Sequence record: OZ346228.1
Length of the DNA stretch: 64,000 nucleotides
Direction: 5' to 3' (one strand)
From: a phage
In this document: piece by piece, positions 1 to 64,000 of the stretch
Numbering within the stretch: the first letter of the stretch is position 1
How the letters are laid out: each line of letters opens with the position of its first letter
Notes under the pieces: model-generated
The model's database searches: none
The model's input: only the letters and a program-made list of their open reading frames with translations
Told to the model about the DNA's origin: nothing
Translations under genes and position numbers: made by a program

Positions 1-1463
1 ACTGTGGATGTGCAAACGCAGTAGATACTTTTGCAAACAATGAGAAATTTATCCGTAGCTACGGAACAGTGGTCCTTGCAATGGACAACGATGCGGCTAA
101 CGAGGTAGAGAAGCAAAAACACGTTATCAAAGGTGTTGAAGCCACACATAATATTGCAGCATTTTTGATGGCTGACAACGTTTACCACGTGGAATATCCT
201 GGCGAGGTAAACGACCCTGATGGTGTAAAAGATATCCGTGACATGCTGAAGGCTAAAAAGCTGGAAGATATTGTAAACATGTTCCGGCATCCTGTTAAGT
301 ATGTGCCTGATGCTGTGTCGGATTTAGAAGACTTCTCTATCGAATCTTTGCGGAAAAAGACTTCCAACGGGGTAGATATCAGCGCAGAGTTTCCAAAACT
401 GCAAAAAATGCTAAAAGGCTTGCACAAAGGGACACTCGTAATGCTTACAGGTCCATCAGGAGGTGGTAAAACAACTGTAGCCAAAAAACTGGAACACTGT
501 ATTGCAAGATACCTAATGGACCCGACATGTCCAAAGGCCGATGACTACGAAGAGGATGATCGTCTATGCATGATTCATCTTGAGGAGGACCCAGAGGAAG
601 CAATTAACTCCTTGTATGCAAACCAGTTAGGGTTTGATGTTAAAGAGTTTGTTGAAGATCCTAGCCAGTTTTTAACTGATCAAGAACATGCAGAGATTCA
701 CCAATCATGGGCAAAAGCTGGAAAAATCAAAGTGTTCAAACATTTCGGGTCTATTCCAGTGGACGAGTTGATTACCAAGCTTAAGCAAATGGTCTGCCTG
801 TACCATTGTCGCTATATTGTGCTGGATCACCTGTCTATGGTAATTTCAGGGCTTAATGTTAAAGATGAGCGAAAAGAACTGGACATGGCTATGACTCAGC
901 TGGCTGCGTTTTGTAAGCAGTTTAACGTGTTTATCTTGGTGATCGCTCACCTCAAACGTACAGAGATTGTGCCTCCTAAGGACAAGGATGGTAACCCATT
1001 ACCTTTCTGGTATCCTGTGCGAAAAGAGAATTTGCGAGGATCGGCTGGGCTTGAACAGTTGAGTTGGGTAGTCATAGGTGTCGAGGCCGAAGAAATGGTG
1101 GATCGTTCTCGTGGGCGTGTCCGTCTGGTAGGTCTTAAAAACCGTCCAGCAAAAACTTTAGGTATTGCTGACACTTTAGTTATGGACCCACATACAGGTA
1201 AGTTCCATGATGCCAGTAATTGGTACTGGGACAAAGAAATGCAGATGTTTACAGACGGAGAAGGTGGGGAGGTTGTTTGGAGACCTCAGGCCATGTTTGA
1301 GGACCAAGAGCATGCAGTTGTAGAAACACCTATGGGCAAGGTTGTAGCCGATAAGGTTGTAACTCCTACTATTAAGCCTGTTGACACGCAGGAAGACCTT
1401 CAGTACGATGATCCATCCTCTGATCCGGTCCCCGGTTTTGAGGATGATGAAACACCTTTTTAA
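1..1463 (+). CDS. DNA primase/helicase, T7 gp4-like (5' end upstream of window)
   Basis: Frame open from nt 3 with no start; TOPRIM-like VVLAMDNDAAN, Walker A LTGPSGGGKTT, helicase-like body; acidic C-terminus ending DDETPF. Confidence 0.85.
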   Translation, partial: CGCANAVDTFANNEKFIRSYGTVVLAMDNDAANEVEKQKHVIKGVEATHNIAAFLMADNVYHVEYPGEVNDPDGVKDIRDMLKAKKLEDIVNMFRHPVKYVPDAVSDLEDFSIESLRKKTSNGVDISAEFPKLQKMLKGLHKGTLVMLTGPSGGGKTTVAKKLEHCIARYLMDPTCPKADDYEEDDRLCMIHLEEDPEEAINSLYANQLGFDVKEFVEDPSQFLTDQEHAEIHQSWAKAGKIKVFKHFGSIPVDELITKLKQMVCLYHCRYIVLDHLSMVISGLNVKDERKELDMAMTQLAAFCKQFNVFILVIAHLKRTEIVPPKDKDGNPLPFWYPVRKENLRGSAGLEQLSWVVIGVEAEEMVDRSRGRVRLVGLKNRPAKTLGIADTLVMDPHTGKFHDASNWYWDKEMQMFTDGEGGEVVWRPQAMFEDQEHAVVETPMGKVVADKVVTPTIKPVDTQEDLQYDDPSSDPVPGFEDDETPF

Positions 1464-1521
1464 TGTTTAACAAAGAGTGGGAGGGGTAGTACAACCGCCT
1501 CCCCTTTAAGGAGAACTGTAT

Positions 1522-3945
1522 ATGAGCATGTGGTCGTTCGACTTTGAGTCATCCGGTTTGCTGGAAGACCCAGATCTTTATTATCACTGCGGCCTGTTTA
1601 AAGAGCTGAATAAGAACCGTTTTATGCTGTTCCTTCCTCTAAATGACCGCACACACTACTCCGAGGAGGATATAGAAAAGGCTAAGAACTTCATTCTGGC
1701 AAAGAAAACTCTTTATAAAGATTTTGAAGTTCGCATAGCAGATTTTTCAGAGTTGGAAGGTTGGCTTACAGGAAATTCTGACTGGTCACCAACAGCTTTG
1801 AACTGCCATAACTGCTACAGTTATGACTTTATGCTGATGGAAAGATTATCTGGTATTCATTTTGATATGTTCCGTGATCCTAAGTGTATGGGGACTATCA
1901 ACGATCACCAGGTTAACCTGTTTGATACGTTGGCGATGAGCCGAATCTTGTGGCCTGATCGCCCTTTACCAAAAGGTTGTCCGGACTCTGTATTCAACCC
2001 GGTTACTAAGAAAATGCAGCCTGTTGGTCCTCACGGCCTTATGGCATGGGGCTACGCCCTTGGTAACCAGAAAGTTCAAATTGATGACTGGCGCGATCTT
2101 CCGTTATGGAAGTATGTGGATCGTGTATTTGAGGACGTTATCATCCAGGAGCTGCTCTGGAAAGAGCTGGTAGCGGAATCAAAAGGTGTATTCTACGGCA
2201 AATCTGACATGCAGAACTTTATGTACGATCCTGCCAAAGAGAAGCCGAAAGGGTTCAAGAAGATCACCTGGAAGAACGCATTACGTCGAGGCATGTTGCA
2301 GCACTTCCTGATGGAGCTGCAGGCCCGTCAGGGTGTATACTTCGACATAGATGGGGCTATTGCTTTACGTGACCGCTGCGATGCGTGGATGAAAGAGATC
2401 GCTGATCGTGTTGAACCACAACTGCCTTTAAAAGAGCTGTCAATGTCTCAGCGGCCCAAGTTCCCTGAAAAGCCGTTTAACCAAGATGGGACAATCTCTA
2501 ATAATGGTTGGAAATGGTTAAAAGATAAGCTTGGCTATCCTGTGGACATGAGTGCTTTAGAGTTCAAAGCCCCACCTAAGCGAGCATTTACCTCTACAGG
2601 AGATGTCAGTAAGATGGGGATAAAATGGTGTGAAGAGATGGGCTGCAAAGACCACGATAAGATGGCTGATTTCTTGAGAGGTTATATTAAGGGCACCTCC
2701 ACACCACAACCTTTACCTAAAGAGCTGATGGATCAGGCAATAAGCGATCTGCAACAGAAGCGAATGCCTGACTGCAAGATACCTATGAAAATCAGCAATC
2801 AGGACGACATTAAGCGATACCTGATCAGTGCTGGTTGGCTTCCGACAATGTGGAGAACTAAGGATGTAACTAAGGACAGCAAGAAGAAAGCTCTACCTGA
2901 TGCAGATGTTGATGCACGAGTATATGCATACATGGACGAGCTTTTAGAGTCAGAGTATTGTGACCTAATTATCAACTTCTGGAACAAAACTGATGCTAAG
3001 TTTCAGACAACAGTGCACAAGTTCCGAAGCTTTCCTAACTCCGAAAGGATTAAAAAGGAAGTGTTCGGGAAAATACGCAGAAAAGCCAGGGCACTTATTA
3101 CTTCTCCGCAACTGAAAGATACGTTTGGACACCTATGTCCGAATCTTGAAAAATTGAACGGAGAGATGGCTAAAGATATCGTCTTGTGGTTATCATTGCG
3201 AAACCGCAGATCGGTCCTTGATCCAATCAAGGAGGATAAGGTTGATACTGGTCTTCTTAATCACCCACGTTTGAAGATTGACCATAAGCTTCCTGCTAAA
3301 AGCTCTGGATTAACAAACACTTCCCGACAGAAACACAGTATTTGTGCAAACATGCCTAAACCATCTCCTAAAGTGGTTATGGGTAAAGAGATGCGTAGCT
3401 TGTGGGGTGTTCCTCCTGGATACTTTGAGATCGGTATTGACGGGTCCAACTTAGAGCAGCTTATCGGGGCTTGGGGTGCCTTTGAGTTCGACAACGGCTT
3501 GTACTATGATGTTGTAAGTAACGGGGACGCACACCAAAACAATGCTGAGGCATATACAAAAGTAGCAGGCAGAGAGGTGTCTCGTAACGACGGTAAACCT
3601 ATCACGTATGGGGTTATGTACGGGGCACAAAAAGATAAAGTTGCAGATATGCTGGATATCTCCCCAGAGTTGGGGCAAAGGGTGATCGATGCACTTTGGG
3701 ATGCCAACCCAGGTCTTAAGGGGCGCAAAGAGGATCTGGAGAAATTCTGGGAAGCAACAGGTAAGAAGTTTATCTACTCTTTTGATGGTCATGCTATCTG
3801 GACCCGATCTAAACACTCTTTACTTAATGCATACCAACAAAATGGCGGCGCATCGTTGTGTGACTTAGTTGGGATACTCATGCACCATCAAATGGTGAAG
3901 CGTGGGTGGTACGATGAAGGTGTTCGTCGTATTATCTATTACCAT
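1522..3945 (+). CDS. DNA polymerase family A (T7 gp5-like), exon 1
   Basis: RBS AAGGAGA; N-terminal exo motif FDFESSG, HGLMAWGYALG region, motif A IDGSNLEQL, motif B KPITYGVMYGAQ; frame stops 2 codons after ..IIYYH, before any HDE motif C. Confidence 0.85.
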
Positions 3946-4787
3946 AAATAACATTGTGGCTTCGTGCAGTGATGCACGTCGAAAACCTCTTTAATTGACG
4001 GGAAGGCTAAGTTGACTTTTACACCTAAACATGGTAAAAGCTCAATATGCTAATCCGCAGCGAAGACTAAAGGGGTGTAGTTAAAATGGCTAGATCAGTT
4101 GAGTATCACGGATATACCGTGTTTGATGATGGAACAATACCTTTATCGAAACGTGATCATACAACAATGTTTTGTTTTGATAATGGTCGAGGTTACCTTT
4201 GCGTAACCATGTTCATCGAGGGGAAGCAGTGCACAAAAGGTGTCCACCACTTGGTTGCTGAATGCTTTGTATCAAACCCTGATCCTGAAAGGCTCACATG
4301 GGTGAACCATAAGGACGGAAACAAATACAACAATGCATACTGGAACCTTGAATGGACCACCCCTGGTGGAAATATCAAACACGCTTATGATAATGACCTC
4401 AGAGTAAGGCCAGTCGGTGAGTATAATGCCAACGCTGTACTGACCGAGGATGAGGTAACGGAGATTTGCGAACTGTTACAAAGTGGTTTACGACAATGCG
4501 AGATTAGGGATCTTGGGTATCCTTATGAGACGGTCAGAGCCATAAAGCAAAGAAGACAGTGGAAACATATCTCTAAAAACTACACCTGGTAGTAACGTTC
4601 AGAGACTATCGAAAGCATAGCGCCAACATAAATTGGTGCGAAGAAGCGAGTAGAGTAGACCAGCAAGTGCGGTCGAAATGGGAGGTGCCTTGGTAACAAG
4701 GTAGTGAGATAGTCCGATCCATACAGGAAACTGTATGGCTGTGCACGTAATGGTGCGGGGTAGCTTAACGACCTACCTGAACTATTG
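3946..4787 (+). mobile_element. Group I intron interrupting DNA polymerase before motif C
   Basis: Exon 1 ends on U at 3945; AGACTA (P7 5' strand) at 4064-4069; GAGATAGTCCG (P7 3' strand) at 4706-4716; P9-like hairpin CCATACAG-GAAA-CTGTATGG at 4719-4738; terminal G at 4787; joining gives ..YYH-DEYQLQV. Confidence 0.75.
4086..4592 (+). CDS. HNH homing endonuclease, intron-encoded
   Basis: HNH motif WVNHKDGNKYNNAYWNLEW; lies inside the proposed intron between P7 5' and P7 3' elements. Confidence 0.8.
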   Translation: MARSVEYHGYTVFDDGTIPLSKRDHTTMFCFDNGRGYLCVTMFIEGKQCTKGVHHLVAECFVSNPDPERLTWVNHKDGNKYNNAYWNLEWTTPGGNIKHAYDNDLRVRPVGEYNANAVLTEDEVTEICELLQSGLRQCEIRDLGYPYETVRAIKQRRQWKHISKNYTW

Positions 4788-5141
4788 GATGAGTACCAAC
4801 TTCAAGTCCCTGACACACCGAAGTATAAGACTGTGTACACCTTCGACACAATCGAAGAACTGGAAGCATTTAAGGCAGAGCAGGAGGCCAAACTTCATGT
4901 GTTCGACGGTCATAAGTACAAAAAGGCACGCAAGGATGAGGACGGAAACGAAGTGGTTGACAGAGACGGAAACACGGTGTACGATCCTATCCTGAACGAT
5001 GACGGAAAGCTTGAACTTATCTGGAGCCCTGTGGGTGAAATGGTGGTGCATTGCTTCTGGCAAGCTTCTAAAATGATGGGCGTCCCGTTCCAGATCACGG
5101 GTGAATACCTGTGTGGTCGTAATTGGGGTGATTGTCACTAA
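4788..5141 (+). CDS. DNA polymerase family A, exon 2
   Basis: Begins GAT GAG (DE of motif C) in frame after omega-G; C-terminus ..GRNWGDCH resembles T7 gp5 end ..GPNWAICH (from memory). Confidence 0.75.
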   Translation, partial: DEYQLQVPDTPKYKTVYTFDTIEELEAFKAEQEAKLHVFDGHKYKKARKDEDGNEVVDRDGNTVYDPILNDDGKLELIWSPVGEMVVHCFWQASKMMGVPFQITGEYLCGRNWGDCH

Positions 5142-5190
5142 TGTAAACTATCAACACATGGAAGTGTTGTTGAGCAAAGAGGAGACTTTT

Positions 5191-5475
5191 ATGGTAGTAG
5201 AACCAACAAAAACATTTACATCCATGACTATCCCTGTTATTATGCAGGTGGAGTGTGTTCAGGTATCTCAAGTGTGGCCTGGCACCAAAATCCCGACAGG
5301 GCCTGATTTCTTTCAGGTTGGCAAAGTGTACAATGTCTGGAAGGCACCAGATTGTTACCCTTTCATCAAAGATGACCGTGGGATGCTGTGGTATCTTGGA
5401 AATGATTTGACACTGCACCTTGGGAATGCTATTATTGCAGTATTCAGACTTAACAAGAAGGAGACTGATCAATGA
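5191..5475 (+). CDS. hypothetical protein
   Basis: RBS AAAGAGGAG then ATG; 4-nt overlap with next ORF. Confidence 0.5.
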   Translation: MVVEPTKTFTSMTIPVIMQVECVQVSQVWPGTKIPTGPDFFQVGKVYNVWKAPDCYPFIKDDRGMLWYLGNDLTLHLGNAIIAVFRLNKKETDQ

Positions 5476-5699
5476 CGACTTTGGTTAAAGCTACCTTTGT
5501 AGAAGAAAAGATGACAGACCTGTCATTCTTTAAAGAAGGAAAGACCTACGAGGTTTATTACGATAAAGCTCGTGCAAATAAAATGATTAAAGACGAGGAA
5601 GGGGTTGCCTGGTTTATCTCCCATCTGGCAAACGGTGAGTATCATATCTACGGAACCACCCTGCTTGCCAAGTTTGTAGCTGTTGAAGAGGACCTATGA
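5472..5699 (+). CDS. hypothetical protein
   Basis: RBS AAGGAG; ATGA-type overlap with flanking ORFs. Confidence 0.55.
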   Translation: MTTLVKATFVEEKMTDLSFFKEGKTYEVYYDKARANKMIKDEEGVAWFISHLANGEYHIYGTTLLAKFVAVEEDL

Positions 5700-5890
5700 A
5701 AGTAAAGTATCTGGCTGAGGGTATGAGTAGGTATTTCACCCTTGGTGAAGAATATTGGCCATTTACAAGCAACGGCGATGTCTACGTGAAAGATAATTTC
5801 GGCACGCCATGGTTTTTGCACCCTAACGGGTTAGGGTATTCTATTTATCGCAGTGCAATGAGCGACACAACCCTTGCAGAGTTTGTATAG
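5696..5890 (+). CDS. hypothetical protein
   Basis: Co-oriented ORF coupled to upstream gene. Confidence 0.5.
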   Translation: MKVKYLAEGMSRYFTLGEEYWPFTSNGDVYVKDNFGTPWFLHPNGLGYSIYRSAMSDTTLAEFV

Positions 5891-5900
5891 AGGAGGTAGA

Positions 5901-6272
5901 ATGTTAGTAAAAGGTACTCACACAGTCAAACAACGTATCGAAGTTGAGATCGATGACTGCGAGCTGAAGCATATTTTACGGTCATGTTCCAACGTTTTGC
6001 TCCTTAGTATTCTCCAGGAGCGAGCGGAGAACGAGTTCTTAAATGCACTGGCAGGCCGCCCTGGTGATTTCTGTGTGCGTAAGCGTGGTGACAACAAGTC
6101 ATGGCTGTGGGAGATAGACGCAGAATGGGATTACCATAAAAATGAGGGTATAGATGAACCTATTCGTGAATTGACGGACAACGAGGTTCAGATGTACAAT
6201 GAAGTTTGTCAGTGGGCAAAAAGTCAACAAACTTATCTTGATCCTTGGTGGATGATCGAAAATAGTCGTTGA
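5901..6272 (+). CDS. hypothetical protein
   Basis: RBS AGGAGG 5 nt before ATG. Confidence 0.55.
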   Translation: MLVKGTHTVKQRIEVEIDDCELKHILRSCSNVLLLSILQERAENEFLNALAGRPGDFCVRKRGDNKSWLWEIDAEWDYHKNEGIDEPIRELTDNEVQMYNEVCQWAKSQQTYLDPWWMIENSR

Positions 6273-6348
6273 CAGGAAGTAAGATTAGATATAAGATGCT
6301 TCACACAAACAGAGCGTTGATTGTTTAACACTTAAGGAGACCGCTAAG

Positions 6349-6603
6349 ATGAAAATTACTCTGAAGCCAGAATGCGTTGAAAATGACCGAGCTTTTAAAG
6401 ATTGCACAATCGGTGCAATTTATGAAGCAGAGTTTTGTGAGAACCCTTTGGTAAAAGCCCTTCTGGAAGAAGGAGCTCCTCTATCACAGGAAGAGCTTGA
6501 TGAGTTGGAAAACTCAGCACAGTGCCTTACCTTTAAAGATGATGAAGGAGACTCTGTCTGGTGCACTGTTAATGAAGTAGTTTTTGTAAAACCTGAACAT
6601 TAA
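6349..6603 (+). CDS. hypothetical Cys-containing protein (tandem paralog 1)
   Basis: RBS AAGGAG; KPECVENDRAFKDCT..TFKDDEGDSVWCT shared with next ORF. Confidence 0.6.
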   Translation: MKITLKPECVENDRAFKDCTIGAIYEAEFCENPLVKALLEEGAPLSQEELDELENSAQCLTFKDDEGDSVWCTVNEVVFVKPEH

Positions 6604-6666
6604 TGCTTGACAACAGTCATAGGGCCTACTATAATGGCCCTATCAAAACGAAAGGGGACCACAGCA

Positions 6667-6939
6667 ATGACCAAACAATATCAACGAATTAAAGCCAAGG
6701 TTAAGCCAGACTATCTGGAGAAGGACTCTGCTTTTCGGGACTGCACAGCTGACAAAGTTTACACAGGGGCCGTCCTGTTGAACGATGAACTTGAAGTAGA
6801 TATTCTGGGTAAAGAGGCCACTATTAAGGACGACCAAGGCGATTATGTTTGCTGCACCACACGTGAGCTAGAAATCTTAGAATACTTCGGTGAAATCTTC
6901 ACCTCTCTTGATGATTACTTAGATGATGAGGAAGCGTGA
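6667..6939 (+). CDS. hypothetical Cys-containing protein (tandem paralog 2)
   Basis: RBS AAGGGG; KPDYLEKDSAFRDCT..TIKDDQGDYVCCT parallels previous ORF. Confidence 0.6.
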   Translation: MTKQYQRIKAKVKPDYLEKDSAFRDCTADKVYTGAVLLNDELEVDILGKEATIKDDQGDYVCCTTRELEILEYFGEIFTSLDDYLDDEEA

Positions 6940-7328
6940 TGAAAAATATTTGGGATATCGATATCTTTGAAGCCTCTAAGCTTGATGGTGCTGATGGAGT
7001 GATTATGGTGTCTGATGGCAAAGCAACACTAACTTCCGGAGATATCATCTATGCCTTGGACGAGCTGGCGCTTCTGAAATCTACCGGTAACACTTTAGAG
7101 GAGCGTCTTCAAGGCTTCGCCTTCAAAGAAGGCACAAATACCGCCATGATGTGCACCACACGGACAGTTCAAGTTGGTAACGGTGTCTATATGATCATTG
7201 CTGTGTGTCCTAAATTCAGCAACGTCAACAAAGATGATGCTGACGCTGTCAACGATGTGGTTGTTCTCTTCGTGGGTGACGCTATGGCAGATCTGATGAA
7301 TGCAGGAGAAGCAGCAAATGAAGACTGA
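6936..7328 (+). CDS. hypothetical protein
   Basis: Start overlaps upstream stop; RBS GAGGAAG. Confidence 0.55.
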   Translation: MMKNIWDIDIFEASKLDGADGVIMVSDGKATLTSGDIIYALDELALLKSTGNTLEERLQGFAFKEGTNTAMMCTTRTVQVGNGVYMIIAVCPKFSNVNKDDADAVNDVVVLFVGDAMADLMNAGEAANED

Positions 7329-7620
7329 AAACATCACCCCCGCAGGGTTCTTAAAAGTATACCGTGAACTGCTATATACTACAGAGGACAGTGTTCTAGA
7401 GTATCCAGAATATCTTTTGCTGTATAAGTATCTGCAGGAGGCTGGTGAAAATCTGCCAGTTAGTGCAGAAGGTGGTCCGAACTGGATATACAGCGCATGG
7501 AGAAAGGTTGACATTCTCCCAGATCCGGGTAAAGATATGGTAGTTTGGCAGCTTATCAACAACATCGGGATTCCAATCTTTGATGAAGCTGTTAAAATCT
7601 ATTTTGAACTTGACGATTAA
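7318..7620 (+). CDS. hypothetical protein
   Basis: RBS AGGAGAAG before ATG at 7318 (track ORF begins 7300). Confidence 0.5.
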   Translation: MKTENITPAGFLKVYRELLYTTEDSVLEYPEYLLLYKYLQEAGENLPVSAEGGPNWIYSAWRKVDILPDPGKDMVVWQLINNIGIPIFDEAVKIYFELDD

Positions 7621-7637
7621 TATCAGGAGACCTTAAG

Positions 7638-7883
7638 ATGGCTGAAGTAGTTGCTCGCGCAGGACAGAAAGTACGTTGTGTGGAAGTAGGTTTTGGTGGC
7701 AAAGGGTGTCAAAACTTGACTCAAGGTAAGGAATACGCTGTTATTTCTGGTGGTGGCGACGAGAGTATTGTGTTCGAGGGCCACATCCTGGATGCTGAAA
7801 ACTTTGAAATCTTTGACGACGATGGAGATCCGATCACCTGCCTGCTGGACGGGAATTGGGGAACTTTCGAAGTGATTGGCTAA
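7638..7883 (+). CDS. hypothetical protein
   Basis: RBS CAGGAG. Confidence 0.55.
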   Translation: MAEVVARAGQKVRCVEVGFGGKGCQNLTQGKEYAVISGGGDESIVFEGHILDAENFEIFDDDGDPITCLLDGNWGTFEVIG

Positions 7884-7966
7884 CAAATACCTATTGTAAT
7901 TTACAGAAGGGGATGCTAAAATAGTGTCTCCTTCTATGTTGTTCAAATAAAATCGGAGATTCCATA

Positions 7967-8332
7967 ATGGAACAAATGAACGATCAAGCGTCGGTTGCGA
8001 TGAACGAGCAAGAACAACCTCAAGAATTTTTCTTAGGGTTAAGTAAAGATCAAGTGTCTCTTCTGCTAGTGCTTTCTTCTTTCATGGGAAGACTTCAGGA
8101 GCTCACACAACAGCCAGAGGCTGAACAATTATTCCAAGCTTTGCGTGAAGAAGAAAAATATCGTCGTTTGGACTATGCCTTAGGTTGGGTAGCTCAACAA
8201 CGAGATATGCTGATGGCCCTCTCTGGGACCACAAGTTTTGCAATGGGGCTGTTGGCTCAAGTTCAGGACAAATTAATTCAAGCAGGGTTTGCACACACGG
8301 CAAACACTAACGAAGAACAAGGAGACAAATAA
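7967..8332 (+). CDS. hypothetical protein
   Basis: RBS CGGAG; stop overlaps next start. Confidence 0.55.
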   Translation: MEQMNDQASVAMNEQEQPQEFFLGLSKDQVSLLLVLSSFMGRLQELTQQPEAEQLFQALREEEKYRRLDYALGWVAQQRDMLMALSGTTSFAMGLLAQVQDKLIQAGFAHTANTNEEQGDK

Positions 8333-9558
8333 TGAGCGTTATTCAACAATTCGCTAACCCGATGAATCCGCGTGAAACTGTTTTACTGGCTCACGGCATG
8401 ATTAAACGTGTCAGCATCAAGCCTATCAAAGGTGCTGATCCTACAACAGGTATTAAAACCACTGTGTGGCAAGGTAAGAAAATTGAATCCAGCCACACCA
8501 TCTCTTTACTGATTTCTGAACTGGATTCCTCTGATAACCTGCTTCAAGGTGGTGAAGAAGTTTGGATCAGCATGGGTGATAAGCTGCTTAAACCTGGTCA
8601 TCAAGACTCTGTCTCTGTTAAAATTGATGACAAGTGGGAAACCGTAACGCCGGGATGGATCGTAAATATTCCTTTGAAGGCAAACGAGCATAACGGTAAG
8701 ACCTATTACAAAGGCTCACTGGCTAAGATGGTCAAGCTGGGTGCAGGAGAGGCTCCAGCAGCGACTCAGCAGCAAAAACAGCAACAAGGTGCACAATCAC
8801 AAGGCCAGAAGCAGAAACCTCAGCAGAATGCCAATCAGGACGTTTTACGCATCTATGGTGATGTGACTCAGATTGTTGGCAACGTGGTTACTGTTAATGA
8901 CCACAAGATTGGCGAAGGTGCTATGGTTGTAACTGATGAGCAGCTTAAAGACCTGGTGGTAGGTGGTCGTGTTGCAGCCATTGTTGACAAAGACACCGGA
9001 AACATTATCAGTGGTTTCAAGGCCTATCCTCCTAAGGCAGAGAACGGCACTCAAGGCTCTGGTGGCAAGCGTAAATCCTCTTACGACCCTATCGGTGTGG
9101 AAACGGGGCATAGCATCAATGCGTTGCAGATCATCCTGGATCGCGGGTTTAAGGTAGACGACCCACTGGGCGTGGCTAAAACACTGCACGTAGTCACCAT
9201 TGAGCTTAAGAAAGAGTATGCTCAAGCCACCAACCGAGCTGAAGATGAAGTAGGTGCCAGTGTCGGTAATGCGGTGTTGAACGCTTGTCGCCGTATTGAC
9301 AAGAAAACGAAAGTTGATGATTTTGCAGTGGCAATTACTGCAGAAGCAAAAGATGTCTTGACTAATCTAGCTGAGCCGTTGTACGATTGGATCAAGAACG
9401 GTGCTGAGTCCACTGACCATCAAGAACCTCAGGCTGCCAAACAGGAAGCAGCTCCACAGCAAAACACTGTAGACGCTCCTCCTGTAAATGATGCGGAAGA
9501 TGACCCAATGGATCAGAATCCAGCACAGTACGTCTTTGATGATGACATCCCATTTTAA
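8332..9558 (+). CDS. SSB-like replication protein with E. coli SSB C-terminal tip
   Basis: RBS AAGGAG; 408 aa with Q-rich linker; last residues ..YVFDDDIPF match the E. coli SSB tail DFDDDIPF; core fold not recognisable by eye. Confidence 0.6.
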   Translation: MSVIQQFANPMNPRETVLLAHGMIKRVSIKPIKGADPTTGIKTTVWQGKKIESSHTISLLISELDSSDNLLQGGEEVWISMGDKLLKPGHQDSVSVKIDDKWETVTPGWIVNIPLKANEHNGKTYYKGSLAKMVKLGAGEAPAATQQQKQQQGAQSQGQKQKPQQNANQDVLRIYGDVTQIVGNVVTVNDHKIGEGAMVVTDEQLKDLVVGGRVAAIVDKDTGNIISGFKAYPPKAENGTQGSGGKRKSSYDPIGVETGHSINALQIILDRGFKVDDPLGVAKTLHVVTIELKKEYAQATNRAEDEVGASVGNAVLNACRRIDKKTKVDDFAVAITAEAKDVLTNLAEPLYDWIKNGAESTDHQEPQAAKQEAAPQQNTVDAPPVNDAEDDPMDQNPAQYVFDDDIPF

Positions 9559-9620
9559 CATTTAGTTAACATAGCCCTGCCAGAAAGGGTGGGGTATTTT
9601 TGTATAAGGAGATCTAAAAA

Positions 9621-10037
9621 ATGACATTAGAAGATATCATTGTTAAACCTGAGAACTATGACCAATACAACCTGTCAACTCAATCTGTAGACCTTGGATG
9701 CGCCACGGTCAGTGCGTGGCTGGTTAACGGAAAAGAGCTGGATAAATGCTTAGAAGCTCACATGTCTATTAACAAGTTTCTGGATGAAAATACTCACTGG
9801 CTTGAGGGTGCAGGAGTATATGCTTCATGGTTGGAAAGTATGGGATTCGACTACCAATCTGAAGAAGGGTGGTGGAGCTATTTAGCTATCTGCCCAGAGA
9901 CGCTGCAATGCTTCATGAAATATTCTGAAGATTTGGAGTACCGGGCGGTGGTTGATAGTGCTATTGCCCGTTATAGCCGTAAACCTTTTTCCCACGACAT
10001 TAAAACTGTGGAAGAGTTTGTTGAAGTTTTCTGTTGA
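9621..10037 (+). CDS. hypothetical protein
   Basis: RBS AAGGAG. Confidence 0.55.
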   Translation: MTLEDIIVKPENYDQYNLSTQSVDLGCATVSAWLVNGKELDKCLEAHMSINKFLDENTHWLEGAGVYASWLESMGFDYQSEEGWWSYLAICPETLQCFMKYSEDLEYRAVVDSAIARYSRKPFSHDIKTVEEFVEVFC

Positions 10038-10133
10038 CACAGGTGGAAAGGTGTGCAATTATAACTTCATAGAACGGGAGGACGTGATGAACGAAGAAAA
10101 CTGGGATGTATAACTAACAGGAGGCCACTGCCC

Positions 10134-10331
10134 ATGATTTATCGAATCCGTGTAAGAGAAGATGCACCAGGCTGTTACTTTGACTGGCGTGGGTGGTGGT
10201 TTCTCCACCCAATGGATGGACTCACAGATAGAATGCTGGATGCTGCCCTTTATACAGATACCGACATAGAATATAATCTCTATCTGAAGGACGGTATAGA
10301 TAACGGCCTGTTTGAAGCAATTCCTGTGTAA
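10134..10331 (+). CDS. hypothetical protein
   Basis: RBS CAGGAGG. Confidence 0.5.
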   Translation: MIYRIRVREDAPGCYFDWRGWWFLHPMDGLTDRMLDAALYTDTDIEYNLYLKDGIDNGLFEAIPV

Positions 10332-10399
10332 GAGACTGTAATAGCTATGTTTTATGATCTTCCTGTAGCACCACCACCTGTTGAACCCGGAGAACTAAG

Positions 10400-10825
10400 A
10401 TGATCTATGAAATGCCAAAACTGATTCGTGACGATGCCCAAAACGCCCACACCTTTATCATGGGCAAGCGCATGGATATTATTTGTCATAAAGATTTCTG
10501 GGAAGGTAGTTACTTCACAGAATATTTTGGTAAACTGGATAATGGTCTGCTGATCCAGTTCTACACCGATGCGGAAAACAATATCTGCTGGGAGTTCGAA
10601 ACTGAAGATATCCATAAACTTTTCACCTTCCTAGGTATTAAGGTTGAGGCCAAGTTTGAAGAAGGCGAGTGCGACGATTGTGGATTCTACGAGGTAACAG
10701 ATTTCTATCTCCCAAGTGGTGAGAACCTTTACTATGAAAGCCACTTCGGCAACTCAAATATGCCACAAGGTTGGGATGAGTTTTTTGAAATTGCGGAAGA
10801 GGAGCTGACATACCGTGATTATTGA
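10400..10825 (+). CDS. hypothetical protein, coupled to macro-domain gene
   Basis: RBS CCGGAG; stop overlaps GTG start of next ORF. Confidence 0.55.
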   Translation: MIYEMPKLIRDDAQNAHTFIMGKRMDIICHKDFWEGSYFTEYFGKLDNGLLIQFYTDAENNICWEFETEDIHKLFTFLGIKVEAKFEEGECDDCGFYEVTDFYLPSGENLYYESHFGNSNMPQGWDEFFEIAEEELTYRDY

Positions 10826-11273
10826 TACTGTAGCGGGAGATTTAATCTCCCTTTTTAAGAGCGGTGCTGGTCACCTGATCCACGGTTGTAACTGCTTTCA
10901 TACAATGGGTGCAGGCATAGCGAAAGATATTGCCCGTGAGTTCCCTCAAGCACTGGCAGCCGACAAAGAGACTGCCTATGGTAATCTGGACAAGCTGGGT
11001 ATGTTTTCTTGTTGGGAGCATTTTGCCAAGAACAGGGTCGTATATGGAATCAACCTGTATACCCAGTTCTACCCAGGGCCCAATGCTGAATACTTCTCAA
11101 TAATGAAAGGTTTTGAGCGAGTCAACGAGGTATTCAAAGGTGTGTCATTGCCGTTCTACATTCCTAAAATTGGATGCGGTATTGGCGGTCTAAAGTGGGA
11201 ACATGTAGAAGATGTAATTAATCTTGCAACCACAGATATTGATGTGGTTGTAGTAGAGTACAAAAAGTGTTGA
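10815..11273 (+). CDS. macro-domain protein (ADP-ribose binding/hydrolase family)
   Basis: GDLISLF..HLIHGCNCFHTMGAGIAKDI parallels macro motifs GDIT..NAAN..GGGVDGAI; later IPKIGCGIGGL. Confidence 0.6.
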   Translation: MIIDTVAGDLISLFKSGAGHLIHGCNCFHTMGAGIAKDIAREFPQALAADKETAYGNLDKLGMFSCWEHFAKNRVVYGINLYTQFYPGPNAEYFSIMKGFERVNEVFKGVSLPFYIPKIGCGIGGLKWEHVEDVINLATTDIDVVVVEYKKC

Positions 11274-11524
11274 CGACCATCTTCTGAGGTGATATAGTTT
11301 CCACAACAACTAAGAGAGGAGAGCACTGTGGAGACTAAAATCTTAATTCTTGCTGTGGTAGATACAACCGAAGGAGCTATATTCGAATCTGCAGGGGGGT
11401 ATTTCTACCTACCATACGGAAAAAGAACTTCCGAGCCAAGTAAAGATTCAATCCTCAAGGTGTTCCCGTGTGCTTTCTGGCTGGAGATTTTGGTATAAGA
11501 TTGCAGAGGATTTGGGAGAGAATT

Positions 11525-11719
11525 ATGAGAAACAAGAAAGAGCTTTACTCTGGTGAGTGGATCAACGATCAACAGGTGGGAGAGGTAACCTGCTTCCGAT
11601 GTTTTACCAGGTACAATCTTAAAACTGCACCAAAAAGTGTTCCAAAGACTGACGGTTATTACATAAAAGAACCTCATTGCCCAAAATGTAAATGCCGATT
11701 ATACTGGAGTAACCTGTAA
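11525..11719 (+). CDS. small zinc-ribbon protein
   Basis: RBS GGAGAG; CFRC..(x24)..CPKCKC. Confidence 0.5.
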   Translation: MRNKKELYSGEWINDQQVGEVTCFRCFTRYNLKTAPKSVPKTDGYYIKEPHCPKCKCRLYWSNL

Positions 11720-11782
11720 AAGATTGACATCTGAAAACTGCAGTGTATAATATATGCATAAACTAACAGAGAGTGATGTATT

Positions 11783-11974
11783 ATGGTAATTTTTAACCGG
11801 GATGGTATCATAGTTAGACAGCACCCGTTCCTTGAATACTATCAAATTGAGCAATGGTGCTACGGGGATTGCAGTCACTCCTATGGGCAAAGTTGGGGAT
11901 ATCGTACAGTTTTTGAATCCACAGACCTTGACAAAGTAAAACAGAAAGTTTTAGAACTTCTTAACAACAAGTGA
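11783..11974 (+). CDS. hypothetical protein
   Basis: ORF with weak RBS. Confidence 0.4.
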   Translation: MVIFNRDGIIVRQHPFLEYYQIEQWCYGDCSHSYGQSWGYRTVFESTDLDKVKQKVLELLNNK

Positions 11975-11984
11975 GTATCGTGCC

Positions 11985-12317
11985 ATGGTAACATTGGAAA
12001 GACGTAAAGCTATTGCCGCCACACTGGCAGACATCTTTTGGGATTGTAATTTAAAATCTACCCGAAATTGTGGTGCATCTGTAGATGTATTATTCCCACG
12101 GCCTACTATTGTTGCAATGGGCAACCTGCTCGATGTGGTATATGGAGCATGGGACAAGGAAGGTGGATTCTATATCTGGCAACCTGACTACGGGACTTGG
12201 AAAGAGGTTAGTGGTTCTTCGGACTTCACTCCTGCAGTGGCTAAAATGGATGGCTGGAAAATCTATGTCGGTAACGACATGGAACTGAAAGGCGAAATTG
12301 TTTACTGGTTACCTTAA
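11985..12317 (+). CDS. hypothetical protein
   Basis: Co-oriented ORF, weak RBS. Confidence 0.45.
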   Translation: MVTLERRKAIAATLADIFWDCNLKSTRNCGASVDVLFPRPTIVAMGNLLDVVYGAWDKEGGFYIWQPDYGTWKEVSGSSDFTPAVAKMDGWKIYVGNDMELKGEIVYWLP

Positions 12318-12338
12318 GAAAGTCCAGGAGATAAAGTT

Positions 12339-12584
12339 ATGAACAAAGGGTGGACATTTGTAGACGGCGTTAAAAACATGCCTCTAGGAAAGTATATTGT
12401 AGCCATGGCAGATGAGAATGGCAAGGTTGATTTCGGAGTTTGCGAGGTTGTTCTTGCAGGATCTGGTGACTATGCTCACAAAACTGGGATAATTAACGGT
12501 CATTTCTACTTTGATTACAACCCTGTTGTGGCGTATATGGCTATGCCAGAGTTCGAGCTCCCAAAGGAAGGTGCAGATGTTTAA
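12339..12584 (+). CDS. hypothetical protein
   Basis: RBS CAGGAG. Confidence 0.5.
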   Translation: MNKGWTFVDGVKNMPLGKYIVAMADENGKVDFGVCEVVLAGSGDYAHKTGIINGHFYFDYNPVVAYMAMPEFELPKEGADV

Positions 12585-12774
12585 GCTTAAATCTGCATGG
12601 AACATCGCTGTGGGGGACGAGATCCGTATCCCAGGTGGAAAGACCATTATGAAAATATCTCGTATCGAGTACGAAGGTGATCGTGTATTTCATATCTTTG
12701 CAGAAGATGGTCGAGAGATTTATATACAGGCAGGATCTCACATCTATATTCGTAAGAAAGGGGAGGACAAATGA
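12577..12774 (+). CDS. hypothetical protein
   Basis: RBS AAGGAAG before internal ATG of track ORF 12511. Confidence 0.45.
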   Translation: MFKLKSAWNIAVGDEIRIPGGKTIMKISRIEYEGDRVFHIFAEDGREIYIQAGSHIYIRKKGEDK

Positions 12775-13100
12775 CAGAGATCATCATTTCAACTGCAGGG
12801 TATGTATTCCTGACAATCATTGCACTGGCTATTTTGGTGACAGTGTATGGGTTTGTTATCCTTCCTATCCTTGAGACATTTAGTTTGTGTCGGTGTTGGA
12901 GAAAAGCTTACGGTCCACAACCATGGAAGGACTGGCCCCACCTGGTGCGCTTAGCGTTCTCTTATGCTTACGATCACTCCAGTAGTGCATGCATAACCGG
13001 ATACCACGCCCACAACTGGAGCTGGGAAGGGTTGAGGAAATGGAATGTTACAAAGACCATACCTCTGCGCATGTACAAACCTAAAAACAAAGACAACTGA
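12771..13100 (+). CDS. hypothetical membrane protein
   Basis: RBS GGGGAGG; N-terminal hydrophobic helix, Cys/Trp-rich tail. Confidence 0.5.
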   Translation: MTEIIISTAGYVFLTIIALAILVTVYGFVILPILETFSLCRCWRKAYGPQPWKDWPHLVRLAFSYAYDHSSSACITGYHAHNWSWEGLRKWNVTKTIPLRMYKPKNKDN

Positions 13101-13104
13101 TACT

Positions 13105-13620
13105 TGAAAATTCCTGGCATATCAAGTATAAGGGGGATTTCTAAAATGGATTTCCTCCTTTTGATATTTCACCGGGCTGGATATTTTAAAATTCTTAGAA
13201 AATCAGAAAATGGATCGAAAACTAAAATGGATTTTTCAGAGTAGGCGCGACAAGCTGAATAACTCATCCTATCGTTTGCACCATATTCCAGGCCACCATT
13301 ATAGATTTCCCACACATGCTAACCTCTCCCTACTAGAACTTCCTCCACTTACCCTTGACCTTCTATGGTAACAATCTAACCGCTATCTTGAAGTTGCGGT
13401 GCAGCTTTCCAGGTACTCGATCTACTTTTCATTTCAGGGCTTGGATTTTCTGAAAATTTTTCTCGATAAATTTCTCAGTACTCGATCTGTTTTTCGTTTT
13501 CTGAATCGGATTTTCTGGAAATCGTTCCGGCTCTCAACCTGAAATTTTTGGGGACGAAATCGATTTTTCGTTTTCAGAAATGGATTTTTAAAATTTCTAT
13601 ATGGGAATATTTTAGTGGAT
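13105..13620. repeat. Non-coding repeat region (iteron-like direct repeats)
   Basis: No credible ORF; AAAATGGATTT x3, GTACTCGATCT x2 inside two ~55-nt direct repeats, GGATTTTCTGRAAA x2. Confidence 0.5.
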
Positions 13621-13704
13621 ACTGTTTTATAGGAAATTGTTACGGAGGGTAATTAGCATGCTAATTAAATTTATTAAATGCGAGGAGTTCTCATTTAGAA
13701 TTTT

Positions 13705-13870
13705 GAATGATAATCATTCTCGTTTGCAGAATAACGGGCAGGCCCGGTGATTGTCTCCCGGCCCCTGTTGCCCCGGCTTGTTATTATAGTATCACACAGG
13801 ACAAAGAAAGCAAGGACTTTTTGCATAAATTTTTAAATGATAATGATAACCGTTCTCATTTTATGCAGCG
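13705..13870. promoter_or_regulatory. Two Fur-box-like palindromes, each followed by a GC-rich tract
   Basis: GAATGATAATCATTCTC (13705-13721) matches about 15/19 of the E. coli Fur box GATAATGATAATCATTATC; second copy AATGATAATGATAACCGTTCTCATT at 13845-13870. Confidence 0.35.
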
Positions 13871-14283
13871 CCCATCCCCGGTGGTTGTCTCCCCCGTCAC
13901 CGGTGCCTGCCGTCCTTTCGATATGTATATTGTGCCACCTGGCGGGGCCGCTGTCAACACTTTTCAAAAAATTTTTCTAACCTGGTGCGCTAACCGTTGC
14001 AACCTGGCGGGGCCAGCCTGGCAGGACCTAACTGACCAGGTAGGGGAGAATGAAGGCTTGTAAACCTGGTGGGCCTATGCTACAGGATAGGTAACAATTG
14101 AAGAGGAGGTACAAAAATGATATGATCCCCCTGGAAAATGTAGCTATTAATGACTCTGAGGCTATCGCCCTGGTTGAAAAGGCTATGGCGGGAGCGTTGG
14201 AACATAAAGAAGAGTACGAAAATGGTGGTTAACCTGGCGGGGGCGGCAGGTGGATTCTATCATAAAAATAATTTAAAATAGTA

Positions 14284-14313
14284 GTTGACAACAAGGTTAA
14301 TCATGGTATTATT
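14284..14313 (+). promoter_or_regulatory. sigma70-like promoter
   Basis: TTGACA -35, about 17-nt spacer, ATTATT -10. Confidence 0.45.
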
Positions 14314-14362
14314 ACCCTACAAGGTGAACAACACCGCACTAACCAGTAAAGAGGATAAATTT

Positions 14363-14560
14363 ATGAACGCATACGGGATCAAAGTACGTCGCAACACTCG
14401 CCAGGTGGTCACCAATCAAGTGATTTGCCGGGTGGATGTAACCATCAACAACGGGCAAGGCCTTTATAAATTTCGTCGCGGTCATAGCTATACCCTGCAA
14501 CAGCTTAATCGTTGCGCCCTGACAAAAGGTCAGATCAACCACTGGTTTAATAAAAAATAA
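14363..14560 (+). CDS. hypothetical protein
   Basis: RBS AAGAGG; downstream of promoter. Confidence 0.55.
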   Translation: MNAYGIKVRRNTRQVVTNQVICRVDVTINNGQGLYKFRRGHSYTLQQLNRCALTKGQINHWFNKK

Positions 14561-14564
14561 GTAT

Positions 14565-14593
14565 TGACATACAGTCAGACACCAAATACACTA
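14565..14593 (+). promoter_or_regulatory. sigma70-like promoter (weaker -10)
   Basis: TTGACA followed at 17 nt by TACACT. Confidence 0.4.
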
Positions 14594-14624
14594 AAAGCAC
14601 AAAAGACACTAAGAGGATAAAATC

Positions 14625-14810
14625 ATGAAAACCACTACCTTTAATTTTGATAATGCAGACTTTTCTTTTTCTGATGTCAAGAACTGCCGCCGTGATCGTG
14701 GATTTTACAAGGCTTATAATCTGGTGGGCCTGGACGATGACAATAATTTGCACGAAGTAGCTGAGATCCAGCTTGACAGATTGGACGGGAAAGTACTAAA
14801 AACTTATTGA
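14625..14810 (+). CDS. hypothetical protein
   Basis: RBS AAGAGG. Confidence 0.55.
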   Translation: MKTTTFNFDNADFSFSDVKNCRRDRGFYKAYNLVGLDDDNNLHEVAEIQLDRLDGKVLKTY

Positions 14811-14811
14811 G

Positions 14812-14858
14812 TTTATTTTTAGATGGCCTTGACACCAGGGCCATCAATAAAGTAAACT
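14812..14858 (+). repeat. Conserved post-stop intergenic element, copy 1
   Basis: TTATTTTTAGATGGCCTTGACACCAGGGCCATCAATAAAGTAAAC; 7-bp stem GATGGCC/GGCCATC around TTGACA. Confidence 0.6.
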
Positions 14859-14890
14859 AACCACAGTTGAGCGGAAAAGGAGGCTTAAAG

Positions 14891-15010
14891 ATGAGCACTA
14901 CACGCCAGCACACAAAGGTAACCATCATCGTTTGCATCATTGGGTACATCCTGGCGCAAATGTTGATGGGTAGCGCCAACGGTGTCGCAAAATTTTTCTT
15001 AAACTTTTAA
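14891..15010 (+). CDS. small hydrophobic peptide (39 aa)
   Basis: RBS AAAGGAGG; predicted TM helix VTIIVCIIGYILAQMLMG; below the ORF-track cutoff. Confidence 0.4.
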   Translation: MSTTRQHTKVTIIVCIIGYILAQMLMGSANGVAKFFLNF

Positions 15011-15038
15011 TTGACAAGCTAACTTAAATCGATATAAT
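15011..15038 (+). promoter_or_regulatory. sigma70 consensus promoter
   Basis: TTGACA, 16-nt spacer, TATAAT. Confidence 0.65.
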
Positions 15039-15089
15039 AAGCACATAAACGGGAAAACTTCCCAGAACACACAAAAGGAGAAAAACACC

Positions 15090-15431
15090 ATGACTACTAT
15101 GACCGCCTCAGAAAAAGCTATGCAGATCGCTGAACTGAAAAAACAGATCGCAGACCTTGAGAATAAGATCGATAACTTTGAAATCGACGAGGACAAGTAC
15201 GACGAAAACTATGATGAATGGTTAGACGAGATCTACGGCGAAATTATGATCGGAAACATTTCTTTTCTTCCGTCGCGTATCCTCAAGGAGCTAGATCCTA
15301 TCGCTTACCGCTGCGGATTTAGCGACTACATCGACAGCCTGGATATTGAGGACGATGAAGAATACCAGGAATTACAGACAGAGTTAGAAGAAGCAAAAGA
15401 AGAGCTTGCGGAGCTGGAAGAAAACGAGTAA
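15090..15431 (+). CDS. highly acidic protein (candidate DNA mimic)
   Basis: RBS AAAGGAG; about 36 of 113 residues D/E; first gene behind the consensus promoter. Confidence 0.65.
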   Translation: MTTMTASEKAMQIAELKKQIADLENKIDNFEIDEDKYDENYDEWLDEIYGEIMIGNISFLPSRILKELDPIAYRCGFSDYIDSLDIEDDEEYQELQTELEEAKEELAELEENE

Positions 15432-15432
15432 G

Positions 15433-15479
15433 CTTATTTTTAGATGGCCTTGACACCAGGGCCATCAATAAAGTAAACT
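15433..15479 (+). repeat. Conserved post-stop intergenic element, copy 2
   Basis: Near-identical to 14812-14858. Confidence 0.6.
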
Positions 15480-15520
15480 TTATACTGTTAACACTGAACT
15501 AATGCATAGGAGTTAAAACC

Positions 15521-15766
15521 ATGGCAGCACTAATCACCAAATATTATGCCCCTACCAACACCAAAAGCGCCCGTATCATGGTAAAAGGCTTCGGACGTAA
15601 AAAGGTGTACACCTGGGATTATGCCTTAGACACGGAAGACAACTACACCAACGCAATGACCGATTTTATTAATGAACTAAATAAGCAGATCTTGACAAGT
15701 TATAAAGTGACCGATATTGCTTATATAGGTGAAGGCGGGATCTGTTTTGTAGGCATTGTGAAATAG
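15521..15766 (+). CDS. hypothetical protein
   Basis: RBS/start ATAGGAGTTAAAACCATGGC, identical 20-mer to that of ORF 19764. Confidence 0.55.
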   Translation: MAALITKYYAPTNTKSARIMVKGFGRKKVYTWDYALDTEDNYTNAMTDFINELNKQILTSYKVTDIAYIGEGGICFVGIVK

Positions 15767-15767
15767 T

Positions 15768-15812
15768 TATTTTTTCGGTGGTCCTGGTTGCAGGGCCATC
15801 TATAAAGATAAT
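15768..15812 (+). repeat. Diverged copy of the post-stop intergenic element
   Basis: TTATTTTTTCGGTGGTCCTGGTTGCAGGGCCATCTATAAAGATAA. Confidence 0.3.
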
Positions 15813-15840
15813 TTATTAACACCATGAAAGGAGAAAGTAC

Positions 15841-16194
15841 ATGATCAGCGGGGCAAGTTTTATTATTGGCGCTATTGCTACGGCTTTAATTGTAAATAAG
15901 ATCCAGGATAAAAAGGAAAGAGGAAGTACCGCCCTTGCAGAATATCCATTTTGGGCATTCAACGATAACGAAGATTATATTATAAAGTATAAAAATAAAG
16001 AAGGTGACCAAGTAACACCGCGACCGATCCCGGCTTACAAAATGCAGGAAACACTATACCGCCTGGAGGCGGGTGGCGCAAAAATTGTAGACTTTTGGGG
16101 ATACGACCACACAGATCAGGAAGTTATAAAGCGCCGTATCCGGGCTATTCAGGCCAATATTGAAGTTAGCAAGGGGGGAATATATGAAAATTAA
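15841..16194 (+). CDS. hypothetical protein with N-terminal TM helix
   Basis: RBS AAAGGAG; hydrophobic N-terminus. Confidence 0.55.
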   Translation: MISGASFIIGAIATALIVNKIQDKKERGSTALAEYPFWAFNDNEDYIIKYKNKEGDQVTPRPIPAYKMQETLYRLEAGGAKIVDFWGYDHTDQEVIKRRIRAIQANIEVSKGGIYEN

Positions 16195-16381
16195 TTTCGA
16201 GAAAATTGTAAAGCGCCCTCATGATTCCGAAGAGCTGCCAGAACGCCGCCAGCGTAACAATAAACTGAATAAGCCAAAAAGGTTTGGGAAGATCTGGCGT
16301 AATCATTATGATCGTAAATTGCCCGGCCTACTTTTGGAACGTGAACGACAGGCAGAACGATACCGCCATAAAGACAAATAA
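16184..16381 (+). CDS. small basic protein
   Basis: RBS AAGGGGGG; R/K-rich; overlaps upstream ORF by 11 nt. Confidence 0.45.
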   Translation: MKINFEKIVKRPHDSEELPERRQRNNKLNKPKRFGKIWRNHYDRKLPGLLLERERQAERYRHKDK

Positions 16382-16390
16382 CAACCAACG

Positions 16391-16418
16391 CCCCGCCATT
16401 GTGCGGGGCTTTTTATTT
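16391..16418 (+). terminator. rho-independent terminator
   Basis: CCCCGC-CATTGT-GCGGGG then TTTTTATTT. Confidence 0.55.
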
Positions 16419-16538
16419 CTATCCTACGAATAGCGCCCCTGGTTGGCCCTGTAAGCGCCAAAAAGGCCCCCACCTATGCAATCGCCCCTTTAACCTGAAA
16501 ACATCGCCCAGGGCCGTTTCATGGCGTTAAAAATATCA

Positions 16539-16566
16539 TTGACATCGTCAACAGGTTAGCTATACT
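16539..16566 (+). promoter_or_regulatory. sigma70-like promoter
   Basis: TTGACA, 16-nt spacer, TATACT. Confidence 0.6.
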
Positions 16567-16598
16567 AACCACATCAAAGAGAGAAAGGAGTAAACGCC

Positions 16599-16859
16599 AT
16601 GCGTAAATTAAAAAATTTTGATAAAGTTGATGTTATCCTGAATAATTTTTACTACTGCAACAACAAGGCTATTTGGTGGCGTGATAGTTCCACCGATAAA
16701 GTCAGGGCGCGCTTTCTTCAGGGGCACTGGCAAGGCCGCCCAGTGATTAAAATCATGGGGCAATCGGTAGCGTTTAAAAATTGCCGCCGTGTTGATGACG
16801 TTGAGGAGATTTTAAACATTTTGCGCCACAATAATTTAAAAAATAGTGTTGACAAGTAA
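16599..16859 (+). CDS. hypothetical protein
   Basis: RBS AAAGGAG. Confidence 0.55.
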   Translation: MRKLKNFDKVDVILNNFYYCNNKAIWWRDSSTDKVRARFLQGHWQGRPVIKIMGQSVAFKNCRRVDDVEEILNILRHNNLKNSVDK

Positions 16860-16876
16860 GCCTCAATAAGTATACT
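16849..16876 (+). promoter_or_regulatory. sigma70-like promoter
   Basis: TTGACA, 16-nt spacer, TATACT; overlaps 3' end of upstream ORF. Confidence 0.6.
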
Positions 16877-16933
16877 TAAACACACAGGCGGGAAAACTTC
16901 CCGCCACTAACAAAGAAAATAGGAGAAAATATC

Positions 16934-17557
16934 ATGACCACCGTTAACATTACCGCAGGTTACAATTTATCTTTCGACGTGCTGACCGACGAACAAAAAG
17001 AAAAAGCCGTTGAAATGGTCCGCGAAAGAGAAGAACACAGCGGGGATAACTTTTTTGCAGAAAGTGTAATTGAATACTATAAAGAATATGTTTTTCCAGA
17101 GTATGGCCTTGAAGATACCGAAGTACATTGGTCAGGCTTTTGGTGCCAGGGTGACGGCGCGTCAATCAGTGCTGAAAACGTGGATTTAGAAAAATTTTTA
17201 CGTAAAGTAAAGGCCCTGACCAAGTTCCGATCAATTCGTCACTTGTTCGGCACAATGCACGATGGCGAGTTATCAGCCAGTGTTGAACGCGACAAGTACA
17301 GCCATTACAGCCATGAAAACACTGTAAGCGGGTACATTGATACCACTTGGCTAGATCTGACCGCCAAACAAGAAAACAAAGTGGAAGACCTGGAAGAACT
17401 GATCACCGAGACGGTACGGGAGCTATCCCGCAAGGTTTACGTAGACCTGGAGGAGGCCTATCTAGAACAGTTCACCGCAGAAAACCTGATCGGCCTTATC
17501 GAGGCCAATGATTGGCGGTTTGATGTCGATGAATATGGTGAGATGACTTTTTCATAA
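16934..17557 (+). CDS. hypothetical protein
   Basis: RBS ATAGGAG; 207 aa. Confidence 0.6.
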   Translation: MTTVNITAGYNLSFDVLTDEQKEKAVEMVREREEHSGDNFFAESVIEYYKEYVFPEYGLEDTEVHWSGFWCQGDGASISAENVDLEKFLRKVKALTKFRSIRHLFGTMHDGELSASVERDKYSHYSHENTVSGYIDTTWLDLTAKQENKVEDLEELITETVRELSRKVYVDLEEAYLEQFTAENLIGLIEANDWRFDVDEYGEMTFS

Positions 17558-17565
17558 ATAAAGTG

Positions 17566-17593
17566 TTGCAATAACCTAAAAACCTGCTATATT
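17566..17593 (+). promoter_or_regulatory. sigma70-like promoter
   Basis: TTGCAA, 16-nt spacer, TATATT. Confidence 0.45.
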
Positions 17594-17647
17594 AAAACTC
17601 AAGGGGGCAAGACGTTTGCCCCAACACAAAACAAAGAGGATAACATC

Positions 17648-18028
17648 ATGAAAAACACTACCAAGGCTATTGACACCGTTATGTTTAACCTGGTTACATT
17701 CCGTGAAGATATGAAAGATCTTCCTCGTGAAACAGTGTGCGACCATATCGAAAACTATCGCAAACTAATCAAAGAGTTGCCTTTAAAACGTGATCAATAT
17801 GCGGCTAACGCCATGCTTAATGCCATGATCAAAAAGATGATCCAGTGTGATTTAACCCTGGCCTATGATTATGCAGGCGGTCGTTTTGCAGTATACAATC
17901 AGCCCGTGCCCGGTATGAGCACCACCGAAGAATTGCACGCGCTCAATCTAAAACAAGACGTGTGGGATAGTATGCCTCGCGTGGTGGTATGGGTAGAAAG
18001 CGGAAAGATTTACGGCGATAATTTTTAA
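17648..18028 (+). CDS. hypothetical protein
   Basis: RBS AAAGAGG. Confidence 0.55.
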   Translation: MKNTTKAIDTVMFNLVTFREDMKDLPRETVCDHIENYRKLIKELPLKRDQYAANAMLNAMIKKMIQCDLTLAYDYAGGRFAVYNQPVPGMSTTEELHALNLKQDVWDSMPRVVVWVESGKIYGDNF

Positions 18029-18036
18029 TCAGGTAG

Positions 18037-18064
18037 CAGGCGGCATATTTGCCGCCTTATTGTT
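18037..18064 (+). terminator. putative terminator hairpin
   Basis: GGCGGC-ATATTT-GCCGCC then TTATTGTT. Confidence 0.5.
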
Positions 18065-18092
18065 AATCAGAACTGTAAAAGAGGTACATAGA

Positions 18093-18464
18093 ATGGAATT
18101 TATTATTTTGGCTGTATTGGTTGCCTTGTTTAACGCCTGGATCGCTGGCAAGATGGGAAGATCCGCCTTTTTATGGTTTATTATATCTATTTTCCTGGGG
18201 GTGGTTGCAACTATTGTATTGGTTATCCTTGCAATTGTTGACAAGGGGAATAATAGAAAGGGTAAAGTATTTTCAGACCTGTACGACGCTCAAACGTTTG
18301 TCAACGCCTATTATAGTGATCTTCCAGTCTCCCTACGTTGCAGCCTTGCACAACAGGTTTTCGATGAAGCTAAAACCAGAGATCACGCCCATGAGATTTG
18401 TTTAACTGAGGCGGATCGCCTATTTGAGAGGAATAGAAAATATGTGGACCAGCCGTTTAAATAA
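18093..18464 (+). CDS. hypothetical membrane protein
   Basis: RBS AAGAGG; two predicted TM helices. Confidence 0.55.
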   Translation: MEFIILAVLVALFNAWIAGKMGRSAFLWFIISIFLGVVATIVLVILAIVDKGNNRKGKVFSDLYDAQTFVNAYYSDLPVSLRCSLAQQVFDEAKTRDHAHEICLTEADRLFERNRKYVDQPFK

Positions 18465-18648
18465 TGCCACGTTAATTAACCCCTTTAGTAAAGATTTGAA
18501 GCCAGCCGCCTGGCGGGATGGATTCAATAACGAACGCTTTATTTTCAGGCCTGATCTTGAGGAATTTTATAACAATGGATCGAACAACAGCGGAGATAAT
18601 TTTTCTTGTGGTGTGTGTCGTGATAGGACTCCTGGGGGGCCATTGTAG
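18442..18648 (+). CDS. hypothetical protein (uncertain)
   Basis: RBS GAGAGG; overlaps neighbours; alternative small TM ORF 18575-18700 in another frame. Confidence 0.3.
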   Translation: MWTSRLNNATLINPFSKDLKPAAWRDGFNNERFIFRPDLEEFYNNGSNNSGDNFSCGVCRDRTPGGPL

Positions 18649-18807
18649 ATCGCGTCACTACTACCAGAAGGAAAGGGGAGACGATGACAACCAAGGATAA
18701 GCCCCGCACCGATAAGGTGCGCCGTGTTATGGTATGGCTTGAGATCATCGCCCTTGAAATATTGTTAGGCGTAGGGATGTATTTTATCTCTGTAAGTAAC
18801 TGATAAC

Positions 18808-18840
18808 GGCCCCCGATCCCTGGGGGGCCTAACTTTTTTC
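18808..18840 (+). terminator. rho-independent terminator
   Basis: GGCCCCCGATCCCTGGGGGGCC then TAACTTTTTT. Confidence 0.5.
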
Positions 18841-18946
18841 AAAAAATTTTTCTTCCGGGGTGTTGCAATCCGGTCCTGAATATGGATAATAACAATCAAC
18901 GGGGAAACATCCCCACCAACACAAAAACCAGAAAGGAGAAACAAAA

Positions 18947-19147
18947 ATGAGCAACAATATCCGCGTTATTAACTTCAAAAAAGAAGAAAAAATTGCCGTG
19001 CTGATTGACGGTCAAGAAATCTTCAAGGGCGACTATGAAGATCATCAAACGGCGATTAGTATCACTCGCGTGATTGGTTACCATAATTTTTACCCCCAAG
19101 GCGCTGAGGCGGCGGTTAAACGAATCAAAGAGATTGTAGGCCTGTAA
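18947..19147 (+). CDS. hypothetical protein
   Basis: RBS AAAGGAG. Confidence 0.55.
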   Translation: MSNNIRVINFKKEEKIAVLIDGQEIFKGDYEDHQTAISITRVIGYHNFYPQGAEAAVKRIKEIVGL

Positions 19148-19149
19148 AA

Positions 19150-19196
19150 TTTATTTTTAGATGGCCTTGACTCTAGGGCCATCAATAAAGTAAATT
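19150..19196 (+). repeat. Conserved post-stop intergenic element, copy 3
   Basis: TTATTTTTAGATGGCCTTGACTCTAGGGCCATCAATAAAGTAAAT. Confidence 0.6.
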
Positions 19197-19240
19197 TAAA
19201 CCCTGTTAAAATACCACGCAGTTAACAAGGAGTAATGATC

Positions 19241-19540
19241 ATGTTTATCCAGGCTAATAATCTTTATTTCTTTGATGGTCAGATCGTAGATGGTGTGGAA
19301 GTGGAGATCACTGGGTGCCCTGGTGGTCAGGCTATGACTTTTCGGAATAATGCCTTTGATGATTCTCATATCGTTATGAGAATGGAAGTTACAAAGCTGG
19401 ACGACAAGAAAACGCTCATTGACTATTCCGTGAAAGATCATCCAGACTACCACATGATCTATGGTGATTTGTGCATTGTTGACCGTGACAAGGTGGGCGG
19501 CATTGTGATCGCTATTGTGAACGATGTTTTCTCTGTATAG
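19241..19540 (+). CDS. hypothetical protein
   Basis: RBS AAGGAG. Confidence 0.55.
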   Translation: MFIQANNLYFFDGQIVDGVEVEITGCPGGQAMTFRNNAFDDSHIVMRMEVTKLDDKKTLIDYSVKDHPDYHMIYGDLCIVDRDKVGGIVIAIVNDVFSV

Positions 19541-19598
19541 TTCCGCAAATGATGCAAAAGAAGGCCCCTAGCAGGGCCTACAGCGATATAATCACATA

Positions 19599-19630
19599 AA
19601 GGCCATGCAACCGCATGGCCTTTATTATTT
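19599..19630 (+). terminator. rho-independent terminator
   Basis: GGCCATGC-AACC-GCATGGCC then TTTATTATTTT. Confidence 0.55.
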
Positions 19631-19763
19631 TGGCGTTACAGCGGCCCCAAGGCGCTTAAAAATTTTTTAAAGAAGTACTTGCATCAAGCCCTACAATATG
19701 GATAATAGGACGTGTCAGGGGGGGAGGCCCCAATCATTAACCGGATAGATAGGAGTTAAAACC

Positions 19764-20048
19764 ATGGCTATTGTTACCGCTGGCGATGTAGTAGAAATGG
19801 AAGCAAAATACTTAAAAGCGGGTATGCATATCCTACGCAACGATCTTGAACTGGTCCTGACAATGGTTGACTATAACCCAGGGCAAGATTATCCAAGTGT
19901 TGACTACTTTTTTGAGTATGTTGATGAAGAGTTGAAAGAGGATGAGGCCTATTGCGGTGAGTTCTGCAACTTCTTTTGTCCTGATGAGGTTGTAAAGGTT
20001 ATCTATCAACCTGGCGTAGCTTTCCCGCTGCACGCTATCAATAAATAA
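19764..20048 (+). CDS. hypothetical protein
   Basis: RBS TAGGAG; followed by AACCTGGCGGGGCC hairpin. Confidence 0.55.
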   Translation: MAIVTAGDVVEMEAKYLKAGMHILRNDLELVLTMVDYNPGQDYPSVDYFFEYVDEELKEDEAYCGEFCNFFCPDEVVKVIYQPGVAFPLHAINK

Positions 20049-20110
20049 ACCTGGCGGGGCCGAAAAGGCCCCCGCCTGAAATTATGAAAAATAAAAAGAG
20101 GCAAACTATC

Positions 20111-20344
20111 ATGATGGAACAAATTAAACGCGCTGAGGCTATTAATGGCAATGTAATCTATTTTGTCAGCAAAAACGAAAAAGGCGTACCCTATGCGGCG
20201 GTAATAGTACAGCCTGACGGCGATTATTGGTGCACTGTGTACGGCGCTTATTCTTTTGGGCGTCCAGTGCATGATAAAATTTTGAAAGTAGCGAACCCTA
20301 CCGGGAAAAATATTACAGCAGAAAAATTTTTTGAAAAAAGTTGA
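20111..20344 (+). CDS. hypothetical protein
   Basis: RBS AAGAGG before ATG at 20111. Confidence 0.5.
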   Translation: MMEQIKRAEAINGNVIYFVSKNEKGVPYAAVIVQPDGDYWCTVYGAYSFGRPVHDKILKVANPTGKNITAEKFFEKS

Positions 20345-20368
20345 CATGACCATATAAAACTGTAGTAT
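20341..20368 (+). promoter_or_regulatory. sigma70-like promoter
   Basis: TTGACA, 16-nt spacer, TAGTAT. Confidence 0.55.
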
Positions 20369-20421
20369 ATAAATCAAAAGGGGGCAACAAGCCCCACCAA
20401 CCACAAAGAGGATAAAAAATC

Positions 20422-20601
20422 ATGGCTATTATTGCAAAGACCGAGATCGTAGGCTTAGATTCTATTCTCCTCGCATATGAGGAAGCTATAGAAATGTATG
20501 TGGTTTCCTATGGTGAGTATATCCGTGAATATGAATCTATTGATCTAGCTTTTGAATGTTATATTCGCCAGGTTAATAAAGCGTACGATGATTATCGTTA
20601 A
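20422..20601 (+). CDS. hypothetical protein (59 aa)
   Basis: RBS AAGAGG; below the ORF-track cutoff. Confidence 0.45.
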   Translation: MAIIAKTEIVGLDSILLAYEEAIEMYVVSYGEYIREYESIDLAFECYIRQVNKAYDDYR

Positions 20602-20692
20602 AATAGTTTGACAACAAACAACCATCTAACAAAGCATAATACATAAGGTGGTAGAATGATCCGCCACCCGGAACAAAGAAGAGGTAAACACC

Positions 20693-20938
20693 ATGAAAAG
20701 CAATAAAGGTTATAACGGTTACAAAAACAAAACTCATTGGAATGTAAGCCTTTGGATTAATAACGATGAGTCATTGTACCGGTTGGCCCAAGGATTTATT
20801 AACGCTAATGCTAATCGTAATGATGCGGCGCGGGATATGATGCTTTTTCTGGAGCTAACCGGACAAGATAAGACCCCGGACGGCTTCAAGTACAGCACTA
20901 CGGCGATCCGTGCCGCGATGGTTGGAATGAAACACTAA
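20693..20938 (+). CDS. hypothetical protein
   Basis: RBS AAGAGG; last gene of rightward block. Confidence 0.55.
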   Translation: MKSNKGYNGYKNKTHWNVSLWINNDESLYRLAQGFINANANRNDAARDMMLFLELTGQDKTPDGFKYSTTAIRAAMVGMKH

Positions 20939-21984
20939 AAGCACATAGCCGCCAGATCTCAGAATTTACGTACGCTCACCAGTCTATAGCCTGCTAAGTA
21001 TTTATTCCAACCATAGAATAACGGAATAGTCAATACCTGCATAAAATAATTATTCGTGTAAACTGCATAACATAAATCGGCTAGGATGTCAACATTTTTC
21101 GTAAACAGCTCGAAATTATAACGGTGAGTTATAATAAACAGAGAAATCTTTAGTCGTCTAATGTTTACTGTACATTACTATACTGACTGGAATCATTAGA
21201 TGACTAAGAGAAAGATAAGAAATCATTAACAATGCAATTGTTTTATTCGTAACAATAAGGCAACTATGCAAACGGATGGCATGGCGCGACGGAGTCGCGA
21301 CATAATATAAAAGCAGTAACCATCACCCCCGTGATAGTTTGTCTGCAAACTATTAATCAGATCATAGTTGCCTTGTATTTAGTTAATCATGACATAACAA
21401 GCAAGGCAACTATAGATCTGCTAATAGTTGCCCTGCTTTTATATTATGTCATAGATTATTAGCCTGTTAATTGTTAGTCAGTCAAATCAACAACGTTATC
21501 ATTTCAGTCTTTATTGTTGTTGATCGTTATTGTTATCATGCAAACGAATGGCATGGCTTATCATTTTTGAGTAAACAATCTATACGTGAACAGTGAGGCA
21601 TGCAATAGTAAGGGCGGGAATAATGAGAGTGTAAACTGTCAGGCATGTCAATTATATCAATCGTGTCAGTTATGTCACCATTATGTCAGACAAGTTTTTC
21701 TCCTCTTTGTCAAGTGCTGCATGAAAAATTTACAATCTTGTATGGTAGCATTTTTGCGGCCCTGTTTACATTCAGTATTGTATGTATAATCCTTGTTGTG
21801 TGGGCGTTTAGACGTCTAGACGGTCAGAAGTCTGCAGGTTAATATCTAATCTATCGGCTGCTAACTATATCCCACACAAATAGTAAGAAATATAATTGTT
21901 ATGTGCGTAAACAGTAACTCATGTTATCAATCCCTGTATGTATCGCCAGTGGTGCGCATAATGGGTATTATGTTAAATTGCCCG

Positions 21985-22128
21985 TAATGATAATGGTTCT
22001 CACAATGATAGGTATTCTCATTCCCCCACACAAAATAGATTGCAAATGTTGTGCCACTATGTGAACGGCCTCACCTATTAATTTGCCTCACTGCCTCGAT
22101 ATTTGAGAATTATCATAAGAATGAGAAG
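21985..22128. promoter_or_regulatory. Further copies of the Fur-box-like motif inside the 2.2-kb non-coding region
   Basis: AATGATAATGGTTCTCACAATGATAGGTATTCTCATT and inverted GAGAATTATCATAAGAATGAGAAG. Confidence 0.3.
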
Positions 22129-23125
22129 TATTCCCATTTCGTCCGCCTGGCAGCACTCCAGTCGCTACGGCTCAGAACAGGGCAGAATTGTGTCCATTCA
22201 GATATTTCTGTCTGGCTCTTCAGGTCTGTGTGGGAAAAGTCCACCTCTCTGGCGGGGCATGGGGTCATGACGGGAAAATTGCAGGTCAATTAAAAAATTT
22301 ACGTGGTGTATGAAGCGCTCTTCAGGTAAGGCATGTATTATGGGATGAAACCCTCTTCAGGCAATGATATTTGTGGGTGTGATATTTGCTGGAAAGCCAG
22401 ATATGACGGGACTCCCGGCGGGGCAGGGGTAGTACAGACAGGGGAAATATGGAGGATGTGGTTAGGTGAATTGATCAGACAGGTAGAGTATGGAATATGT
22501 TACAGGTATGTTAAATAGGGCGGCTGAATATCTGTAGGATTTGTGTGTAAAATCAAAGACTTAAGTGGTGTTGTGGTATTTTCTATAAATAATTCAAGTT
22601 TAATAGGTAATATTTGTCTCTATTCGCTTTGTGTGGTAAACAGATTCAGATGAGATTGGTTTACAAGCGTATACATAATATACAAATTAAAGATACAAGA
22701 AACCCCCCTCCCCCTTCGGCTACCATTCACCTTTTCCTCTGACTGGTACTTAAACACTTATTCAGACTCTTCAGGTTATCACCCATATATCATATGGCAG
22801 TGACTGGTGTCCTCCGGCCCCTCTTTCGTCACCCGTCCGCTTCGCCATGCTAATGCCATAGCCAATGGTTCGGTTGTTCACCCTGTTCACTCAGGTGTAT
22901 CTCCATACCCCTTCAAAACGAAGAGAACAGAAAACCCGAATTACTCGGTAAAAGAAAAGAGAAGAACTTAATTTTATCAGGATAGGCAAGAATGTCAAGG
23001 CATGACTGCTCACTAAACAAGCAAACAGTCATGTGTGGGAGGTAAGTGATTGTGGTGGTAGGAAATTTAGTTGAAAGATGTGTTATAGGTGCTTCCAGCA
23101 CTTTAGCCGGGCAGCTAATTGTGTG

Positions 23126-23341
23126 TCAGTCCAGCGGTTCATCCTCTACTTCACTGAAATCAATGTTCATGGTCTCTTCCCAACCATCGATCTCAGCACA
23201 AGAGTGGAGTTCTTTAGGGTTTACTCCTAAAGCCTCAGCAACAGAGTCTATATTTAACACCTCTGGCAGGTATGATTCATCAAATTCAAGGTAAATCAGG
23301 CCACGAGTGTTGTCAGCTCCACCAAATATTTCTATCTTCAT
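23126..23341 (-). CDS. hypothetical acidic protein
   Basis: RBS GAGGAG; last gene of leftward array. Confidence 0.5.
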   Translation of the reverse strand: MKIEIFGGADNTRGLIYLEFDESYLPEVLNIDSVAEALGVNPKELHSCAEIDGWEETMNIDFSEVEDEPLD

Positions 23342-23462
23342 AAAATCTCCTCTGGAAATGAGAGTGTGAACAGGGTTTTATACGTCCCAATGCACAGGAA
23401 TTATGCACGTTTTCCTCTTCAGGCCATGCTTTAGCATGAGGAACCTGTGTGGGCTCGGTGCT

Positions 23463-23675
23463 TCATAGTCTACCACCTCTGAACTCTTCGTGCTCAGGCA
23501 TAATAGAGAACCAGATATCTACGATGTCCTCCCACGTCAGGTCATCAGCCTCAGGATCTGTCTGGGACGAAGATGAAGAGTCCTCAGAATCTAAGTTTTC
23601 CTCTTTAACTGGCTCATCCAAGGGACATATGGTCACTCCTTCGGATGTCTCTTCAGATGCATGTGTGTTGATCAT
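23463..23675 (-). CDS. hypothetical acidic protein
   Basis: D/E/S-rich ORF. Confidence 0.5.
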   Translation of the reverse strand: MINTHASEETSEGVTICPLDEPVKEENLDSEDSSSSSQTDPEADDLTWEDIVDIWFSIMPEHEEFRGGRL

Positions 23676-24035
23676 GTTCCACCCGTGAGTATTCCGGCAA
23701 CAGCTGCTATGGACGTAATGATCATCAGGATCACCACTAAAACTTCGGACAATGTTCTCATTGTGTACTCCATATTCTACAAACTATGTGTGGATACTAT
23801 CACTGGATCGGTAATGTGTCAACAGAAACGCCGCGAGGGTTTGGTTAAAATCCGAGCGTATGGTGATTTGGGTCAAAACGGACGTGCGTTCTCGCTACGC
23901 TCGAAAGAGAGATTTGTTTGTAGGAAGCTCTTAAACGCTCTGTAATGAGATTATCTGTCCAAGGTATGCAATCGTGCACCAGATAAAGAAAAGGACGCCA
24001 CAGAGCGTCCTAGGTGTCTTAAATTTGATATTTTG

Positions 24036-24347
24036 CTATACCCATGAGGGCTTATCAAGGTTGGAGTAGCTGAAAGGTGTCAAAAGGTGACTGTCAAAAT
24101 CTCTCAAACTATCTAAATCTTTTTCCTCGTCCTGACACCATCTGTGCCTACATTTATTGTTGTAGTGCATAGAATGCATAGCGTTCTGCAACTTAACAGG
24201 TACAAGTGATTCAGGAGTAGATAGTATTGTTGGGTATGCCAGAATCACCTCAAACAGTGGAAACACATCGAAACTAAAGTCTACCTCTGCAGAGGTTGAT
24301 GGCATATAGGAGTATTTAGCCGCCTTTGTAGACATAATCCACCTCAC
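24036..24347 (-). CDS. hypothetical protein
   Basis: Co-oriented ORF; 4-nt overlap with upstream gene. Confidence 0.45.
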   Translation of the reverse strand: MRWIMSTKAAKYSYMPSTSAEVDFSFDVFPLFEVILAYPTILSTPESLVPVKLQNAMHSMHYNNKCRHRWCQDEEKDLDSLRDFDSHLLTPFSYSNLDKPSWV

Positions 24348-24670
24348 ACAGGTTTGATAATACCTTTACCGAATAATTCTTCGTATCTAATCTTATCCGG
24401 ATCCCACTCTTGGATAATTTCGAAGACAATATCCAACCCAGGGATAATCACTTCTCCAGTGTCAAGTTTGGCAAGAACAAAACCAGAAGGCTGAATGGTT
24501 TCCCAGTTGCGCCGATTGGAATAGAAGACCTCGAAAATATCGCCGACCTTTATCTGTTGATCAAGATGTTCAAGATTCTCTTTCATATAGACGCAGCGGA
24601 TTTTTCGTGCAGGCCATAGACCACCTGCATCACGTTCATTTAGCTCTTTTACAGTAATCGGTATACCCAT
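24344..24670 (-). CDS. hypothetical protein
   Basis: RBS GAAGGAG; follows terminator hairpin. Confidence 0.5.
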   Translation of the reverse strand: MGIPITVKELNERDAGGLWPARKIRCVYMKENLEHLDQQIKVGDIFEVFYSNRRNWETIQPSGFVLAKLDTGEVIIPGLDIVFEIIQEWDPDKIRYEELFGKGIIKPV

Positions 24671-24691
24671 CTCAAATCTCCTTCATAGATA

Positions 24692-24720
24692 GTAAAAAGA
24701 GGGGCCCAAGCCCCCTCTTT
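24692..24720 (-). terminator. rho-independent terminator (- strand)
   Basis: On - strand AAGAGGGGGC-TTGG-GCCCCCTCTT then TTTTTAC. Confidence 0.5.
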
Positions 24721-24724
24721 GTCA

Positions 24725-25030
24725 TCATTCTACAGAGCGTTTGAACAGAATGTCTGCCTCAGACATGTGCTCAACCTCTTCTTCGATTTTAGCGCGACGT
24801 TTTTCAGCCTCATAGCGAATATCGAACTCGGTAGCCACCAGAGATTTGATGAATTTAGGAGAATACAGGTGATCCTGCTTCTCAACGAGAATGATATCCT
24901 TAATGGCATCTTTCAGATCTTTAATCTGAAGTTGGAGTTCTACCAGTTCTTCGATTGTTTTGCGAAGGCGATCACGCTCTGCAGTGTCAGAAGGAAGAGA
25001 GGTGAACAGTTCAACTTTAGATTTAGCCAT
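24725..25030 (-). CDS. hypothetical protein (coiled-coil-like)
   Basis: Charged, heptad-like sequence. Confidence 0.5.
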   Translation of the reverse strand: MAKSKVELFTSLPSDTAERDRLRKTIEELVELQLQIKDLKDAIKDIILVEKQDHLYSPKFIKSLVATEFDIRYEAEKRRAKIEEEVEHMSEADILFKRSVE

Positions 25031-25058
25031 AGTAAGAGTCTCCTTATGTTGTTTTAAA

Positions 25059-25310
25059 TTAACGTTCTACAAAAATACCGTTCAGTTCAATAACCAGGAA
25101 TTTCTGGTCTTCACTATCGTCTCGTGCCAGCACCTCACAGACGTATCGGTCATCCCCATCATCATCGCAGTCAAATACAAGACTGAGGACTTTATCATGG
25201 TAAACCTTCGCCACTACCGCCTCGTAAGTATTGCCGATTGTGAATCCAAGATAATCTCCGATGCATTTGACAACAACATGGTCTCCAGCATTTAAGTCAA
25301 TCTTCGTCAT
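25059..25310 (-). CDS. hypothetical protein
   Basis: RBS AAGGAG before internal ATG of track ORF. Confidence 0.5.
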   Translation of the reverse strand: MTKIDLNAGDHVVVKCIGDYLGFTIGNTYEAVVAKVYHDKVLSLVFDCDDDGDDRYVCEVLARDDSEDQKFLVIELNGIFVER

Positions 25311-25465
25311 TACTGCGCTCCTTGGGTAATAATACTGTATGTAAAACTTTAACCAGAGATGTGAATAACGCCCCAAAACACACCGATAGCGCTAAAACAG
25401 ACAAGGCCATCATTAAAGCTTCAGTAAAATCAGTCATTCCTCACCTCTTGTTAGCCACTATACTA

Positions 25466-25729
25466 TCATTTATCCTTTTCGTCAAGAACTTTTTTAAATC
25501 TTTCAGGGATATCTCCCGTTCTTAGATAGTTCATGACCTCGCAAGGTTCCCACTTGAATTTCTTACAGAGCAGGGCGGCTGAGATTGTTTCATTGCGAAA
25601 AGAAAGGATATTAATATCCCACTCTGAGAACCCCAACTTCCGAAGGGTAGCTACAGAAATCCTCACCGCAACCCAGCAGCAAAAACATGCAACAAACGCC
25701 ACTGCTACAACCCACATCAGGATGTTCAT
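25466..25729 (-). CDS. hypothetical membrane protein
   Basis: N-terminal TM helix WVVAVAFVACFCCWVAV. Confidence 0.5.
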   Translation of the reverse strand: MNILMWVVAVAFVACFCCWVAVRISVATLRKLGFSEWDINILSFRNETISAALLCKKFKWEPCEVMNYLRTGDIPERFKKVLDEKDK

Positions 25730-25818
25730 ATAAGCACCTTACTGAAATACAAGACACAGTGTTAAGGTTACTGACCAGCAAATAATTAGCAGGACCATTG
25801 CAACCTTGGCAAGATTTA

Positions 25819-26106
25819 TCATAGTGCCTCTAAGATTTCATATCCTTCAGGTCGAAATACAAGCCACTCCGTGGCTCCGTTTGGTCGATACGCTTTATAC
25901 AGAACAACCTGATCTCGGCACATGCACATGGCTACATAGTTTTCATCCACACCTGCAGCCTGCATTGCATCTTCTTCTCCGGCAACTGCTTTGCTTACAA
26001 CTTCCTTGGTAGGTAGGTGTGCGATCAGCTCGTCACCATCATTAATTCCAAAATGACTGAGTTCTCCATTGGTATCTTTAATCTTAATCTTAACCAGATC
26101 TTTCAT
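25819..26106 (-). CDS. hypothetical protein
   Basis: 1-nt start/stop overlap with upstream gene. Confidence 0.5.
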   Translation of the reverse strand: MKDLVKIKIKDTNGELSHFGINDGDELIAHLPTKEVVSKAVAGEEDAMQAAGVDENYVAMCMCRDQVVLYKAYRPNGATEWLVFRPEGYEILEAL

Positions 26107-26435
26107 TAGTCTTTCTCCAGGTTCAAAGGTCCTAAGATTTCATATGCCAGATTAGAAGTTACCAGAGGGTCTTCTGCATCTTTAGTATTGTACCACCCGT
26201 GAATAACCAGAGTCCCACTTTGTTTCATATCCAACTGGAACTGTTCTGCAGTTTCCTCATCCAGCTCCAAGATTTCCATAAGGTATTTGATGTTAGGAAG
26301 GTATGCAGCTGTTACAGTTCCCTCCACCAAACCTTCGGGCCAACCTACATCCGGATGACAAGTAGGAACCAGGTTGGTCAACTTAATGGTGTACGCTTTT
26401 TCTGCACGAGCCTTCAGTAACGGGTCAATCTTCAT
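26106..26435 (-). CDS. hypothetical protein
   Basis: Translationally coupled array. Confidence 0.5.
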   Translation of the reverse strand: MKIDPLLKARAEKAYTIKLTNLVPTCHPDVGWPEGLVEGTVTAAYLPNIKYLMEILELDEETAEQFQLDMKQSGTLVIHGWYNTKDAEDPLVTSNLAYEILGPLNLEKD

Positions 26436-26785
26436 TATTCGTCCTCCTCTTCGGTGCCTGCTTCCAGTAATAAGTTAAGAATATCTTCTGCACAAGGCTC
26501 ATAGAACTCTTGGCCTTCATTATCGATGATTTTGTAGTCATCTCCACGAATAATCAGGGGATCACTCTCAAAATTATCGAGACCTTTAACAACGACAACA
26601 CGATCGATTGCCATCATTGTAAGAACTTTATCGACATCTTCCTCTGCTACACCATACTGCAGCAGAATGTCTTTGGTAGGAGGAACAGCATCCACCACAA
26701 CGCCGTTACCAAAACCTTCTGGAAGTTTAGCTAAAATATCTTCCGGAACCACATTCACATCAAAACCGGTAATTTCTACTTTCAT
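26435..26785 (-). CDS. hypothetical acidic protein
   Basis: Translationally coupled array. Confidence 0.5.
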   Translation of the reverse strand: MKVEITGFDVNVVPEDILAKLPEGFGNGVVVDAVPPTKDILLQYGVAEEDVDKVLTMMAIDRVVVVKGLDNFESDPLIIRGDDYKIIDNEGQEFYEPCAEDILNLLLEAGTEEEDE

Positions 26786-27046
26786 TTACAGCACCTCTTC
26801 GTCAACTACTTCATAAAAATGGCCTGGGATTGCAATAGCGTTCTCACCTTCACCTGCAAACACAGTTCCGTCAAGAATCAACATCATAAGAATTTCTGTA
26901 ATATCCTCTTCCGGAACGTTGCCAAAACCTTTAATCAGCTCGTAGGTTGGAATATTTACATCTAAGATGTCACCATCTTTAGAACGGAAATCAACACCGT
27001 CCTGAATCTCTGCCGTTTCAAGGTTTTTCAATTTAATCTTCATCAA
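26786..27046 (-). CDS. hypothetical protein
   Basis: Co-oriented ORF; C-terminus FYEVVDEEVL. Confidence 0.5.
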   Translation of the reverse strand: MMKIKLKNLETAEIQDGVDFRSKDGDILDVNIPTYELIKGFGNVPEEDITEILMMLILDGTVFAGEGENAIAIPGHFYEVVDEEVL

Positions 27047-27122
27047 TCGGTCTCCTGTCTTGTTAAGATGAAGGTATTATTTCACACAGGGTTGGCGTTG
27101 TCAACACCTGTGTGCAAGAAAA

Positions 27123-27518
27123 TTACTGAAACAGTGCGGATAAATTACCTTCTGGTGGGAACTTATCTGCCAAAAACGGTGTTAGCACAGTAGCCTTCTG
27201 AAGATCTGGGGTCCACTCGTTGTTCAGAACATCCCAGTAGTACGCAATGTTGCTGTGTGGGTGCCGCATTACGAACTTTTTCCCTTCGTAGTCGTCTGAA
27301 ACCTCTACAGAAGAAATAACAACAGAATCTTCAAGGGTTTCTTCATAGAAAGATCCCCCTTCAAATTTCCAACGAGATGCAAGAGCCCCTGCCTTGAACG
27401 CTGCAGATAACGGACTGTCGGCAAGAACATACATTTCTTGCACTCTGTCGCTGCGATCTTTGCTTCTTACGTTGTATACAGTATCTGAGCTATACTCAAC
27501 ACGGTATAGGCTTACCAT
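27123..27518 (-). CDS. hypothetical protein, paralog of 29330-29728
   Basis: KFVMRHPHSNIAYYWDVLNNEWTP versus KVFVIVHPDSRVKHYWNSRTKTWTP. Confidence 0.55.
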   Translation of the reverse strand: MVSLYRVEYSSDTVYNVRSKDRSDRVQEMYVLADSPLSAAFKAGALASRWKFEGGSFYEETLEDSVVISSVEVSDDYEGKKFVMRHPHSNIAYYWDVLNNEWTPDLQKATVLTPFLADKFPPEGNLSALFQ

Positions 27519-27877
27519 TACCGCACCTCCTCAATAACTTCCACATCTGAACCTACCACAAATGCAAAAGGACAGGTTTCATGAAAGACATCTGGATCGC
27601 CGCCAAGCTTGCTAACAATCTCTCCACCACTAATAAACACAAGCTCACCGATATTCATCAGATTGCTGAAATAGTACCCATAATGATTAAAGAATGCAGC
27701 AGGGTCAGGTAGACTGGTAGCCTCAAGCACTACATCGGTTGAGGTTACTTTCTTATCATAACCTCTCGCCTTTTGAGATGCAAGATCTGCAGAATCCTCA
27801 GGAGACCGGAGATGCACAGGAATTGTTTCACCAATAAAGCGTACTTTCATATTATCACCCAACAACCATAGCTTCAA
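27518..27877 (-). CDS. hypothetical protein (start uncertain)
   Basis: C-terminus ..DVEVIEEVR; overlaps upstream ORF. Confidence 0.5.
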   Translation of the reverse strand: MKLWLLGDNMKVRFIGETIPVHLRSPEDSADLASQKARGYDKKVTSTDVVLEATSLPDPAAFFNHYGYYFSNLMNIGELVFISGGEIVSKLGGDPDVFHETCPFAFVVGSDVEVIEEVR

Positions 27878-28118
27878 AAGGAGTCATGAACGAATAAACG
27901 GCATCATCATCTGCTTCAGGGAATGCTCCCAAAGACTTCATATCTGAACCCTTGACAAATACAAGGTTTTGATCAAAGGCTTCTTGGGGGTCAATCCGAT
28001 ACATATTTCGTAGAATATCGCTTACCTCCTCATCAAGAGGTGAGTATGCTGTGCACGTTTTTCCGATCAAGCTTTGAGAATCAGGGTATCCACCTGAAGT
28101 TTTAAAATAAACAATCAT
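27855..28118 (-). CDS. hypothetical protein
   Basis: Co-oriented ORF. Confidence 0.45.
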   Translation of the reverse strand: MIVYFKTSGGYPDSQSLIGKTCTAYSPLDEEVSDILRNMYRIDPQEAFDQNLVFVKGSDMKSLGAFPEADDDAVYSFMTPFEAMVVG

Positions 28119-28209
28119 ATAGTATCACCTCTGGTAAGAGATTGGGATTCCTTTCCCACAAATAATTACAAATCTTCCTTATCGAGGAAGTATGCTAATC
28201 CAAGCAGGA

Positions 28210-28479
28210 TTATTCCTCTACAATCTCATACACATCAGGAGTTACAATCAACTCTTCTCCGTTACCCGGTGCAACAAACACCACCAAACCTTCAGGTGTG
28301 TGCTTTTTAGCCATCTCGATAACATCTTCTCGCAGAGCTGGCTCCATCAGATCAAAACCTTCACCCAGGGCATCACGAACCACCTTCATATAGTCAACTG
28401 GTTGTGCTTCAACAATCATGCCTTCAACCAGTCCACAGTTTTTGTCTGCCAGCTCAGTTTTGAATAATTTAATTTTCAT
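28210..28479 (-). CDS. hypothetical protein
   Basis: RBS GAGGAG; C-terminus ..VYEIVEE. Confidence 0.5.
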   Translation of the reverse strand: MKIKLFKTELADKNCGLVEGMIVEAQPVDYMKVVRDALGEGFDLMEPALREDVIEMAKKHTPEGLVVFVAPGNGEELIVTPDVYEIVEE

Positions 28480-28505
28480 TTAGAGGTCTCCTCAATTATT
28501 TGATA

Positions 28506-28607
28506 TTAATAGCCGTAACCTAACACATTAACTACAACTGCGATTGCAAACATAATTTCAAAGCATGCAATCTCTACATTTGGGACTAATTTCTTAATCA
28601 CACCCAT
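28506..28607 (-). CDS. small hydrophobic peptide (33 aa, tentative)
   Basis: RBS GAGGTG; MGVIKKLVPNVEIACFEIMFAIAVVVNVLGYGY. Confidence 0.3.
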   Translation of the reverse strand: MGVIKKLVPNVEIACFEIMFAIAVVVNVLGYGY

Positions 28608-28616
28608 TGTAGCACC

Positions 28617-28937
28617 TCATTCTCCAAAGTCAATCTTTACTTTGCCTTTCCCCTTACCTTTCTTTCCACCGCATTTAGCCAGCTGACGTGCTGCAACATC
28701 TACCATACGGTCAGTTGCCTCGTAAGCATCACTGCCTTTAGCCTTGGCAATAACTTCTTTTCCAGAATTGTCAAAAATGAACGCCATAACTTCCTGGTGA
28801 TCATTTTCAACTTTTACACTTACACGTGCATAGTTAACAGAGGGATGTAAACGCTCCAGCTTGGACATTTTGCGGGAAATAAAAGATACCATACCTTCTG
28901 TGATTTCTACATTGTTGCCAGTGATTTCAATTTGCAT
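28617..28937 (-). CDS. hpf: ribosome hibernation promoting factor (HPF/YfiA family)
   Basis: MQIEITGNNVEITEG..KLE..VSVKVE..ARQLAK tracks E. coli HPF MQLNITGNNVEITEA..KLE..VVLKVE..ARQLTK (from memory). Confidence 0.8.
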   Translation of the reverse strand: MQIEITGNNVEITEGMVSFISRKMSKLERLHPSVNYARVSVKVENDHQEVMAFIFDNSGKEVIAKAKGSDAYEATDRMVDVAARQLAKCGGKKGKGKGKVKIDFGE

Positions 28938-29021
28938 AACGTGTTCCTTTTAAGGAAGAGGGAATAACTATCTCTCTTTGAAAACAATGATACTAAATCT
29001 GAAGCGTTGTGTCAACAGTTT

Positions 29022-29312
29022 TTACAGCTTGTTGTCGATAGTTTTTAAAATATCCACAGCAAGATCTGCCATTTTTCGAACATACTCTGCAAACTCAACA
29101 GGATCCTTGATCAAAGAATTCACAGGGTCGTACCCTAGAGCGTTTAAAATGGCTGCAGCATCTACAACCTTCTCATCATTTGCGAAGATCTCTCCGTCAA
29201 ACTTGTAGGTCCATTTTGAGTCAACCTTAGCAGAGCAGGGTTTGTCCATGCTTGTTACACCATCGTCTTTAAACTCTCCTGCGTTATCAATATTTAGAAT
29301 TAAATCCATCAT
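29022..29312 (-). CDS. hypothetical protein
   Basis: Co-oriented ORF. Confidence 0.5.
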   Translation of the reverse strand: MMDLILNIDNAGEFKDDGVTSMDKPCSAKVDSKWTYKFDGEIFANDEKVVDAAAILNALGYDPVNSLIKDPVEFAEYVRKMADLAVDILKTIDNKL

Positions 29313-29329
29313 GGTGACACCTCACTGTT

Positions 29330-29728
29330 TCAGTTTAGCTTTTCTTCAACAACCCCATAACTTGGGGCAGAGTCAAGAGCTTTCTGGTTTAAAAGTGGCG
29401 TAGCAGAATCTGCAAACGGTGTCCAAGTTTTTGTTCTGGAATTCCAGTAATGCTTCACTCTGGAATCTGGATGCACTATAACAAAAACTTTTTCACTTGT
29501 CAACACATTAATTTCTTCTACACCCTTGCTGATAATTTCTCCGTCATAGCCCCCAGTCTGGTATCCTTCGTACCAGGTTCTTGCATAGGCATAGCCAGCC
29601 TGCCAGCATGCAGCCTCCTCCGAGGTGGAGACTACGTAGAAGTCTTTCTCAAATTCCGGAATACGCCCTTGCTTTACGCTCCAAGCTCCGCGAATTTTCA
29701 TTGTTACTTTGAAAAGCTTGTTCTTCAT
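29330..29728 (-). CDS. hypothetical protein, paralog of 27123-27518
   Basis: Shared HP(D/H)S..YW..(W/T)TP motif. Confidence 0.55.
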   Translation of the reverse strand: MKNKLFKVTMKIRGAWSVKQGRIPEFEKDFYVVSTSEEAACWQAGYAYARTWYEGYQTGGYDGEIISKGVEEINVLTSEKVFVIVHPDSRVKHYWNSRTKTWTPFADSATPLLNQKALDSAPSYGVVEEKLN

Positions 29729-29729
29729 A

Positions 29730-29984
29730 CTACCGCTCTACAATCTCTACGTCTGTTCCTACACCGAAGGCATAGTAATGTTCTTCCCCAAAGTAATACT
29801 TGGGGACACCCGCTTTGATCAGATCTAACCCGCGAATAAATACCACACCGTGTGATACAGTGGAATGCTTCTGACGCACAGGATCGTTGTCAGGCAACCA
29901 TTCAAAGTACACCGCAGGTACAACCTTTCCCTTCAGGAAGGATTGTCCCAAGTAGACGTTAGAATCAAGAATTTTAACCTTCAT
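29730..29984 (-). CDS. small protein, MKVK..EIVE paralog family
   Basis: MKVKILDSNVYLGQ..GKV..RGLDLIKAG..DVEIVER. Confidence 0.55.
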   Translation of the reverse strand: MKVKILDSNVYLGQSFLKGKVVPAVYFEWLPDNDPVRQKHSTVSHGVVFIRGLDLIKAGVPKYYFGEEHYYAFGVGTDVEIVER

Positions 29985-30201
29985 TCTCGTCCTCCACTAT
30001 CTCTGCATCCTCACCAAGGGCAAAGTTGTAGGTCCACTGGCTGTCAAAGCAGTCTTGAGATGCACCAGCGGCAATAAGATCTGCACCTTTTATTTTTAAA
30101 AGGTCAGGATAATCTTCGTTAGGGATAGCGGTAAACACTTTCCCCACTAAGGGCTCCTGACCAATATAGAAGCTTGAATCTAAAACTTTAACTTTCATCA
30201 A
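29974..30201 (-). CDS. small protein, MKVK..EIVE paralog family
   Basis: MMKVKVLDSSFYIGQ..GKV..KGADLIAAG..AEIVED; tandem to previous. Confidence 0.55.
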   Translation of the reverse strand: MMKVKVLDSSFYIGQEPLVGKVFTAIPNEDYPDLLKIKGADLIAAGASQDCFDSQWTYNFALGEDAEIVEDENEG

Positions 30202-30485
30202 CGGTCTCCCTCAGGCGGTTGTGGGACGTAAACACTGTTACGAATATCGTCAGCAGTGTAGTAATAAGTGGTTCCAACCCTATCTCGGGCTGCAATGTAC
30301 TCTGCTATACCAACAAGTGCCATTGATTTGGTGGCGTATCTTCCCCACTCGTTAGCTCCCCAGTAGAATTTAGACCAGTAGGGAATAAGACCGAACAAAT
30401 ATACCTTTTGACGAACTTCCCAGTAAGTGCCTTTTCCGACAAGTTTAAACTCTACTTCACTACTGTTAATCTTTTTCATTATCAA
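30198..30485 (-). CDS. hypothetical protein
   Basis: 4-nt overlaps both sides. Confidence 0.5.
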   Translation of the reverse strand: MIMKKINSSEVEFKLVGKGTYWEVRQKVYLFGLIPYWSKFYWGANEWGRYATKSMALVGIAEYIAARDRVGTTYYYTADDIRNSVYVPQPPEGDR

Positions 30486-30778
30486 TCTCCCTCTACCGTG
30501 GTCGGATTGTCAGTAAGAAATTGAGCATTGGCTGGAGGCACGCCTGACATTTTCCACACAACCATAAGTTTATAACCAGGCACTCTATTAAGTGCAGATC
30601 GAGTAGAGTTTGTGCACGTATACTTTCGCTTTCCAAACCCGTTCTCCATCATAATCCAGTACCCAGTATCTTTGTCACCAGGTATCGGTAGACCACCTTC
30701 ATCAACCCACTGAATTGACCACGGCACGATGGCTACAGCTTTATATTTAAACTTTTTAAACCACTCAAAAAGTTTCAT
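30482..30778 (-). CDS. hypothetical protein
   Basis: Co-oriented ORF. Confidence 0.5.
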   Translation of the reverse strand: MKLFEWFKKFKYKAVAIVPWSIQWVDEGGLPIPGDKDTGYWIMMENGFGKRKYTCTNSTRSALNRVPGYKLMVVWKMSGVPPANAQFLTDNPTTVEGD

Positions 30779-31078
30779 AATTCAGCCCCGCATAGACATA
30801 ATCACTATAAATAGGCAAACAATGAATCCGAATGCCACGCCACCCATAAACGTTAATATTGATGCAATCATAGTCAATCAGCCTCGCCTGGCAACTCTTC
30901 TACCTTAACATGCCGAAAAGTGTTACCGTAATGGTTGATCCATGACATCAGCTCACTTTCTTGCTCTTCCTCTGGGATGAACTCTCGAATACTGACAAGT
31001 TTTAAGAAAACCTAATCACAATCTGCACCCATTCTACCAGACAGACAATAGTGCTTCATAAAAACCCTCCCGCCCGGT

Positions 31079-31273
31079 TTAGAATATTGCTTCTTCCATT
31101 GCGCCTGAGAGCAACAAAGAGGTGATCTGGCTAACATTCATCTCAGACTCTACTTCCTCCCCTTTGAAAGGTTCGCGGCAGAATAGGACTGTTTCAGGAC
31201 TTTTACTTCGAACAATATAATACAAATCATTCAATGTGTTGTAGTAATAAGTGTTAAAACGTAAGTTTTTCAT
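31079..31273 (-). CDS. hypothetical protein
   Basis: 4-nt overlap with upstream gene. Confidence 0.45.
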   Translation of the reverse strand: MKNLRFNTYYYNTLNDLYYIVRSKSPETVLFCREPFKGEEVESEMNVSQITSLLLSGAMEEAIF

Positions 31274-31557
31274 TTTCTAGTCCTCTTCTTAGATTTTTGG
31301 GGAGAAACGCTTTCTGCAATACGAGACAGACGTTCTTCTGAAGCCTTACCTACTCCAGGTTTTTTGAGTGGATTATCTTTATGACCACAATCCAACTGGA
31401 TATTGGATACCTCTCCAACTTTGTAAGTCAATTCTAGCAAAAGGTTGTCGTCCTTGTCAAATGTTTTTACGATAAATTTTTTATCGTTCTCCTGAACTTC
31501 ATATCTGGTACCTGCAGTATACAGCATGGTGCCATCAGCATAGGATATCCAGATCAT
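31270..31557 (-). CDS. hypothetical protein
   Basis: Translationally coupled. Confidence 0.5.
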   Translation of the reverse strand: MIWISYADGTMLYTAGTRYEVQENDKKFIVKTFDKDDNLLLELTYKVGEVSNIQLDCGHKDNPLKKPGVGKASEERLSRIAESVSPQKSKKRTRK

Positions 31558-31901
31558 TGAGCCTCCTTTTGCTGCAACAGCATTAACTCTTTGTTAGAGA
31601 TCTTTACTGCTGTTTTTATTGTTCCATCTTCACGAAACCACGACCAGAACTCTACAGTGTCACCACTATCAAGTAAAGCATGCCCATGGTAAAAATCTTT
31701 GTCCTTAGACAGTTTCTCATCTATATCTGCATCAACACATTCGTGATCCAGAGCATTTTGCCTGAACGCATCGGTTATGCCAATGCACGCCTTGCTCTCA
31801 AGACTGGTATATCCGATATCTTTTAATTCAGTTTCCCAAGTCCAGTACCCTATAAAAGCTAAAACAGCTACCCACAGTAATAACGTTTTAATCTTTGGCA
31901 T
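31554..31901 (-). CDS. hypothetical exported/membrane protein
   Basis: N-terminal hydrophobic segment LLLWVAVLAFIGYWTW. Confidence 0.5.
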   Translation of the reverse strand: MPKIKTLLLWVAVLAFIGYWTWETELKDIGYTSLESKACIGITDAFRQNALDHECVDADIDEKLSKDKDFYHGHALLDSGDTVEFWSWFREDGTIKTAVKISNKELMLLQQKEAQ

Positions 31902-31963
31902 TCTCTCTACCTCTTTCTTAGTTTATTTCACTATGGCACATCCTTTGTGCCATATCTCAACTA

Positions 31964-32434
31964 CTACTTAAATAGTAGTTCAAAATAGTGCAAAATTAAC
32001 AGAAGTTGAACTACACCTAGTGCAACGGCGAGTATGTTAATCTTAGAATCGAAAAACTTCTTAACTTTTACTCTAAAAGGTTCCTTAATGTCCTTTACGA
32101 TCCTATCTATAGATGACCTCATATCTCTGATTACCATCCTGAACATTAAAGACGGATGCTCCCCCATCTCCGTAACGGAATCGAAAACATACTCTCTTCG
32201 GTCATAAGGGCCGCCAGCTCTGCGTATTAACCTCTCCACAGAGACCTCGAACGTCACACCTGTAACGTAATCATCTATAACAAGTCGTGACGGGTCTTTA
32301 CCTTTACTATCAAGAGGTATCAAAGTTATCTTTCCAGATTTTGTTAAAATTTCCCCTTTTTCAAGCAAGGTGTACCAATGCTCTCTGCCAAGACTGTTGA
32401 GGCACGTTTTTACATATTTAACAAACATCGTCAC
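31964..32434 (-). CDS. hypothetical protein with C-terminal TM helix
   Basis: C-terminal ILAVALGVVQLLLILHYF. Confidence 0.5.
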   Translation of the reverse strand: MTMFVKYVKTCLNSLGREHWYTLLEKGEILTKSGKITLIPLDSKGKDPSRLVIDDYVTGVTFEVSVERLIRRAGGPYDRREYVFDSVTEMGEHPSLMFRMVIRDMRSSIDRIVKDIKEPFRVKVKKFFDSKINILAVALGVVQLLLILHYFELLFK

Positions 32435-32634
32435 CCCTCATCGCACGTCTGATATAACCACTCTATAAAATCTTGATACCATTCGCCCTCTGAGCGCTCC
32501 GTAGGCCAATAATCTTCACCCTCTCGTGCATTAAAATCTGAGTATTCAACTTTCCACTCCTTTACCAGCTCGTGGAGAAGGTTTTCAGCCTGCTCTAAAG
32601 ATTTATTTTTTACCATTGCTGTCTCCTTTTTCAA
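32431..32634 (-). CDS. hypothetical protein
   Basis: RBS AAAGGAG. Confidence 0.5.
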   Translation of the reverse strand: MKKETAMVKNKSLEQAENLLHELVKEWKVEYSDFNAREGEDYWPTERSEGEWYQDFIEWLYQTCDEG

Positions 32635-32710
32635 GATAGTTATACATCAGAACTGCACCACCTAAGATGGCTACCAGTAACAATATCCCAGATAGCATCT
32701 CAATAAACAT
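32603..32710 (-). CDS. small hydrophobic peptide (35 aa, tentative)
   Basis: MFIEMLSGILLLVAILGGAVLMYNYLEKGDSNGKK; carries RBS of next gene. Confidence 0.3.
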   Translation of the reverse strand: MFIEMLSGILLLVAILGGAVLMYNYLEKGDSNGKK

Positions 32711-32835
32711 GGCTTGAAACACTGGAAGGTCTCCCTAAATTAACGCACCATTTTAAATACATGCTCTTTTCCCATAAAGGTGCCTGGCTAAGATCTGCGT
32801 AGAACGCAATCTCTTTAAGAACAGTATAGATAGTT

Positions 32836-33063
32836 TTAGGTGCGGTCTCCATCCCTACTCTCCTTCCTGATATTCTTGTAGTAATCAACTAGGCACATTA
32901 TTACGATGAAGATAACAACAGGCCAAAAAGGTGCAGCAGTGATGATGGTGATAAAATCATCAAACTTCACCCTTCGTCTGGACACGATGCATACACCTGT
33001 CAAGAATACCGCTGTTATAACGGACATTACCAGGTAACCTATTAGCACAACATTTATACTCAT
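32836..33063 (-). CDS. hypothetical membrane protein
   Basis: Two predicted TM helices. Confidence 0.45.
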   Translation of the reverse strand: MSINVVLIGYLVMSVITAVFLTGVCIVSRRRVKFDDFITIITAAPFWPVVIFIVIMCLVDYYKNIRKESRDGDRT

Positions 33064-33093
33064 TGGTCCTCCCTTTGTAGGTTAAATTGTATA

Positions 33094-33627
33094 CTACAAA
33101 TGGTCGCTGAGGGTGTCAAGAAAATTATCCCGTTCTTTCTCAGAGTTTTCATGTGTGTAGCTGAAAAACATATCGAGAATAACCTTATTGATATATTCCA
33201 GCTCCTCTGTGTTCAGATGCTTAGCAGGATCTACAATGACATCCCAAATATCATACAGACCGCACTCATGATACCCATAACGCCACTCAATTGTCAAGCT
33301 GAGCGGCAAATCTTTACCTTCACAAACAACCTTCCATCTACATATGTTGGTATCTGGTCGTACCTGTGCACGGTACACCTGCACAAAATCCAATTTGAAT
33401 TTGAGGTACTCGTCATACAATTTAAGCACAAAGCTCTCGATTTGTGGAGACACTTTTGCAGCAAACTGTGCGTATTCGTACTTGCACTGGATGATCTTTC
33501 TGCGTTTTGCAGTTAAATTTTTTGCCGCCAGTTGTTCTTCAGTGTATCTCCACCTACGATCAACAAACGCAACAGGGTCTTTGTCCCCATAGAGGTCTTC
33601 CCAGTTAATCAGAAGCATACCTGTCAC
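33094..33627 (-). CDS. hypothetical protein
   Basis: 177-aa ORF, 4-nt overlap with upstream gene. Confidence 0.55.
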   Translation of the reverse strand: MTGMLLINWEDLYGDKDPVAFVDRRWRYTEEQLAAKNLTAKRRKIIQCKYEYAQFAAKVSPQIESFVLKLYDEYLKFKLDFVQVYRAQVRPDTNICRWKVVCEGKDLPLSLTIEWRYGYHECGLYDIWDVIVDPAKHLNTEELEYINKVILDMFFSYTHENSEKERDNFLDTLSDHL

Positions 33628-33857
33628 TCCTCCACAACTTCAAGGCCTTTACCGCCTCGCTCTGGCAGATTACTTAAAGATAGGTAATACATATAATCAG
33701 GAGAGATCCTGCCAGACTCTGCACCTGCAGCTAGTAAATCCTTCCCTTTAACCAGGACAACATTCTCGTTTGCAGATAGCCGTTTTGCTTCCACAATTTT
33801 ACCAACACAGTCAACCAAGGAAGGGTACCCTAAATCTGTAAGAAATTTAACTTTCAT
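33624..33857 (-). CDS. small protein, MKVK..EIVE paralog family
   Basis: MKVKFLTDLGY..GKIV..KGKDLLAAG..LEVVEE. Confidence 0.55.
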   Translation of the reverse strand: MKVKFLTDLGYPSLVDCVGKIVEAKRLSANENVVLVKGKDLLAAGAESGRISPDYMYYLSLSNLPERGGKGLEVVEE

Positions 33858-33894
33858 GCTACCTCCTACCTACCGTCCCTGGTAAGATAAATTA

Positions 33895-34293
33895 TTACTG
33901 AACAGAGCGCGGTGCTGGGAAGGATAACTCTTCTAAAGAGAAGATTTCATTTCCTACCACCCAAGTTGCTGGGTCATCTGGATCAACAGGTTGGATAATC
34001 ATTACCTCATCCGCCTCGCACACACGTTTCCCACCCATAGTAGCGTCAGCCACTAACATACGCGGCTCTTCAGAAATGCACAGGTAGCCACCTCGGCCCA
34101 CTGTTCCTTCCACGGGATCCTGCCCTTTGACCACAATGAATACCTTCTCTCCTGTGGCGATATTACTTTTCACACTAACAGTTTGACCAACTTTAGATGT
34201 ACCGATCTTGGTGGCTTCAAACATTAAATCCCGAATTACTGTTGCATAGTTGCCGGACACTTTCTTACCTTCTTTAGTAATCTCAATCTTCAT
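33895..34293 (-). CDS. hypothetical protein
   Basis: Co-oriented ORF. Confidence 0.5.
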   Translation of the reverse strand: MKIEITKEGKKVSGNYATVIRDLMFEATKIGTSKVGQTVSVKSNIATGEKVFIVVKGQDPVEGTVGRGGYLCISEEPRMLVADATMGGKRVCEADEVMIIQPVDPDDPATWVVGNEIFSLEELSFPAPRSVQ

Positions 34294-34529
34294 AACCTAG
34301 GCTCCTTAAATGAATCTATGTAATCAATTAAATCCCAAGCATCGCGATGGGCTGTCAGAGGGTATACTTCTCCGAGAGGGATCATAGCAATAAGTCTATC
34401 AAAAACCCAGTCTGGACGCAACATTTTATGGTGATATTCCCACTCACCTTCCACAGATTTTTTCTGAGTGATCAGGATCTCTGTGTAGTGTTTCGCCTGT
34501 CTTGAGTAGATTGAAAATGACTTGTACAT
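34290..34529 (-). CDS. hypothetical protein
   Basis: RBS AGAGGGGG before internal ATG. Confidence 0.5.
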   Translation of the reverse strand: MYKSFSIYSRQAKHYTEILITQKKSVEGEWEYHHKMLRPDWVFDRLIAMIPLGEVYPLTAHRDAWDLIDYIDSFKEPRL

Positions 34530-34564
34530 AAAGACCCCCTCTTGTTGAAAACAACAATACACAA

Positions 34565-34849
34565 CTACCAGGTTACTGTCAAGTAGGCAACCGTATTATT
34601 TTTCTCTGGGGAGATGCCAACAACATCTACCTGCAGACCTCCTGCCCTTAAATCTCCAACAATGTGCGGGAAGTAATCTGAGAGATGCGAGGGTAGATTT
34701 ATCGAAAATCCGCACCCCAGAAAGCCTGCTAACGCTTTATTTTGTATCTCCCCTACAATCGCATCATAAATGGAGTTAAGCTCGTCAGGGAGCGTTACAG
34801 GACGTTTTAGCGCTAACTGGTGTAATTTGTCCTTAGCACTCATTTTCAT
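34565..34849 (-). CDS. hypothetical protein
   Basis: ATGA overlap with methyltransferase stop. Confidence 0.5.
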   Translation of the reverse strand: MKMSAKDKLHQLALKRPVTLPDELNSIYDAIVGEIQNKALAGFLGCGFSINLPSHLSDYFPHIVGDLRAGGLQVDVVGISPEKNNTVAYLTVTW

Positions 34850-35379
34850 TTCAGGTCTACCTCTGGTGGTGCCAACCACATAAATGGCGGCAAGCCTAAA
34901 CGGTTTTTCTTATCCCACACAAAATATGCATATGCTTGCCCGTCAGTTCTGCCATTTGATTGAAAAGATGGACGCTTAGATATTGTGATCACAGTGGTAG
35001 GTGCATTATCAAGCCACCATTCAAATCTGGCTTTGCTTTCCAGAAAATTAAGACGCAAAAGCATAATAACTACGTCAGCATCTTTCAACGCCTTGTCTAC
35101 AAACTCACGAGCCAAACTGTATGGTGGGTTGGTGATAATACAGTCAACATGGTTGTATTCTGTATTCAGATAGTCAACACCTTCTTGGATTTCTCCCCAT
35201 GCAGATCCTAACGGCATACGGGAGTAGAACACACCTGAGGCACTATTCCTGCAAGGCTCTAAGTAGGTCCAGTCTTCTGGGAACGGAATAAGGTCATACA
35301 GCCCTTCTGCACACCACTCCGGTGTCACATACTCATCGTAGGCGTTACGTTGTTCATCAGGTTTTCGAGCACAAGTCAT
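34846..35379 (-). CDS. DNA N6-adenine methyltransferase (small Dam-like)
   Basis: Catalytic motif IITNPPY. Confidence 0.7.
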   Translation of the reverse strand: MTCARKPDEQRNAYDEYVTPEWCAEGLYDLIPFPEDWTYLEPCRNSASGVFYSRMPLGSAWGEIQEGVDYLNTEYNHVDCIITNPPYSLAREFVDKALKDADVVIMLLRLNFLESKARFEWWLDNAPTTVITISKRPSFQSNGRTDGQAYAYFVWDKKNRLGLPPFMWLAPPEVDLK

Positions 35380-35396
35380 GCAAATCTCCAGATCAT

Positions 35397-35425
35397 AAAA
35401 GCCCTCCGAAGAGGGCTTTAGAATT
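35397..35425 (-). terminator. stem-loop/putative terminator between protease and MTase
   Basis: AAAGCCCTC-TTCG-GAGGGCTTT then TTTAT on - strand. Confidence 0.4.
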
Positions 35426-35430
35426 AATGT

Positions 35431-36480
35431 TTAAGCTTCTTCGACAATTCCTGCACCCAGGATTTTTTCATTGAGCTCTTTTGCTGTTTTAATAATATTG
35501 TCCACCAGACGCTTGCGAGTCTTATCTTTTACCTTAACCTCTTCACCGCCGTTCAGGGTTGTCTTCAATTGGGACAGAATGTCTTGAAGTTCAACGACAG
35601 AGAATCGCTGCAGATCTTCTGAGGTAATCTCGCCTAAGGCAATCTTAACGGTCTCACCACTTTCCATCTGCAGGTTCAGGAACACAGTGTGAACATCACC
35701 TTTCGAACCACCCGCTTTTGCAGATTCAACAGCATGAACTAGCTCATCTAAAGAGGTGCACTGGTGAATCTCCGGAAGACCTGCTTCACCTAGCACACCT
35801 TCTTCATCACCTTTTGCCAAAAGCTTTTTAGGTTTTTGTCCGTTCTGGATGCGTTGTATGTTGCCTTCATCCAGAATGATAGCTCCAGTTCGAGCTGCCA
35901 GCTCCTCTCCGTCCAACCACACTTCGCCACCCGCTGTGATGGATGCGATCTCATCTTCTGTCAGCACCCAACCGTAGTATTTTTCGATCAGGCGTTCGAA
36001 ACGTTTTTTCCAGTAGCTGACCTGAGTATTCATGTTCACACCATTGCCATAAGTGCCGCCTTGATAGTAGTGGAACATAAACTCTGTGTCCGGAGCCACA
36101 GTGCGTTCTTTGCAACCCAGCCATAGGATTGTTCCAGCAGAGCAGCACATCCCTTCAGCATGTGCAACAACGCTTGCCTGAGACTCGCGGAATGCCTGTA
36201 GATAAGCCATTGCAATGTGCACGCAACCCCCAGGGCTATTGATGATCACACGAATGCTTTCTTCCGGCTGAGCCATACGGATCGTCTGCAGACGAGACAT
36301 ATGATCCTGCAGGTCCTCCAAATCGTCGATATAAAGAACGTGGTCAACAACAGGTGTTGGGTAGCTGTATGTTTCCATAATACCACCCGGCATACCAAAC
36401 ATTTTATTACTCATAGGTTCGAAACCGTTCTGTTTTTCTTTCATGCCGTGTACCATGGTTCTGCGAGGTGTTAAATTCAT
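35431..36480 (-). CDS. ClpP-family (S14) serine protease with C-terminal extension
   Basis: RVIINSPGGCV, MCCSAGT (Ser), FMFHYYQG (His) parallel ClpP INSPGG..SMGA..MIHQP; extra ~150 aa C-terminal. Confidence 0.7.
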   Translation of the reverse strand: MNLTPRRTMVHGMKEKQNGFEPMSNKMFGMPGGIMETYSYPTPVVDHVLYIDDLEDLQDHMSRLQTIRMAQPEESIRVIINSPGGCVHIAMAYLQAFRESQASVVAHAEGMCCSAGTILWLGCKERTVAPDTEFMFHYYQGGTYGNGVNMNTQVSYWKKRFERLIEKYYGWVLTEDEIASITAGGEVWLDGEELAARTGAIILDEGNIQRIQNGQKPKKLLAKGDEEGVLGEAGLPEIHQCTSLDELVHAVESAKAGGSKGDVHTVFLNLQMESGETVKIALGEITSEDLQRFSVVELQDILSQLKTTLNGGEEVKVKDKTRKRLVDNIIKTAKELNEKILGAGIVEEA

Positions 36481-36540
36481 GAGAAATCCTTAATATTGGA
36501 AGTTGAAAGCTATTTATTTAAACCTGATTCACATTTACCT

Positions 36541-36852
36541 TTATTTAGCAATCACTATGGAATACTTACGATTGTCAGAAGCATCACAACTCAATGATTG
36601 CCAGTCTACCACATACCACGTATCATTGTCAACAATTACTTTATCGCCTGTTCTGTAGCAAGTGCTGCTTTCAATAATTCGAGACTCGATAAAGAATCTG
36701 TGTCGGCGCTCACGTAGCAACGCTAAGTTAATTATATTACCACCGCTGTCCTTGGTCCACACATTCTTGGATCCCTTATTTGCCAAAATTGTCTCGCCGT
36801 TATAGACAAACAGGCAGTATATTTTATTCAGTTTCTCTTGTATTGTAGCCAT
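36541..36852 (-). CDS. hypothetical protein
   Basis: Co-oriented ORF. Confidence 0.5.
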   Translation of the reverse strand: MATIQEKLNKIYCLFVYNGETILANKGSKNVWTKDSGGNIINLALLRERRHRFFIESRIIESSTCYRTGDKVIVDNDTWYVVDWQSLSCDASDNRKYSIVIAK

Positions 36853-36953
36853 ACTGTCCTTCTCTCTGTTTTGTCCGATAATAATATCTAAAGCTTACCT
36901 ATTTGTCAACAACTGTTTTAGATATTTAAGGGTGGAATAACCACCCTTCTGTA

Positions 36954-37742
36954 TTACTCGGAAACAGGGGTCCAAATATGATTTGCACGATCCTCAATAA
37001 GATTGAGTGCGATCTGACGACCCAACCCAGAACGAACGACATCGTCTGGACTATCAAAGCTGATCATTCCAACCTCAGGATCTGGATGACGAGTAAAGAA
37101 ATCCGTCACCCATGCAAGGCCAGATTTACCAGGGATGTCACGTTGGCTATTATCACCCATAATTACAAGGGTGGCTTGATCAGAGATCCTTGTGATAATT
37201 GACAACATTTCTTCAGGGTTAGTTTGCTGTGCCTCGTCAATCAGGACAAAGCATCGCTCATCGAAACTACGACCACGAATGCTTTCAACTTCACAAATCT
37301 CGATACGGCTGTTCTGACCGTCTCCCAGCATTGCGGCAAAAGCACCTTTGCCAACACGACGACAAATCGTGTCCATCATGCTTCGAAGATAGGGCCACAG
37401 TTTCTGCATTGCATTTCCAGGTTTAAATCCTGAAGTCTTTCCTGTCTGAACGTAAGGACGTGCAACAATAATCTTATCAATCTCGTTCTTACGCAGAAGA
37501 TCACCTGCATATGCAGATGCCATGAATGTCTTACCGGATCCAAACACACCGTTTACAATAATAATCTTACGTGACCCTAGATAATCAAGATACTTTTGCT
37601 GCTTCTTATTCATTGGTCTGAGAGCTGGAGCGGTGTGCTCTCTTTCGTCAGCAAATTTCTCAGCAGCCTTACGCAGGCGATCAGATTTGCGAGCCTCTCT
37701 AGCTTCATCACGCATGCGTTTTGTTTCTTTAGCTCGACCCAT
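36954..37742 (-). CDS. phoH: PhoH-like ATPase
   Basis: Walker A VFGSGKTFMA; PYLRSMMD; LIDEAQQT; VIMGDNSQRD. Confidence 0.85.
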   Translation of the reverse strand: MGRAKETKRMRDEAREARKSDRLRKAAEKFADEREHTAPALRPMNKKQQKYLDYLGSRKIIIVNGVFGSGKTFMASAYAGDLLRKNEIDKIIVARPYVQTGKTSGFKPGNAMQKLWPYLRSMMDTICRRVGKGAFAAMLGDGQNSRIEICEVESIRGRSFDERCFVLIDEAQQTNPEEMLSIITRISDQATLVIMGDNSQRDIPGKSGLAWVTDFFTRHPDPEVGMISFDSPDDVVRSGLGRQIALNLIEDRANHIWTPVSE

Positions 37743-37780
37743 GTTGGGACTCCTTTCAGATTGAGATGTGCCAAGTACTT

Positions 37781-38131
37781 TTACTGCAACAGTTTTTCAA
37801 TAGCCGCTTCCATGCTGCTTGCAACAGCCTGAACTCGGATATTCATCTCTTCTTGGTGGATCAGCTCCTTAAGCTCTTTAATGGTAAATTCTTTAGAGAA
37901 ACCTTCCACCATAATCTTGTGCAAGGCTTCTTGCGTGTCTACTTGCAAGAACTTTTCCAGTTTGTTGGCAGAGGCTTCTAAATCAGCCCGAATACGAGGG
38001 TCATCTGTGCGATTCAGCATTAGGCGTAAGCCATCAAGATTAGTAGAAATAGCATCTGCATGTTGAGTAACTAACCGTGGCAAAATGAGATCTACAAACT
38101 TATTAGCCAAATCGATACGTTCTTGTGTCAC
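37781..38131 (-). CDS. hypothetical protein (GTG start)
   Basis: GTGA overlap with upstream small ORF. Confidence 0.5.
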   Translation of the reverse strand: MTQERIDLANKFVDLILPRLVTQHADAISTNLDGLRLMLNRTDDPRIRADLEASANKLEKFLQVDTQEALHKIMVEGFSKEFTIKELKELIHQEEMNIRVQAVASSMEAAIEKLLQ

Positions 38132-38241
38132 TGTTGCACCCCCTCTTCATCTTCATGATGTTTCTTTTCACGCTTGTGTTTTTTCTTAAGCTCAAGCGCA
38201 ATCTCTTTCTTGTACGCCTTCTTCAAGGCTTTTTTAGCCAT
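38128..38241 (-). CDS. small lysine-rich protein (37 aa)
   Basis: RBS GAGGAGG; MAKKALKKAYKKEIALELKKKHKREKKHHEDEEGVQQ. Confidence 0.4.
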   Translation of the reverse strand: MAKKALKKAYKKEIALELKKKHKREKKHHEDEEGVQQ

Positions 38242-38303
38242 TTGGCACCTCCTCTGCTTTCATTACGGCAATTATAACCAACTCAACAAAGCTTTGTCAA
38301 CAA

Positions 38304-38777
38304 CTAGTCTACCTGAACCCAACCGCCTGATACTTTTTTAAACATTCTTTGGTTATCACTGCCTCGGAACGGTTTCTTGGTTGGTAAATCTTTTACATAC
38401 TTACCGTCAATGATGATATCAGCCAGTTTAATAACATCACTAGAGATATGGTCAAATGTGAACCCAGTATATACAAGAATAGTTTTCTTGTCACCAAATT
38501 TTTCCTTAATTTTCTCCATCAGGCTAATAATATCTGGCTCATTATAGTATGCTAAGGGTTCTCCACCCAGTAGAGAGATACCGCACACAGACGGGTTATC
38601 TAAATCTGACAAGATTTTTTGCAAGTCTTCTTCAGTGAACTTCCTCCCCTTATCTTTTGACCAAAATGCCTGATTAAAGCAACCAGGGCAAGCGTGTGGG
38701 CACCCAGATACCCACAAGGCAGTTCTAATACCTGGTCCTTCGGTGTAAGATATTTCTGTGTATCCAGCAATGTTCAT
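38304..38777 (-). CDS. nrdG: anaerobic ribonucleotide reductase activating protein
   Basis: Radical-SAM-like CPHACPGC cluster; directly downstream of nrdD. Confidence 0.75.
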   Translation of the reverse strand: MNIAGYTEISYTEGPGIRTALWVSGCPHACPGCFNQAFWSKDKGRKFTEEDLQKILSDLDNPSVCGISLLGGEPLAYYNEPDIISLMEKIKEKFGDKKTILVYTGFTFDHISSDVIKLADIIIDGKYVKDLPTKKPFRGSDNQRMFKKVSGGWVQVD

Positions 38778-38890
38778 AGATACTCCGCATCACATTTAGG
38801 GCAATGCCAAATAAAATCGTCTAGTGCCTTGCACCAACGAAGATTACAACTACAGCCGCACTTGCAAATTTTATAAATACCTGATGACAT
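38774..38890 (-). CDS. small zinc-ribbon protein (38 aa) coupled to nrdG
   Basis: RBS AGGAGG; CKCGCSC..(x12)..CPKCD; stop overlaps nrdG ATG. Confidence 0.45.
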   Translation of the reverse strand: MSSGIYKICKCGCSCNLRWCKALDDFIWHCPKCDAEYL

Positions 38891-38953
38891 ACTGCACCTC
38901 CTAGCTCACTGTGTGTCAATAATATGCCACATCCTTGTGGCTTTTGTCAAGAA

Positions 38954-40216
38954 TCAGCAACCACAACTTCCGTAGTGCTTAACTCGCTCGATAACTTCCG
39001 CTTGCTTACCTTTATTGTAAGGACGGGAGTTAGGACTGGAAAGGTATCCAGACACACGTCGAATTACACTGATCGTTCCCTCTTCATGGTTTCCACACTC
39101 TGGGCATACAAAGCCTTTAGCTGTTGCACTGAACTCACCAGAGAAACCACACTTGAGACATTTATCCACAGGTTGGTTAATACCAAAATACATAATGTGT
39201 TTATACCCGAAGTCAACAAGAGCCTCTAAAGCATCCAGGTTGTTTTTCAGGTTAGGTGTTTCTACGTATCCGATGTTGCCACCAGAGGATATCATAGCAA
39301 AACCTTCTTCATACTCCCACTTATCAAAAGGAGAGCTATTGATCCATACTGGCTGATGGAAACTGTTGGTGAGATATTCATGCTCGTGCTTCAACACTTC
39401 AGGATATTCACGATCCAGACAGGTTGCAGCTTTATAGCATAGACTCTCAGAAGGGGTGCCGTACAAACTAAACGCTAGTCTACTTTTCTTCTTGTATCGC
39501 TCACAAGCATCTCTCATGTGCTGAAGTATTCCAAGAGCTAAAGCCTTGTCACCCTCTCTGCCCAAAATCTGACAGGTTTCATACACACCAATATACCCAA
39601 TACTGATGGAAGCGTACCCGTCATAGAAGAGTTTATCAATACTCTCTTCAGGATCCAGGCGAGCAAGAGCGCCTTCACACCACATGATAGGGTTCTGCCC
39701 TGCCTTAGTGCCTTTCAGACGGTTAACCCTTACAAGGTGAGCTTCATATGCCAAATCCAGATACTCGTCAAGAACGGAAAAGAAATCAACACCTTCCGTC
39801 TTAGCTTTTGCCGCAATCATTGGCAGGTTAAGACTAACAACACCCAAGTTGAATCTGCCGAGGTATTTCTCCTCACCTGTTTCCAAGTCATTGTATTTGC
39901 TAAGAAAACTCCGGCAACCCATGCTCGTTACTTTACCATCTGTCGAGCCTGTCACTTTACGATTTAGTGGAACAGAAACAAAGTCAGGATAAATCCGCTC
40001 TGCAGAGCATTCCAGAGCTAATCGTTTCAAATCATAGTTAGGATCTCCAGGGTTCATGTTGACACCCTCTTCTAGGAAGAACAACACTTTAGGGAACACA
40101 GGTGTGATACGTTCTTCACCAAGACCCATTTTGTGGACTTTCAAGTAGTTTTTGGTAATCATTCTACCAAAGACTGAGGTGTCCAGACCTAAACTTAATG
40201 TGATGAATGGAGTCTG
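38954..40216 (-). CDS. nrdD: anaerobic ribonucleotide reductase NrdD, exon 2
   Basis: QTPFITLSLG.. continues from exon 1; C-terminal CPECG zinc site and glycyl-radical motif RRVSGYL. Confidence 0.8.
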   Translation of the reverse strand, partial: QTPFITLSLGLDTSVFGRMITKNYLKVHKMGLGEERITPVFPKVLFFLEEGVNMNPGDPNYDLKRLALECSAERIYPDFVSVPLNRKVTGSTDGKVTSMGCRSFLSKYNDLETGEEKYLGRFNLGVVSLNLPMIAAKAKTEGVDFFSVLDEYLDLAYEAHLVRVNRLKGTKAGQNPIMWCEGALARLDPEESIDKLFYDGYASISIGYIGVYETCQILGREGDKALALGILQHMRDACERYKKKSRLAFSLYGTPSESLCYKAATCLDREYPEVLKHEHEYLTNSFHQPVWINSSPFDKWEYEEGFAMISSGGNIGYVETPNLKNNLDALEALVDFGYKHIMYFGINQPVDKCLKCGFSGEFSATAKGFVCPECGNHEEGTISVIRRVSGYLSSPNSRPYNKGKQAEVIERVKHYGSCGC

Positions 40217-41013
40217 CTGTCTCCTCCCTGTGTTTCCACAGGGCCAGACTATCTCTTACTCTACTTCAATAAGATAATAACCCTTTATTGTGAGATGCTT
40301 ACCTTCGGCATTTCCTTCGATAGCCCTATGAACGTTACCTACGTTCAAATTTAAGGCTTTTGCACAGGCATAGAGTGAAGGATATTCACCCACCAAGGTT
40401 TTACCTTTGTATGCCTGCACTTTCCTATAGCACTTACCTGGACAAAGTCCTGTTCGGAAAGCATGTCTCTTATTATCTTCCGGCAAAACCCACTCTAGGT
40501 TAGACGGATGATCATTCAATGTATTGCCATCTTTATGATTCACTTCCCAGTTTTCAGGGTCTTCTGGGACATCCGGCAAACAATACAAGGCAACAATCCT
40601 TGAGGTTTGGATTCGAATCTTTTTACCTTTGTGGTTGAAAGAGTACATATAACGGCGTTTAACATGCTTGTTACCTTTTCCATAACCTCCCCACAATATT
40701 GGGTGTAGCATTCCACGTTTTCCGTATACGTTTCCAACCTCATCAATCACATAGTTTGATTCTTCACCATTAAGAATGATCTTTTTCATAGAGCCTCTCC
40801 ATTTCGAAGTTAGTATTTCAACTAACCCCTACACTACTTGGTTCAGAAATGTTTGTCAAGCATTTCTGCCTTTCGTTAGTCGTTACAACCGTTCCAACTC
40901 CTGTAAGAACTAGTCACGGGATTGGCATAGCTTTCGCCTTAGCGTTCCCCGTTAGCCGGATTTACCGACCCCTCTTATGAGGTTAGGAGAGTTTTACAAC
41001 GGCCAGTTTGTTA
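40217..41013 (-). mobile_element. Group I intron in nrdD
   Basis: On - strand: exon 1 ends on U; AACGGGGAAC, CAATCCCGUG, CGACUAACG (P7 5'), GAGAUAGUCUGG (P7 3'), P9 hairpin CCCUGUG-GAAA-CACAGGG, terminal G. Confidence 0.75.
40256..40789 (-). CDS. HNH homing endonuclease, intron-encoded
   Basis: HNH motif EVNHKDGNTLNDHPSNLEW; inside nrdD intron. Confidence 0.8.
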   Translation of the reverse strand: MKKIILNGEESNYVIDEVGNVYGKRGMLHPILWGGYGKGNKHVKRRYMYSFNHKGKKIRIQTSRIVALYCLPDVPEDPENWEVNHKDGNTLNDHPSNLEWVLPEDNKRHAFRTGLCPGKCYRKVQAYKGKTLVGEYPSLYACAKALNLNVGNVHRAIEGNAEGKHLTIKGYYLIEVE

Positions 41014-41874
41014 ACCGTTGACAGAAGTTAACGTGTTGATTTGATAGAGCAAAGTCTGCATGCTGTCAAATACGTCTTTATCTGTCATTTGCATTGCAAC
41101 AGTTTCAGCATCCGGCAACCAATGTTCCTGGCAAAATTTAAGGTTCTTCTCATAGGTTGCTTCAGCATACTGTGCCAGATAATGATCAATATGGCTCATA
41201 GTCTGACCACCATATTGAGCACTAGCTACCGCACTAGAGATTTGGCTAAGGATTGTTGTTGCAACCCCTATTGACTTCGGCTTACTGACATGGGCGTTAC
41301 CAATGTTGAATCCGTTTTCCAACATATCTGGATAATTTACCAAACAACAGTTTGTTAACGGACTGATCAAGTAGTCAAGATCATGCACATGGATGAATCC
41401 TTTATTGTGCTCTTCGGAGACACGGTCTGGCAGGATCTGTGTTGATGCAAGGTGTTTGCTAAGAATACCTGCAAGCAGGTCGCGATGAGTGTGTACATGA
41501 TTAGTAGGCTTATTTGCGTTTTCTTTTGTAAATTCATCACAAGTTCGATCCAAGAAGCCACTAATATCTGCAAGCAGTTTTCCACCTGCCTCTCTGTTAT
41601 TATCTCTTGTCTGTCTATACTGGATGTATTCTCTGGCTGCACATTTTAAACCCATATCCATAAGAGCATCTTCAACAAGGATATGGATATTTTTTACAGA
41701 GATCGTGCACTGGTCGGTTGGTAGATTGTTAGCAACAACTTCATTAACCGCGCAGGCGATCCGGTAAGCTTCTTCTTCAGTATGTCCAGACTCAAGTAAG
41801 GCGGACTCTGCCGCCTTGATCACCTTAATTCCGTTATAGAACTCTTCTCTACCGTCCCGTTTTACAACTTTCAC
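41014..41874 (-). CDS. nrdD: anaerobic ribonucleotide reductase NrdD, exon 1
   Basis: ATP-cone-like start MKVVKRDGREEFYNGIKV; GFIHVHDLDY..TNCCLVNYPDMLENGF; ends ..NTLTSVNG at splice site. Confidence 0.8.
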
Positions 41875-42149
41875 TTTTTCTCTCCAAAACCATTCTTAAC
41901 AAAAGAGATGAAATCGTCGGCACCGCCTATATGGACACTGTCAAGATCGCTTTCTAAGAAGATCTGCGGCAACGTTCTGGGGACAATTGGACTGCACTTC
42001 TCAATAAGCTCTTCTTTTGTGTAGCCCTCGCCAAGTGTCTTATATACAAAAGGCAGACCTTTGCTGATTGCAAATTCTTTTGCTCTGACACAATGTGGGC
42101 AGTTATCATTACCGTAAATGATGATGAAAAAAGATTTTTCGCAGCTCAT
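41871..42149 (-). CDS. glutaredoxin/NrdH-like redoxin
   Basis: Active site CPHC near N-terminus; adjacent to RNR genes. Confidence 0.65.
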   Translation of the reverse strand: MSCEKSFFIIIYGNDNCPHCVRAKEFAISKGLPFVYKTLGEGYTKEELIEKCSPIVPRTLPQIFLESDLDSVHIGGADDFISFVKNGFGEKK

Positions 42150-42152
42150 ATA

Positions 42153-43241
42153 TTAAAACTCCCAAATTTCTTCTTCAGCGTCGTTAACAGTTGTGTTGAC
42201 GCGGTAGTCAGTGTTCGACATTTCTTGGTTCGCCGTCTGTTGTAATGAAGGTTTCATCCACACCTGCATAAACGGTAGCGGGTCCTTTGTTGGCGGCACA
42301 AAGTCTTTGTCGATGTCGTAGTAATCATAAATCGGTGAGCAGTTATAGTCAACCCACTCTTTAAGCAACGGTGAGTTAAGACCTATAATCGCTCTTCCTT
42401 CGCTGAAAATATAGTCACTCCAACCGTACTCTTTGGTTCGTACTTCATCAAGAATCTCTTTTAACTCCCCCTTTATCTCAAGGAAGCTTTTCTCCCATGC
42501 GGGATCATTAAGCAAGATATCAATGATGGCAAAATCACCTTTCGAATGTAGCATTTCGTCAAGCATGATTTTTTGAACAAGCTGCGCCACCTGAACAAAG
42601 ATACCCTGTTCAGCTACTGCGAAAGTGCATGCAAAACTTGCAATAAACTCAATACTTTCCAGAGCTAAAAGTGCAAAAAGCGCTCTAAGAATGCATTTCC
42701 GCACAACATCTTCTTCAACACTAGAAGGATCCAGTCGGTATTTTGCACCAATAACCTCAAGCTCTTGCATGTATTTGACAATAACGCCAGATCTGCTCAG
42801 AACGTTTTGGTTTTCCTGAATCTCTTCTATAATCTCACGGGCATTGGGGAGGCATTGTCTAACAATCTCTGAGTAAGTTAGTGCGTGAAGAACTTCAATC
42901 TCTGACTGTTTCATCAATAGAGTGAAAAGCTCACTATTAGTGATGAATGGTGAAAAGAGGCAGATGATCGATCTTGCCGCAACGCTATCAGCCTCCCATT
43001 GCCACATCAAGGTCTGCACCATCACGTCATAAGTTGACTTTGAGCATGTTACAAAATCTGAAATAGATTGCGACAAATCCACTTCATCCTCTGCCCAATC
43101 TTGCTCTTTTTGTTTTTTGTATAGTTCAAACAGTTGTGGATATTTTTTGTTGATAGAGTCGTACATACCCATTTGCTGTCCCAGAAACAGCGGATAGTCA
43201 CCAGTTTTATGAGCGGTGTTCTCAGCATTAAATACAGCCAT
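42153..43241 (-). CDS. nrdB: ribonucleotide reductase class I beta subunit
   Basis: RBS AGAGG; position after nrdA; ferritin-like helical protein with C-terminal acidic tail. Confidence 0.75.
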   Translation of the reverse strand: MAVFNAENTAHKTGDYPLFLGQQMGMYDSINKKYPQLFELYKKQKEQDWAEDEVDLSQSISDFVTCSKSTYDVMVQTLMWQWEADSVAARSIICLFSPFITNSELFTLLMKQSEIEVLHALTYSEIVRQCLPNAREIIEEIQENQNVLSRSGVIVKYMQELEVIGAKYRLDPSSVEEDVVRKCILRALFALLALESIEFIASFACTFAVAEQGIFVQVAQLVQKIMLDEMLHSKGDFAIIDILLNDPAWEKSFLEIKGELKEILDEVRTKEYGWSDYIFSEGRAIIGLNSPLLKEWVDYNCSPIYDYYDIDKDFVPPTKDPLPFMQVWMKPSLQQTANQEMSNTDYRVNTTVNDAEEEIWEF

Positions 43242-43279
43242 TATTCTACCTCTAAAATGGGGCCGAAGCCCCTTTAAAA

Positions 43280-45595
43280 TTATAGTGCACAGCTTTCGCA
43301 ATACGGATCTTCAACTGAACTATCTGCAATCAAAGGATAGTTCTTTCTGGTTTCATCTTCAGCCTGTTTCTTGGCATGGAGTTCCTCTGCCAAGGAGTCA
43401 CCAGCACCAACCCTAGAGTTTAAATAATACCATGTCTTCATCCCGAATTTAGTGGCACGGATAAGGTACCCTAGCTGCTCCTTCATTGAAATTTTACCAT
43501 CTTTCAACTTGGTGTAGTCTATGTATAAATCCGCGCTGATTGCCTGACCTGTGAATTTTTGAATCACAGCATACATATCGATCATGTCGTTAGTATCAAC
43601 GTCCCAAGCCGAAGTGTAATACTCTTTCAACTCATCGTATTCAGGAACGATAAACAGCACCTGCCCTTGTGGCGACTTTTTAAAGATAATGTGCTCACGG
43701 ACAGGATAAACCCCGTTAGTGGTGTTTGTTGCCAGCGAAGAGCTTTCATTAGGCATATATGCTTCAAGAACGCTATTACGTAGCCCACCATTTTCAATGA
43801 TTTCTTTACGTAACCCTTCCCAATCCTGTTTAAGAGAAGGATCTTTCACCACACTATCGACCTCTTTGTTATAAGTGTCGATTGGTAACCAACCTTCTGG
43901 ATATTTTGTTTTATACATCCACTCGCAGACACCACGCTCTTTTGCCAACCGTAAACTTGCCTTATGCAAGCTGTAGCTGTGAAGTTCTGCAAGATCGTGA
44001 ACAAGCTGTTTACTTTCAGGAGATCCGTAAGTAACCTTGTGGCTGGCAATAAAATGTGCAACATTGGTAAGGCCAACCCCGATGGATCTGCGTTTTTTAA
44101 CAGTACTCTCCATGTTTTCATACGGATATGCCATGATTTCCATAACATTGTCAATCATAAGCACCGTGTAGTATGCAACATCCTCATACTCCTCTGGGGT
44201 AACCCTTCCAGCTACAAGAGATGACAGGAAGCACAATGCAACCTCACCATCATCAACATCGTACTTGAAGATATTACGCATATCTGAATAGCCTTTTGTC
44301 GGGAGGGCTATTTCTGCACACAGGTTGCTTGAATAGATCACATCTTTAAAAGGTGTATGTCTATTCATCTCATCTGTCCAGTATACGTACAGCCTTCCCA
44401 CCTCAGTACGCTGCGTGATCAGCTCAACAGCAAGATCTCTAGCCCGGATCCATGTCTTAGGAATACTGTCATCTTTAGCAATACGCTCAACCTCTGCATC
44501 GAACTCCTCCATAGACATGGTGAAGATACCCTCATACAGTTGAGGAGCGTGCTTATAAGAAACAAGCATCCAATCTAAATTCTTAGCCACACGGTTGATA
44601 AACGACCTATTAATACCGATGGAGTAGTCCATGGTGTTGATTCTTTTTGAAGCAACAGTCATAGGGTTTCTCAAACGGATTAGCTCATCAATCTGCGGGT
44701 CCAGTGCAAGGAATGATACTGTTGCAGAACCGCCACGTGATTGTTGTCTGTTCTCCTTAACACCAGCATCAATACCTCGATAATATGGAATCTTACCCAT
44801 GTGTTTAATAGTGTTACCGCGAACACCATCACCTGCAGATCTTGATGATAAATAGTAGCCGATACCTGCTTGGTTAACCGTCATTGTGTACGCAACTTCA
44901 CGTGCCACACCAATAGATTTTGCTGTATCGTCAGCTTTTATTACACAACAAGATGCATACCCTGTCTTACCTGTGCGCAGCCCGTTTAAGTACGGTGTCG
45001 GGGCATTGATCTTTAAGTCGGACAGATAAGTGTATAATTTTACAACATCGTTGATACGACGTTCTTTCGGCATATTCTTCATGACAGCCATTGCTATCCC
45101 CATAAACATCATCTGGGGAGATTCAAACAAGGTGTCTTTAAGAGTATCCTTGATCCCGTATTTGTCGCGAAACTGTTTAAGGACTGCATAGCCATAGCCG
45201 AGATCTTTACTGTGGTCAATAACAGCGTCTAAAGTGTTTAGCTCGGTAAAGCTATATCCCATATCCTCCCAATACCCTTTCTCAACCATGTCGTTGTAAA
45301 ATGATGGTAAGGAAGGGATCTTTGTAAACCCTCCAAAAGCCTCTTTATAAATCTGACCAATAAGAACACGACCAGCCATACGGGAATGTGCTTCGTCTTT
45401 ACGGCTAACACAGGAGTCTATGATAGCTTGGTTAACTTCTTTGGTTGTACATCCATCATACAGTCGTTTGTATGCATCCAGTGCAATATGTGACCAATTG
45501 CCGTTACCGTCGTCACCGAAAATAGCTGCCTTATTTAAACGTTCTGGATCGAATGCCACTTCACATCCGTTGCTTTTAATTACCTTGGTGATCAA
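43280..45595 (-). CDS. nrdA: ribonucleotide reductase class I alpha subunit
   Basis: 771 aa; active-site signature NLCAEIALP; C-terminal Cys pair. Confidence 0.9.
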   Translation of the reverse strand: MITKVIKSNGCEVAFDPERLNKAAIFGDDGNGNWSHIALDAYKRLYDGCTTKEVNQAIIDSCVSRKDEAHSRMAGRVLIGQIYKEAFGGFTKIPSLPSFYNDMVEKGYWEDMGYSFTELNTLDAVIDHSKDLGYGYAVLKQFRDKYGIKDTLKDTLFESPQMMFMGIAMAVMKNMPKERRINDVVKLYTYLSDLKINAPTPYLNGLRTGKTGYASCCVIKADDTAKSIGVAREVAYTMTVNQAGIGYYLSSRSAGDGVRGNTIKHMGKIPYYRGIDAGVKENRQQSRGGSATVSFLALDPQIDELIRLRNPMTVASKRINTMDYSIGINRSFINRVAKNLDWMLVSYKHAPQLYEGIFTMSMEEFDAEVERIAKDDSIPKTWIRARDLAVELITQRTEVGRLYVYWTDEMNRHTPFKDVIYSSNLCAEIALPTKGYSDMRNIFKYDVDDGEVALCFLSSLVAGRVTPEEYEDVAYYTVLMIDNVMEIMAYPYENMESTVKKRRSIGVGLTNVAHFIASHKVTYGSPESKQLVHDLAELHSYSLHKASLRLAKERGVCEWMYKTKYPEGWLPIDTYNKEVDSVVKDPSLKQDWEGLRKEIIENGGLRNSVLEAYMPNESSSLATNTTNGVYPVREHIIFKKSPQGQVLFIVPEYDELKEYYTSAWDVDTNDMIDMYAVIQKFTGQAISADLYIDYTKLKDGKISMKEQLGYLIRATKFGMKTWYYLNSRVGAGDSLAEELHAKKQAEDETRKNYPLIADSSVEDPYCESCAL

Positions 45596-45822
45596 TTTGC
45601 TTCCTCCACTTCATCAACGTATTTATCAAGGCAGGTATCAGTATCTTGCTGGATAAAGGTATCCTCTTCTACAGAGATATTTATAATTTTGCCTGTATAC
45701 TCGTCATAATAAACATCATCATACATTTTAATATCGTTTGTCAGGCCGTTGAACCAAAGCCAACCAACATACTCTGACCGACTTGCAAAACCAAGATCCT
45801 TCCACTTGGAGTTATGACTCAT
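45592..45822 (-). CDS. hypothetical protein
   Basis: RBS AAGGTGG; 4-nt overlap with nrdA start. Confidence 0.45.
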   Translation of the reverse strand: MSHNSKWKDLGFASRSEYVGWLWFNGLTNDIKMYDDVYYDEYTGKIINISVEEDTFIQQDTDTCLDKYVDEVEEAN

Positions 45823-45832
45823 CTTCACCACC

Positions 45833-46294
45833 TTAGCTTTCAATACCGAATAATTTTTCCAGGCGATGCAGATCTTCAAAATTGAAAGGTTCATCAACAA
45901 TATGAATATCTTCAGCCTTTTCAGATTGTTTTGTATACTTTCTTACATTAACACGATCCTCTACAGGAATATCATACGGAAGATCTTGAACAAGCATTGC
46001 CTCACCAGGTGCTTTATCCACATCTAAAATATCTACACCGTTATACATTTGCGGGTATCTAAAGTCTGCACGCATGACACCAGCAAATACATCTGCCTTT
46101 CGATAATGTGTTGGCTTATTTTTGCATCGAACGTTTTTTCCACGAAGAACATCAATACTTTTTAAATCAAACCCTACGGCAAAGAGTGCAGCTCGGAGAC
46201 CGTTTCGTGTGCGAACGTTAAACCCGGGAACGGTAGATAGGAAATCCAAAGTAACTGAAATAAATGTCTTTTTAGGAATCATAACATTACTCAT
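45833..46294 (-). CDS. hypothetical protein (weak dUTPase-like motifs)
   Basis: RBS GGAGA; VGFDLKS, RTRNGL, GVMRADFRY loosely resemble dUTPase motifs but order is atypical. Confidence 0.5.
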   Translation of the reverse strand: MSNVMIPKKTFISVTLDFLSTVPGFNVRTRNGLRAALFAVGFDLKSIDVLRGKNVRCKNKPTHYRKADVFAGVMRADFRYPQMYNGVDILDVDKAPGEAMLVQDLPYDIPVEDRVNVRKYTKQSEKAEDIHIVDEPFNFEDLHRLEKLFGIES

Positions 46295-46392
46295 ATCTGT
46301 CTCCATTTCTGGCTCACCAACAAAGTGAGCCATTATTATAGATTATCTAATACTATTAGTCAACACAAAAGTTACCTATCGCTGTGATAGGA

Positions 46393-47376
46393 TTAACCTT
46401 TCACGAAGTGGTTATTAAGCAGTTGTCTGTGCTGAACCCACCCACAAAAGTTGGCAGACCAGAATTTACCATCACGGTCTTGATGGGTTACACCTTCCTG
46501 CCAAGTACTGATGTCTTGTGTGATTTCACATGAAGACAGGTAGTAGTTTAAACGTTCCATTGCGTTATCGTGATCCATAGGTGTTGCCTGGTGCTCGTAA
46601 GGGCTTGCATGAATACGATCCCCACCAATCAATTTTTTAGCCACACTGTCTGCCTTTTCAAACGTGCTGTCAATATTTCGATAAGATACTTGTGCACAGC
46701 AACTAGCACTGATAGACAGAGCTTCTTTAGTATCGAGAATGCAGAGCTTTCCTTCTGTGTCACGTACAGCGTAGTTAAACTCCCCGTCCAAATAAACGTG
46801 CTCTACATATGGAGTGTGCCATTGACCCGGTTTAAGGATTTCAGGAGTGCTATTCACAAGAGCCTCCCACATACAATTAGCTAACATCTGAATCGTAGGA
46901 TCCGCATCGTGCCAGCAACGGAGGTGGAAAAAATTATTCCACTCGGTGCTTGTTACAACTGTTTTCATGCGCTGAAAAGGCTCCACTAAGCGGTTACATA
47001 CTTGCTTATGGTAACCAGCAAGGGCAAACTTCTCTGCATGCCAAGCGGCGTTTTTTGCAGCTTCTTTCCAAAACTCTTCCGGAGTTAGCTCCATATCAGT
47101 GTACTCTACACGGATCTTTTGATCGTGTTCCCCACCATCTTCCATTCCTCGCTTATTTACACCGAAGCGAACTGGCATTGCCGGATTCTCCACAATCTGT
47201 TGCAGCATCTTTCCGACAGGCACTGCACGGGAAGACATGGCGTTTCGGCTGAACACTCGGTGCGTCATAAGCTCTGAGTGAATAATTCGAGGATACTCTA
47301 GCTCAAAAGTGGTGATGCGCTTACCTTTCTCGGAAATGCTGTCAGCAATGATCTTTGCAGTGCACAGTTTTAGCAT
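46393..47376 (-). CDS. thyX: flavin-dependent thymidylate synthase ThyX (long form)
   Basis: ThyX-type motif THRVFSRNAMSSR; 327 aa, longer than typical. Confidence 0.7.
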   Translation of the reverse strand: MLKLCTAKIIADSISEKGKRITTFELEYPRIIHSELMTHRVFSRNAMSSRAVPVGKMLQQIVENPAMPVRFGVNKRGMEDGGEHDQKIRVEYTDMELTPEEFWKEAAKNAAWHAEKFALAGYHKQVCNRLVEPFQRMKTVVTSTEWNNFFHLRCWHDADPTIQMLANCMWEALVNSTPEILKPGQWHTPYVEHVYLDGEFNYAVRDTEGKLCILDTKEALSISASCCAQVSYRNIDSTFEKADSVAKKLIGGDRIHASPYEHQATPMDHDNAMERLNYYLSSCEITQDISTWQEGVTHQDRDGKFWSANFCGWVQHRQLLNNHFVKG

Positions 47377-47576
47377 TATTTAGCTCTCCTTGTTTTAATT
47401 TTGGAAATTTCGTCTGGGTTTATGTTGGCCTTAAATGCAAGGTATCTGTTGAACATATCGGAGCACATGTCTTGGGTGATCCTGGAGGCATACACCAGCT
47501 TACCTCCCAGATCATACACCTCTAGCCAGTCACCGTATCTGACTACAGGATCGCCACCTTTAGAACATCTGCCCAT
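47376..47576 (-). CDS. hypothetical protein
   Basis: 1-nt overlap with thyX start. Confidence 0.45.
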   Translation of the reverse strand: MGRCSKGGDPVVRYGDWLEVYDLGGKLVYASRITQDMCSDMFNRYLAFKANINPDEISKIKTRRAK

Positions 47577-47577
47577 T

Positions 47578-48171
47578 TCAAATACCTTCTAAAAACTTTC
47601 CTATTTTATACCAGCTATTAGCGGTATAGTCAACACTGACCTTTAACTCCTCAAATTGCTCATAAGGCGTATCTTTTAGGATTTTAATAACTTCAGGGCG
47701 TGAAGCGAATTGGTTCAGGTATTCATGCCTGTCGTCAATTATAACATCTACAGCCACATTTCCCTTGAAATGCGTGGCGTAGAAGCCGTGACCCTGGGTG
47801 TGATCGTCCAGATCCATAAAATCACTAGTCCAACGCTTTAAGAACCTTGATTTAGATGCAAGGTGACCTTTCTTGCATACCGAGATAAATGCAAGCTTGT
47901 GACCACGAGCCACCAAATCTTTCATAACCTCAATAGCCCCCTCTTCAGGCTTAAGAAAGTCGTAGAGGAACGGGTCACTCCAGAAATCAAAAGGCCCTAT
48001 GATGTTTTCTTTGGGGCGATCAGGCCAATACTTTGACAGATCGTAATACATTAACCCATTAGAAGGTTTAGTGACTGTCTTACTGGCTGGACCATATAAA
48101 CGCTCCAACCACTCCCACCATGCTGTTCCTGAATCTACCAGTGTCAAATCTACATCAATACCGATTAACAT
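47578..48171 (-). CDS. HAD-family phosphatase (putative nucleotidase)
   Basis: N-terminal HAD motif I IGIDVDLTLVDSG. Confidence 0.55.
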   Translation of the reverse strand: MLIGIDVDLTLVDSGTAWWEWLERLYGPASKTVTKPSNGLMYYDLSKYWPDRPKENIIGPFDFWSDPFLYDFLKPEEGAIEVMKDLVARGHKLAFISVCKKGHLASKSRFLKRWTSDFMDLDDHTQGHGFYATHFKGNVAVDVIIDDRHEYLNQFASRPEVIKILKDTPYEQFEELKVSVDYTANSWYKIGKFLEGI

Positions 48172-48782
48172 TCTTCTTGGGCCTCTTTAGCATCAATATA
48201 CTTGCACACAATCTCCGATGCACATTCCCAAGGTGCACCTTCAGGGTTTACAACATCGAACTCAATTCCTTTTATTCCGTTCTTTTCCAGACTTAGATAG
48301 GTTCTGGAATCATTTCCCCAGTCATATCCGACACGGTGAATACGGAACAACAACAGATCTCCACCTGTGCTGTACGCGTACTCGCTAAGGCATGCCAGCT
48401 CCTCTTTGAATCCACCATCGGAGTAAACAACAACCCCTTTACCTTTAGGGAAATCTTTCTTCAAAGATGCGACTGCGGCTTTACCGAAAGCATCTTCACC
48501 AAAGATAGGTTTAATCAGATTTTCACTACAATGGATCATCCATTCTCGCGGAGAAACATGCTTGCCGTCTATCATTAAGAAAGGGCAAGGCTCTTCTTTG
48601 TAGTGGCGGTCATAAAGTGCATTCCAGAGTTGAGGAGTTACACCAGCTGCCTTAATTGCCACACTGAAGAGCATCTCCTTAACCTCACGGTGGTGTGAGT
48701 TAGGAATAGCTTCCAACAAGAGATCTGCAATGTGATCCTTACCACTGCTGGGTGGGGCGTTAAGAACAATAATATCCATCAA
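48165..48782 (-). CDS. P-loop nucleotide kinase (dNMP kinase-like)
   Basis: Walker A LNAPPSSGKDHIA; size and context like T4 gp1-type kinases. Confidence 0.55.
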   Translation of the reverse strand: MMDIIVLNAPPSSGKDHIADLLLEAIPNSHHREVKEMLFSVAIKAAGVTPQLWNALYDRHYKEEPCPFLMIDGKHVSPREWMIHCSENLIKPIFGEDAFGKAAVASLKKDFPKGKGVVVYSDGGFKEELACLSEYAYSTGGDLLLFRIHRVGYDWGNDSRTYLSLEKNGIKGIEFDVVNPEGAPWECASEIVCKYIDAKEAQEEC

Positions 48783-48982
48783 AAACCTCCGTGGTATTCT
48801 TCAACTGCATCAATAATACTTTTACACTTATCTACCAGCTCGTTAGCCACTACAGCATCGTCTTCCCAAACAGCTTCCTCGATCTGATCAAGCAATGATC
48901 GCATCTTACCCATCATTTCTGGGATAAAGTCTTCTGAAAAGCTGTCTGGAATTGTTAACTTTAGTGTCATTGCGTTCTCCAA
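48779..48982 (-). CDS. hypothetical protein
   Basis: 4-nt overlap with kinase start. Confidence 0.45.
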   Translation of the reverse strand: MENAMTLKLTIPDSFSEDFIPEMMGKMRSLLDQIEEAVWEDDAVVANELVDKCKSIIDAVEEYHGGF

Positions 48983-48997
48983 TCATACTATGCGTTA

Positions 48998-49456
48998 TTA
49001 GAAGTTTGTTTTTACACGTCCCTTTTCATCAACCTCGTTGTTGGCTAGAAGCGTTACAAAGTCTGTGAAACGGACATGAAGAACTCTTTTCTTATCAAGG
49101 TATCCTAAAGCCACCCCTGAGAAATTTAGCATCAAAGGGGCTAAAGAAGCTCTGGCACTGAAATGCTGTTGTTCTACCCTTCCAACACCCTTAGTGTAGG
49201 ATGGGTTAAGATTGTAAGTTCTGAATCCCAGTTTTGTTGGAGCTTTAGAATTAAAAACAACTTTATAGCGTTTCTTACTCAACTTATGCTCCAGGATAAG
49301 CATTCCCTTATCACCCTTGATAAGTTGAAAATCTGTAAAGTGCTCTTTTAATACGAAAGGTAGTGCCAGTCCCATCGCCTGCCCCCTTTGTACCGCTGTC
49401 TCACCAAAAGCTTTTGCATCAGTAAGTTCTTTGGTCAAGTCTATGCTTTTGATCAT
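48998..49456 (-). CDS. hypothetical protein
   Basis: Co-oriented ORF. Confidence 0.5.
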   Translation of the reverse strand: MIKSIDLTKELTDAKAFGETAVQRGQAMGLALPFVLKEHFTDFQLIKGDKGMLILEHKLSKKRYKVVFNSKAPTKLGFRTYNLNPSYTKGVGRVEQQHFSARASLAPLMLNFSGVALGYLDKKRVLHVRFTDFVTLLANNEVDEKGRVKTNF

Positions 49457-50267
49457 ACCTAGTCTCCAAAATGTATTGTAGTTCTTTCTTACCTATACTC
49501 TTCATTCCGGCAGTCTTACCTGCTTCTTCTTGAAAAGAAGAATAGCATTCAGCAAACACTCTGTCAACACCGTCAACTAAAGATTTTATGAAATATGTTG
49601 ATTCTTCAGATTTTGGGTCATCCTCCCCCAATACTTTTCCAGCATTATACCCAACACGTCTTACACAGAAGTCGTAGTCATCTGGAGTGCTAAAAGAAAA
49701 TAACTTATTCTCCCCAATCTCTACAGGATCCCTGTTGCACGCCTTTTTCTCCCAAATTTGGAAAACACACGGCACGTCATAAGGTTTGCCATTAAGTAGA
49801 AACGAGTTCTTAGGGCACCTTTCACTGTAGACAAGGTGCATCGACATGTCCAGTTTGTTTGCAAAAAATATTTTTTCAAATGTCCGTGGCAAGATGAAGG
49901 CTATAGCCCCTCCAAGCTCTAGCAATGATGCACAATGGTTAAAGAATTTGCAAGCTAAAGATGAATTCTTGCCAAATGGTGGGTTACCTATGAAGACATC
50001 TGCCTTGGGATGCACCTCCAAGAAGTTTGCCTGAATGCACGGTGTTGGTCCTTCAAATTCAGGATCTGGTACTAGATCGTAAGACAGTATCTCTGAAAAT
50101 AGTTTTGAAAAAGAACCCCTTCCAGCAGAAGGCTCAACGTATGCACAATTTCCATACTTATCTTTTACTTTACCAACAAGATATTCTGCATACTCAGGGT
50201 TTGTGTAATATTTGTCGTTGGACTCTTTCTTGCTCAAAGTGCCTCCAAAAGGAAAAGGGAGGCGCAA
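49419..50267 (-). CDS. DNA N6-adenine methyltransferase
   Basis: AdoMet motif VEPSAGRGSF and catalytic motif FIGNPPFG. Confidence 0.7.
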   Translation of the reverse strand: MRLPFPFGGTLSKKESNDKYYTNPEYAEYLVGKVKDKYGNCAYVEPSAGRGSFSKLFSEILSYDLVPDPEFEGPTPCIQANFLEVHPKADVFIGNPPFGKNSSLACKFFNHCASLLELGGAIAFILPRTFEKIFFANKLDMSMHLVYSERCPKNSFLLNGKPYDVPCVFQIWEKKACNRDPVEIGENKLFSFSTPDDYDFCVRRVGYNAGKVLGEDDPKSEESTYFIKSLVDGVDRVFAECYSSFQEEAGKTAGMKSIGKKELQYILETRYDQKHRLDQRTY

Positions 50268-50283
50268 GCCTCCCTATACTTGA

Positions 50284-51273
50284 TTAGATTATCTGAATCA
50301 GGGTGTTTTTCATTTCTTCTCTGGTACGGATGTTGTTACGGTCACGAACAACAGATCCACAACCTTCGCAGCGATATGTTTTAAATGCACTCAGTTGAGT
50401 ATACGCCAAAGCTTCTTCCTCGTGAAGGTGTTCTCCACCGCAGCGTGGGCAACGAACTTTTGGCTCCTCATCCTGGTAGTACAATGACATATTGGGGTGC
50501 TGCTTAGCAAACGGGCGTGCCAGCAAATACAGGCCTTCCAGAGATAGGATATCACCAACATTGTACTCCCGCATCTGTTTAAACGCCTCAAGATCACCAT
50601 GAACACACTTGATCCACATTTCAAATGTGTGGTCAATCAGTTTCTGTCGGGCAAGTTGGAAGTATTTGCATGCATACTCCAAAGTGTTTGCATTCAAACG
50701 GAATGCCTTCTTGATCATTTTAAGGGTGTCAACCTCTTTGTATGGGCTTGTTGGAGGCAACCCGTGAAATGCAAATCGTTGGTTTGCCCACCCACAGTCA
50801 AAACCTGAATTGTGGGCTACTGCGACATCACATTTATCCAGATAATACCACAAGTCCTGAATCAATTCGAGGTCATTGTGAATATCCTCATCCCACATTT
50901 TGTAATCGGGAAGAGCGCAGTCAACCACACTAGGACTGTCTAACCACTTACCTGCGAAAGTTAGCATATAGGGCATAATTTCAATACCGCAGGTTTGAAT
51001 GTTGGTCTTATAGTGCCCAAAGAACCAGCCGTTTGTTGGTGATGTTTCTGTATCATACACCCAAACTTTAGCTCCTTTGTGTTCTTCAAGGAAGCGCTCA
51101 GTTGCTTCTCCTACAATCTCTGACATATTCTCTTGTGCACGTTTAAGCTGTAGTCGGATCCAACTCTCACGTGACTCACGGCCTAAAAATTCACGAGCAA
51201 TTTGTCTATTAGTGTATCCCTGCTGCTTTAGTGTTAAAATTTGCTCAAGAGTTAACTTTGTCATCATCGTCAA
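50284..51273 (-). CDS. DnaQ-like 3'-5' exonuclease with N-terminal HTH and C-terminal zinc ribbon
   Basis: Exo I VYDTETS, Exo II VAHNSGFDCGW, Exo III HGDLEAF; N-terminal GYTNRQIAREF; C-terminal CPRCGG..CEGCG. Confidence 0.55.
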   Translation of the reverse strand: MTMMTKLTLEQILTLKQQGYTNRQIAREFLGRESRESWIRLQLKRAQENMSEIVGEATERFLEEHKGAKVWVYDTETSPTNGWFFGHYKTNIQTCGIEIMPYMLTFAGKWLDSPSVVDCALPDYKMWDEDIHNDLELIQDLWYYLDKCDVAVAHNSGFDCGWANQRFAFHGLPPTSPYKEVDTLKMIKKAFRLNANTLEYACKYFQLARQKLIDHTFEMWIKCVHGDLEAFKQMREYNVGDILSLEGLYLLARPFAKQHPNMSLYYQDEEPKVRCPRCGGEHLHEEEALAYTQLSAFKTYRCEGCGSVVRDRNNIRTREEMKNTLIQII

Positions 51274-51279
51274 AATTCC

Positions 51280-51501
51280 TTAGTAAAACTGAAGAATGTC
51301 TTTTAAAGCGAAGTCACGATATTCGCCCTTGTCTACATCAAAGGCATGCATCAACCACTGCTCTTCTTTATGATACTCTGTAGAGCCAAACCATAAATTA
51401 GGCTCAGTAACGCAGCGATCTGCAACAACACCTTTCCAGTTACGGTATTTCATCCTGATCAGGACTGAGTCGCAAGGATTGAATACCTTTTTCATCCCCA
51501 T
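51280..51501 (-). CDS. hypothetical protein (start uncertain)
   Basis: Short ORF overlapping endo VII 3' end. Confidence 0.35.
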   Translation of the reverse strand: MGMKKVFNPCDSVLIRMKYRNWKGVVADRCVTEPNLWFGSTEYHKEEQWLMHAFDVDKGEYRDFALKDILQFY

Positions 51502-52045
51502 AGAAATCTCTCTCCTCAGTTTTCTTTATAAACTCCTGCATGTAGGACTCAATAGCCTCATGCTTGGTGCACTCTGGATTAATGACAAGATTGAGATCTG
51601 ATTCTGCTCGTGCAATAATCGTAGCTTTAGAGCATCTCCTCAAGAACTTTGTCATATCATCTCTGTAGTTTTTGTGGAGCGGGAAGTCGCTGTAGTCTTT
51701 CTCCAGATAGTCAGCCATCCGGCGCAACGCCTCTGATAAACTGCAATCTGTATACTCGTTACAGTATTTCATCCAGTATTTAAGCACATACCCCTCAAAG
51801 GTATTAGTGCACTGAGACAAAACACCCCTGCAACGACCAGTCAGATGATCATGATCTAAACAAGGCTTACGAAGTGGCTCGCACAAGATCGGATCAAGAC
51901 CATCCTGCTCCTCTGACAATTCTTTTCGAAAGTTGGCTATGTCCTTAGAATCTTTTAGCCACCCGCTATGAACGGGGGCTTTGACAGCTTTCTTTCTTAT
52001 TTTACGCTTTGCGATAACCCCTCCAGATGCGCCCTGCCTATCCAA
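51440..52045 (-). CDS. endonuclease VII-like Holliday junction resolvase
   Basis: CLDHDHLTGRCRGVLSQCTNTFEG parallels T4 gp49 NHLDHDHELNG..GKVRGLLCNLCNAAEG (from memory); start uncertain. Confidence 0.65.
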   Translation of the reverse strand: MDRQGASGGVIAKRKIRKKAVKAPVHSGWLKDSKDIANFRKELSEEQDGLDPILCEPLRKPCLDHDHLTGRCRGVLSQCTNTFEGYVLKYWMKYCNEYTDCSLSEALRRMADYLEKDYSDFPLHKNYRDDMTKFLRRCSKATIIARAESDLNLVINPECTKHEAIESYMQEFIKKTEERDFYGDEKGIQSLRLSPDQDEIP

Positions 52046-52626
52046 TAAGCATCTGCGAGATCGGCCTTACCTTGTACCAAATTGATCCCATCTAGGAACC
52101 CAGGTTCAGATACTTCGCAGGCCTTAACCATCAACTTTTTATCCATCGTAACAGGTTTCTTCACAGTATGCTCTTTACCTGTCTTTTTGTCAAGCTTTTT
52201 CTTCTCCTCAAAAGCAAGTTCCTCAGGAAGATGACTACGAGCAAACTTTTTGGCAGTTGTTGGTGTCACAGTGTGGACCTTAAACAGGCCGTCATTTTCA
52301 CAATCAGCTAAAGCATCCCAAAGCATAACTTCAAGACCGTAAAACAACCCAGCCAGTTCGCGTGTGGCATCCCCGCGTGATCCAAAGGAAAGCCCTTCCA
52401 TAACCACGGTGTCAACGCCGTGCGTGTGGATGTAATATCTGACCTGTTTGCAGATCCAGTCAATACGCTCAGCAGCTGTTGCAAAAGAAACCGTCCCTGG
52501 TTTCTTCTCTTTTGCAGATGAGCTTTGAGTTCGTAACACAACCTTATGAACAGGCTTTCCATCGTCCCATACAACGCAAGCTGTGTGTGTCAACGACTGG
52601 TCTATGGATAATAGACGCTCTCTCAT
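51997..52626 (-). CDS. RuvC-like resolvase (putative)
   Basis: LSIDQSLTHTACVV, VVMEGLSF, ADLADAYWIGRAH loosely match RuvC GIDPG..IE..ADAADALAIA. Confidence 0.5.
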   Translation of the reverse strand: MRERLLSIDQSLTHTACVVWDDGKPVHKVVLRTQSSSAKEKKPGTVSFATAAERIDWICKQVRYYIHTHGVDTVVMEGLSFGSRGDATRELAGLFYGLEVMLWDALADCENDGLFKVHTVTPTTAKKFARSHLPEELAFEEKKKLDKKTGKEHTVKKPVTMDKKLMVKACEVSEPGFLDGINLVQGKADLADAYWIGRAHLEGLSQSVK

Positions 52627-52955
52627 GCTTCCTCGTCCTCCTCTCCTTCATCAGGAGCATAAGCCTTATCTTTGAACAAGACGAGAGAGCAAAGCTTAAC
52701 ATCTGTTTCCACACTGGTGAACATGCATAACCGCTCGCCCTCAATCAGCTCACAATCCTCTTTTAAAACAGCAGACCATACACGGTCATCTGCGTAATCA
52801 TCCGTGTACAGGATGTATGAAATGGTGTCATCTTCATACAACCGCCACATACCTGTGGCAACAACGAATGTATTTTTTGTTTTAAGTGTCCCTGTTGTGT
52901 GATCATCCTCAAAAACAGCTTCCATAATTGCGTTATCTACAGCATTTTTAGTCAT
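52623..52955 (-). CDS. hypothetical acidic protein
   Basis: 4-nt overlaps; acidic C-terminus EGEEDEEA. Confidence 0.5.
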   Translation of the reverse strand: MTKNAVDNAIMEAVFEDDHTTGTLKTKNTFVVATGMWRLYEDDTISYILYTDDYADDRVWSAVLKEDCELIEGERLCMFTSVETDVKLCSLVLFKDKAYAPDEGEEDEEA

Positions 52956-54094
52956 CAGATTGCTCCAACATTTCTAAGAACGTTAACAAGTTTTGTCTGG
53001 TCATTAAATGTCCGCTTCATATACAAACAGTCAAAAATTATACTCATCCATTGACCTACGGAAATTCTACGATCAATACCATTGAAGTCAGTATACTTAA
53101 CAACACCTTTCGGGAACCACTTCTTGTACTGATCAATAATAGCCACCCACATCTCCTTTGGAGTGCTGCACTGAGACAGTAGGTAGAATGCTGAGGCATC
53201 CCCGAACTTACCCTTACCGATAAGTCCTTGATACGGCTTGATGTTGTCAGCAGAGTCACCACACAGCATTTGGTATCCGAAGAACAGCATCCCGTAACCG
53301 CCAACCTCTCCATTGGGCTTCATGAAGATGTTCCCCATACCGTTATCGATCAGCATAGGGGTTTCCCTTACAAAATCTCCCTTATCGTTTCGCATGGGAT
53401 CGAACACAAGCCCCGGTAGTGTTCTTTGGTCCTTATCAATAGAGATAATAAACTTGTTGAACTTACCTGTTTTTTGGTAGTGGTTCCAACCTTCAAATTG
53501 CTGGATAGCTAACCAGTCGTCAGCCTCGATACCGTTGATCACTTGAGCATTATACTGCTTTTGGAGATACTGTCTTGCATCTCCAAGCAGCAGTGGTCGA
53601 AGAGTATTGTTACGGTTGGCTTTATATCTTTCCGGCATGGGAAGATCTAGTCTGAAATTACCTGTGCCTCCAAGTACCCCCACGCACCGATCTTCCGGAA
53701 TACCGAGATAATTAAGGACTGCATTAGCTTTACACTTAATTGTGTGCAAGCAGTTCTCTACAGGATCAGGGGTTTGGATATCCAAGACATCGAAATCTTC
53801 TCGTGTCCACGGAATAAACTCCTTGCCAGCCTTTTTACATGCAGCTTCACGGTTGGTATTCTCAGCTTTTAACCAACCACCAACGGTGTTCTTCTGCCGC
53901 CCCCAGAACTCTGTTCGTGTTTTAAACATCTTCTTACGTCCGGAGGCTTTGTGTGTTACCTCAATTGTCCTTTTTTCACAACTTGCTGCAGCTTGATATG
54001 CAACCTGATCGAAGTCATAATAAACTATAGCGTCAGGTTCAAGAAGATCAGCCAGACAATCTATGGACTCAATAAGTGGATATTCTCTACTCAA
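52955..54094 (-). CDS. 5'-3' exonuclease / flap endonuclease (FEN)
   Basis: GIEADDWLAIQQ matches the FEN G(Y/F)EADD motif. Confidence 0.75.
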   Translation of the reverse strand: MSREYPLIESIDCLADLLEPDAIVYYDFDQVAYQAAASCEKRTIEVTHKASGRKKMFKTRTEFWGRQKNTVGGWLKAENTNREAACKKAGKEFIPWTREDFDVLDIQTPDPVENCLHTIKCKANAVLNYLGIPEDRCVGVLGGTGNFRLDLPMPERYKANRNNTLRPLLLGDARQYLQKQYNAQVINGIEADDWLAIQQFEGWNHYQKTGKFNKFIISIDKDQRTLPGLVFDPMRNDKGDFVRETPMLIDNGMGNIFMKPNGEVGGYGMLFFGYQMLCGDSADNIKPYQGLIGKGKFGDASAFYLLSQCSTPKEMWVAIIDQYKKWFPKGVVKYTDFNGIDRRISVGQWMSIIFDCLYMKRTFNDQTKLVNVLRNVGAI

Positions 54095-54395
54095 AGACCC
54101 TCCTGTTAGTTATTCTGCAAGATGGTTGGATGCTGTAATGGAATGCATCATCACTCTCTGCAATAAGTGACTCAACATCCCAATACTTTTCAAAAAGGAA
54201 CGGATTAGACCCCCAGTGGTGGGTTATTTTCATCAAGGAGTCTGGTATCATATAACCACAGATCTTAATTACATCGCCAGGTTGAATTGTGTTTTCATGA
54301 AGGTTGCTTGCCTTCTTCAGAATCATACCTTTATGATTCTCGTTTGCATACAACTGGACAATATCTTTATCTTCAACAATAAAAATTTTAAGCAT
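54087..54395 (-). CDS. hypothetical protein
   Basis: Overlaps FEN start. Confidence 0.5.
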   Translation of the reverse strand: MLKIFIVEDKDIVQLYANENHKGMILKKASNLHENTIQPGDVIKICGYMIPDSLMKITHHWGSNPFLFEKYWDVESLIAESDDAFHYSIQPSCRITNRRVFE

Positions 54396-54454
54396 ATCTA
54401 GTTCTCCTAGTTTATAGATATCTGACCGATAATATCAGATTAATAACACTTTTG

Positions 54455-54748
54455 TCAAGACTTTTTAGTCTTTCTTGGAGAGCTTTTTGTTGATCTTTTC
54501 CTTTTGTGGTAGATTCCAAGTGCAGCGTTTTCTTGGGCGCACGTTTTAACAGTTCTCAGAGAAGAACTTTCAGCTTTAGGCAGGTTTAACTCCCACCAAC
54601 CGAGCCAGTAAAGTTCTGATTCCGACAGCTGCTCAGATTCAGCCTTCCGATACAATGATTGCATACCTCTAATGATGTCGTCCAGAGGTGTATCGAATAC
54701 AAAAGCTGTCTTATCGAATTTCTCTTTTACAGGTCTCTTAGCCATCAA
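54455..54748 (-). CDS. hypothetical basic protein
   Basis: K/R-rich C-terminus. Confidence 0.45.
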   Translation of the reverse strand: MMAKRPVKEKFDKTAFVFDTPLDDIIRGMQSLYRKAESEQLSESELYWLGWWELNLPKAESSSLRTVKTCAQENAALGIYHKRKRSTKSSPRKTKKS

Positions 54749-55184
54749 GGTAACCCTCTATCCACGAAAAGTCAGTCTTCCATTCTGGAACTTTACTAAG
54801 CTCACGCCACTCTGCAAAGCAGTCTCGGTAATACGCCTCTGCCATACTCTTGGTGATCTTATTCACCTTAGCCAACTGATTAACTGCCTGAGCATACTTT
54901 CCACGGATATTTGCTAACCCAGGATGCACCGATGTGTGACAATCCGGGCACAGTGCTATCAGTCCGACAAGCCGGATCACTCCCTCTTCGAAAGTGTAAA
55001 GTTCATGACACTCCACTGGGTGTTTGCTGCCTTTACCGCCGCACACCTCACAAGTGTAGTTGGCTTCTCTATAGCACTTCTTACGTATCTTATCCCACTC
55101 ACTCTTCTTCACAGCGTTTCGGAGGTTATTATACCAAGCTGTTTCTGGGATCAGTTGCACAATAAGCCTGCGTTCAGACTTCAT
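54738..55184 (-). CDS. zinc-binding protein (possible HNH-like)
   Basis: CEVCGG..HPVECHE..CPDCH; start chosen at internal ATG. Confidence 0.4.
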   Translation of the reverse strand: MKSERRLIVQLIPETAWYNNLRNAVKKSEWDKIRKKCYREANYTCEVCGGKGSKHPVECHELYTFEEGVIRLVGLIALCPDCHTSVHPGLANIRGKYAQAVNQLAKVNKITKSMAEAYYRDCFAEWRELSKVPEWKTDFSWIEGYLDG

Positions 55185-55212
55185 TAAACGTCCGTCTTCC
55201 ACGTGTTCTCCC

Positions 55213-55419
55213 TCATTCAAAGAAATGGGTGCGAGGGCAGGAACCTGCCTCACCTTGTTTCACAAGCTCGTAGAGCTCACCTTGACTTGTCTCATAAAGG
55301 CAAATACGTTTACCATTGTCCCGATATACATCGACAAGATACGCTGTTTCACCTGCAAACACGACACCACAGGCCAGACATGCTACCATGAACAAAATTG
55401 CCAATAGAAAATCTTTCAT
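55213..55419 (-). CDS. small signal-peptide/TM protein next to endolysin
   Basis: N-terminal FLLAILFMVACLACGVVFAG then hydrophilic tail. Confidence 0.45.
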   Translation of the reverse strand: MKDFLLAILFMVACLACGVVFAGETAYLVDVYRDNGKRICLYETSQGELYELVKQGEAGSCPRTHFFE

Positions 55420-55482
55420 GGTTAAGCCCTCCTAAACATTTTATGAGGTAACAATACCACGTCCGTGTGGTTATGTCAATGA

Positions 55483-55953
55483 TCAATCAAGGACAACACC
55501 GCCTGCCTTTTTAAACACCTCGATCAACTTCTCGATCTTCTGTTCATGCTGACCATATCCAGCACCAGGTAACGAAGCCCAGCGGGAACGGCATTTATGG
55601 ATAGCCTCGTGGATACGCCCTTCGTCAATGTCGGCGAGAGCCTTGCACTCACGGATCAGTTGCAACGCAATCTTGTCCTGACTGGCGGGGCCAAAATCTG
55701 GCAATCCTAACTGTTCCATGTAGTGTTTAGCAAACTTCTCCAAAACCTGGTAACGACCAGCAGCGGAGGAGGTAAGTTTAGCATTTAGCTTAACGTACAC
55801 ACCTGGATGCTTGCTGTAATCGCTAAACAGCTTGCCACCAACTATGACATCGTATCCCCGATCCTTAGTGGGTTGCCTACCATTATCTGTGCCTTCCGAA
55901 TATGCGATCATGTCCAAGAAAGCTTTTCGTTGAACATTTTTATCAAGTTTCAT
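55483..55953 (-). CDS. endolysin, lambda R-like lytic transglycosylase
   Basis: QRKAFLDMIAYSEGTDNGRQ, YDVIVGG, WASLPGAGYGQ near-colinear with lambda R (from memory). Confidence 0.9.
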   Translation of the reverse strand: MKLDKNVQRKAFLDMIAYSEGTDNGRQPTKDRGYDVIVGGKLFSDYSKHPGVYVKLNAKLTSSAAGRYQVLEKFAKHYMEQLGLPDFGPASQDKIALQLIRECKALADIDEGRIHEAIHKCRSRWASLPGAGYGQHEQKIEKLIEVFKKAGGVVLD

Positions 55954-56076
55954 TTTTCATACTCTCCAGTTTACTCATAACTAACACGATCAACAACACT
56001 ACACAGTGTGGTTATGTAGGTGCCGATTGAAAACCATCATTCAATTGGCTACCGTTACCTACTGAACCTTCCTACA

Positions 56077-57360
56077 TCATTCAAGCACCTCCCAAGTGTC
56101 TGGGTTAACATTTCGGACGCAGATACCGACAGGGAATTGGTAATTGTTGTCTTCTGTCCTTGCTTGGTATTTGAAGGTGACAAACTTGCCGATCATTTCC
56201 TGCATCCTGTCATAGCTACGCTCCTCGTGCGTGCCTTTCATCTTCATTTTAACAACAACACCTTCCTTGTCAACACAGATAAGAACACCTTCATCATTCT
56301 TATCTTTCTCAACGTCAATAACTTTCACCTCTGCGTCGTTGAACTTTTTCCATTTCAATGCTTCAGATGTTCGCTGACCATACTCATATTTACCGCAGAA
56401 ATTACGCATGATAGTACCTTCATATCCTTCGGACATGAATATACCAACAGATTCTTCGCAATGATCAACTGTGTACGCAAGCTCTGCGTCAACAACCTTG
56501 ATATGATCAAGCATCAGAGTGGTAACGGTATCCTCTGCATCCATAAGATCCTTGCAGCGTCCAGACTCTGTTTCTGGATCCCACCACACCTTGTCGCTAG
56601 GAATATCAAAAATGTGATACTCCAGATCGTAGCTACAGTATCCACCGTAACGCAAATCATCACGAACAGGCTCAACATCGACAGGAATATCTACCTTGTT
56701 GAAGTTTTTGTATGTTGATAAGCCTGCCTTAATTGCTGCATGACGGCGTTTTTTATCTGCCTCATAGTCTTTATCGATCTCGGCCTGAATCTCTTCCTGT
56801 GTGCGCCACCGTTTAGCAAGAGACACTATTTTCTGCAAAGGAAGACCATGAATGTATAGTTCCCCATCAAGTTGTTTAATCCCAGTGGTAGAATGGAAAG
56901 AACGAAGTTGCTCTAAAAGCTTTCCTTGAATAGGGTAGGACTTATTACCACGGGAAATAAATTTAGGCTCACCATTTTGGAAAACAACAAGCAGACGAAG
57001 GCCATCTAACTTACGCAAGATCCAGCAAGGTAATTTAAGTGCCTTGCCACGCTTCAGGTAGTCATGCACCAGCATAGGTAAAAGATCAACACCCTGCTCG
57101 CAATCTTCCATGTTTTCAACATACCCCAGACGGACTTGTTTTTCCCACTTGCTGATAGCCTCAAGCTCGGCCTGTTGCTCAGCTGTAGTCTCGTTGGCAC
57201 GACCTACGTTTTTAGGTGTACATACCGTCTCTTTGTACTGCAATTTACCGTCAAGCTTGCCAAACTCTACGATAACCTTTTCGCCATCAGTGAATACTTT
57301 CCACTGTTGGTAGCTGCCATCTTTGTTCAGTGCGTACAGTGTTGTTTTGATTTGATGCAT
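56077..57360 (-). CDS. ATP-dependent DNA ligase
   Basis: Adenylation motif I RKLDGLR (KxDGxR); 427 aa. Confidence 0.8.
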   Translation of the reverse strand: MHQIKTTLYALNKDGSYQQWKVFTDGEKVIVEFGKLDGKLQYKETVCTPKNVGRANETTAEQQAELEAISKWEKQVRLGYVENMEDCEQGVDLLPMLVHDYLKRGKALKLPCWILRKLDGLRLLVVFQNGEPKFISRGNKSYPIQGKLLEQLRSFHSTTGIKQLDGELYIHGLPLQKIVSLAKRWRTQEEIQAEIDKDYEADKKRRHAAIKAGLSTYKNFNKVDIPVDVEPVRDDLRYGGYCSYDLEYHIFDIPSDKVWWDPETESGRCKDLMDAEDTVTTLMLDHIKVVDAELAYTVDHCEESVGIFMSEGYEGTIMRNFCGKYEYGQRTSEALKWKKFNDAEVKVIDVEKDKNDEGVLICVDKEGVVVKMKMKGTHEERSYDRMQEMIGKFVTFKYQARTEDNNYQFPVGICVRNVNPDTWEVLE

Positions 57361-57629
57361 TACTCGGCCTCTTCCTTAAAAATTTTAAACATCTCTTCTT
57401 TACTCATTACCAACCAGTCTCCCATAAAGTCAACTAACCAATCTCCCTGGTACAAAACCAAGTTGCCAAACGGCTCAACAAGCTCACACATGCGACGAAT
57501 ATCTCTGGTCCGAACAGGTGACGATGTAAACACACCTGTATCAATCCACCGTTGCAGATCAGATACTGATGAAGAGCTTCCATCAAACTGGTGTGCTTCT
57601 ACAGGTTTAGCAAGATTAAATAACGGCAT
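57360..57629 (-). CDS. hypothetical protein
   Basis: 1-nt overlap with ligase start. Confidence 0.5.
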   Translation of the reverse strand: MPLFNLAKPVEAHQFDGSSSSVSDLQRWIDTGVFTSSPVRTRDIRRMCELVEPFGNLVLYQGDWLVDFMGDWLVMSKEEMFKIFKEEAE

Positions 57630-57924
57630 TGCAGTCCTCCTTCTGTAGTAGGTCTTTTATAGGATAAACAAGTAAGTGTGGATCGGAATAACGTATAGTC
57701 CTATTCTGCCACACTATGAACTTTATTACAACCAAATTTACAATATCTTTATCACCATGTAGCCCAACACACACATTTGTCCATATTTTGTGGTTGAAGA
57801 TCTTGCTATCGATGTAGATTTTAGTGTCAAACTTATCTTCCATTCTACCTATAAGTTTGATCAGCTCCTTCATCTGGTCGCCAAACACAGCATCTTTTTC
57901 AAGATCTCTGGAATGCTTGTACAT
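57616..57924 (-). CDS. hypothetical protein
   Basis: Co-oriented ORF. Confidence 0.45.
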   Translation of the reverse strand: MYKHSRDLEKDAVFGDQMKELIKLIGRMEDKFDTKIYIDSKIFNHKIWTNVCVGLHGDKDIVNLVVIKFIVWQNRTIRYSDPHLLVYPIKDLLQKEDCNAVI

Positions 57925-57986
57925 AACTAACTACCTCACTGCATACTTTCCATAATAAGTAAAGCCGGGTAATCCCGGCTATGTTG

Positions 57987-58700
57987 TTAAATATACTCTG
58001 TTACATCCTTGAAGCTCGAAGGCTTCATAATCTTACCTTTACTGTCAAGGAATATAATAACTTTATTACCGTTGTAGAACTCCTCTTTAGCAACGAAACC
58101 TTCGTAGCGACCACCAAAACGACGCTCAAGATCTTCAATCTCTAACTCTATGAGCAATTCAGTAGACATATCTGCACTGGCACCGTGAGAATATCGTAGA
58201 TGGTTGATCCGTGCAAACTTGCTGTCATTAGATTTGAGAACCTTCCGCATCATCCCACACACATCGCCGCGAAGCTGGAACAGCAAAGCTGTTGACAACT
58301 CCGCTAAGCGGTAAGCTGACGCTCTTTGCTTGGATGTGTTTTTCGCAGCGATCAGTGTATCATAGAACTCACCGATCTTGAACTTAAGACCTCGTGGATT
58401 ATCAAACAGGTTTGACCACTTTTCGTGATTATCATTAACAAGATAAGCGGCATAACTTGTGACAACGTGAAGATCGCAGGCCTCTTTTAGCAGGTGATCT
58501 CCACCATCACCTTTCTCCAGCTCTTCCAAAACCTCATTGAACTCTTCCTCAATGAAGCTAAGCTGTAATTCGAATGGTGTGTATGATTTTTTCACTTTAG
58601 CTGCCACACGGTTCCAGTTTTCCACCCAGTTGGCAGACCAAAGGTAGTTTTCAGGCTGAGACAGTTTTTCCAGGTTGTCGATCAGTTTAGTATTCAGCAT
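57987..58700 (-). CDS. hypothetical protein (possible MazG-like segment)
   Basis: IEEEFNEVLEELEKG..EACDLHVV weakly MazG-like. Confidence 0.5.
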   Translation of the reverse strand: MLNTKLIDNLEKLSQPENYLWSANWVENWNRVAAKVKKSYTPFELQLSFIEEEFNEVLEELEKGDGGDHLLKEACDLHVVTSYAAYLVNDNHEKWSNLFDNPRGLKFKIGEFYDTLIAAKNTSKQRASAYRLAELSTALLFQLRGDVCGMMRKVLKSNDSKFARINHLRYSHGASADMSTELLIELEIEDLERRFGGRYEGFVAKEEFYNGNKVIIFLDSKGKIMKPSSFKDVTEYI

Positions 58701-58713
58701 TAAAGGTCTCCTT

Positions 58714-59475
58714 TTAAAGTTCCATAAAGTTTTCTACAGTTTCAATAAATGCTTTATCAGAGAAAGCGTCAACAGCACCGTTAAACCATACAGGGATCCC
58801 GCGATCCTCATATTGATAAAGGTCGCTACGTGAAATGCCACTCCCATCTGCACTCTGCGAGTCATACTTGTTTACAATCAGCAGTTTTGTGCCTTTACAA
58901 GTAGCAGGAAACAATTCCCAGTTAAAATTAATAACTGTGTTAGAACAACCTACTAGGATCACCATATCATTGCTTGTGAGAGATGTCAACAGGTCATACA
59001 TGTCTGTATACTTAGGAGCAACCTCACCGAAGAACACTACATTGGGCTTAACCCAGGTATACTTGCCTGTATCTACCTCCGTGTATCCGATATTTTTAAT
59101 TACATCATTACCTTCAGCATCTTCGTAGGTGATTTCAGGCAAATACCCGTGGACATGTAAAATATCTTCATGTTTTACACCAGCACGCTCCAGCAAATCA
59201 TCTACATTGGTGGTAAGGTTGATCACACGACCAGACCAGCGGGAATACCACTCAGCGATCCGAAGATGTGCAAGGTTAGGATCAACACTGCCCAGAGCTA
59301 CACGACGTGCATTGTAAAAGTCATGCACCTTATAGTAGTTCTTGGCAAAGGTGTGGATGTTGCACACCTCATCGATGCTGAAATTCTCCCACATTGCAGT
59401 GCTACCAGATCGGAAAGTGGGAATACCAGATTCAGCGCTCAAACCAGCACCGGAGATAATAATCAGTCGTCGCAT
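58714..59475 (-). CDS. Sir2-family NAD-dependent protein (no zinc ribbon)
   Basis: ISGAGLSAESGIPTFRS, LTTNVDDLLERAG..HVHG, VVFFGE; no CxxC..CxxC pairs in small-domain region. Confidence 0.75.
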   Translation of the reverse strand: MRRLIIISGAGLSAESGIPTFRSGSTAMWENFSIDEVCNIHTFAKNYYKVHDFYNARRVALGSVDPNLAHLRIAEWYSRWSGRVINLTTNVDDLLERAGVKHEDILHVHGYLPEITYEDAEGNDVIKNIGYTEVDTGKYTWVKPNVVFFGEVAPKYTDMYDLLTSLTSNDMVILVGCSNTVINFNWELFPATCKGTKLLIVNKYDSQSADGSGISRSDLYQYEDRGIPVWFNGAVDAFSDKAFIETVENFMEL

Positions 59476-59483
59476 AAGTGTCC

Positions 59484-59834
59484 TCAGTAGATGTTTTGTT
59501 TAATCTCTATTCCAAACTTCTTGAATGAGTCAGCAGCAAGCATAAATTTACGAGCTGCCGATGGATTAGAAGTATGCACGAAAATAATCACGTTGTCAAT
59601 AAGTGGTGGCTTTCCGAATACAAGTTTCTCCTCTAGCGCAGAGAAGCAGTCGTACCCTTCAAGCACTTCACCTAGATCATTGTCAAAATACCACTCAGAT
59701 ACGCGTCTGTAGAGCTTTCTCTTATCATTAAGAAAATCCATAAACTCAGAAGAATTCTTTAGCCACAGAGCGTCTGGGAGTCCATAATCTGACGGATCTC
59801 TAAAATCATCAAGCCACACAATCCACTTCTTCAT
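59484..59834 (-). CDS. hypothetical protein
   Basis: 4-nt overlap with RNA ligase gene. Confidence 0.5.
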   Translation of the reverse strand: MKKWIVWLDDFRDPSDYGLPDALWLKNSSEFMDFLNDKRKLYRRVSEWYFDNDLGEVLEGYDCFSALEEKLVFGKPPLIDNVIIFVHTSNPSAARKFMLAADSFKKFGIEIKQNIY

Positions 59835-60766
59835 TGCATATAGTCCTCGTTGTGGAAATAGTAGTCCAGTATCTCACGACGCTCCTGCTCTAATAAGCAA
59901 TTCCACACATCTTCTGTATAGTTGCTACGAATAAATTTTACCATACCGTAAAACTCTTCGTCAACACGTTTAAAGATATCATCATCCCAAATCTTCCAAG
60001 CTTTACCCCTCATTACTGCCTTCCGTGCCAGATAGTATGGAGACTTGATCTTCAGCTGCAGATCATAAGGGTAGTAAGGCTTACGAATCATATACCCTTC
60101 ACCTCTTGTTTCTGCAGCTAATTCTTTTGCATAGCTGAACGGAATTTCACGCACAGTGTTAGGACGTTTTGCACCAAGGTATTTGGCAATCCCATCTAAA
60201 GCTGCTTCTGGTAGCATTATTCCAGAATCATTATATCTGCAACCTATCAAATATGCGCCATGGTCTTCTTGAACAATATGCGGATCTGAAGGGTGACAAA
60301 TTTCAAACATGAATGTCATGTTTTCATTGCCCATAACCTTCTTGATAAGATCTAAATTACCACATTGCTCTTGGATGGTTTCCTTTGCAAGGTTACAATA
60401 TGGAGAATCAAGAGACCCGGTTGTTGAGAACAATAGGTCACCTTTATGAGATGATACCACACCAAGGAATCCGTTCTTTTTCTCTACCGCAGTCACAAGC
60501 TTATTGTCAGGCAGGTTGGTGGAGTTTTCTCCCAAGTTAAACACTTTTGTGAAGGGCCATGCCACAACATTTCCTTCATTACCTACAACAATGCCTCGGC
60601 ACTCCAGTAAACGAGGGGACAAATGCCATAAATTGTTGTAAAATACTTTTCTAGCATATTTATAGATCTTTAACCCGAGATCTGGGTAATACCTACTGGT
60701 TACAAGACCTTTGTCAACTAGGTCGTCTGCATTAAAATACTTCATTATATGTTCCTCATTTGTCAT
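59831..60766 (-). CDS. RNA ligase, T4 Rnl1-like
   Basis: LECRGIVV, KVFNLGEN, motif I EKKNGFLGV, GDLLFSTTGSL parallel T4 RnlA LECRGIMF, KFFNLNEN, TKEDGSL, GDEILFKSKGSI (from memory); start may be ATG at 60745. Confidence 0.75.
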   Translation of the reverse strand: MTNEEHIMKYFNADDLVDKGLVTSRYYPDLGLKIYKYARKVFYNNLWHLSPRLLECRGIVVGNEGNVVAWPFTKVFNLGENSTNLPDNKLVTAVEKKNGFLGVVSSHKGDLLFSTTGSLDSPYCNLAKETIQEQCGNLDLIKKVMGNENMTFMFEICHPSDPHIVQEDHGAYLIGCRYNDSGIMLPEAALDGIAKYLGAKRPNTVREIPFSYAKELAAETRGEGYMIRKPYYPYDLQLKIKSPYYLARKAVMRGKAWKIWDDDIFKRVDEEFYGMVKFIRSNYTEDVWNCLLEQERREILDYYFHNEDYMQ

Positions 60767-60809
60767 TTTGTCAGTCTATCCTGCCACACAAATAACCTAG
60801 TGTCAACAC

Positions 60810-60838
60810 TTGAAATTAACAAAACAGTTAGGTATACT
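60810..60838 (+). promoter_or_regulatory. sigma70-like promoter in divergent region
   Basis: TTGAAA, 17-nt spacer, TATACT. Confidence 0.45.
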
Positions 60839-60866
60839 ACCGTTGAAATTAAAACGGAGGGTCGCT

Positions 60867-61277
60867 ATGTCTAAAATGCTATATATCGTGCGTGGTCTAC
60901 CAGGGTCTGGCAAATCAACACTGGCAAATGAGCTATCTTTAGAGGGTCTGTATCCACATTTTGAGAACGACATGTTCTGGTATGACGATGACGGCAATTA
61001 CAACTGGGATGCAAGTAAAGTAACACTCGCAGCAAAATGGTGCAAAGATAACGTAGAAGATATGATGCGTATGGGATACGACCGTATCGTGGTAAGTAAT
61101 ACGTTTACAAAAGAAAAACATGTGCAGGAATATGTTGACATGGCAATCACTCACGGGTATAGTTATACCGTGATCGTGGTTGAAAACCGCCACGGTAATA
61201 AAAGCATTCATGATGTTCCAGACAAGGTTGTGGATCGTATGGAACGCCAGCTTAAAAACTGCATTAAACTTAAATGA
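60867..61277 (+). CDS. P-loop polynucleotide kinase-like protein
   Basis: RBS ACGGAGG; Walker A VRGLPGSGKSTLA; divergent from RNA ligase. Confidence 0.6.
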   Translation: MSKMLYIVRGLPGSGKSTLANELSLEGLYPHFENDMFWYDDDGNYNWDASKVTLAAKWCKDNVEDMMRMGYDRIVVSNTFTKEKHVQEYVDMAITHGYSYTVIVVENRHGNKSIHDVPDKVVDRMERQLKNCIKLK

Positions 61278-61284
61278 GGAATGT

Positions 61285-61839
61285 ATGAAATACTTTGTAA
61301 CAAGCGACACACACTTTCTCCACCAGCGGGTCATGGAGTTTGATTCATGTCAAAAACACAGATCTCAGTATGATCACAATCTTGACAGTATGAATGCAGG
61401 AATCATCGCCGAGTGGAACTCTGTTGTGTCACCTGCAGACACTGTGTTCCACTTGGGAGATATTGCGTGCACTAATGATAAGAATATCAACAACTTACTT
61501 CCAGATATTCTAAATATGTTGAACGGACATATTATTCTTGTTCGTGGCAACCATGACACAAGGACGACTGTCAGAATTATGAAAGAGTTCGGTCATGAGG
61601 TTGTAGATTATTACGAGCTTCGCCACAACAAGAATTTGATCTGTATGAGCCATTACCAGTTTGCAAAGTGGAACAGAAAGCCTCACGGATCAGTCCAACT
61701 GTTCGGTCATGCTCACGGAACCACACAACAGTTGTTTGGCAGGCAGCTTGATGTCGGTTGGGATGTGTGGGGGAGACTCTTACCATTAGAAGAGGCATAC
61801 CGTATTGCAATGAGTTTTGATATTGACAGCAGGGAGTAA
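61285..61839 (+). CDS. calcineurin-like metallophosphoesterase
   Basis: RBS TGAGGA; motifs SDTHFLH, HLGDIA, VRGNHD. Confidence 0.7.
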   Translation: MKYFVTSDTHFLHQRVMEFDSCQKHRSQYDHNLDSMNAGIIAEWNSVVSPADTVFHLGDIACTNDKNINNLLPDILNMLNGHIILVRGNHDTRTTVRIMKEFGHEVVDYYELRHNKNLICMSHYQFAKWNRKPHGSVQLFGHAHGTTQQLFGRQLDVGWDVWGRLLPLEEAYRIAMSFDIDSRE

Positions 61840-61886
61840 TCCCTGCTATTTTAAAGAAAATTGCCACACAAGGAGAATCAGGAGAT

Positions 61887-62237
61887 ATGAAAGATGGGGA
61901 TAAGCTGCTATATCTTAAAGTCCCCCTTGAAATACTATCTATGTCAAAAGTTTTGAATGACACAACTGGGGAGGTTGTTGTTCTTGACTTGTATGACAAG
62001 ATCGTATACTGCTACCTGCACAACTGGTATAAGCTTGGAGGAAATTCACGCTTCACACCAAGCACAAGGAAAATTGCAGCAGATGTTGGGATAAAGAAAA
62101 CAAAAGCAGCAGCGTGCGTTAAAACTTTAGAATGTGCAGGAGTGGTTGAAACATCCACACAAGGGAGAGGTAAAAGATGCACATTTTCCAAAGTTTTGCC
62201 ACCAGAAGAAGTTATTCGGATGTCAACAACTGGTTAG
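61887..62237 (+). CDS. putative DNA-binding (HTH-like) protein
   Basis: RBS AAGGAG; STRKIAADVGIKKTKAAACVKTLECAGVV resembles an HTH; followed by palindrome array. Confidence 0.5.
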   Translation: MKDGDKLLYLKVPLEILSMSKVLNDTTGEVVVLDLYDKIVYCYLHNWYKLGGNSRFTPSTRKIAADVGIKKTKAAACVKTLECAGVVETSTQGRGKRCTFSKVLPPEEVIRMSTTG

Positions 62238-62311
62238 ACCAGTAAAAACTTAAATATCTGTACTATAAGGATTCGTATGTTTTATGTTCGCCATGGAACG
62301 GATACTATTAA

Positions 62312-62394
62312 CTGTCCGTGATACGGACACTACTGTCCGTCACGCGGACACATCTGCCCGTAATACGGACACTAACTGTCCGTGATACGGACAC
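62312..62394. repeat. Four tandem 19-bp palindromic sites, 21-22 bp period
   Basis: CTGTCCGTGATACGGACAC, CTGTCCGTCACGCGGACAC, CTGCCCGTAATACGGACAC, CTGTCCGTGATACGGACAC; followed by ~130 bp AT-rich DNA. Confidence 0.6.
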
Positions 62395-62528
62395 ATAAAG
62401 AATATAACTAAAATAACTAAATAATAAAAAATAAAAGATCTAGTACTTATGGTACTAAGTACATATACTTAACTTATGTAGAATATACTAGATCCTAAGT
62501 ACCATGTTTTAAATTTATTACTTACTAT

Positions 62529-62790
62529 GGGCAGTGTCGGCCCTTCATTGGCACTCGCCTACGAGGGGGCGAGATGCCGGGCCTCCTTGGCGCACACAAT
62601 AACAGAAGTTCATACATGCAGGTCTGTTAACATGTGTGGGAGCGAAGCGATAGCGCAGGCCAAAGGCCGAGCACTGATGTGGACCACCGACGAAAGCTTG
62701 CCAGCGCCGTAAGGAGTCGGTTGAGAGTCTCCCGCGCGAGCTTGGATGAAGTTTATGTGTGGAAACTGACAAGAAGGCCCCTAAATCGCT
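62529..62790. other. GC-rich structured non-coding element (candidate ncRNA)
   Basis: ~260 nt of sharply higher GC flanked by AT-rich DNA; hairpins GGCACTCGCC..GGCGAGATGCC and GGCC-AAA-GGCC; track ORFs here on both strands look spurious. Confidence 0.3.
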
Positions 62791-62898
62791 CCACAGCTAT
62801 ATAAACTATACCAGGTAATGCAATCGCACCAGTTTGATAGAAAAGCTCGTTACAAAGCGATACAGTGAGTTTTTCTATAACTTGAAGAGGAGGCAGCT

Positions 62899-63477
62899 AT
62901 GGGTTCACGCAAAGATGACCGTGAAAAGATTGCAAAACGTTATCAGAATGAAGAACAGATGGAGAAAACTTTCAAGTGGAAGCCAGGTTTCCAGCGTAAT
63001 CATTCTAACGCTCGTGATCGTAAGCATCCGGATAAGTGGCTAACACCGCCAAATGATGGCATGCAGGTTGGGGATGAGAAGGAGATGTCGCCTGGAAAAG
63101 ATGGCAACTACATTCGCACTAAGGACGCTGGTCCAAAGGATGACAGCTATCTTGTAGATAAGGTTCTTGATGGTATCAATGTAGATGTTGACACTGCACG
63201 AAACCTTTTTCTTGGGTGGTATCGCACAGGTTTTTTCGACATCAAGGCTATTCGTCGTGTTTGTGATATTAAAAAGTCTGCATATGATGACGACTCGTTA
63301 CATCGCACCCTGAGACAATATTCAGAAAGATATGGTCATCCGGTTATCACTCTTGACGATGTTAACGAAGTGATGTATCATGCAGAGGTTGTTGCAGGAA
63401 GATTCGGTGATGCATATCTTGATATCCTTTCTGCAAAGGATGAGGTAATGTTAAATAAGATTTACTATGAACGCTGA
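62899..63477 (+). CDS. hypothetical protein
   Basis: RBS GAGGAGG; 192 aa. Confidence 0.55.
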   Translation: MGSRKDDREKIAKRYQNEEQMEKTFKWKPGFQRNHSNARDRKHPDKWLTPPNDGMQVGDEKEMSPGKDGNYIRTKDAGPKDDSYLVDKVLDGINVDVDTARNLFLGWYRTGFFDIKAIRRVCDIKKSAYDDDSLHRTLRQYSERYGHPVITLDDVNEVMYHAEVVAGRFGDAYLDILSAKDEVMLNKIYYER

Positions 63478-63487
63478 GGAGCGCTTA

Positions 63488-63676
63488 ATGAACAACCCGG
63501 TAGCAAAGAACTGTAATAAGTTCAACAAGTCTGCAATTCACACTGACAGGAAAAAGAGCTGGTCTCCTGACATTGACGAGGAGCTTGAGAGTTACTTTGA
63601 AGACCTGGTCACTAATGCAGATGAGGTTGCGATTAAAGAATACGCAGACAGGAAGGATAAGGCCGGAATCTGTTGA
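63488..63676 (+). CDS. hypothetical protein
   Basis: RBS TGAGGAG before internal ATG. Confidence 0.45.
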   Translation: MNNPVAKNCNKFNKSAIHTDRKKSWSPDIDEELESYFEDLVTNADEVAIKEYADRKDKAGIC

Positions 63677-63752
63677 CAAAAATAGTGTTACCTGATAAGA
63701 TCTGCAATATGATGTGATGCAATTTTAACTTACGAGGTCTACAGGTAATGCT

Positions 63753-63995
63753 ATGTTTAAGGTTAAGCTCGTTTTTCGTTCCATGAATGAGGATTATTTA
63801 GAAGATGAAGGTGAATTTCGTGCACTGGATGATGCAATAGATTTTGCCAACGACTTAGCTTGTATGAATACGGGTTATGGGCTATGCTGTTGGGATGGTG
63901 GTGTTCAGATCGGTGATAGCAAGATCTTCTACTTCTACCCTGAACCTGATAACAAACAAATTAAGTATGTTTTATTTATTTGTGCTTTACAATGA
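63753..63995 (+). CDS. hypothetical protein
   Basis: 80-aa ORF, stop at 63993-63995. Confidence 0.5.
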   Translation: MFKVKLVFRSMNEDYLEDEGEFRALDDAIDFANDLACMNTGYGLCCWDGGVQIGDSKIFYFYPEPDNKQIKYVLFICALQ

Positions 63996-64000
63996 GGTTG

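What the first reader, a model, noticed from the sequence alone, without database searches (positions are those of the whole stretch)
15090..15431. Highly acidic first early gene, a candidate DNA mimic
About one third of its 113 residues are Asp or Glu and it follows the best promoter in the window. That composition, size and position resemble T7 Ocr-type anti-restriction DNA mimics, though there is no sequence similarity I can see.
Basis: inference. Interest (0 to 1): 0.5.

Follow-up and report, generated by a model that had tools for sequence, protein, structure and literature searches.

The report
Very acidic phage protein, function unknown
This is a real gene of an rV5-like E. coli phage for a small, extremely acidic protein from a very large, unnamed family found only in lytic phages; it is not related to the T7 anti-restriction protein Ocr, but it could still work in a similar way, and that can be tested directly.

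Summary
The ORF at 15090-15431 (+) is real: 113 aa, 36 Asp/Glu (31.9%), net charge -27. It is the most acidic ORF in the window and has a good ribosome-binding site and a consensus sigma-70 promoter. Two claims are overstated. The promoter ties with two others on the same strand, and the gene lies about 30 genes downstream of the DNA polymerase gene, so it is not the "first early gene".

The window is a Vequintavirus (rV5-like), and the protein is 100% identical to the one in phage Alma. It belongs to a huge unannotated family (at least 3,900 clusters at 50% identity) confined to virulent phages of Proteobacteria, SAR11 and Actinobacteria. The family has a roughly 50-residue conserved core whose confident AlphaFold model has no solved structural relative.

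It is not an Ocr or ArdA homologue by sequence or fold, and it sits beside a true Ocr in Proteus phage 309.

An Ocr-like function remains plausible but unproven:
- **For:** family members lie in early regions (confirmed by RNA-seq in PAK_P3). Negative charge is conserved. All 12 BASEL Vequintavirus phages plate almost normally on two type I restriction hosts, where lambda is cut about 10^5-fold.
- **Against:** Alma is still restricted by BREX, and phi92-like relatives that lack the family escape type I restriction too.

The parts
15011..15038 (+). Sigma-70 consensus promoter, TTGACA-16 nt-TATAAT
   Evidence: 12 of 12 hexamer positions match. It is one of three perfect sites on this strand. Function is inferred from the consensus only.
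15051..15063 (+). Small 5'-leader stem-loop, GGGAA-AAC-TTCCC, 12 nt after the -10 box
   Evidence: An identical 13-mer follows a second near-consensus promoter at 16890-16902. Its role is unknown; mRNA stabilisation or processing is a guess.
15075..15080 (+). Shine-Dalgarno sequence AAGGAG, 9 nt before the ATG
   Evidence: Read directly from the sequence.
15090..15431 (+). Coding sequence: 113-aa acidic protein (PHROG 9294; identical to PHAGEALMA_166 of phage Alma)
   Evidence: Homologues number at least 3,900 clusters at 50% identity.
15105..15173 (+). N-terminal amphipathic helix, residues 6-28, with a heptad of I13/L16/I20/L23/I27
   Evidence: AF2 model with pLDDT 89.9. Hydrophobic columns are conserved across the family. 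This helix is absent from the 64-71-aa members.
15189..15338 (+). Conserved family core, residues 34-83: acidic helix ED..DE..DE..DE, beta-hairpin, then two helices carrying S62-R-x-L-K-E-L-D-P-I-A-Y-R-C-G-F-S-D-Y80
15357..15422 (+). C-terminal polyacidic amphipathic helix, residues 90-111
15431..15479 (+). 49-nt repeat element that begins at the stop codon. It has a 7-bp stem (GATGGCC/GGCCATC) with a TTGACA box in the loop, followed by a -10-like TAAACT
   Evidence: A 98% identical copy lies at 14810-14858, directly after the upstream ORF. Degenerate copies lie at 15765 and 19160. The two good copies bracket the gene unit.

Best explanation
The gene encodes a small, soluble, extremely acidic, mostly helical protein made from its own host-type promoter. 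It belongs to a very large, unannotated family restricted to virulent phages. The functional unit is a roughly 50-residue core: one helix lined with acidic pairs, a beta-hairpin, and two helices carrying the near-invariant motif SRxLKELDPIAYRCGFSDY. In this phage the core is flanked by an N-terminal amphipathic helix and a C-terminal polyacidic helix, which probably pack together as an antiparallel hairpin.

My best reading is that it is an early host-takeover or counter-defence protein. It would bind, through its conserved core and its negative surface, to the nucleic-acid-binding surface of a conserved host protein. That makes it a competitive inhibitor of the DNA-mimic type. The leading specific target is type I restriction-modification. 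It works like Ocr at most; it is not an Ocr homologue.

Shown: the gene, its composition, the family, the predicted fold and the absence of known relatives, the early genomic position of relatives, and the type I-resistant phenotype of the carrier phages. Inferred: that it binds a host protein, that it mimics DNA, and what the target is.
For: - It is a real, conserved gene. PHROG 9294 matches at E=2e-53. A profile search finds 3,922 clusters at 50% identity, and at least 2,019 clusters at 90% identity.
- Acidity is a family trait: median 31% D/E and median net -27. At least 18 columns are 70% or more acidic, and basic residues are almost absent apart from K66 and R74.
- Relatives sit in early positions. 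They are gene 2-5 at the left end of four podovirus lineages, behind sigma-70 promoters or upstream of the RNA polymerase or replication genes. PAK_P3 gp86 has its own annotated promoter and lies inside the RNA-seq early region gp74-gp112. Metagenomic members lie in arrays of small genes of unknown function.
- Hosts range from Enterobacteria, Vibrio, Pseudomonas and SAR11 to Actinobacteria. The partner must therefore be universal, as DNA-binding enzymes are.
- The family is absent from plasmids and essentially absent from bacterial chromosomes, as expected for a tool of lytic infection.
- Phenotype in the BASEL raw data (PMC8594841). All 12 Vequintavirus phages have mean EOP 0.22-0.90 on EcoKI and 0.50-1.99 on EcoCFT_I. 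The five with site counts I read (Bas55-59) carry 9-15 and 4-6 sites. On EcoRI their EOP is about 1e-3 to 1e-4, and on EcoRV it is 3e-7 or lower. In the same assay lambda (5 EcoKI sites) gives about 1e-5, P1vir 6e-5 to 7e-3, Bas01 (3 sites) 1.3e-4, and Ocr-bearing T7 0.92.
- The window carries 6 EcoKI sites against 6.2 expected, so the phage is not avoiding sites.
Against: - No experiment links this gene to any phenotype.
- Phage Alma encodes the identical protein. It is still restricted 10- to 100-fold by Salmonella BREX, which plasmid-borne Ocr abolishes completely.
- The phi92-like phage PaulScherrer has no family member (hmmsearch at E<=10), yet plates at EOP 0.13-0.72 on EcoKI with 12 sites. 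Felix O1-like Bas63, N4 and the T5-like phages, none of which appears in the organism tallies or listed records of the family searches, also plate at EOP 0.8-1.1 on EcoKI. Escape from type I restriction therefore does not need this family.
- The family coexists with a true Ocr in Proteus phage 309.
- The most conserved positions are a specific, largely non-acidic motif that includes two basic residues. That suggests a defined protein-protein interface rather than generic charge mimicry.
- There is no structural similarity to any solved DNA mimic.
- I could not inspect model coordinates, so the geometry of the charges was not tested.
Confidence: 0.35

Rival explanations
1. It is a specific inhibitor or adaptor of a conserved host protein that does not work by mimicking DNA. 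The target could be RNA polymerase or sigma, a protease, a division protein or a nucleotide-metabolism enzyme. The invariant SRxLKELDPIAYRCGFSDY surface would be the binding site. The acidic helices would only provide solubility or oligomerisation.
For: The best-conserved columns are S62, L65, D69, P70, A72, Y73, C75, G76, D79 and Y80, plus the basic K66 and R74. The 64-71-aa members keep the core but lack both flanking helices. The gene sits among early host-takeover genes. It coexists with Ocr, and its carrier phage Alma is BREX-sensitive.
Against: Core-only members are still 22-27% acidic with net -11 to -12. Acidic columns are conserved inside the core as well: positions 39, 43, 46, 47, 67, 69 and 79. 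No candidate partner is indicated by any fusion or neighbour.
Confidence: 0.3
2. It has a role internal to the phage. It could be a small coiled-coil regulator, chaperone or scaffold for the phage's own replication, transcription switch or assembly, with no host target.
For: The gene lies in the same long co-oriented unit as the phage primase/helicase and DNA polymerase. It has amphipathic heptad helices, and automatic annotations call it a 'coil containing protein'. The core is unusually well conserved for an arms-race protein (about 50% identity between coliphage and marine members).
Against: The family occurs in unrelated phage types (myoviruses of 85-150 kb, T7-like podoviruses, actinophages) that share no common replication or assembly machinery. 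In podoviruses it lies upstream of the RNA polymerase or replication genes, among non-essential early genes. Paralogue number varies (two in Providencia phage PS3, none in the phi92-like phage checked). That pattern is typical of accessory genes.
Confidence: 0.2
3. It is a highly diverged true homologue of T7 Ocr (gp0.3).
For: Only composition, length and net charge are similar.
Against: Pfam gives no Ocr hit. hhalign gives probability 0.3%. tblastn is negative. The secondary-structure order differs and Ocr is absent from all fold-search lists. Both genes are present in one genome.
Confidence: 0.02
4. It is a chance ORF or a non-functional remnant.
For: None.
Against: There are thousands of homologues with a conserved core. 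The AF2 model is confident. A ribosome-binding site and a promoter are present. The protein is 92-100% conserved across more than 100 Vequintavirus genomes.
Confidence: 0.01

Closest known systems
T7 Ocr (gp0.3), a DNA-mimic inhibitor of type I R-M and BREX
   Same: Similar size (113 vs 117 aa) and net charge (-27 vs about -28), a helical structure, and a polyacidic C-terminus. Relatives occupy the same leftmost early cluster in T7-like phages. The carrier phages show the same restriction profile as T7: resistant to type I and sensitive to type III.
   Different: There is no sequence or predicted-fold similarity. This family has a strongly conserved non-acidic motif. It coexists with Ocr in Proteus phage 309. 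Its carrier phage Alma is BREX-sensitive, whereas Ocr blocks that BREX system. Whether it forms a dimer, as Ocr does, is unknown.
T7 gp5.9, an acidic coiled-coil DNA mimic that inhibits RecBCD (from my own knowledge)
   Same: Both are small, early, acidic, helical or coiled-coil phage proteins. The flanking amphipathic acidic helices here resemble that design.
   Different: gp5.9 is about 52 aa and lacks the conserved core. No similarity was detected in PDB sequence or fold searches. RecBCD as a target was not tested.
ArdA and KlcA/ArdB, the anti-restriction proteins of conjugative plasmids (from my own knowledge)
   Same: ArdA is acidic and works as a DNA mimic against type I R-M.
   Different: Those families live on plasmids and transposons. 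This family is absent from 72,556 plasmid records, apart from one mis-filed phage genome. Pfam gives no hit and there is no fold match.
PHROG 9294 / 9396 / 37123 and PAK_P3 gp86, uncharacterised early phage proteins
   Same: These are true homologues. PHROG 9294 matches at E=2e-53, and 9396 and 37123 match over the core at about 1e-10. PAK_P3 gp86 matches the family HMM at 8e-14, has its own promoter, and lies in the RNA-seq early region.
   Different: None of them has an assigned function, so the relationship names the family without explaining it.

Membership tests
Ocr (T7 gp0.3; Pfam Ocr family) | Detectable sequence homology to Ocr | tested here: not met
   Pfam scan at E<=0.1 gives only coiled-coil noise. 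hhalign of the family profile against the Proteus phage 309 Ocr gives probability 0.3%. tblastn with two Ocr sequences finds nothing in the window at E<=1.
Ocr (T7 gp0.3; Pfam Ocr family) | The Ocr fold | tested here: not met
Ocr (T7 gp0.3; Pfam Ocr family) | About 115 aa, roughly 30% acidic, very few basic residues | tested here: met
   113 aa, 31.9% D/E, 9 K/R, net -27.
Ocr (T7 gp0.3; Pfam Ocr family) | Blocks type I R-M and BREX in vivo | not testable with these tools
   Only indirect evidence exists. Carrier phages plate at EOP 0.2-0.9 on EcoKI and EcoCFT_I, which is consistent. Alma, with the identical protein, is restricted 10- to 100-fold by Salmonella BREX, which is inconsistent for BREX.
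DNA-mimic proteins (a functional class, not a homology family) | Surface carboxylates arranged like the phosphates of B-DNA | not testable with these tools
The sequence alone shows acidic pairs every 4 residues along helix 34-47 (ED..DE..DE..DE) and an almost fully acidic solvent face on helix 90-111.
DNA-mimic proteins (a functional class, not a homology family) | Binds the DNA site of a DNA-binding protein and competes with DNA | not testable with these tools
   This needs pull-down or competition assays, or complex prediction.
ArdA / ArdB-KlcA anti-restriction families | Sequence homology, and carriage on conjugative elements | tested here: not met
   Pfam gives no hit. The plasmid collection gives no genuine hit.
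PHROG 9294 (uncharacterised phage protein family) | Full-length profile match | tested here: met
   E=2.3e-53, residues 1-113 aligned to profile positions 1-119 of 127.
Early (host-RNAP-transcribed) phage genes | Transcribed early in infection | tested here: inconclusive
   A consensus sigma-70 promoter lies directly upstream. The homologue PAK_P3 gp86 lies in an RNA-seq early region. I found no transcript data for any Vequintavirus, and rV5 carries sigma-70-like promoters across the whole genome.

The most novel reading that the evidence does not exclude
This gene is the coliphage representative of a previously unrecognised and very abundant family of DNA-mimic anti-restriction proteins with a new fold. 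The family spans thousands of clusters in lytic phages of Proteobacteria, SAR11 and Actinobacteria. It would account for the type I-specific restriction resistance of Vequintavirus phages that has gone unnoticed in the published BASEL data.
Probability: 0.15. Interest if true: 0.75.

Novelty: new variant of a known kind. Interest (0 to 1): 0.45.

Why it matters
Small acidic early proteins such as Ocr, gp5.9 and ArdA are a main way that phages and plasmids disarm DNA-targeting defences. Each known example has its own fold, so sequence searches cannot find new ones. This family is large, well conserved, has no solved structural relative, no Pfam or NCBIfam model and no informative name in any source. 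It also sits where anti-defence genes sit. If it inhibits type I R-M or another universal DNA-binding enzyme, it would be one of the most widespread phage counter-defence families. It would also explain why rV5-like therapeutic phages ignore type I restriction while remaining highly sensitive to types II and III. If it does not, it is still a compact, conserved, easily expressed protein whose partner would reveal a common step in lytic takeover. The deciding experiments are simple plating assays with phages and strains that already exist (the BASEL and Durham collections).

Tried and rejected
- **Family libraries.** Pfam, NCBIfam and PHROGs scans of the protein and of 40 family members gave only coiled-coil noise and PHROGs of unknown function.
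- **PDB sequence search.** A profile search found only occludin-like or GCN4-like coiled coils at E>=0.04.
- **Fusion partners.** Twenty longer relatives were scanned. The only extra domain was one Kyanoviridae Gp96 domain of unknown function; several large marine proteins had tandem cores. None was informative.
- **Literature.** Searches for the motif (DPIAYR and variants), for locus tags, and for links between Vequintavirus and Ocr or DNA mimics found nothing.
- **Plasmids and bacterial genomes.** A search for leading-region or prophage copies found essentially none.
- **Other acidic ORFs in the window.** These rival candidates (23463-23675, 23126-23341, 26435-26785 and others) all fall in PHROGs of unknown function.
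- **Natural knock-out.** The phi92-like phage PaulScherrer lacks the family but still escapes EcoKI. This weakens the link between gene and phenotype but does not settle it.
- **Terminator idea.** I considered the hairpin after the gene as an intrinsic terminator and rejected it, because no T-run follows it on the + strand.

Full report
**What is there**

The window is part of a Vequintavirus (rV5-like myovirus) genome. Positions 14000-18000 are 99.3% identical to Escherichia phage vB_Eco_Alma and 93-97% identical to more than 100 other records. The ORF at 15090-15431 (+) exists as described. It encodes 113 aa with 36 Asp+Glu (31.9%), 9 Lys+Arg and no His, giving net charge about -27 and pI 4.05. 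It is the most acidic of 178 ATG-started ORFs of at least 60 aa in the window. AAGGAG lies 9 nt upstream of the ATG. In Alma the gene is PHAGEALMA_166, annotated 'coil containing protein', and the Alma protein is 100% identical to this one.

**What was overstated**

The upstream promoter TTGACA-16-TATAAT at 15011-15038 is a perfect consensus match. So are the sites at 6607 (17-nt spacer) and 11724 on the same strand, and one on the other strand at 38271. That is 4 sites against 0.08 expected by chance.

The gene is not the first of anything. The co-oriented block begins before the window with primase/helicase and DNA polymerase (69-3951) and continues to about 19.6 kb. In the curated relative Bas59 the gene is bas59_0104, 30 genes after the polymerase bas59_0074. 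The rV5 genome paper treats the stretch as one unit, genes 10-1-238-164, with 33 sigma-70-like promoters spread across the genome (PMC3606486).

**The family**

The protein matches PHROG 9294 (unknown function) at E=2e-53. It also matches PHROGs 9396 and 37123 over residues 38-101. Pfam and NCBIfam give only coiled-coil noise.

Homologue searches show a conserved core of about 50 residues: YDxxLDExYGxVxIxGxxFxxSRxLKELDPIAYRCGFSDY. The near-invariant positions are Y41, S62, L65, E67, D69, P70, I71, A72, Y73, C75, G76, D79 and Y80. An exhaustive profile search finds 3,922 cluster representatives at 50% identity with E<=1e-3, and 1,780 with E<=1e-10. A second search finds at least 2,019 clusters at 90% identity. 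None has an informative name or a Pfam domain on the core.

Acidity is a trait of the whole family. The median is 31% D/E and the median net charge is -27. In a 167-sequence alignment at least 18 columns are 70% or more acidic, while basic residues are conserved only at K66 and R74. Members of 64-71 aa consist of the core alone and are still 22-27% acidic.

**Structure**

AlphaFold2 run with the family alignment gives a confident model (pLDDT 89.9). Its elements are helix 6-28, helix 34-49, a beta-hairpin at 52-59, helices 61-68 and 70-83, and helix 90-111.

Helix 34-47 carries acidic pairs every four residues (ED..DE..DE..DE), and the solvent face of helix 90-111 is almost entirely Glu. I could not access the coordinates, so whether these charges trace a DNA-like pattern remains untested.

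**Not an Ocr homologue**

hhalign of the family profile against a genuine Ocr gives probability 0.3%. tblastn with Ocr finds nothing in the window. Proteus phage 309 carries both a true Ocr (66% identical over 92 aligned residues to T7 Ocr as I recall its sequence) and a 71-aa family member, 1.1 kb apart in its early region.

**Where the family lives**

Members occur in these groups:
- Vequintavirus, and large myoviruses of Vibrio, Klebsiella and Serratia.
- Pseudomonas PAK_P1/PAK_P3-like phages.
- T7-like or phiKMV-like podoviruses of Proteus, Providencia, Pseudomonas and Pelagibacter.
- Actinophages of Microbacterium, Gordonia and Clavibacter.

The family is absent from 72,556 plasmids, apart from one mis-filed phage genome. 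A motif-seeded scan of 185,579 representative bacterial genomes found it once, in a metagenome-assembled genome.

In podoviruses the gene lies in the leftmost early cluster:
- Providencia phage PS3 gp02 and gp05, each downstream of an annotated sigma-70-like promoter.
- Proteus phage 309 gp4.
- Lepni01 gene 4 of the 8 genes before the RNA polymerase gene.
- HTVC109P gene 3.

PAK_P3 gp86 is a member with its own annotated promoter. It lies inside the early region gp74-gp112 defined by RNA-seq (PMC4933390). An early, accessory role in lytic infection is therefore well supported by comparison. No transcript data for Vequintavirus were found.

**Phenotypes of the carrier phages**

[quoted passage not shown] Its raw data show that this holds for types II and III only.

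| Phage (sites for EcoKI / EcoCFT_I) | EOP on EcoKI | EOP on EcoCFT_I | Other systems |
|---|---|---|---|
| 12 Vequintavirus phages, Bas48-59 (9-15 / 4-6 for Bas55-59, the five whose counts I read) | 0.22-0.90 | 0.50-1.99 | EcoRI 2e-4 to 2e-3; EcoRV 3e-7 or lower |
| Lambda-vir (5 / 1) | 8e-6 to 9e-5 | 0.01-0.03 | not relevant here |
| P1vir (11 / 2) | 6e-5 to 7e-3 | 0.0075-0.13 | not relevant here |
| Bas01 (3 / 6) | 1.3e-4 | 8.6e-3 | not relevant here |
| T7, with Ocr (4 / 0) | 0.92 | 0.71 | type III: below 1e-13 |

The window has 6 EcoKI sites against 6.2 expected from composition, so there is no site avoidance. Vequintavirus phages therefore do evade type I restriction specifically, which is the Ocr signature. 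The genetic basis has not been assigned.

- The phi92-like phage PaulScherrer (12 EcoKI sites) plates at EOP 0.13-0.72 on EcoKI, yet has no family member in any frame. Felix O1-like Bas63, N4 and the T5-like phages also plate at EOP 0.8-1.1 on EcoKI, and none of them appears in the organism tallies or listed records of the family searches.
- Alma, with the identical protein, is restricted 10- to 100-fold by the Salmonella BREX island, and about 10-fold more when ariAB is deleted. Plasmid-expressed Ocr abolishes that BREX defence (PMC11341690).
- No other ORF in the window is annotated as anti-restriction. Several other acidic small ORFs of unknown function are equally untested candidates.

**Interpretation**

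I commit to this reading: an early accessory protein that binds a conserved host protein, most likely at a nucleic-acid-binding surface. That makes it a DNA-mimic-type competitive inhibitor (confidence 0.35). Type I R-M is the leading specific target, at about 0.15-0.2.

The main rival (0.3) is a specific inhibitor that does not mimic DNA and acts through the invariant motif. A role internal to the phage is less likely (0.2), given the spread across unrelated phage types and the variable copy number. True Ocr homology and a spurious ORF are effectively excluded.

**Novelty and verdict**

The gene has been seen before: it is annotated 'hypothetical' in more than 100 genomes and sits in PHROGs. 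Neither it nor its family has been characterised or named. It is not a member of any known anti-restriction family. If it is a mimic, it is a new fold of a known kind of protein.

Interest is moderate at 0.45. The lead is cheap to test, the family is very large, and the BASEL data hold an overlooked phenotype. Against that, the link between this gene and that phenotype is only a hypothesis, and there is concrete counter-evidence for the BREX half of the Ocr analogy.

Noticed in passing
window 13100-14280: A stretch of about 1.2 kb is poor in ORFs and rich in repeats, just upstream of the small-gene array. It holds 47-nt units at 13403, 13468 and 13542 (spaced 65-74 nt), a 17-mer TGCCACCTGGCGGGGCC at 13933, 13998 and 14228, and GC-rich hairpin-like segments. 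It has no tRNA or Rfam hit, is unannotated in Alma, and is probably the 'non-coding' box of the rV5 paper. It could be an origin, a regulatory region or a source of non-coding RNA.
   Followed up: partly
window 14810-14858, 15431-15479, 15765-15813, 19160-19183: A 49-nt repeat element starts exactly at the stop codons of two adjacent genes and brackets the acidic gene. It has a 7-bp stem (GATGGCC/GGCCATC) whose loop contains a TTGACA -35 box, followed by a -10-like TAAACT. No T-run follows it, so it is not a classical terminator. It may be a promoter combined with an RNA-processing site.
   Followed up: partly
window 15051-15063 and 16890-16902: The same stem-loop, GGGAAAACTTCCC, lies 12-13 nt downstream of the -10 box of two strong promoters. 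This suggests a shared 5'-leader element.
   Followed up: partly
window 14625-14810 (junction near 14763-14769): Compared with Alma, the window lacks 684 bp (L001 6765-7448). The deletion fuses the N-terminus of PHAGEALMA_164 to the C-terminal tail of PHAGEALMA_165 and leaves a 61-aa hybrid ORF.
   Followed up: yes
published data (PMC8594841, S1 Data and S5 Table): All 12 BASEL Vequintavirus phages and the three phi92-like phages are almost unrestricted by two type I R-M systems. The eight whose site counts I read (Bas55-62) carry 9-15 EcoKI sites. All are severely restricted by the type II systems and by at least one of the two type III systems. The paper's text does not comment on this type I-specific escape.
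   Followed up: partly
proteins P0207, P0126, P0133, P0137, P0146, P0097, P0099 (marine metagenomes): These proteins of 211-837 aa carry two tandem copies of the family core. They also contain many repeats of an AETFGAE-like motif and an EF-hand-like DRNKDGKIS segment, and most end in a C-terminal transmembrane helix. None has a significant Pfam match. The repeated motif looks like a set of protease cleavage sites or a modular linker.
   Followed up: no
L002 1683-1886 and 2931-3131 (Providencia phage PS3); L003 2464-2679 and 3796-4140 (Proteus phage 309): PS3 has two paralogues of the family and no Ocr in its first 8 kb. Proteus phage 309 has one family member plus a true Ocr.
   Followed up: partly
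window 23463-23675 (-), 23126-23341 (-), 26435-26785 (-), 10400-10825 (+), 16934-17557 (+): Several other small ORFs are markedly acidic (22-29% D/E, net -16 to -25). Four were scanned and fall in PHROGs of unknown function; 16934-17557 is PHROG 5162, also unknown. They are equally untested candidates for the type I escape.
   Followed up: partly

Follow-up and report, generated by a model that had tools for sequence, protein, structure and literature searches.

The 2.2-kb interval at positions 20940-23125 of the 64,000-nucleotide stretch of phage DNA analysed here (the window; record OZ346228.1) is probably the genome-terminus region of the phage, that is, the concatemer junction of a genome packaged in unit lengths with a short direct terminal repeat, in which tandem arrays and a large palindrome act. 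That the region holds fixed genome ends and a terminal repeat is very probable from the records of related phages, and the layout is best read as like that of T7. Of the three options in the original prediction (non-coding RNA, origin, packaging signal), the last is supported by the virion DNA ends of close relatives, which map to 21689 and 22147. A terminus with a short terminal repeat is an ordinary kind of feature.

The window phage is a Vequintavirus (rV5-like coliphage), and the interval is the counterpart of the "non-coding" box at 104013-106618 in rV5 coordinates, a "2.6-kb non-coding region" published in 2013 without explanation. As originally described, it is convergent and free of genes, rightward ORFs stopping at 20938 and leftward ORFs at 23126. 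Vequintavirus homology begins only at 20945, right after the stop codon of the last rightward gene. In a sensitive blastn search of 50,697 phage records with the whole region and two conserved elements, only Vequintavirus matched, the few matches elsewhere being 22-29 nt long and due to chance; a tblastn search for an equivalent site in other genera, made with the 71-aa product of the last leftward gene, found this protein confined to Vequintavirus. The region coincides with the maximum (not the minimum) of cumulative GC skew and with the convergence point of transcription, a polarity that is terminus-like or simply an effect of convergent transcription; the rV5 authors put skew changes down to transcription direction. 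Packaging signals ordinarily take up much less than about 2.2 kb, so the region probably has other functions besides. Its features, with the adjoining genes, are as follows.

20693-20938, + strand: last gene of the rightward block (81 aa, DUF7249 / phrog_871)
20940-21255: AT-rich spacer with scattered GTAAAC motifs, evolving at a near-neutral rate (pi 0.083)
21259-21267, - strand: ATAGTTGCC site 0, just before D3 copy 1
21266-21285, + strand: copy 1 of the 20-bp direct repeat D3, ATGCAAACGGATGGCATGGC
21299-21450: compound palindrome of ~150 bp, strongly conserved (pi 0.0098)
21339-21318, - strand: predicted terminator-like hairpin, followed by ACUGCUUUUA
21399-21413 / 21424-21438, + strand: alternative hairpin, a predicted intrinsic terminator, followed by TTTTATATT
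21538-21557, + strand: D3 copy 2
21571-21640, + strand: GTAAACAGT array (GTRAAYAGT-type units), 15-16 bp period, three clear units
21637-21688, + strand: T(A/G)TGTCA array, 9-11 bp period, ~2-7 copies among phages
21689-22147: direct terminal repeat of 459 bp, a single copy in the present collapsed or concatemer-form sequence
22148-22180: variable indel patch, setting in only ~8 bp beyond the right end of the repeat, after 8 largely conserved nt (TGGCAGCA)
22216-22275, + strand: module 1, consisting of CTCTTCAGG, then TGTGTGGG, then the G-run GGCGGGGCATGGGG
22318-22430, + strand: CTCTTCAGG copies 2 and 3 (22318, 22353) and module 2, which ends in CTCCCGGCGGGGCAGGGG
22700-23070, - strand: ultra-conserved unit of 371 bp (pi 0.012)
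22767, + strand: CTCTTCAGG copy 4, inside the 371-bp unit
23126-23341, - strand: last gene of the leftward block (71 aa, phrog_12108), genus-restricted and used as a coding control
23415-23423, + strand: CTCTTCAGG copy 5 with TGTGTGGG after it, located in the spacer that separates the final two leftward genes

Records of relatives show the virion DNA bounded on each side by an exact direct repeat. Those of EdH4 and ECP2309 carry the 459-bp repeat, corresponding to 21689-22147 of the window, at each end; the Gotham record has a repeat_region annotated at 1-459 and 136567-137025, and the YN3 record includes the repeat twice (458 bp matched), with one copy at the record start. The ECP2303 record finishes on the terminal repeat, that of Pr121LW begins at the equivalent of 21689, those of bov10K2 and bov22_2 begin at the equivalent of 22147, and CM1 has a tandem duplication whose junction lies exactly at the right boundary. 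These boundaries are identical across records of several laboratories, and in EdH4 the ends were placed where reads "ended abruptly". Since the relatives' virion DNA begins at 21689 and finishes at 22147, the segment 21689-22147 would stand at both ends of the packaged molecule and as a single copy in the replicating or collapsed form that the present sequence represents; for the window phage the ends are taken over from relatives, with which it shares 93-98% identity across the repeat. Two PhageTerm-based papers have described vequintaviruses as "circularly permuted" or headful-packaged, and revised records from one of these two studies now begin exactly at the boundary. Conservation and indel breakpoints also fall at both boundaries. 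Approximately the first 45 and the last 45 bp of the repeat are conserved, and islands at 21696-21735 and 21949-21978 are kept even in the Seunavirus PVP-SE1.

Two tandem arrays occupy the DNA immediately to the left of the repeat, and both vary in copy number between phages; like the terminal repeat itself, they had not been noticed in the original prediction. The GTAAACAGT-type array reaches 8-10 units in rV5, Murica and MiataMamis, and GTAAACAG is also found inside the terminal repeat, at 21762 and 21907. The last TGTCA unit abuts the start of the terminal repeat, the boundary lying between TGTCAG and ACAAG. Spacings were measured by script because Tandem Repeats Finder caught only fragments of these degenerate arrays. 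By eye, further degenerate copies of the GTAAACAGT type can be seen within 21571-21640. The TGTCA array contains GTGTC and was considered as a set of T7-type primase sites, an idea that was dropped, as priming there would run away from the repeat.

The repeats reported originally lie 130-430 bp from the left boundary; the best reading of them is a palindrome, bordered by the 20-bp direct repeat and with a terminator-like hairpin on each strand. The perfect 12-bp inverted repeat (ATAGTTGCCTTG/CAAGGCAACTAT) is present at 21364-21375 / 21402-21413, with a loop of 26 nt and not of 32 nt as first given; outside it, and absent from the original prediction, a perfect 18-bp inverted repeat (21299-21316 / 21433-21450) forms the outer arms. 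The motif GGCAACTAT, counted three times, is real and in fact has four sites, on the + strand at 21259 and 21405 and as the reverse complement at 21364 and 21424. These four exact copies fall within 175 bp, there is just one more exact copy in the 64 kb, and with at most one mismatch the window holds 24 against 13.6 expected. The pair GCAAACG(G/A)ATGGCATGGC recurs as described, at 21266 and 21538 (a distance of 272 bp). In phage FV3 exactly the D3-to-D3 interval is missing and with it the whole palindrome, which is therefore either dispensable or was lost from FV3 during clone-based sequencing. The folding z-score of the palindrome is -9.2, and in a sliding z-score scan with 120-nt windows nothing else in the region folds better than shuffled sequence. 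The + strand hairpin at 21399-21438 (-19 kcal/mol, followed by UUUUAUAUU) is marked as a terminator in the Murica record; together with the - strand hairpin it provides a predicted two-way intrinsic terminator, with a hairpin and U-tract on each strand. The rV5 authors had expected two-way terminators here and had found none.

To the right of the repeat, CTCTTCAGG occurs in five copies, all on one strand, within 22216-23423; these were absent from the original prediction, and the window as a whole has 7 where 0.36 would be expected. The G-run of module 2 is kept in PVP-SE1. CTCTTC/GCTCTTC is the EarI/SapI recognition sequence, a match that we take to be coincidence. The 371-bp unit occurs in ~118 vequintavirus records, in all of them with an identity of 96.8% or more. 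The diversity of this unit and that of the palindrome compare with 0.06-0.11 in the repeat and spacers and with 0.043 at third codon positions in the neighbouring gene. On the - strand the unit includes the best sigma70-type promoter of the region (22998-22971, TTGACA-16-TAAAAT with the TG of an extended -10), and conservation runs from just upstream of this promoter to a G5AG6 run and T-tract at 22714-22696 (G5AG6 itself at 22714-22703), no further. A 7-bp inverted repeat upstream of the promoter was seen by eye, and a weak hairpin lies at 22948-22936. The transcript strand is G-rich, with 8 runs of at least three G and no C runs, which places it in the top 0.5% of the window; the G5AG6 site is among the three best G-quadruplex scores in the 64 kb, and the length of the C/G tract differs between phages. 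Measured outward from the two boundaries, the palindrome and this promoter-to-G-run unit lie at distances of 240-920 bp.

The interval encodes no protein. The original prediction had seen neither an RBS nor a coding motif here, which agrees with tests of ORF conservation and codon position, and a conserved protein gene spanning the region, which would have overturned that account, was looked for and not found. In a comparison of 11 genomes, no conserved ORF with third-position bias was detected. Missed small genes were considered as a rival reading, since between 1 and 14 short CDS are annotated here in several records (as in the automatic annotation of Murica gp129, PMBT16 and MiataMamis), the A51.2 record has a "putative membrane protein" here, and one ORF, 21921-22064 (47 aa), is intact in all 11 genomes. 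This ORF, the sole one so preserved, has substitutions distributed 7/11/9 over the codon positions, 4 synonymous versus 23 non-synonymous, whereas in the neighbouring real gene at 23126-23341 14 of 18 substitutions fall at position 3. The remaining ORFs are each disrupted in one or more of the 11 genomes, most of them in many; the equivalent of Murica gp129 (22333-22518) is intact in a single genome and frameshifted in the rest, and the 371-bp unit carries indels that are not divisible by three. We therefore regard missed coding genes as extremely unlikely.

The arrangement can be compared with T7, for which we computed the corresponding features as a control: a 160-bp terminal repeat, eight CCTAAAG heptamers adjoining it at 175-340 and three inside it, and a leftward promoter close to the end. 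Processing of T7 DNA is reported to involve duplication of the repeat and a hairpin intermediate close to it (PMC4281155). The present region shares with T7 the short, exact direct terminal repeat, a zone of ~0.9-1.4 kb without genes inside the ends, a regularly spaced series of short motifs adjoining the repeat and extra copies within it (here GTAAACAGT, TGTCA and GTAAACAG), and a host-type promoter near the end, aimed at the repeat and the DNA end. It differs in belonging to a myovirus of ~136 kb with no phage RNA polymerase, in a repeat three times longer and in genes that point to the ends from both sides. The motif sequences are unrelated, there are two arrays of different periods and variable copy number, and the palindrome is ~150 bp long and also resembles a two-way terminator.

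Among myoviruses, the large terminase of rV5 has been reported as closest to those of the KPP10 and Felix O1 types. According to the literature, Felix O1-, PAK_P1- and KPP10-like phages have related large terminases, and their genomes are non-permuted, the repeats measuring a few hundred bp: the Felix O1-like UAB_Phi87 has a 608-bp terminal repeat, Bal31 digestion having been used to test for terminal repeats, and the termini of PAK_P1- and KPP10-like phages were mapped from read coverage. None of these groups has DNA similarity to the present region. Closer at hand, the Salmonella phage PVP-SE1 (Seunavirus, of the same subfamily) has a gene-free convergent gap of 2,268 bp at the matching genome position, which we located through the annotation table of its record. 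It contains collinear conserved islands (repeat start, repeat middle and G-run), a perfect 18-bp inverted repeat with a spacer of ~180 nt, and repeated units containing CCTGAAGAG, which in PVP-SE1 stand in tandem at 23-24 nt and are not dispersed as here. Most of the sequence is not alignable, and neither a counterpart of the 371-bp unit nor a GTAAACAGT array was seen there. Judged by these sequence features, another genus shares the architecture.

Of the functions first suggested, an origin or a non-coding RNA is possible only for the 371-bp conserved unit. For the repeats an origin finds no support: consensus scans of the region gave no exact DnaA box and a single IHF-like site, and the four ATAGTTGCC sites, which the original prediction's form of an origin would make iterons together with the palindrome, are the arms of that palindrome and not a direct iteron array. 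An origin could take another form in the unit, where a transcript made by host RNA polymerase from 22998-22971 would form an R-loop or hybrid G-quadruplex at G5AG6 and prime DNA synthesis, with parallels in the mitochondrial LSP-CSB II element and in ColE1. The features of such an R-loop origin, a promoter and then a G-rich transcript, are present in the sequence; the conserved block spans this stretch and ends with it, the G-quadruplex score and the variable tract length also speak for it, rV5 encodes a T7-like replisome, and the CSB II mechanism is documented (PMC3488243, PMC4176368, PMC5027508). As in LSP-CSB II, the non-template strand downstream of a promoter is G-rich and closes with a G-tract and T-tract, the tract length being polymorphic; the polymerase, however, would here be the multisubunit enzyme of the host, and the distance is ~265 nt as opposed to ~100 nt. 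Human CSB II is a tract of the G5-6AG6-8 type, and the likeness concerns a short, low-complexity tract and may be due to chance. Further points speak against an origin: the polarity of transcription and skew is that of a terminus and not of an origin, forks starting here would collide head-on with both operons, the unit is undetectable in PVP-SE1, and no initiator gene adjoins. On balance we consider it improbable. A related reading, improbable as well, makes the unit an element for replication or processing that is primed by transcription and has no described equivalent in phages; in it, host RNA polymerase could stall at G5AG6 through an RNA-DNA hybrid G-quadruplex or R-loop, and the 3' end of the RNA could prime synthesis toward the repeat, leading to a replication start or to duplication of the repeat.

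The unit might instead specify an RNA of ~265 nt (~22964 to 22700, - strand) whose action depends on sequence (as in base-pairing or in a protein decoy), and the palindrome could be part of another RNA, located where the rightward operon has its 3' end. Nearly every nucleotide of the unit is constrained without a coding signature, the promoter is strong, with its extended -10 and preceding 7-bp inverted repeat, and the sharp limits of conservation fit a unit running from promoter to 3' end. However, the unit folds no better than shuffled sequence on either strand (z -0.7 and +0.1), its proposed 3' end lacks a canonical terminator, and its variation is too low for covariation. Rfam 15 gave no match in the 64 kb at the gathering threshold, the sole match at E up to 5 being to a microRNA model with 17.6 bits, where the cut-off is 80, and ARAGORN found no tRNA or tmRNA. 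The literature searched contained neither RNA-seq nor other expression data for vequintaviruses. The suggestion of a non-coding RNA applies to the conserved unit as a possible, though unlikely, reading, and finds no known RNA family in the region, where the palindrome alone folds beyond shuffled sequence. That the interval is nothing but a buffer in which transcription of two convergent operons terminates would agree with the terminator-like hairpins and T-tracts on both strands of the palindrome and with what the rV5 authors expected; but terminators take tens of bases and not 2.2 kb, and the identical record ends at 21689/22147, the 459-bp repeat, the periodic arrays and the conserved unit would all be left unexplained, which makes a buffer without a packaging role very unlikely. 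Fur-box-like motifs, also reported originally, are weakly supported: seven matches with at most 6 mismatches exceed the mean of 1.0 in shuffles, but the best have 5-6 mismatches in 19, no close match to the 19-bp consensus GATAATGATAATCATTATC was found in the region, and all come from one patch, 21983-22025, which is a direct repeat of 17-18 nt annotated as repeat_region in some records.

Returning to the packaging terminus, we propose by analogy with T7 that the terminase or an accessory specificity factor would bind the GTAAACAGT and TGTCA arrays, as candidate sites, and the conserved ends of the repeat, and would nick both boundaries on opposite strands; DNA synthesis would then copy the repeat, so that each packaged genome receives a full copy. 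The palindrome may serve as a two-way transcription terminator that stops the convergent operons from entering the junction, and a hairpin or cruciform formed by it might in addition be an intermediate of processing. On the other flank, the CTCTTCAGG motifs and the conserved unit would be further putative cis-acting signals. The chances that the specific roles assigned here to the arrays and the palindrome are the right ones appear to us about even.

The "non-coding region" of rV5-like phages, noted since 2013 without a function, hereby gains a concrete explanation. It helps to settle a conflict about packaging in therapeutically used coliphages, in which fixed ends and a 459-bp repeat stand against headful packaging. 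Knowledge of the true ends and of the cis-acting elements matters for genome orientation, annotation, engineering and rebooting, and the true ends bear on the risk of generalised transduction by candidates for phage therapy. Finally, the arrays, the palindrome and the promoter-to-G-run unit are defined targets for a terminase specificity factor in a terminase family that has no recognised small subunit.

A megablast search with 20940-23125 matched 122 phage records, mostly at 90-95% identity, all belonging to one rV5-like coliphage group (Vequintavirus), and a more sensitive blastn search added no further records. In rV5 the counterpart is the gap between ORF163 and ORF164, where the authors anticipated a two-way terminator but did not find it, and noted a skew change that they ascribed to transcription direction; the Murica announcement mentions a comparable gap of 2,554 bp. 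The region is named already, as a "non-coding region", in the literature and GenBank records, as is, separately, a 458/459-bp repeat. In the literature searched we found no paper giving the region a function, and no description of its link with that repeat, of variable-copy arrays abutting the repeat boundary, of a constrained palindrome and conserved promoter-to-G-run unit, or of subfamily-level conservation of the layout. Eighteen to 19 'Campylobacter phage' records (MG0656xx, e.g. MG065653, MG065659 and MG065666; host Campylobacter jejuni) also contain this region of E. coli vequintaviruses (about 87-95% identity) along with the flanking gene that is confined to the genus, and look like mislabelled entries or coliphage contaminants of Campylobacter phage preparations. 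At the left edge, similarity to other vequintaviruses starts only at 20945, a few bases past the stop of an 81-aa DUF7249 gene (20693-20938); rV5 and others carry there a different gene (ORF164, 139 aa) and about 340 extra non-coding bases, a gene-cassette exchange that reaches the very border of the non-coding region.

The original prediction of an ORF-poor stretch between convergent blocks was borne out, the interval being gene-free. Across 12 aligned genomes, all but one of the ORFs of at least 40 aa within the interval were disrupted in at least one other genome, most of them in many, and the counterpart of Murica's annotated gp129 (22333-22518) was intact in only 1 of 11. The sole ORF intact across genomes (21921-22064) carried 7, 11 and 9 substitutions at the three codon positions (4 synonymous versus 23 non-synonymous changes); in the real neighbouring gene, used as a control, 14 of 18 substitutions fell at codon position 3. 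The region is non-coding, and missed genes, which do not fit this evidence, are highly improbable. Nucleotide diversity (pi), computed over the same number of genomes, shows two elements, the palindrome and the conserved unit, to be strongly constrained.

Features of the region (pi, nucleotide diversity)
21256-21452: 20-nt direct repeat and palindrome, pi 0.0098
Left of the terminal repeat: array 1, GTRAAYAGT-type units, strict 15-16 bp period
Left of the terminal repeat: array 2, T(A/G)TGTCA units, 9-11 bp period
21689-22147: terminal repeat, pi 0.060
21696-21735: island 1 shared with Salmonella phage PVP-SE1, start of the repeat, promoter-like TTGTCA...TACAAT
21949-21978: PVP-SE1 island 2, 90% identity, E 3e-6
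22251-22275, + strand: G-quadruplex-propensity peak, repeated module GGCGGGGCA(T/G)GGGG
22420-22444, + strand: G-quadruplex-propensity peak, same module
22700-22724, - strand: G-quadruplex-propensity peak, G5AG6
22700-23070, - strand: conserved unit, pi 0.012
22998..22971, - strand: predicted sigma70-type promoter, TTGACA-16-TAAAAT, extended -10
Spacers: pi 0.083-0.11
23126-23341, - strand: neighbouring gene (71 aa), pi 0.0056 at codon positions 1 and 2, 0.043 at position 3

Several relatives' records were opened within the region. EdH4 and ECP2309 carry at each record end an exact 459-bp repeat that maps to 21689-22147, and the EdH4 paper reports "short terminal redundancies of 458 bp". The Gotham record has repeat_region annotations at 1-459 and 136567-137025; YN3 holds the repeat at two places, one being the record start; the end of ECP2303 falls on it; Pr121LW starts at the equivalent of 21689; and the revised records of bov10K2 and bov22_2 begin at 22147, exactly the repeat boundary. 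Packaging statements are in conflict, since two papers (PMC8407724, PMC13211470) describe vequintaviruses as circularly permuted or headful from PhageTerm, whereas PMC6563267 and GenBank MT682716 give fixed ends and a 458/459-bp repeat. We regard the recurrent base-exact boundaries in the deposited sequences as probably outweighing the PhageTerm reports. Placed from these close relatives, the genome ends and terminal repeat very probably lie in this region, which supports the packaging signal offered as one option in the original prediction.

The repeat aligns cleanly across the 12 genomes; conservation drops exactly at its left boundary and about 8 bp past its right one, and within it about the first 45 and last 45 bp are conserved. 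In the record of Shigella phage CM1 (MK962749; locus L014, roughly 1200-2330), 64 nt of the TGTCA array and the entire 459-bp repeat are duplicated in tandem. The copies join precisely at the right boundary (...CGTCCGCC|GTATCC), which would be the expected junction were this position a genuine DNA end in vivo; the duplication may have arisen through genuine end-joining or through misassembly of the terminal repeat. I29 (ON286975), judged from match length alone, has a longer match like that of CM1. The seemingly hypervariable stretch left of the repeat consists of two tandem arrays. GTRAAYAGT-type copies picked up by a motif search number three in the window phage, against 8-10 in rV5, Murica and MiataMamis, and the last T(A/G)TGTCA unit adjoins the first base of the repeat (TGTCAG|ACAAG).

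The analysis upheld the feature as real and its repeats as meaningful, with some corrections to their first description. The 12-bp perfect inverted repeat exists, its arms 26 rather than 32 nt apart, and is enclosed by a previously overlooked 18-bp perfect one; the 20-nt direct repeat was confirmed (copies 272 bp apart), and ATAGTTGCC/GGCAACTAT has four copies, alternating in orientation, rather than three. Also missed was CTCTTCAGG, with five same-strand copies in the region and seven in the whole window against 0.36 expected; TGTGTGGG, GTAAACAG and TGACATAA are further recurring families. The proposed Fur-box-like motifs showed a weak resemblance (5-6 mismatches in 19, one patch only), an impression due to a 17-18-nt direct repeat (AATGATAATGGTTCTCA / AATGATAGGTATTCTCA) at 21986-22020 inside the terminal repeat, annotated as 'repeat_region' in some records of Danish wastewater phages. 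In its homologous gap, PVP-SE1 (NC_016071; locus L022) has a near-perfect Fur-type 7-1-7 palindrome, TGATAATACTTATCA, at 23310-23330 and a perfect one, TGAGAATTATTCTCA, at 23713-23727, of which the window holds only degenerate versions (21986-22020 and 22103-22135); judging by sequence, these may form a binding-site family for some regulator.

Most records match the palindrome at 95% identity or above, apart from those with an apex insertion (as in rV5) and from FV3. As single-stranded DNA the palindrome has a folding z-score of -9.2, and nowhere else in the region does folding surpass that of shuffled sequence. Terminator-like hairpins with T-tracts are predicted on both strands, one of which the Murica record labels a terminator. 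The 20-nt direct repeats sit on either side; FV3 (NC_019517; locus L017, 920-1090) lacks exactly the interval between them (21266-21557) and therefore the whole palindrome, which could reflect natural recombination or palindrome loss in clone-based sequencing. That the region serves only as a termination buffer does not fit the evidence and is very unlikely. The replication origin also offered in the original prediction finds no support in the palindrome: exact DnaA boxes are absent, the sites lack an iteron-like arrangement and the polarity of the skew is that of a terminus.

An origin at the conserved unit is a minority possibility, its layout recalling the mitochondrial LSP-CSB II primer-formation element. 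The unit, at least 96.8% identical throughout about 118 records, begins upstream of the region's best sigma70-type promoter and ends in a G5AG6 tract followed by a T-tract; its transcript strand has eight runs of at least three G and no C runs, and all of the top three G-quadruplex scores across the 64-kb window come from this non-coding region. That it yields a non-coding RNA acting through its sequence is conceivable but rather doubtful; the predicted RNA showed no unusual stability on folding. Directly upstream of the -35, a 7-bp inverted repeat (ATGACTG-N17-CAGTCAT, 23010-23040, - strand) looks like a candidate operator for a dimeric regulator.

We consider it likely that the feature is of an ordinary kind, namely the terminus and packaging region of a short-terminal-repeat phage. 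Under the T7 scheme (concatemer processing and repeat duplication are described in PMC4281155, citing Molineux and Chung & Hinkle), replication would give concatemers with one repeat copy between genomes, the terminase or a specificity factor would recognise the periodic arrays and conserved repeat ends and cut at 21688/21689 and 22147/22148, and DNA synthesis after cutting would duplicate the repeat. The palindrome would plausibly shield the junction from the rightward operon and, by analogy with the T7 hairpin intermediate, may take part in processing. The T7 sequence, checked directly, has a 160-bp repeat, eight CCTAAAG heptamers in an adjoining array with three further copies within the repeat, and a gene-free left-end 925 bp in which a host promoter at position 224 points leftward. 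Published comparisons place the rV5 large terminase nearest to its counterparts in KPP10- and Felix O1-type phages; these groups have short terminal repeats, or termini mapped from coverage. In Salmonella phage PVP-SE1 (Seunavirus) the convergent blocks at the matching genome position are separated by a gene-free gap of 2,268 bp, mostly not alignable to the window but keeping three collinear islands, the third a G-run, CTCCCGGCGGGGCAGGGG. This phage also has its own 18-bp perfect inverted repeat, unrelated in sequence, whose arms are 183 nt apart; in addition, CCTGAAGAG (reverse complement of CTCTTCAGG) occurs there in three tandem units of 23-24 nt. At the subfamily level it is therefore the architecture, not the sequence, that is conserved.

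Follow-up and report, generated by a model that had tools for sequence, protein, structure and literature searches.

The hpf locus and its distribution among phages

The stretch of DNA analysed here (64,000 nt, referred to as the window) carries an hpf-like gene preceded by a putative promoter and a ribosome-binding site and followed by two further small genes. The features of the locus, by position in the window, are as follows.

28174..28190, minus strand: terminator-like hairpin and T-run after the 89-aa gene, from a pattern scan only
28210..28479, minus strand: acidic 89-aa protein, the next gene downstream (phrog_11868)
28506..28607, minus strand: hydrophobic mini-ORF of 33 aa (MGVIKKLVPNVEIACFEIMFAIAVVVNVLGYGY), beginning 9 nt past the hpf stop (phrog_15151, E=4e-26)
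28617..28937, minus strand: hpf-like coding sequence, 106 aa plus stop, ATG to TGA, equivalent of rV5 ORF144 (ABI79209)
28620..28670, minus strand: Lys/Gly-rich tail, residues 90-106 (GGKKGKGKGKVKIDFGE) after C89, predicted to be disordered
28671..28937, minus strand: HPF/YfiA core domain, residues 1-89, predicted as beta1-alpha1-beta2-beta3-beta4-alpha2 (AlphaFold2, Foldseek)
28945..28950, minus strand: Shine-Dalgarno sequence AAAGGA, 7 nt upstream of the ATG, read from the sequence and conserved in the alignment
28987..29015, minus strand: predicted sigma-70-type promoter, TTGACA-17 nt-TATCAT, an 11/12 match in a consensus scan, about 50 bp upstream of the ATG

The surrounding 4 kb was 99.5% identical at the nucleotide level to Escherichia phage nomo, which places the window among the rV5-like Vequintavirus phages and confirms the phage origin assumed in the preliminary description. 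A nucleotide search of the phage collection matched these 4 kb in 121 phage records, nearly all of them rV5-like Vequintavirus, and at least 80% of the query was covered in 116 rV5-like records. At the protein level, a tblastn search of the phage collection matched HPF in 119 records. All but one of these matches (118 of 119) were at least 93% identical; the remaining one, at 42% identity, was a Salmonella enterica genome contig. The gene is annotated in more than 100 Vequintavirus records, and its database labels include “sigma 54 modulation factor”, “hpf”, “ribosome hibernation factor” and “RaiA”. Four records (OR062525, OR062530, MT884009 and MT884011) carry the label “ATP-dependent protease La type I”, an evident error given that the product is a protein of 105 aa with an S30AE domain. 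Furthermore, 18 “Campylobacter phage” records (MG0656xx, host C. jejuni) are about 96% nucleotide-identical to the E. coli rV5-like phages in this region. A C. jejuni host for these records is implausible, which suggests mislabelling or a co-isolated coliphage.

The rV5 record (DQ832317) annotates a “Sigma70-type promoter; P144” at the position homologous to the promoter found in our scan. Four Vequintavirus genomes share identical −35 and −10 hexamers, and the sequence around the −35 element was also kept in a sister lineage described below. Such a near-consensus sigma-70 promoter suggests that hpf is expressed early. Literature searches for Vequintavirus transcriptomes or for later functional work on phage HPF returned nothing relevant. 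The Shine-Dalgarno sequence of the mini-ORF, GAGGTG, overlaps the hpf stop codon, and the 33-aa product is annotated in rV5, FV3, nomo and others. The mini-ORF is probably co-transcribed with hpf and may encode a translationally coupled small membrane peptide. The hairpin after the 89-aa gene is a possible end of the P144 transcription unit.

The 89-aa gene itself had no Pfam match and no similarity to the HPF open reading frame, and the idea of a second HPF next door was rejected on these grounds. This gene is labelled “sigma 54 modulation factor” in APCEc02_082, nomo_102, nom and others (L012 857-1064; L001 7211-7480), while the true hpf of APCEc02 is entered as a “hypothetical protein”; the label is off by one gene there and was then propagated to nomo, nom and others. 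Around hpf, the minus strand carries a long run of small genes whose products are mostly acidic. Between 25.8 and 30.2 kb these are strongly acidic, with pI values of 4.0-4.7, and HPF, with a pI of 9.0, is the sole clearly basic one. A paralogous pair of 131 and 132 aa flanks hpf (27123-27518 and 29330-29728, minus strand; both phrog_7379, 28% identical, E=5e-10), and a second pair of 84 and 75 aa lies at 29730-29984 and 29974-30201 on the same strand (both phrog_5009, 41% identical). Further away, a GC-rich palindrome (GGGGGCTTGGGCCCC) at 24700-24715 scores as a terminator on both strands and coincides with a switch in GC skew and coding strand, with plus-strand genes before about 24 kb and minus-strand genes after it; it probably serves as a bidirectional terminator for the convergent transcription blocks on either side. 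A search of the 64,000-nt window for tRNA genes and Rfam RNAs found none.

The phage protein is a short-form HPF

In a BLASTP comparison with E. coli HPF, the phage protein showed 40 identities over 92 positions (43%) with one gap (E=1e-21). The similarity is densest at the N-terminus, where residues 1-14 (MQIEITGNNVEITE) share 12 of 14 positions with the E. coli sequence (MQLNITGNNVEITE) and the first 30 residues share 17, in keeping with the earlier remark that the protein follows E. coli HPF there almost position by position. Both family profiles scored above their curated cut-offs: Pfam PF02482 (Ribosomal_S30AE) with 56.7 bits against 23.7 (E=4e-15), and NCBIfam TIGR00741 (HPF/YfiA family) with 56.8 bits against 40.9 (E=2.5e-15). 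The best solved relatives in the PDB were structures of E. coli HPF (2RQL, 4V8H and 6H4N, E about 4e-15). The more specific NCBIfam equivalogs stayed under their cut-offs, the gammaproteobacterial short HPF model NF007780 at 65.2 bits (cut-off 125) and the RaiA/YfiA model NF007654 at 22.8 bits (cut-off 158). The phage protein is thus closer to HPF than to RaiA.

The AlphaFold2 model had a pLDDT of 85, with block means of 83-96 across residues 1-90, and places the elements at E2-8, H14-30, E34-44, E47-56, E61-68 and H71-90 (order E-H-E-E-E-H). A Foldseek search of the PDB with this model returned 38 matches at E<=1e-3, all of them HPF, YfiA or pY proteins, with V. cholerae HPF (4HEI, rmsd 1.1 Å) and E. 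coli HPF (2RQL, 6H4N) at the top. The 106-aa protein contains no C-terminal dimerisation domain of the long HPF type, as Pfam reported only PF02482 and a sub-threshold RRM_9 match. The open reading frame therefore genuinely belongs to the HPF/YfiA family; it encodes a phage version of short-form HPF that is extended by 17 residues. With E. coli short HPF (YhbH) it shares the fold and the lack of that dimerisation domain.

The extension is the Gly/Lys-rich tail that the preliminary description had pointed out: 6 Lys and 6 Gly among its 17 residues, a net charge of +4 and a pLDDT of about 46-52. Within the genus the tail is kept except for small indels and frameshifts in the GK tract, and in the sister lineage another basic sequence, SKSKGIDKRTAKWDY, takes its place. 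The corresponding segment of E. coli HPF is the short sequence KDKLKQH. The phage protein has the same fold, and presumably the same binding site, as E. coli YfiA/RaiA (protein Y). Both have tails longer than that of HPF; the match to the YfiA model is, as given above, very weak. The E. coli YfiA tail is acidic overall, whereas the phage tail is polycationic. The tail of YfiA heads toward the RMF site and has been tied to 70S-type hibernation, not to 100S formation (bioRxiv 10.1101/2025.10.07.680626).

The tail is encoded by a purine-rich GGn/AAr tract (28620-28670, minus strand), and the YN3 version is 2 residues shorter. Frameshifted tails ending in GRKKGKGERQSKD occur in APCEc02 and P0003 (L012 401-706; P0003). 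The indels and frameshifts of this tract could be sequencing errors or real slippage.

An old gene under purifying selection

For the analysis of selection, ten Vequintavirus alleles were compared. The pooled pN/pS within the genus was 0.069, and the pairwise dN/dS values ranged from 0.03 to 0.11 at dS up to 0.6, with the tail included. A 103-aa homolog, P0004, which is 64% identical, occupies the syntenic position in metagenomic contigs of 124-137 kb that are themselves 73-82% identical to vequintaviruses over just about 30% of the region. Relative to this sister lineage dS was saturated, and dN in the domain was 0.24.

The nearest cellular cluster representative in an exhaustive HMMER search was 44% identical, and a word-indexed protein search returned phage copies only. 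A blastn comparison of hpf with 5,426 complete E. coli genomes found no nucleotide similarity, and a recent capture from E. coli was rejected on this basis. The GC content of the gene (41.1%) is close to that of the window (42.7%). Taken together, the low dN/dS, the copy in the sister lineage, the 44% identity of the best cellular match and the agreement in GC indicate an old, ameliorated acquisition under strong constraint.

These data also dispose of the reading that the gene is a non-functional passenger, a relic of a captured host gene, which we regard as extremely improbable: the negative ribosome-association result discussed below and the rare frameshifted tails of APCEc02 and P0003 would agree with it, but the low pN/pS, a reading frame that is intact in 119 phage records apart from tail shortening or frameshifts in a few (e.g. 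APCEc02, Murica), a sister-lineage copy kept past synonymous saturation and the conserved promoter and Shine-Dalgarno sequence effectively refute it.

The rV5 gene (ORF144, ABI79209) is the same gene, with 97% protein identity, the same position, the P144 promoter and the downstream mini-ORF. The window allele differs from it by an extra Asn and by H22R and A34V. The extra Asn separates two allele classes, GNNVEITE (the window, as in E. coli HPF) and GN-VEITE (rV5-type alleles and the sister lineage), through a one-codon indel at residue 8 (about 28914-28916, minus strand). In some species the residue at this position touches A964, as His8 does in E. hormaechei.

Loss of conserved ribosome contacts

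The residues through which HPF touches the ribosome have been described in some detail. In Gram-negative HPF, K26 and Q29 contact C1496/G1497, H55 and E60 contact uS9, and T53 and H62 contact m2G966; K80, R83, K87, K89 and K91 of helix alpha2 are “strictly conserved” and contact 16S rRNA (bioRxiv 10.1101/2025.10.07.680626). R33, K93 and H95 of E. coli HPF touch the E-site tRNA and G693 (Beckert et al.). In S. aureus, the K84/R87 pair has been reported to be critical for dimerisation, and abolishing binding needed mutations on both helices (PMC4889938). E. coli K80 aligns with S. aureus K84.

An alignment was built of the phage proteins, E. coli HPF, YfiA and the 89 short homologs that the exhaustive search had yielded, and eight conserved basic positions in helices alpha1 and alpha2 (E. 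coli R17, K23, K26, K80, R83, K87, K89 and K91) were scored in it. Five of the eight are kept in the window phage (K23, K26, R84 for E. coli R83, K88 for K87 and K92 for K91) and four in the sister lineage. R29 and E61 (E. coli E60) are kept as well, as are G7, T13, D70, Y72 and D76. Three of the eight basic positions are lost in the phage, as R17V, K80V (V81 in the phage numbering) and K89G (G90). The other substitutions relative to E. coli HPF are M51 for D51, F53 for T53, F55 for H55 and S33 for R33, and there is a one-residue insertion (D56). The C-terminal K93/H95 contacts have no counterpart, since KDKLKQH is replaced by the unrelated Lys/Gly tail.

At least six of the eight basic positions were kept in 82 of the 89 cellular homologs (92%), and just 3 of the 89 had no basic residue at both 80 and 89. 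The three basic losses and the substitutions at D51, T53, H55 and R33 occur in both phage lineages. Because substitutions common to two lineages that diverged past synonymous saturation are unlikely to be decay, we take them to be a stable derived feature of the phage clade. From the alignment, then, the loss of three of the eight conserved basic rRNA contacts is a derived change. Together with the absence of the protein from ribosomes washed in 0.5 M NH4Cl, the changes R17V, K80V and K89G suggest weakened binding.

The published experiments on rV5 HPF

The existence of hpf in phages is already known from GenBank and from two papers in Nature Communications (Mizuno 2019, Mathieu 2020). The rV5 GenBank record DQ832317 lists ORF144 as “sigma 54 modulation factor”. 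Mizuno et al. (2019) gave rV5 ABI79209 and five relatives as phage HPFs, placed the phage HPFs among gammaproteobacterial sequences and proposed that they might prevent dimer formation via competition with cellular homologs (PMC6375957). Mathieu et al. (2020) noted the gene in five gut phages of the rV5-like type, “as already described” (PMC6969025). What we add is modest: the evidence of strong purifying selection, the syntenic copy at 64% identity in the sister lineage, the derived loss of basic contacts and a reappraisal of the published negative result.

The one published functional test is that of Mizuno et al. (2019), in which E. coli NM522 expressed rV5 HPF from a pBAD24 construct. The cells were collected at an OD600 of 1, and their ribosomes were sedimented through 0.5 M NH4Cl. 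Mass spectrometry detected rV5 HPF in the crude extract but not in the 70S or 100S fractions, and expression left the 100S peak and the gradient profile of the late-exponential cells unchanged (PMC6375957). Because the protein was not found in the 70S and 100S fractions and the gradient was unchanged, a true loss of ribosome binding is possible. The cells withstood arabinose induction of rV5 HPF that was kept up without a break from the pre-culture until OD 1 (PMC6375957), which argues against a potent translation shut-off factor.

We examined the protein lists that accompany these experiments. For ribosomes from the strain that expressed viral HPF, Supplementary Data 4 gives 71 proteins in all; viral HPF is not among them, and neither are host HPF, RMF and YfiA. 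Host RMF, HPF and YfiA do occur in the crude extract from this strain (Supplementary Data 5). Furthermore, host HPF and RMF are absent from all three washed-ribosome preparations (Supplementary Data 2-5). Thus host HPF was in the cells and yet was equally off the washed ribosomes, and the published negative result cannot distinguish a lack of binding from loss in the wash or from an unsuitable growth phase. The caveats of washing and growth phase were raised by Mizuno et al. (2019) themselves (PMC6375957). The negative result is weak, as it comes with no working internal positive control. The published 70S/100S profiling of the rV5 protein, an experiment that the preliminary description had also proposed, showed neither ribosome association nor an effect on the profiles. 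This is the outcome that the description had named as refuting its claim, but for the reasons just given it does not settle the matter. Of the two parts of the preliminary description's main claim, the identification as HPF stands on profiles and fold, and the suggested shut-down of host translation or parking of ribosomes has found no support so far.

Host YfiA behaved differently from the other host factors. Washed ribosomes gave 1 YfiA spectrum in the strain expressing bS21 and 6 in the one expressing bL12, but none in the viral-HPF strain, a pattern that Mizuno et al. (2019) did not discuss. In single, unquantified shotgun MS lists this is a hint at most, and it fits displacement of YfiA by viral HPF.

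Proposed role on the ribosome and alternative readings

The reading that we favor, to which we give about an even chance, is that the phage protein docks on the 30S subunit or the 70S ribosome at the HPF/YfiA site in a salt-labile manner and acts mainly by competition with host HPF and YfiA, not by promoting 100S formation. In this scheme, an ancestral gene would have been captured long ago from a gammaproteobacterial host and kept by the phage as a working gene, and host RNA polymerase would transcribe it early from its own near-consensus sigma-70 promoter. On vacant ribosomes, the core domain would sit in the head-body cleft of the 30S subunit and cover the A and P sites, the place where cellular HPF and YfiA bind and keep out tRNA and mRNA. 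This docking would be weaker and more salt-labile than that of the host factors owing to the loss of three conserved basic residues that contact rRNA, and the flexible polylysine tail probably adds non-specific RNA affinity along the mRNA path. The phage HPF would then compete with host HPF/YfiA, and indirectly with RMF, for idle ribosomes, which would stay as protected and quickly reusable 70S particles, neither locked in 100S dimers nor globally shut off.

A salt-labile competitor of this kind fits the half of the contact surface that is retained, the strong selection, the lack of toxicity, the unchanged 100S peak and the YfiA hint. An early host-type promoter also fits a competitor, since such a promoter would be counterproductive for a potent ribosome silencer.

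A more pointed version, which we consider unlikely, is that the protein works against hibernation as a decoy. With weak binding and fast release, it would displace YfiA and HPF, and it would block RMF-driven 100S formation with a polylysine tail positioned at the mRNA-exit/RMF side. If this were true, ribosomes would stay free for phage translation when the host is starved or has been driven into dormancy by a defence system, and a captured host hibernation factor would have been turned against hibernation. RMF induction has been reported during DRT2 defence (PMC13434031).

It is about as improbable that the HPF fold has been neofunctionalised off the ribosome and that, in analogy to Acb4, its target might now be some other RNA (a tRNA or an mRNA) or a nucleotide signal. 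In favor of such a change of function, the viral HPF was not detected on washed ribosomes, and several conserved contact residues were lost in both phage lineages despite strong purifying selection. There is also a precedent, as the Acb4 monomer of SPO1 resembles V. cholerae HPF 4HEI (PMC11722364), the same structure that was the top structural match here. Acb4, an anti-CBASS sponge (PF13876, the family accession given in PMC11722364), is likewise a small viral alpha/beta RNA-binding-like fold resembling HPF. However, Acb4 has a five-element dsRBD topology and forms a tetramer, whereas the phage HPF has the six-element HPF topology and nothing that points to oligomerisation or nucleotide binding. 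The phage protein had no PF13876 match even at E<=1, and an Acb4-like sponge, which thus has no sequence support, was kept as a low-probability rival. In addition, homology to HPF at the sequence level (43%) and the retention of five of the eight basic contacts and of the N-terminal strand argue against a role off the ribosome, and the absence from washed ribosomes is uninformative because host HPF was equally missing.

The third alternative, in line with the preliminary description, is a canonical hibernation or shut-off factor with tight, host-like binding that forms 100S particles with host RMF or blocks initiation globally and in this way stops host translation or parks ribosomes. It appears to us distinctly unlikely. 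The homology and fold of the protein are clearly those of HPF, its score with the HPF equivalog exceeds that with the RaiA equivalog (65 against 23 bits), and the basic residues of alpha1 and alpha2 are partly retained. On the other hand, expression in E. coli left the 100S peak unchanged with the protein found in neither 70S nor 100S fractions (PMC6375957), and induction from pre-culture to OD 1 was tolerated. The residue equivalent to K84 of the S. aureus dimerisation pair (K80) is lost, the C-terminal K93/H95 contacts are replaced, and an early sigma-70 promoter would be expected to silence ribosomes just when the phage needs them. A search of the phage records with an RMF query sequence, run with no positive control and therefore weak evidence, detected no homolog, so that any 100S formation would depend on host RMF.

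Relation to other phage-encoded ribosome factors

Phage-encoded translation factors are a recognised class of auxiliary genes, and rV5 HPF is the best-known cultivated example. A phage HPF could protect, park or liberate host ribosomes, and any such role bears on how large virulent phages infect non-growing cells. It is also of relevance to therapy in which rV5-like phages are directed at E. coli O157 and at multidrug-resistant strains.

Cronobacter phage GAP32 and Escherichia phage PBECO4, also large myoviruses, likewise encode Ribosomal_S30AE proteins. In a fold search of viral structures, PBECO4, GAP32 and three further BFVD entries had HPF-fold proteins at 19-25% identity. The GAP32 and PBECO4 proteins, within this range of identity, belong to phrog_8990, in contrast to phrog_12469 for the protein described here, and were not recovered by tblastn. 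These genes are most likely independent acquisitions, and this implies that large myoviruses have taken up hibernation factors repeatedly and independently.

Follow-up and report, generated by a model that had tools for sequence, protein, structure and literature searches.

What is a ClpP-like protease doing in a phage genome when its gene stands among replication and nucleotide-metabolism genes, at a distance from those of the head? The question is raised by a locus in a 64,000-nucleotide stretch of phage DNA (sequence record OZ346228.1; hereafter the window), for which a preliminary description had proposed a ClpP-family enzyme acting in host or regulatory proteolysis and not in prohead maturation. 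Over its whole length the window shows 100% identity to Escherichia phage magaca (Vequintavirus). The protease gene is magaca_39 (100% identical to MN850612.1, positions 14757-15806) and is equivalent to gp122 of phage rV5, long labeled "ClpP ATP-dependent protease subunit" (Kropinski et al. 2013, PMC3606486, Table S3). It is carried at 90-100% nucleotide identity by 119 phage records, where it goes under the names "ATP-dependent protease subunit" and "ClpP-like protease" or is listed as hypothetical. Both the gene and its annotation were already in the databases.

Literature searches found no functional study of a phage-encoded ClpP, the gene goes unmentioned in the BASEL paper, and a PADLOC run on the protease and the small ORF upstream of it gave no match to a defense system. 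The function proposed for the protein is inferred from context. New here are its linkage to PhoH, an orphan C-terminal domain, and evidence against its being either a canonical ClpP subunit or the head protease. The reading that we favor, with a probability of about 0.65, is that of an active, non-structural ClpP-fold protease encoded in a conserved PhoH-linked module, which would act in the cytoplasm and probably without host ClpX or ClpA.

Results

The protein has a ClpP fold and conserved catalytic residues

The gene, its domains and its neighbors are listed in Table 1; the ATG is preceded, at a distance of about 7 nt, by an AAGGA Shine-Dalgarno sequence. The ClpP-like nature of the protein, as originally proposed, was borne out by Pfam, PHROG, PDB-profile, AlphaFold and Foldseek matches. 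The Pfam profile CLP_protease (PF00574) matched with an E-value of 2.3e-12 and a score of 47.6 bits (gathering threshold, 20.2), in a partial alignment covering profile positions 32-143 of 182, and the PDB matches of the family profile were ClpP chains only (best score, 52 bits). An AlphaFold model built from 20 homologs had pLDDT values of 85-93 across residues 46-215 and was disordered at residues 1-42 and in much of 216-263, and a Foldseek comparison with the PDB gave a probability of 1.0, target TM-scores of 0.64-0.73 and about 20% identity to ClpP, the best 50 of 1,081 matches (E <= 0.001) all being ClpP. The match to the ClpP superfamily is therefore statistically solid, although distant, and not a product of chance.

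Table 1. Features of the protease locus, in window coordinates.
Feature	Position	Strand	Evidence
Terminator (Rho-independent), GCCCTCTTCGGAGGGC-TTTTAT, 15 nt past the protease stop	35395..35416	-	sequence
DNA methyltransferase-like gene, 177 aa, downstream of the protease	34846..35379	-	PHROG 799 at 5.5e-67
ClpP-like serine protease gene, 349 aa	35431..36480	-	ATG start; Pfam, PHROG and NCBIfam matches
N-terminal region, residues 1-45, predicted disordered	36346..36480	-	pLDDT about 40
ClpP-fold catalytic domain, residues 46-215	35836..36345	-	AlphaFold, Foldseek, alignments
Ser114 codon	36139-36141	-	alignments
His137 codon	36070-36072	-	alignments
Glu186 codon, position of ClpP Asp171	35923-35925	-	alignments
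Linker, residues 216-262, mostly disordered	35695..35835	-	pLDDT 41-59
Orphan C-terminal domain, residues 263-349	35434..35694	-	beta-hairpin and three helices
Small upstream ORF, 103 aa, rV5 gp121, PHROG 5456	36541..36852	-	ORF list, PHROG match
Extended -10-like element TGGTAATATAAT, inside the 103-aa ORF	36731..36742	-	pattern search, promoter scan
Promoter-like site (sigma70-type), TTGACA-17-TATTAT, 11/12 matches	36881..36909	-	scan and sequence
PhoH-like P-loop ATPase gene, 262 aa, rV5 gp120	36954..37742	-	Pfam PhoH, 3.6e-47

The three S14 motifs singled out in the preliminary description were located at residues 80-85 (INSPGG), 111-117 (MCCSAGT, containing Ser114) and 134-141 (FMFHYYQG, containing His137). 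In the alignments, Ser114 and His137 matched ClpP Ser97 and His122, and both were invariant among 20 close and 11 very distant homologs; Tyr169 and Glu177 are also invariant in the family alignment. Glu186 occupies the position of ClpP Asp171, where D, E or Q is found across the family, in a segment whose alignment may be off by one residue. The adjacent Gly185 aligns to ClpP Arg170, the neighbor of Asp171 and an oligomerization sensor. Since several relatives have Gln at the third catalytic position, activity may need a partner. The handle helix (residues 150-169) and the Gly-rich strand (QGGTYGNG, compared with LGGYQGQA in ClpP) are also kept, and the residues present suggest that the protease is probably active. 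An inactive pseudo-protease was considered and rejected, because the Ser and His are invariant family-wide.

The closest outside relatives are head-maturation proteases

PHROG 5410 matched residues 24-345 with an E-value of 7.7e-155, and PHROG 1827 matched at 1.3e-39. With a profile (A4) built from 11 diverse family members, the members scored at least 174 bits, including P0001, which is 99% identical to the window protein; the next matches, at 92 and then 76 bits, were ClpP-related prohead proteases and protease-capsid fusion proteins. Among the NCBIfam models, NF045542 ("Clp_rel_HeadMat") reached 60.3 of the 120 bits set as its cutoff, NF045540, for protease/capsid fusions, gave 51 bits, and the cellular ClpP models gave 33-39 bits against cutoffs of 228-309, with 33 bits against 308.6 for the ClpP equivalog TIGR00493. 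Scores below cutoff place the protease in neither curated family. The PHROG head-maturation families (1684, 94, 2976 and 133) matched at 1e-14 to 1e-21. Judged by profile score, the nearest outside relatives are thus ClpP-related head-maturation proteases and not cellular ClpP, and the protein belongs to a distinct and widespread "auxiliary" ClpP-like family of phages (PHROGs 5410 and 1827), with members in rV5-like phages, ICP1, Otagovirus, Pakpunavirus, Barbavirus, T4-like vibriophages and others. Relatives of the protease were detected by tblastn in more than 1,000 phage records. The broad family alignment contained no conserved stretch.

This proximity is one argument for a different reading, in which the protein is the real, or a second, head-maturation protease, directed to the procapsid by its C-terminal domain and degrading a 325-aa scaffold. 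Its architecture is another, as a protease followed by a C-terminal extension is the usual build of protease-scaffold fusions, exemplified by T1-like phages (bioRxiv 10.1101/2023.05.21.541620). We consider this reading unlikely, for reasons that come from the C-terminal domain, the head module, the genomic contexts and the promoters.

The docking pocket for host ClpX and ClpA is replaced

The name in use suggests instead that the protein is a proteolytic subunit of the ClpP type and, once docked to ClpX or ClpA of the host, makes up an ATP-dependent protease of altered specificity. Such a function would agree with the conserved fold, triad, handle helix and Gly-rich strand, and the name itself is used in more than 100 records. 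However, of the residues that we take to form the pocket of E. coli ClpP for the IGF/LGF loops of ClpX and ClpA (Y60, Y62, F82, I90, M92, F112, L114 and L189), all eight are replaced in the alignment of the phage protein, by R77, I79, E99, H107, E109, T127, A129 and E226, respectively. In the phage family all eight pocket positions count as polar or charged, I79 and A129 of the window protein included, whereas a control bacterial ClpP in the same alignment was hydrophobic at 8 of 8.

The N-terminal region is likewise unlike that of ClpP. It holds a conserved FGM-PG ... YSYP motif, of which F28, G29, Y40 and P41 are kept among rV5-like relatives in the alignment, and it neither aligned with the N-terminus of E. 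coli ClpP nor offered a counterpart to its axial-loop sequence. The low score with TIGR00493 also speaks against a canonical subunit. As the docking residues are all replaced, the label "ATP-dependent Clp subunit" is doubtful; the inherited name "ATP-dependent Clp protease subunit" is not supported, and we hold a partnership with ClpX or ClpA to be very improbable.

The C-terminal extension ends in an orphan domain

The long C-terminal extension reported previously was confirmed, with 134 aa beyond the end of the ClpP fold near residue 215. Its first part is a linker, poorly conserved and variable in length and sequence, with a single predicted helix at residues 244-256. The remainder forms a separate fold (about residues 263-343) in the AlphaFold model, with pLDDT values of 77-94 when modeled alone; F293, E297 and R322 are invariant, and the domain is not an extended coiled coil. 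Foldseek gave no match to it, and an exhaustive profile search of 1.84 billion representatives detected it nowhere outside the protease family, otherwise yielding two fragments and one leucine-rich-repeat protein, a false positive.

The domain is present only in rV5-like lineages; most family members have 180-250 aa and no extension, and those of ICP1 and Vibrio phage K412 carry other extensions. A capsid-targeting role for it is possible. On the other hand, it showed no similarity to the phage's own scaffold, and this, together with its absence from most of the family, argues against the head-maturation reading. An internal start nested in the gene, from which a separate C-terminal "scaffold" would be made as in lambda C/Nu3, was also considered and rejected, because no Shine-Dalgarno sequence precedes Met272 and the domain does not resemble the scaffold.

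The head module encodes a protease candidate of its own

The gene had been described as far from any capsid genes, and in the 100%-identical magaca genome terminase, portal and capsid genes indeed start 30-36 kb away, on the other strand. The head module found there does not adjoin the ClpP-like gene and has a protease candidate of its own. Its genes specify, in order, the terminase, the portal (Portal_Mu), a protein of 139 aa, a coiled-coil protein of 325 aa, a decoration protein and the major capsid protein (Phage_cap_E). The 139-aa protein, which is rV5 gp63 and magaca_93 and the counterpart of ICP1 gp125, matched Pfam PF14550 (Peptidase_S78_2, "putative phage serine protease XkdF") at 8.7e-18 and 65 bits against a cutoff of 24, and its homologs are present in 594 phage records. 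Four very divergent sequences were inspected, those of the window phage, ICP1, Otagovirus phiPsa374 and Arthrobacter phage Sonali: in all four the gene lies between the portal and capsid-protein genes, and a DxHG His and a GxS Ser are invariant. Such residues fit a His/Ser protease of the HK97 type, as known for S78 proteases. A PDB sequence search with the S78_2 protein gave no match.

GenBank records from the ICP1 group name the gp125-type gene "capsid protease", and many other records mislabel it "DNA methyltransferase", following PHROG 1530. ICP1 gp125 was regarded as the likely procapsid protease by the authors of the ICP1 study (PMC7567579). The same split between a head-module S78_2 gene and a separate ClpP-like gene is found in ICP1 and Otagovirus. 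The rV5 S78_2 protein, a putative protease to judge from its sequence match, has only 139 aa and no obvious capsid-targeting extension, a point against the favored reading.

Mass spectrometry of rV5 virions identified 19 proteins, among which gp122, gp63 and the scaffold-like gp62 were absent (PMC3606486). The absence of gp122 fits a non-structural enzyme, but a prohead protease would also be expected to be missing from mature virions. The absence of gp62 implies that the scaffold is removed somehow, which would suit a scaffold-degrading gp122. In the same study, the first capsid-protein peptide starts at residue 5, after Arg4 (PMC3606486), so the rV5 capsid protein is not trimmed at its N-terminus, an argument against a head-maturation role for the ClpP-like enzyme.

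Prohead proteases encoded far from the capsid genes do occur, phiKZ gp175 being an example that lends the displaced arrangement a precedent. Against that reading, the canonical slot in the head module is already taken by the S78_2 protease with its invariant His and Ser, which is kept wherever the ClpP-like family coexists with the same head type. Because the head gene cluster has its own protease, the ClpP-like protein is almost certainly not the capsid-maturation enzyme, and the S78_2 protein is likely the true one. The exclusion of a prohead protease in the preliminary description is therefore well supported by the separate S78_2 protease and the rV5 virion data, as well as by genomic context, promoter type and ICP1 timing.

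The gene is linked to phoH in most of the contexts analyzed

Besides DNA polymerase, primase/helicase and many small early genes, the window contains a minus-strand block with genes for RNA ligase, Sir2-like proteins, DNA ligase, nucleases, methyltransferases, thymidylate synthase, nrdAB, nrdDG and PhoH, and after these the ClpP-like gene and a series of small ORFs. The window thus holds only replication, nucleotide-metabolism and small early genes, in agreement with the setting initially claimed. Two GenBank labels in this region were rejected: magaca_44, a "putative minor capsid protein" that would have been a nearby head gene, is NrdG, and magaca_40, a "PhoH-like protein", is an unrelated small ORF.

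The PhoH gene is followed in the window by one small ORF (103 aa) and then by the protease. Neighbors were analyzed in 17 genomic contexts, found in part by a profile protein search and contig look-ups, and in 14 of these a PhoH-like gene lies upstream on the same strand with 0-3 ORFs between. The 14 are Vequintavirus, Seunavirus, Mydovirus, ICP1, K412 (where the neighbor is a PIN-PhoH fusion), Otagovirus, Barbavirus, six metagenomic contigs, and Alteromonas phage V22, whose ortholog is CDS-147 (PMC7289586). Overlaps of 4-8 nt between start and stop codons occur in three of them. The three contexts with no adjacent PhoH gene are Pakpunavirus, the T4-like Vibrio phage phi-ST2, in which the family member lies between frd and uvsX, and Klebsiella phage Roth50, in which it follows a dNMP kinase gene. 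Head genes adjoined the protease gene in none of the 17, and its presence in the replication cluster of phi-ST2 is a further point against a displaced head protease. A methyltransferase gene often follows that of the protease, as in the window; the others with this order are Mydovirus, Seunavirus, Barbavirus, L012 and L016.

Such a linkage could mean that the ClpP-like peptidase works in a single machine with the PhoH-like ATPase, either as an ATP-dependent protease specific to phages or as a proteolysis module coupled to nucleic acids, to which the C-terminal domain of rV5-like phages, possibly a helix-extended-helix fold, would add nucleic-acid or partner binding. However, PhoH was found in about 2,400 phage records, many of them lacking the protease, and as it is far more widespread than the protease, the pairing is frequent but not obligatory, as Pakpunavirus, phi-ST2 and Roth50 also illustrate. 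Shared myovirus ancestry could preserve the gene order in the absence of physical interaction, proteins of the PhoH family are associated with RNA metabolism rather than with protein unfolding, and in the window a promoter-like site separates PhoH from the protease operon. A joint machine therefore seems improbable to us, to about the same degree as a head-maturation role. It refines the favored explanation and does not compete with it, and our estimates for the different readings are not meant to sum to one.

The predicted promoter type and the ICP1 temporal class are not those of head genes

The 103-aa ORF upstream of the protease, weak homologs of which precede the protease in Mydovirus and Seunavirus, is apparently co-transcribed with it. 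The promoter-like site upstream of this ORF is P121 of rV5 (PMC3606486), and the terminator, a GC-rich hairpin followed by a T tract, is identical to rV5 t122 (PMC3606486, Table S4), the two signals bracketing gp121-gp122 in rV5 (PMC3606486). A weak hairpin was also noticed by eye between the PhoH gene and the protease operon.

The putative "late" promoter motif of rV5, TGGTAAAATA-like, is listed for the structural region only (PMC3606486, Table S4). About 250 nt upstream of the protease start codon, the element TGGTAATATAAT differs from TGGTAAAATA by one mismatch, and this late-promoter-like sequence is a caveat to expression apart from the head genes. On the other hand, the RNA-seq data of ICP1 assign gp193-gp211, which include thymidylate synthase, Dam, nrdAB, PhoH (gp208) and the ClpP-like protein (gp211), to a "middle-late" class and the head genes gp122-128 to the "late" class. 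In ICP1, however, the period of the "middle-late" class and that of head assembly overlap, which weakens the contrast. Both the promoter type and the ICP1 temporal class are unlike those of head genes, and the timing in the window phage may be similar to that in ICP1.

Discussion

Taken together, these results lead us to prefer a non-structural protease over a head enzyme or a Clp subunit. As we envisage it, one small ORF and the protease gene would be transcribed from their own sigma70-type promoter to their own terminator, as a unit within the replication and nucleotide-metabolism region, downstream of the PhoH-like ATPase gene. The product would be a ClpP-fold serine peptidase, presumably catalytically competent through Ser114, His137 and Glu186, which by analogy with ClpP probably assembles into ring-shaped oligomers that enclose the active sites. 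Host ClpX or ClpA is probably not docked, and access and choice of substrate may depend instead on the protein's own N- and C-terminal extensions or on a phage partner. The enzyme would work in the cytoplasm of the infected cell and not inside the procapsid, on host or phage proteins, and the host or regulatory proteolysis originally suggested is a plausible role.

The distinction matters because members of this family are routinely labeled "ClpP ATP-dependent protease subunit" or "head maturation protease", and the evidence suggests that neither name fits. A conserved protease, probably active to judge from its residues, would thus exist outside the capsid pathway in many large virulent phages, including therapy candidates (rV5-like phages and Pakpunavirus) and the cholera phage ICP1, and could reshape the host or phage proteome. 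The tight linkage to phoH also provides a handle on the long-standing puzzle of phage PhoH; if a PhoH-ClpP-like unit proved true, it would give a first concrete biochemical role to this widely used viral marker.

A 2026 preprint (10.64898/2026.03.04.709575) reports a CBASS system that senses phage protease activity and restricts Vequintavirinae, its specificity differing from the one for T4 gp21; in its available part the Vequintavirinae protease responsible is not named. Vequintavirinae hold two candidates for the sensed protease, of which the ClpP-like gene is one, and it is a possibility that the free cytoplasmic ClpP-like protease, and not the head protease, is the trigger.

Comparison with known systems

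With E. coli ClpP (S14, PF00574, PDB 1TYF) the phage protein has in common the fold, the NSPGG oxyanion motif, the Ser and His and the handle helix. It differs from bacterial ClpP in being only about 20% identical, in having Glu (Gln in some relatives) in place of Asp171, in its extra 45-aa N-terminal and 134-aa C-terminal extensions, and in lacking both a ClpP-type axial loop and the conserved docking pocket. Listeria monocytogenes ClpP1, which has Asn for the catalytic Asp and is active only in a hetero-complex with ClpP2, may be compared with those relatives in which Gln takes the equivalent place, which in the window protein is occupied by Glu.

The ClpP-related head-maturation proteases, the best-scoring outside families, are likewise phage-encoded and often carry C-terminal extensions. 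In contrast to them, the window protein reaches half of the family cutoff, is not fused to a scaffold or capsid protein, and is encoded outside the head module by a gene of another predicted promoter class. Its orthologs rV5 gp122, ICP1 gp211 and V22 CDS-147 are of the same family and occupy the same neighborhood, usually with PhoH upstream, and further orthologs, named "ATP-dependent protease", occur in Otagovirus, Pakpunavirus and Barbavirus. The S78/XkdF prohead protease (PF14550) is a serine protease of the same genome but of an unrelated fold family, and unlike the ClpP-like gene, its gene sits between portal and scaffold and is expressed late in ICP1.

Gene neighborhood of the ClpP-like protease

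Directly upstream of the ClpP-like gene, and on the same strand, lies a gene encoding a PhoH-like ATPase in 14 of the 17 phage contexts examined, among them the window itself and the loci L003, L004, L007, L008 and L010-L017. The paired genes overlap by 4-8 nt in three contexts, and the gene downstream of the ClpP-like gene often encodes a DNA methyltransferase. No comment on this PhoH/ClpP-like linkage was found in the literature.

A 103-aa ORF separates the two genes in the window. Its GenBank name was rejected, as a Pfam search detected no PhoH domain or other match and the sequence belongs instead to PHROG 5456. Because weak homologues in Mydovirus and Seunavirus are also located upstream of the protease gene, the ORF may be a conserved companion of the ClpP-like protease.

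Features within and outside the window (L002, the stretch carrying the head module of the identical magaca genome)
Feature	Position	Strand	Remarks
rV5 gp133 homologue	31964-32434	-	PHROG 7821 'virion structural protein'
103-aa ORF	36541-36852	-	GenBank 'PhoH-like protein'; PHROG 5456, function unknown
Extended -10-like element TGGTAATATAAT	36731-36742	-	within 103-aa ORF
PhoH-like ATPase gene	36954-37742	-	upstream partner of ClpP-like gene (35431-36480, -)
Sigma70 promoter TTGACA-18-TATAAT	38271-38300	-	perfect consensus match, 12/12
nrdG	38304-38777	-	GenBank 'putative minor capsid protein'; PHROG 626 (1.9e-54); rV5 gp117
nrdD, split	38954-41874	-	GenBank magaca_46 to magaca_48; ORFs 38954-40162 and 41011-41874
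HNH homing endonuclease gene	40256-40789		between nrdD ORFs
Peptidase_S78_2 (XkdF-type) gene, magaca_93	L002:13808-14227		outside window; head module, portal-scaffold interval

Capsid, virion and protease labels

The 'putative minor capsid protein' near the protease gene is NrdG, which activates the anaerobic ribonucleotide reductase, and the gene for the large subunit of that enzyme, nrdD, is annotated in the identical genome as two ORFs flanking a homing endonuclease gene. The gp133 homologue, for which no Pfam match was found, sits 3 kb past the protease gene in the downstream direction, amid small early/middle genes and far from the structural module; rV5 gp133 was reported to be among the predominant virion proteins (PMC3606486).

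We argue from sequence that the magaca_93 product is the head protease, since its DxHG and GxS residues are invariant. Many GenBank and RefSeq records label this S78_2 gene 'DNA methyltransferase', 'DNA-binding protein', 'minor tail protein' or hypothetical, mislabels that apparently derive from PHROG 1530. Database naming also touches the ClpP-like gene, which is present in 18 records that bear the name 'Campylobacter phage' and give C. jejuni as host; in two listed of these, A140 and A135, the protein is 99% identical to the E. coli rV5-like version, and the name apparently reflects contaminated or mislabelled entries.

Strand organization and promoter-like elements

The sign of the GC skew changes near 24 kb and near 60 kb of the window, in agreement with the points where blocks of genes alternate between the plus and minus strands. 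The element TGGTAATATAAT differs from the rV5 'late' promoter motif by one mismatch and could drive a putative second, later transcript of the protease gene. The predicted sigma70 promoter, just 3' of nrdG and before two small ORFs and the PhoH-like gene, corresponds to rV5 promoter P118.
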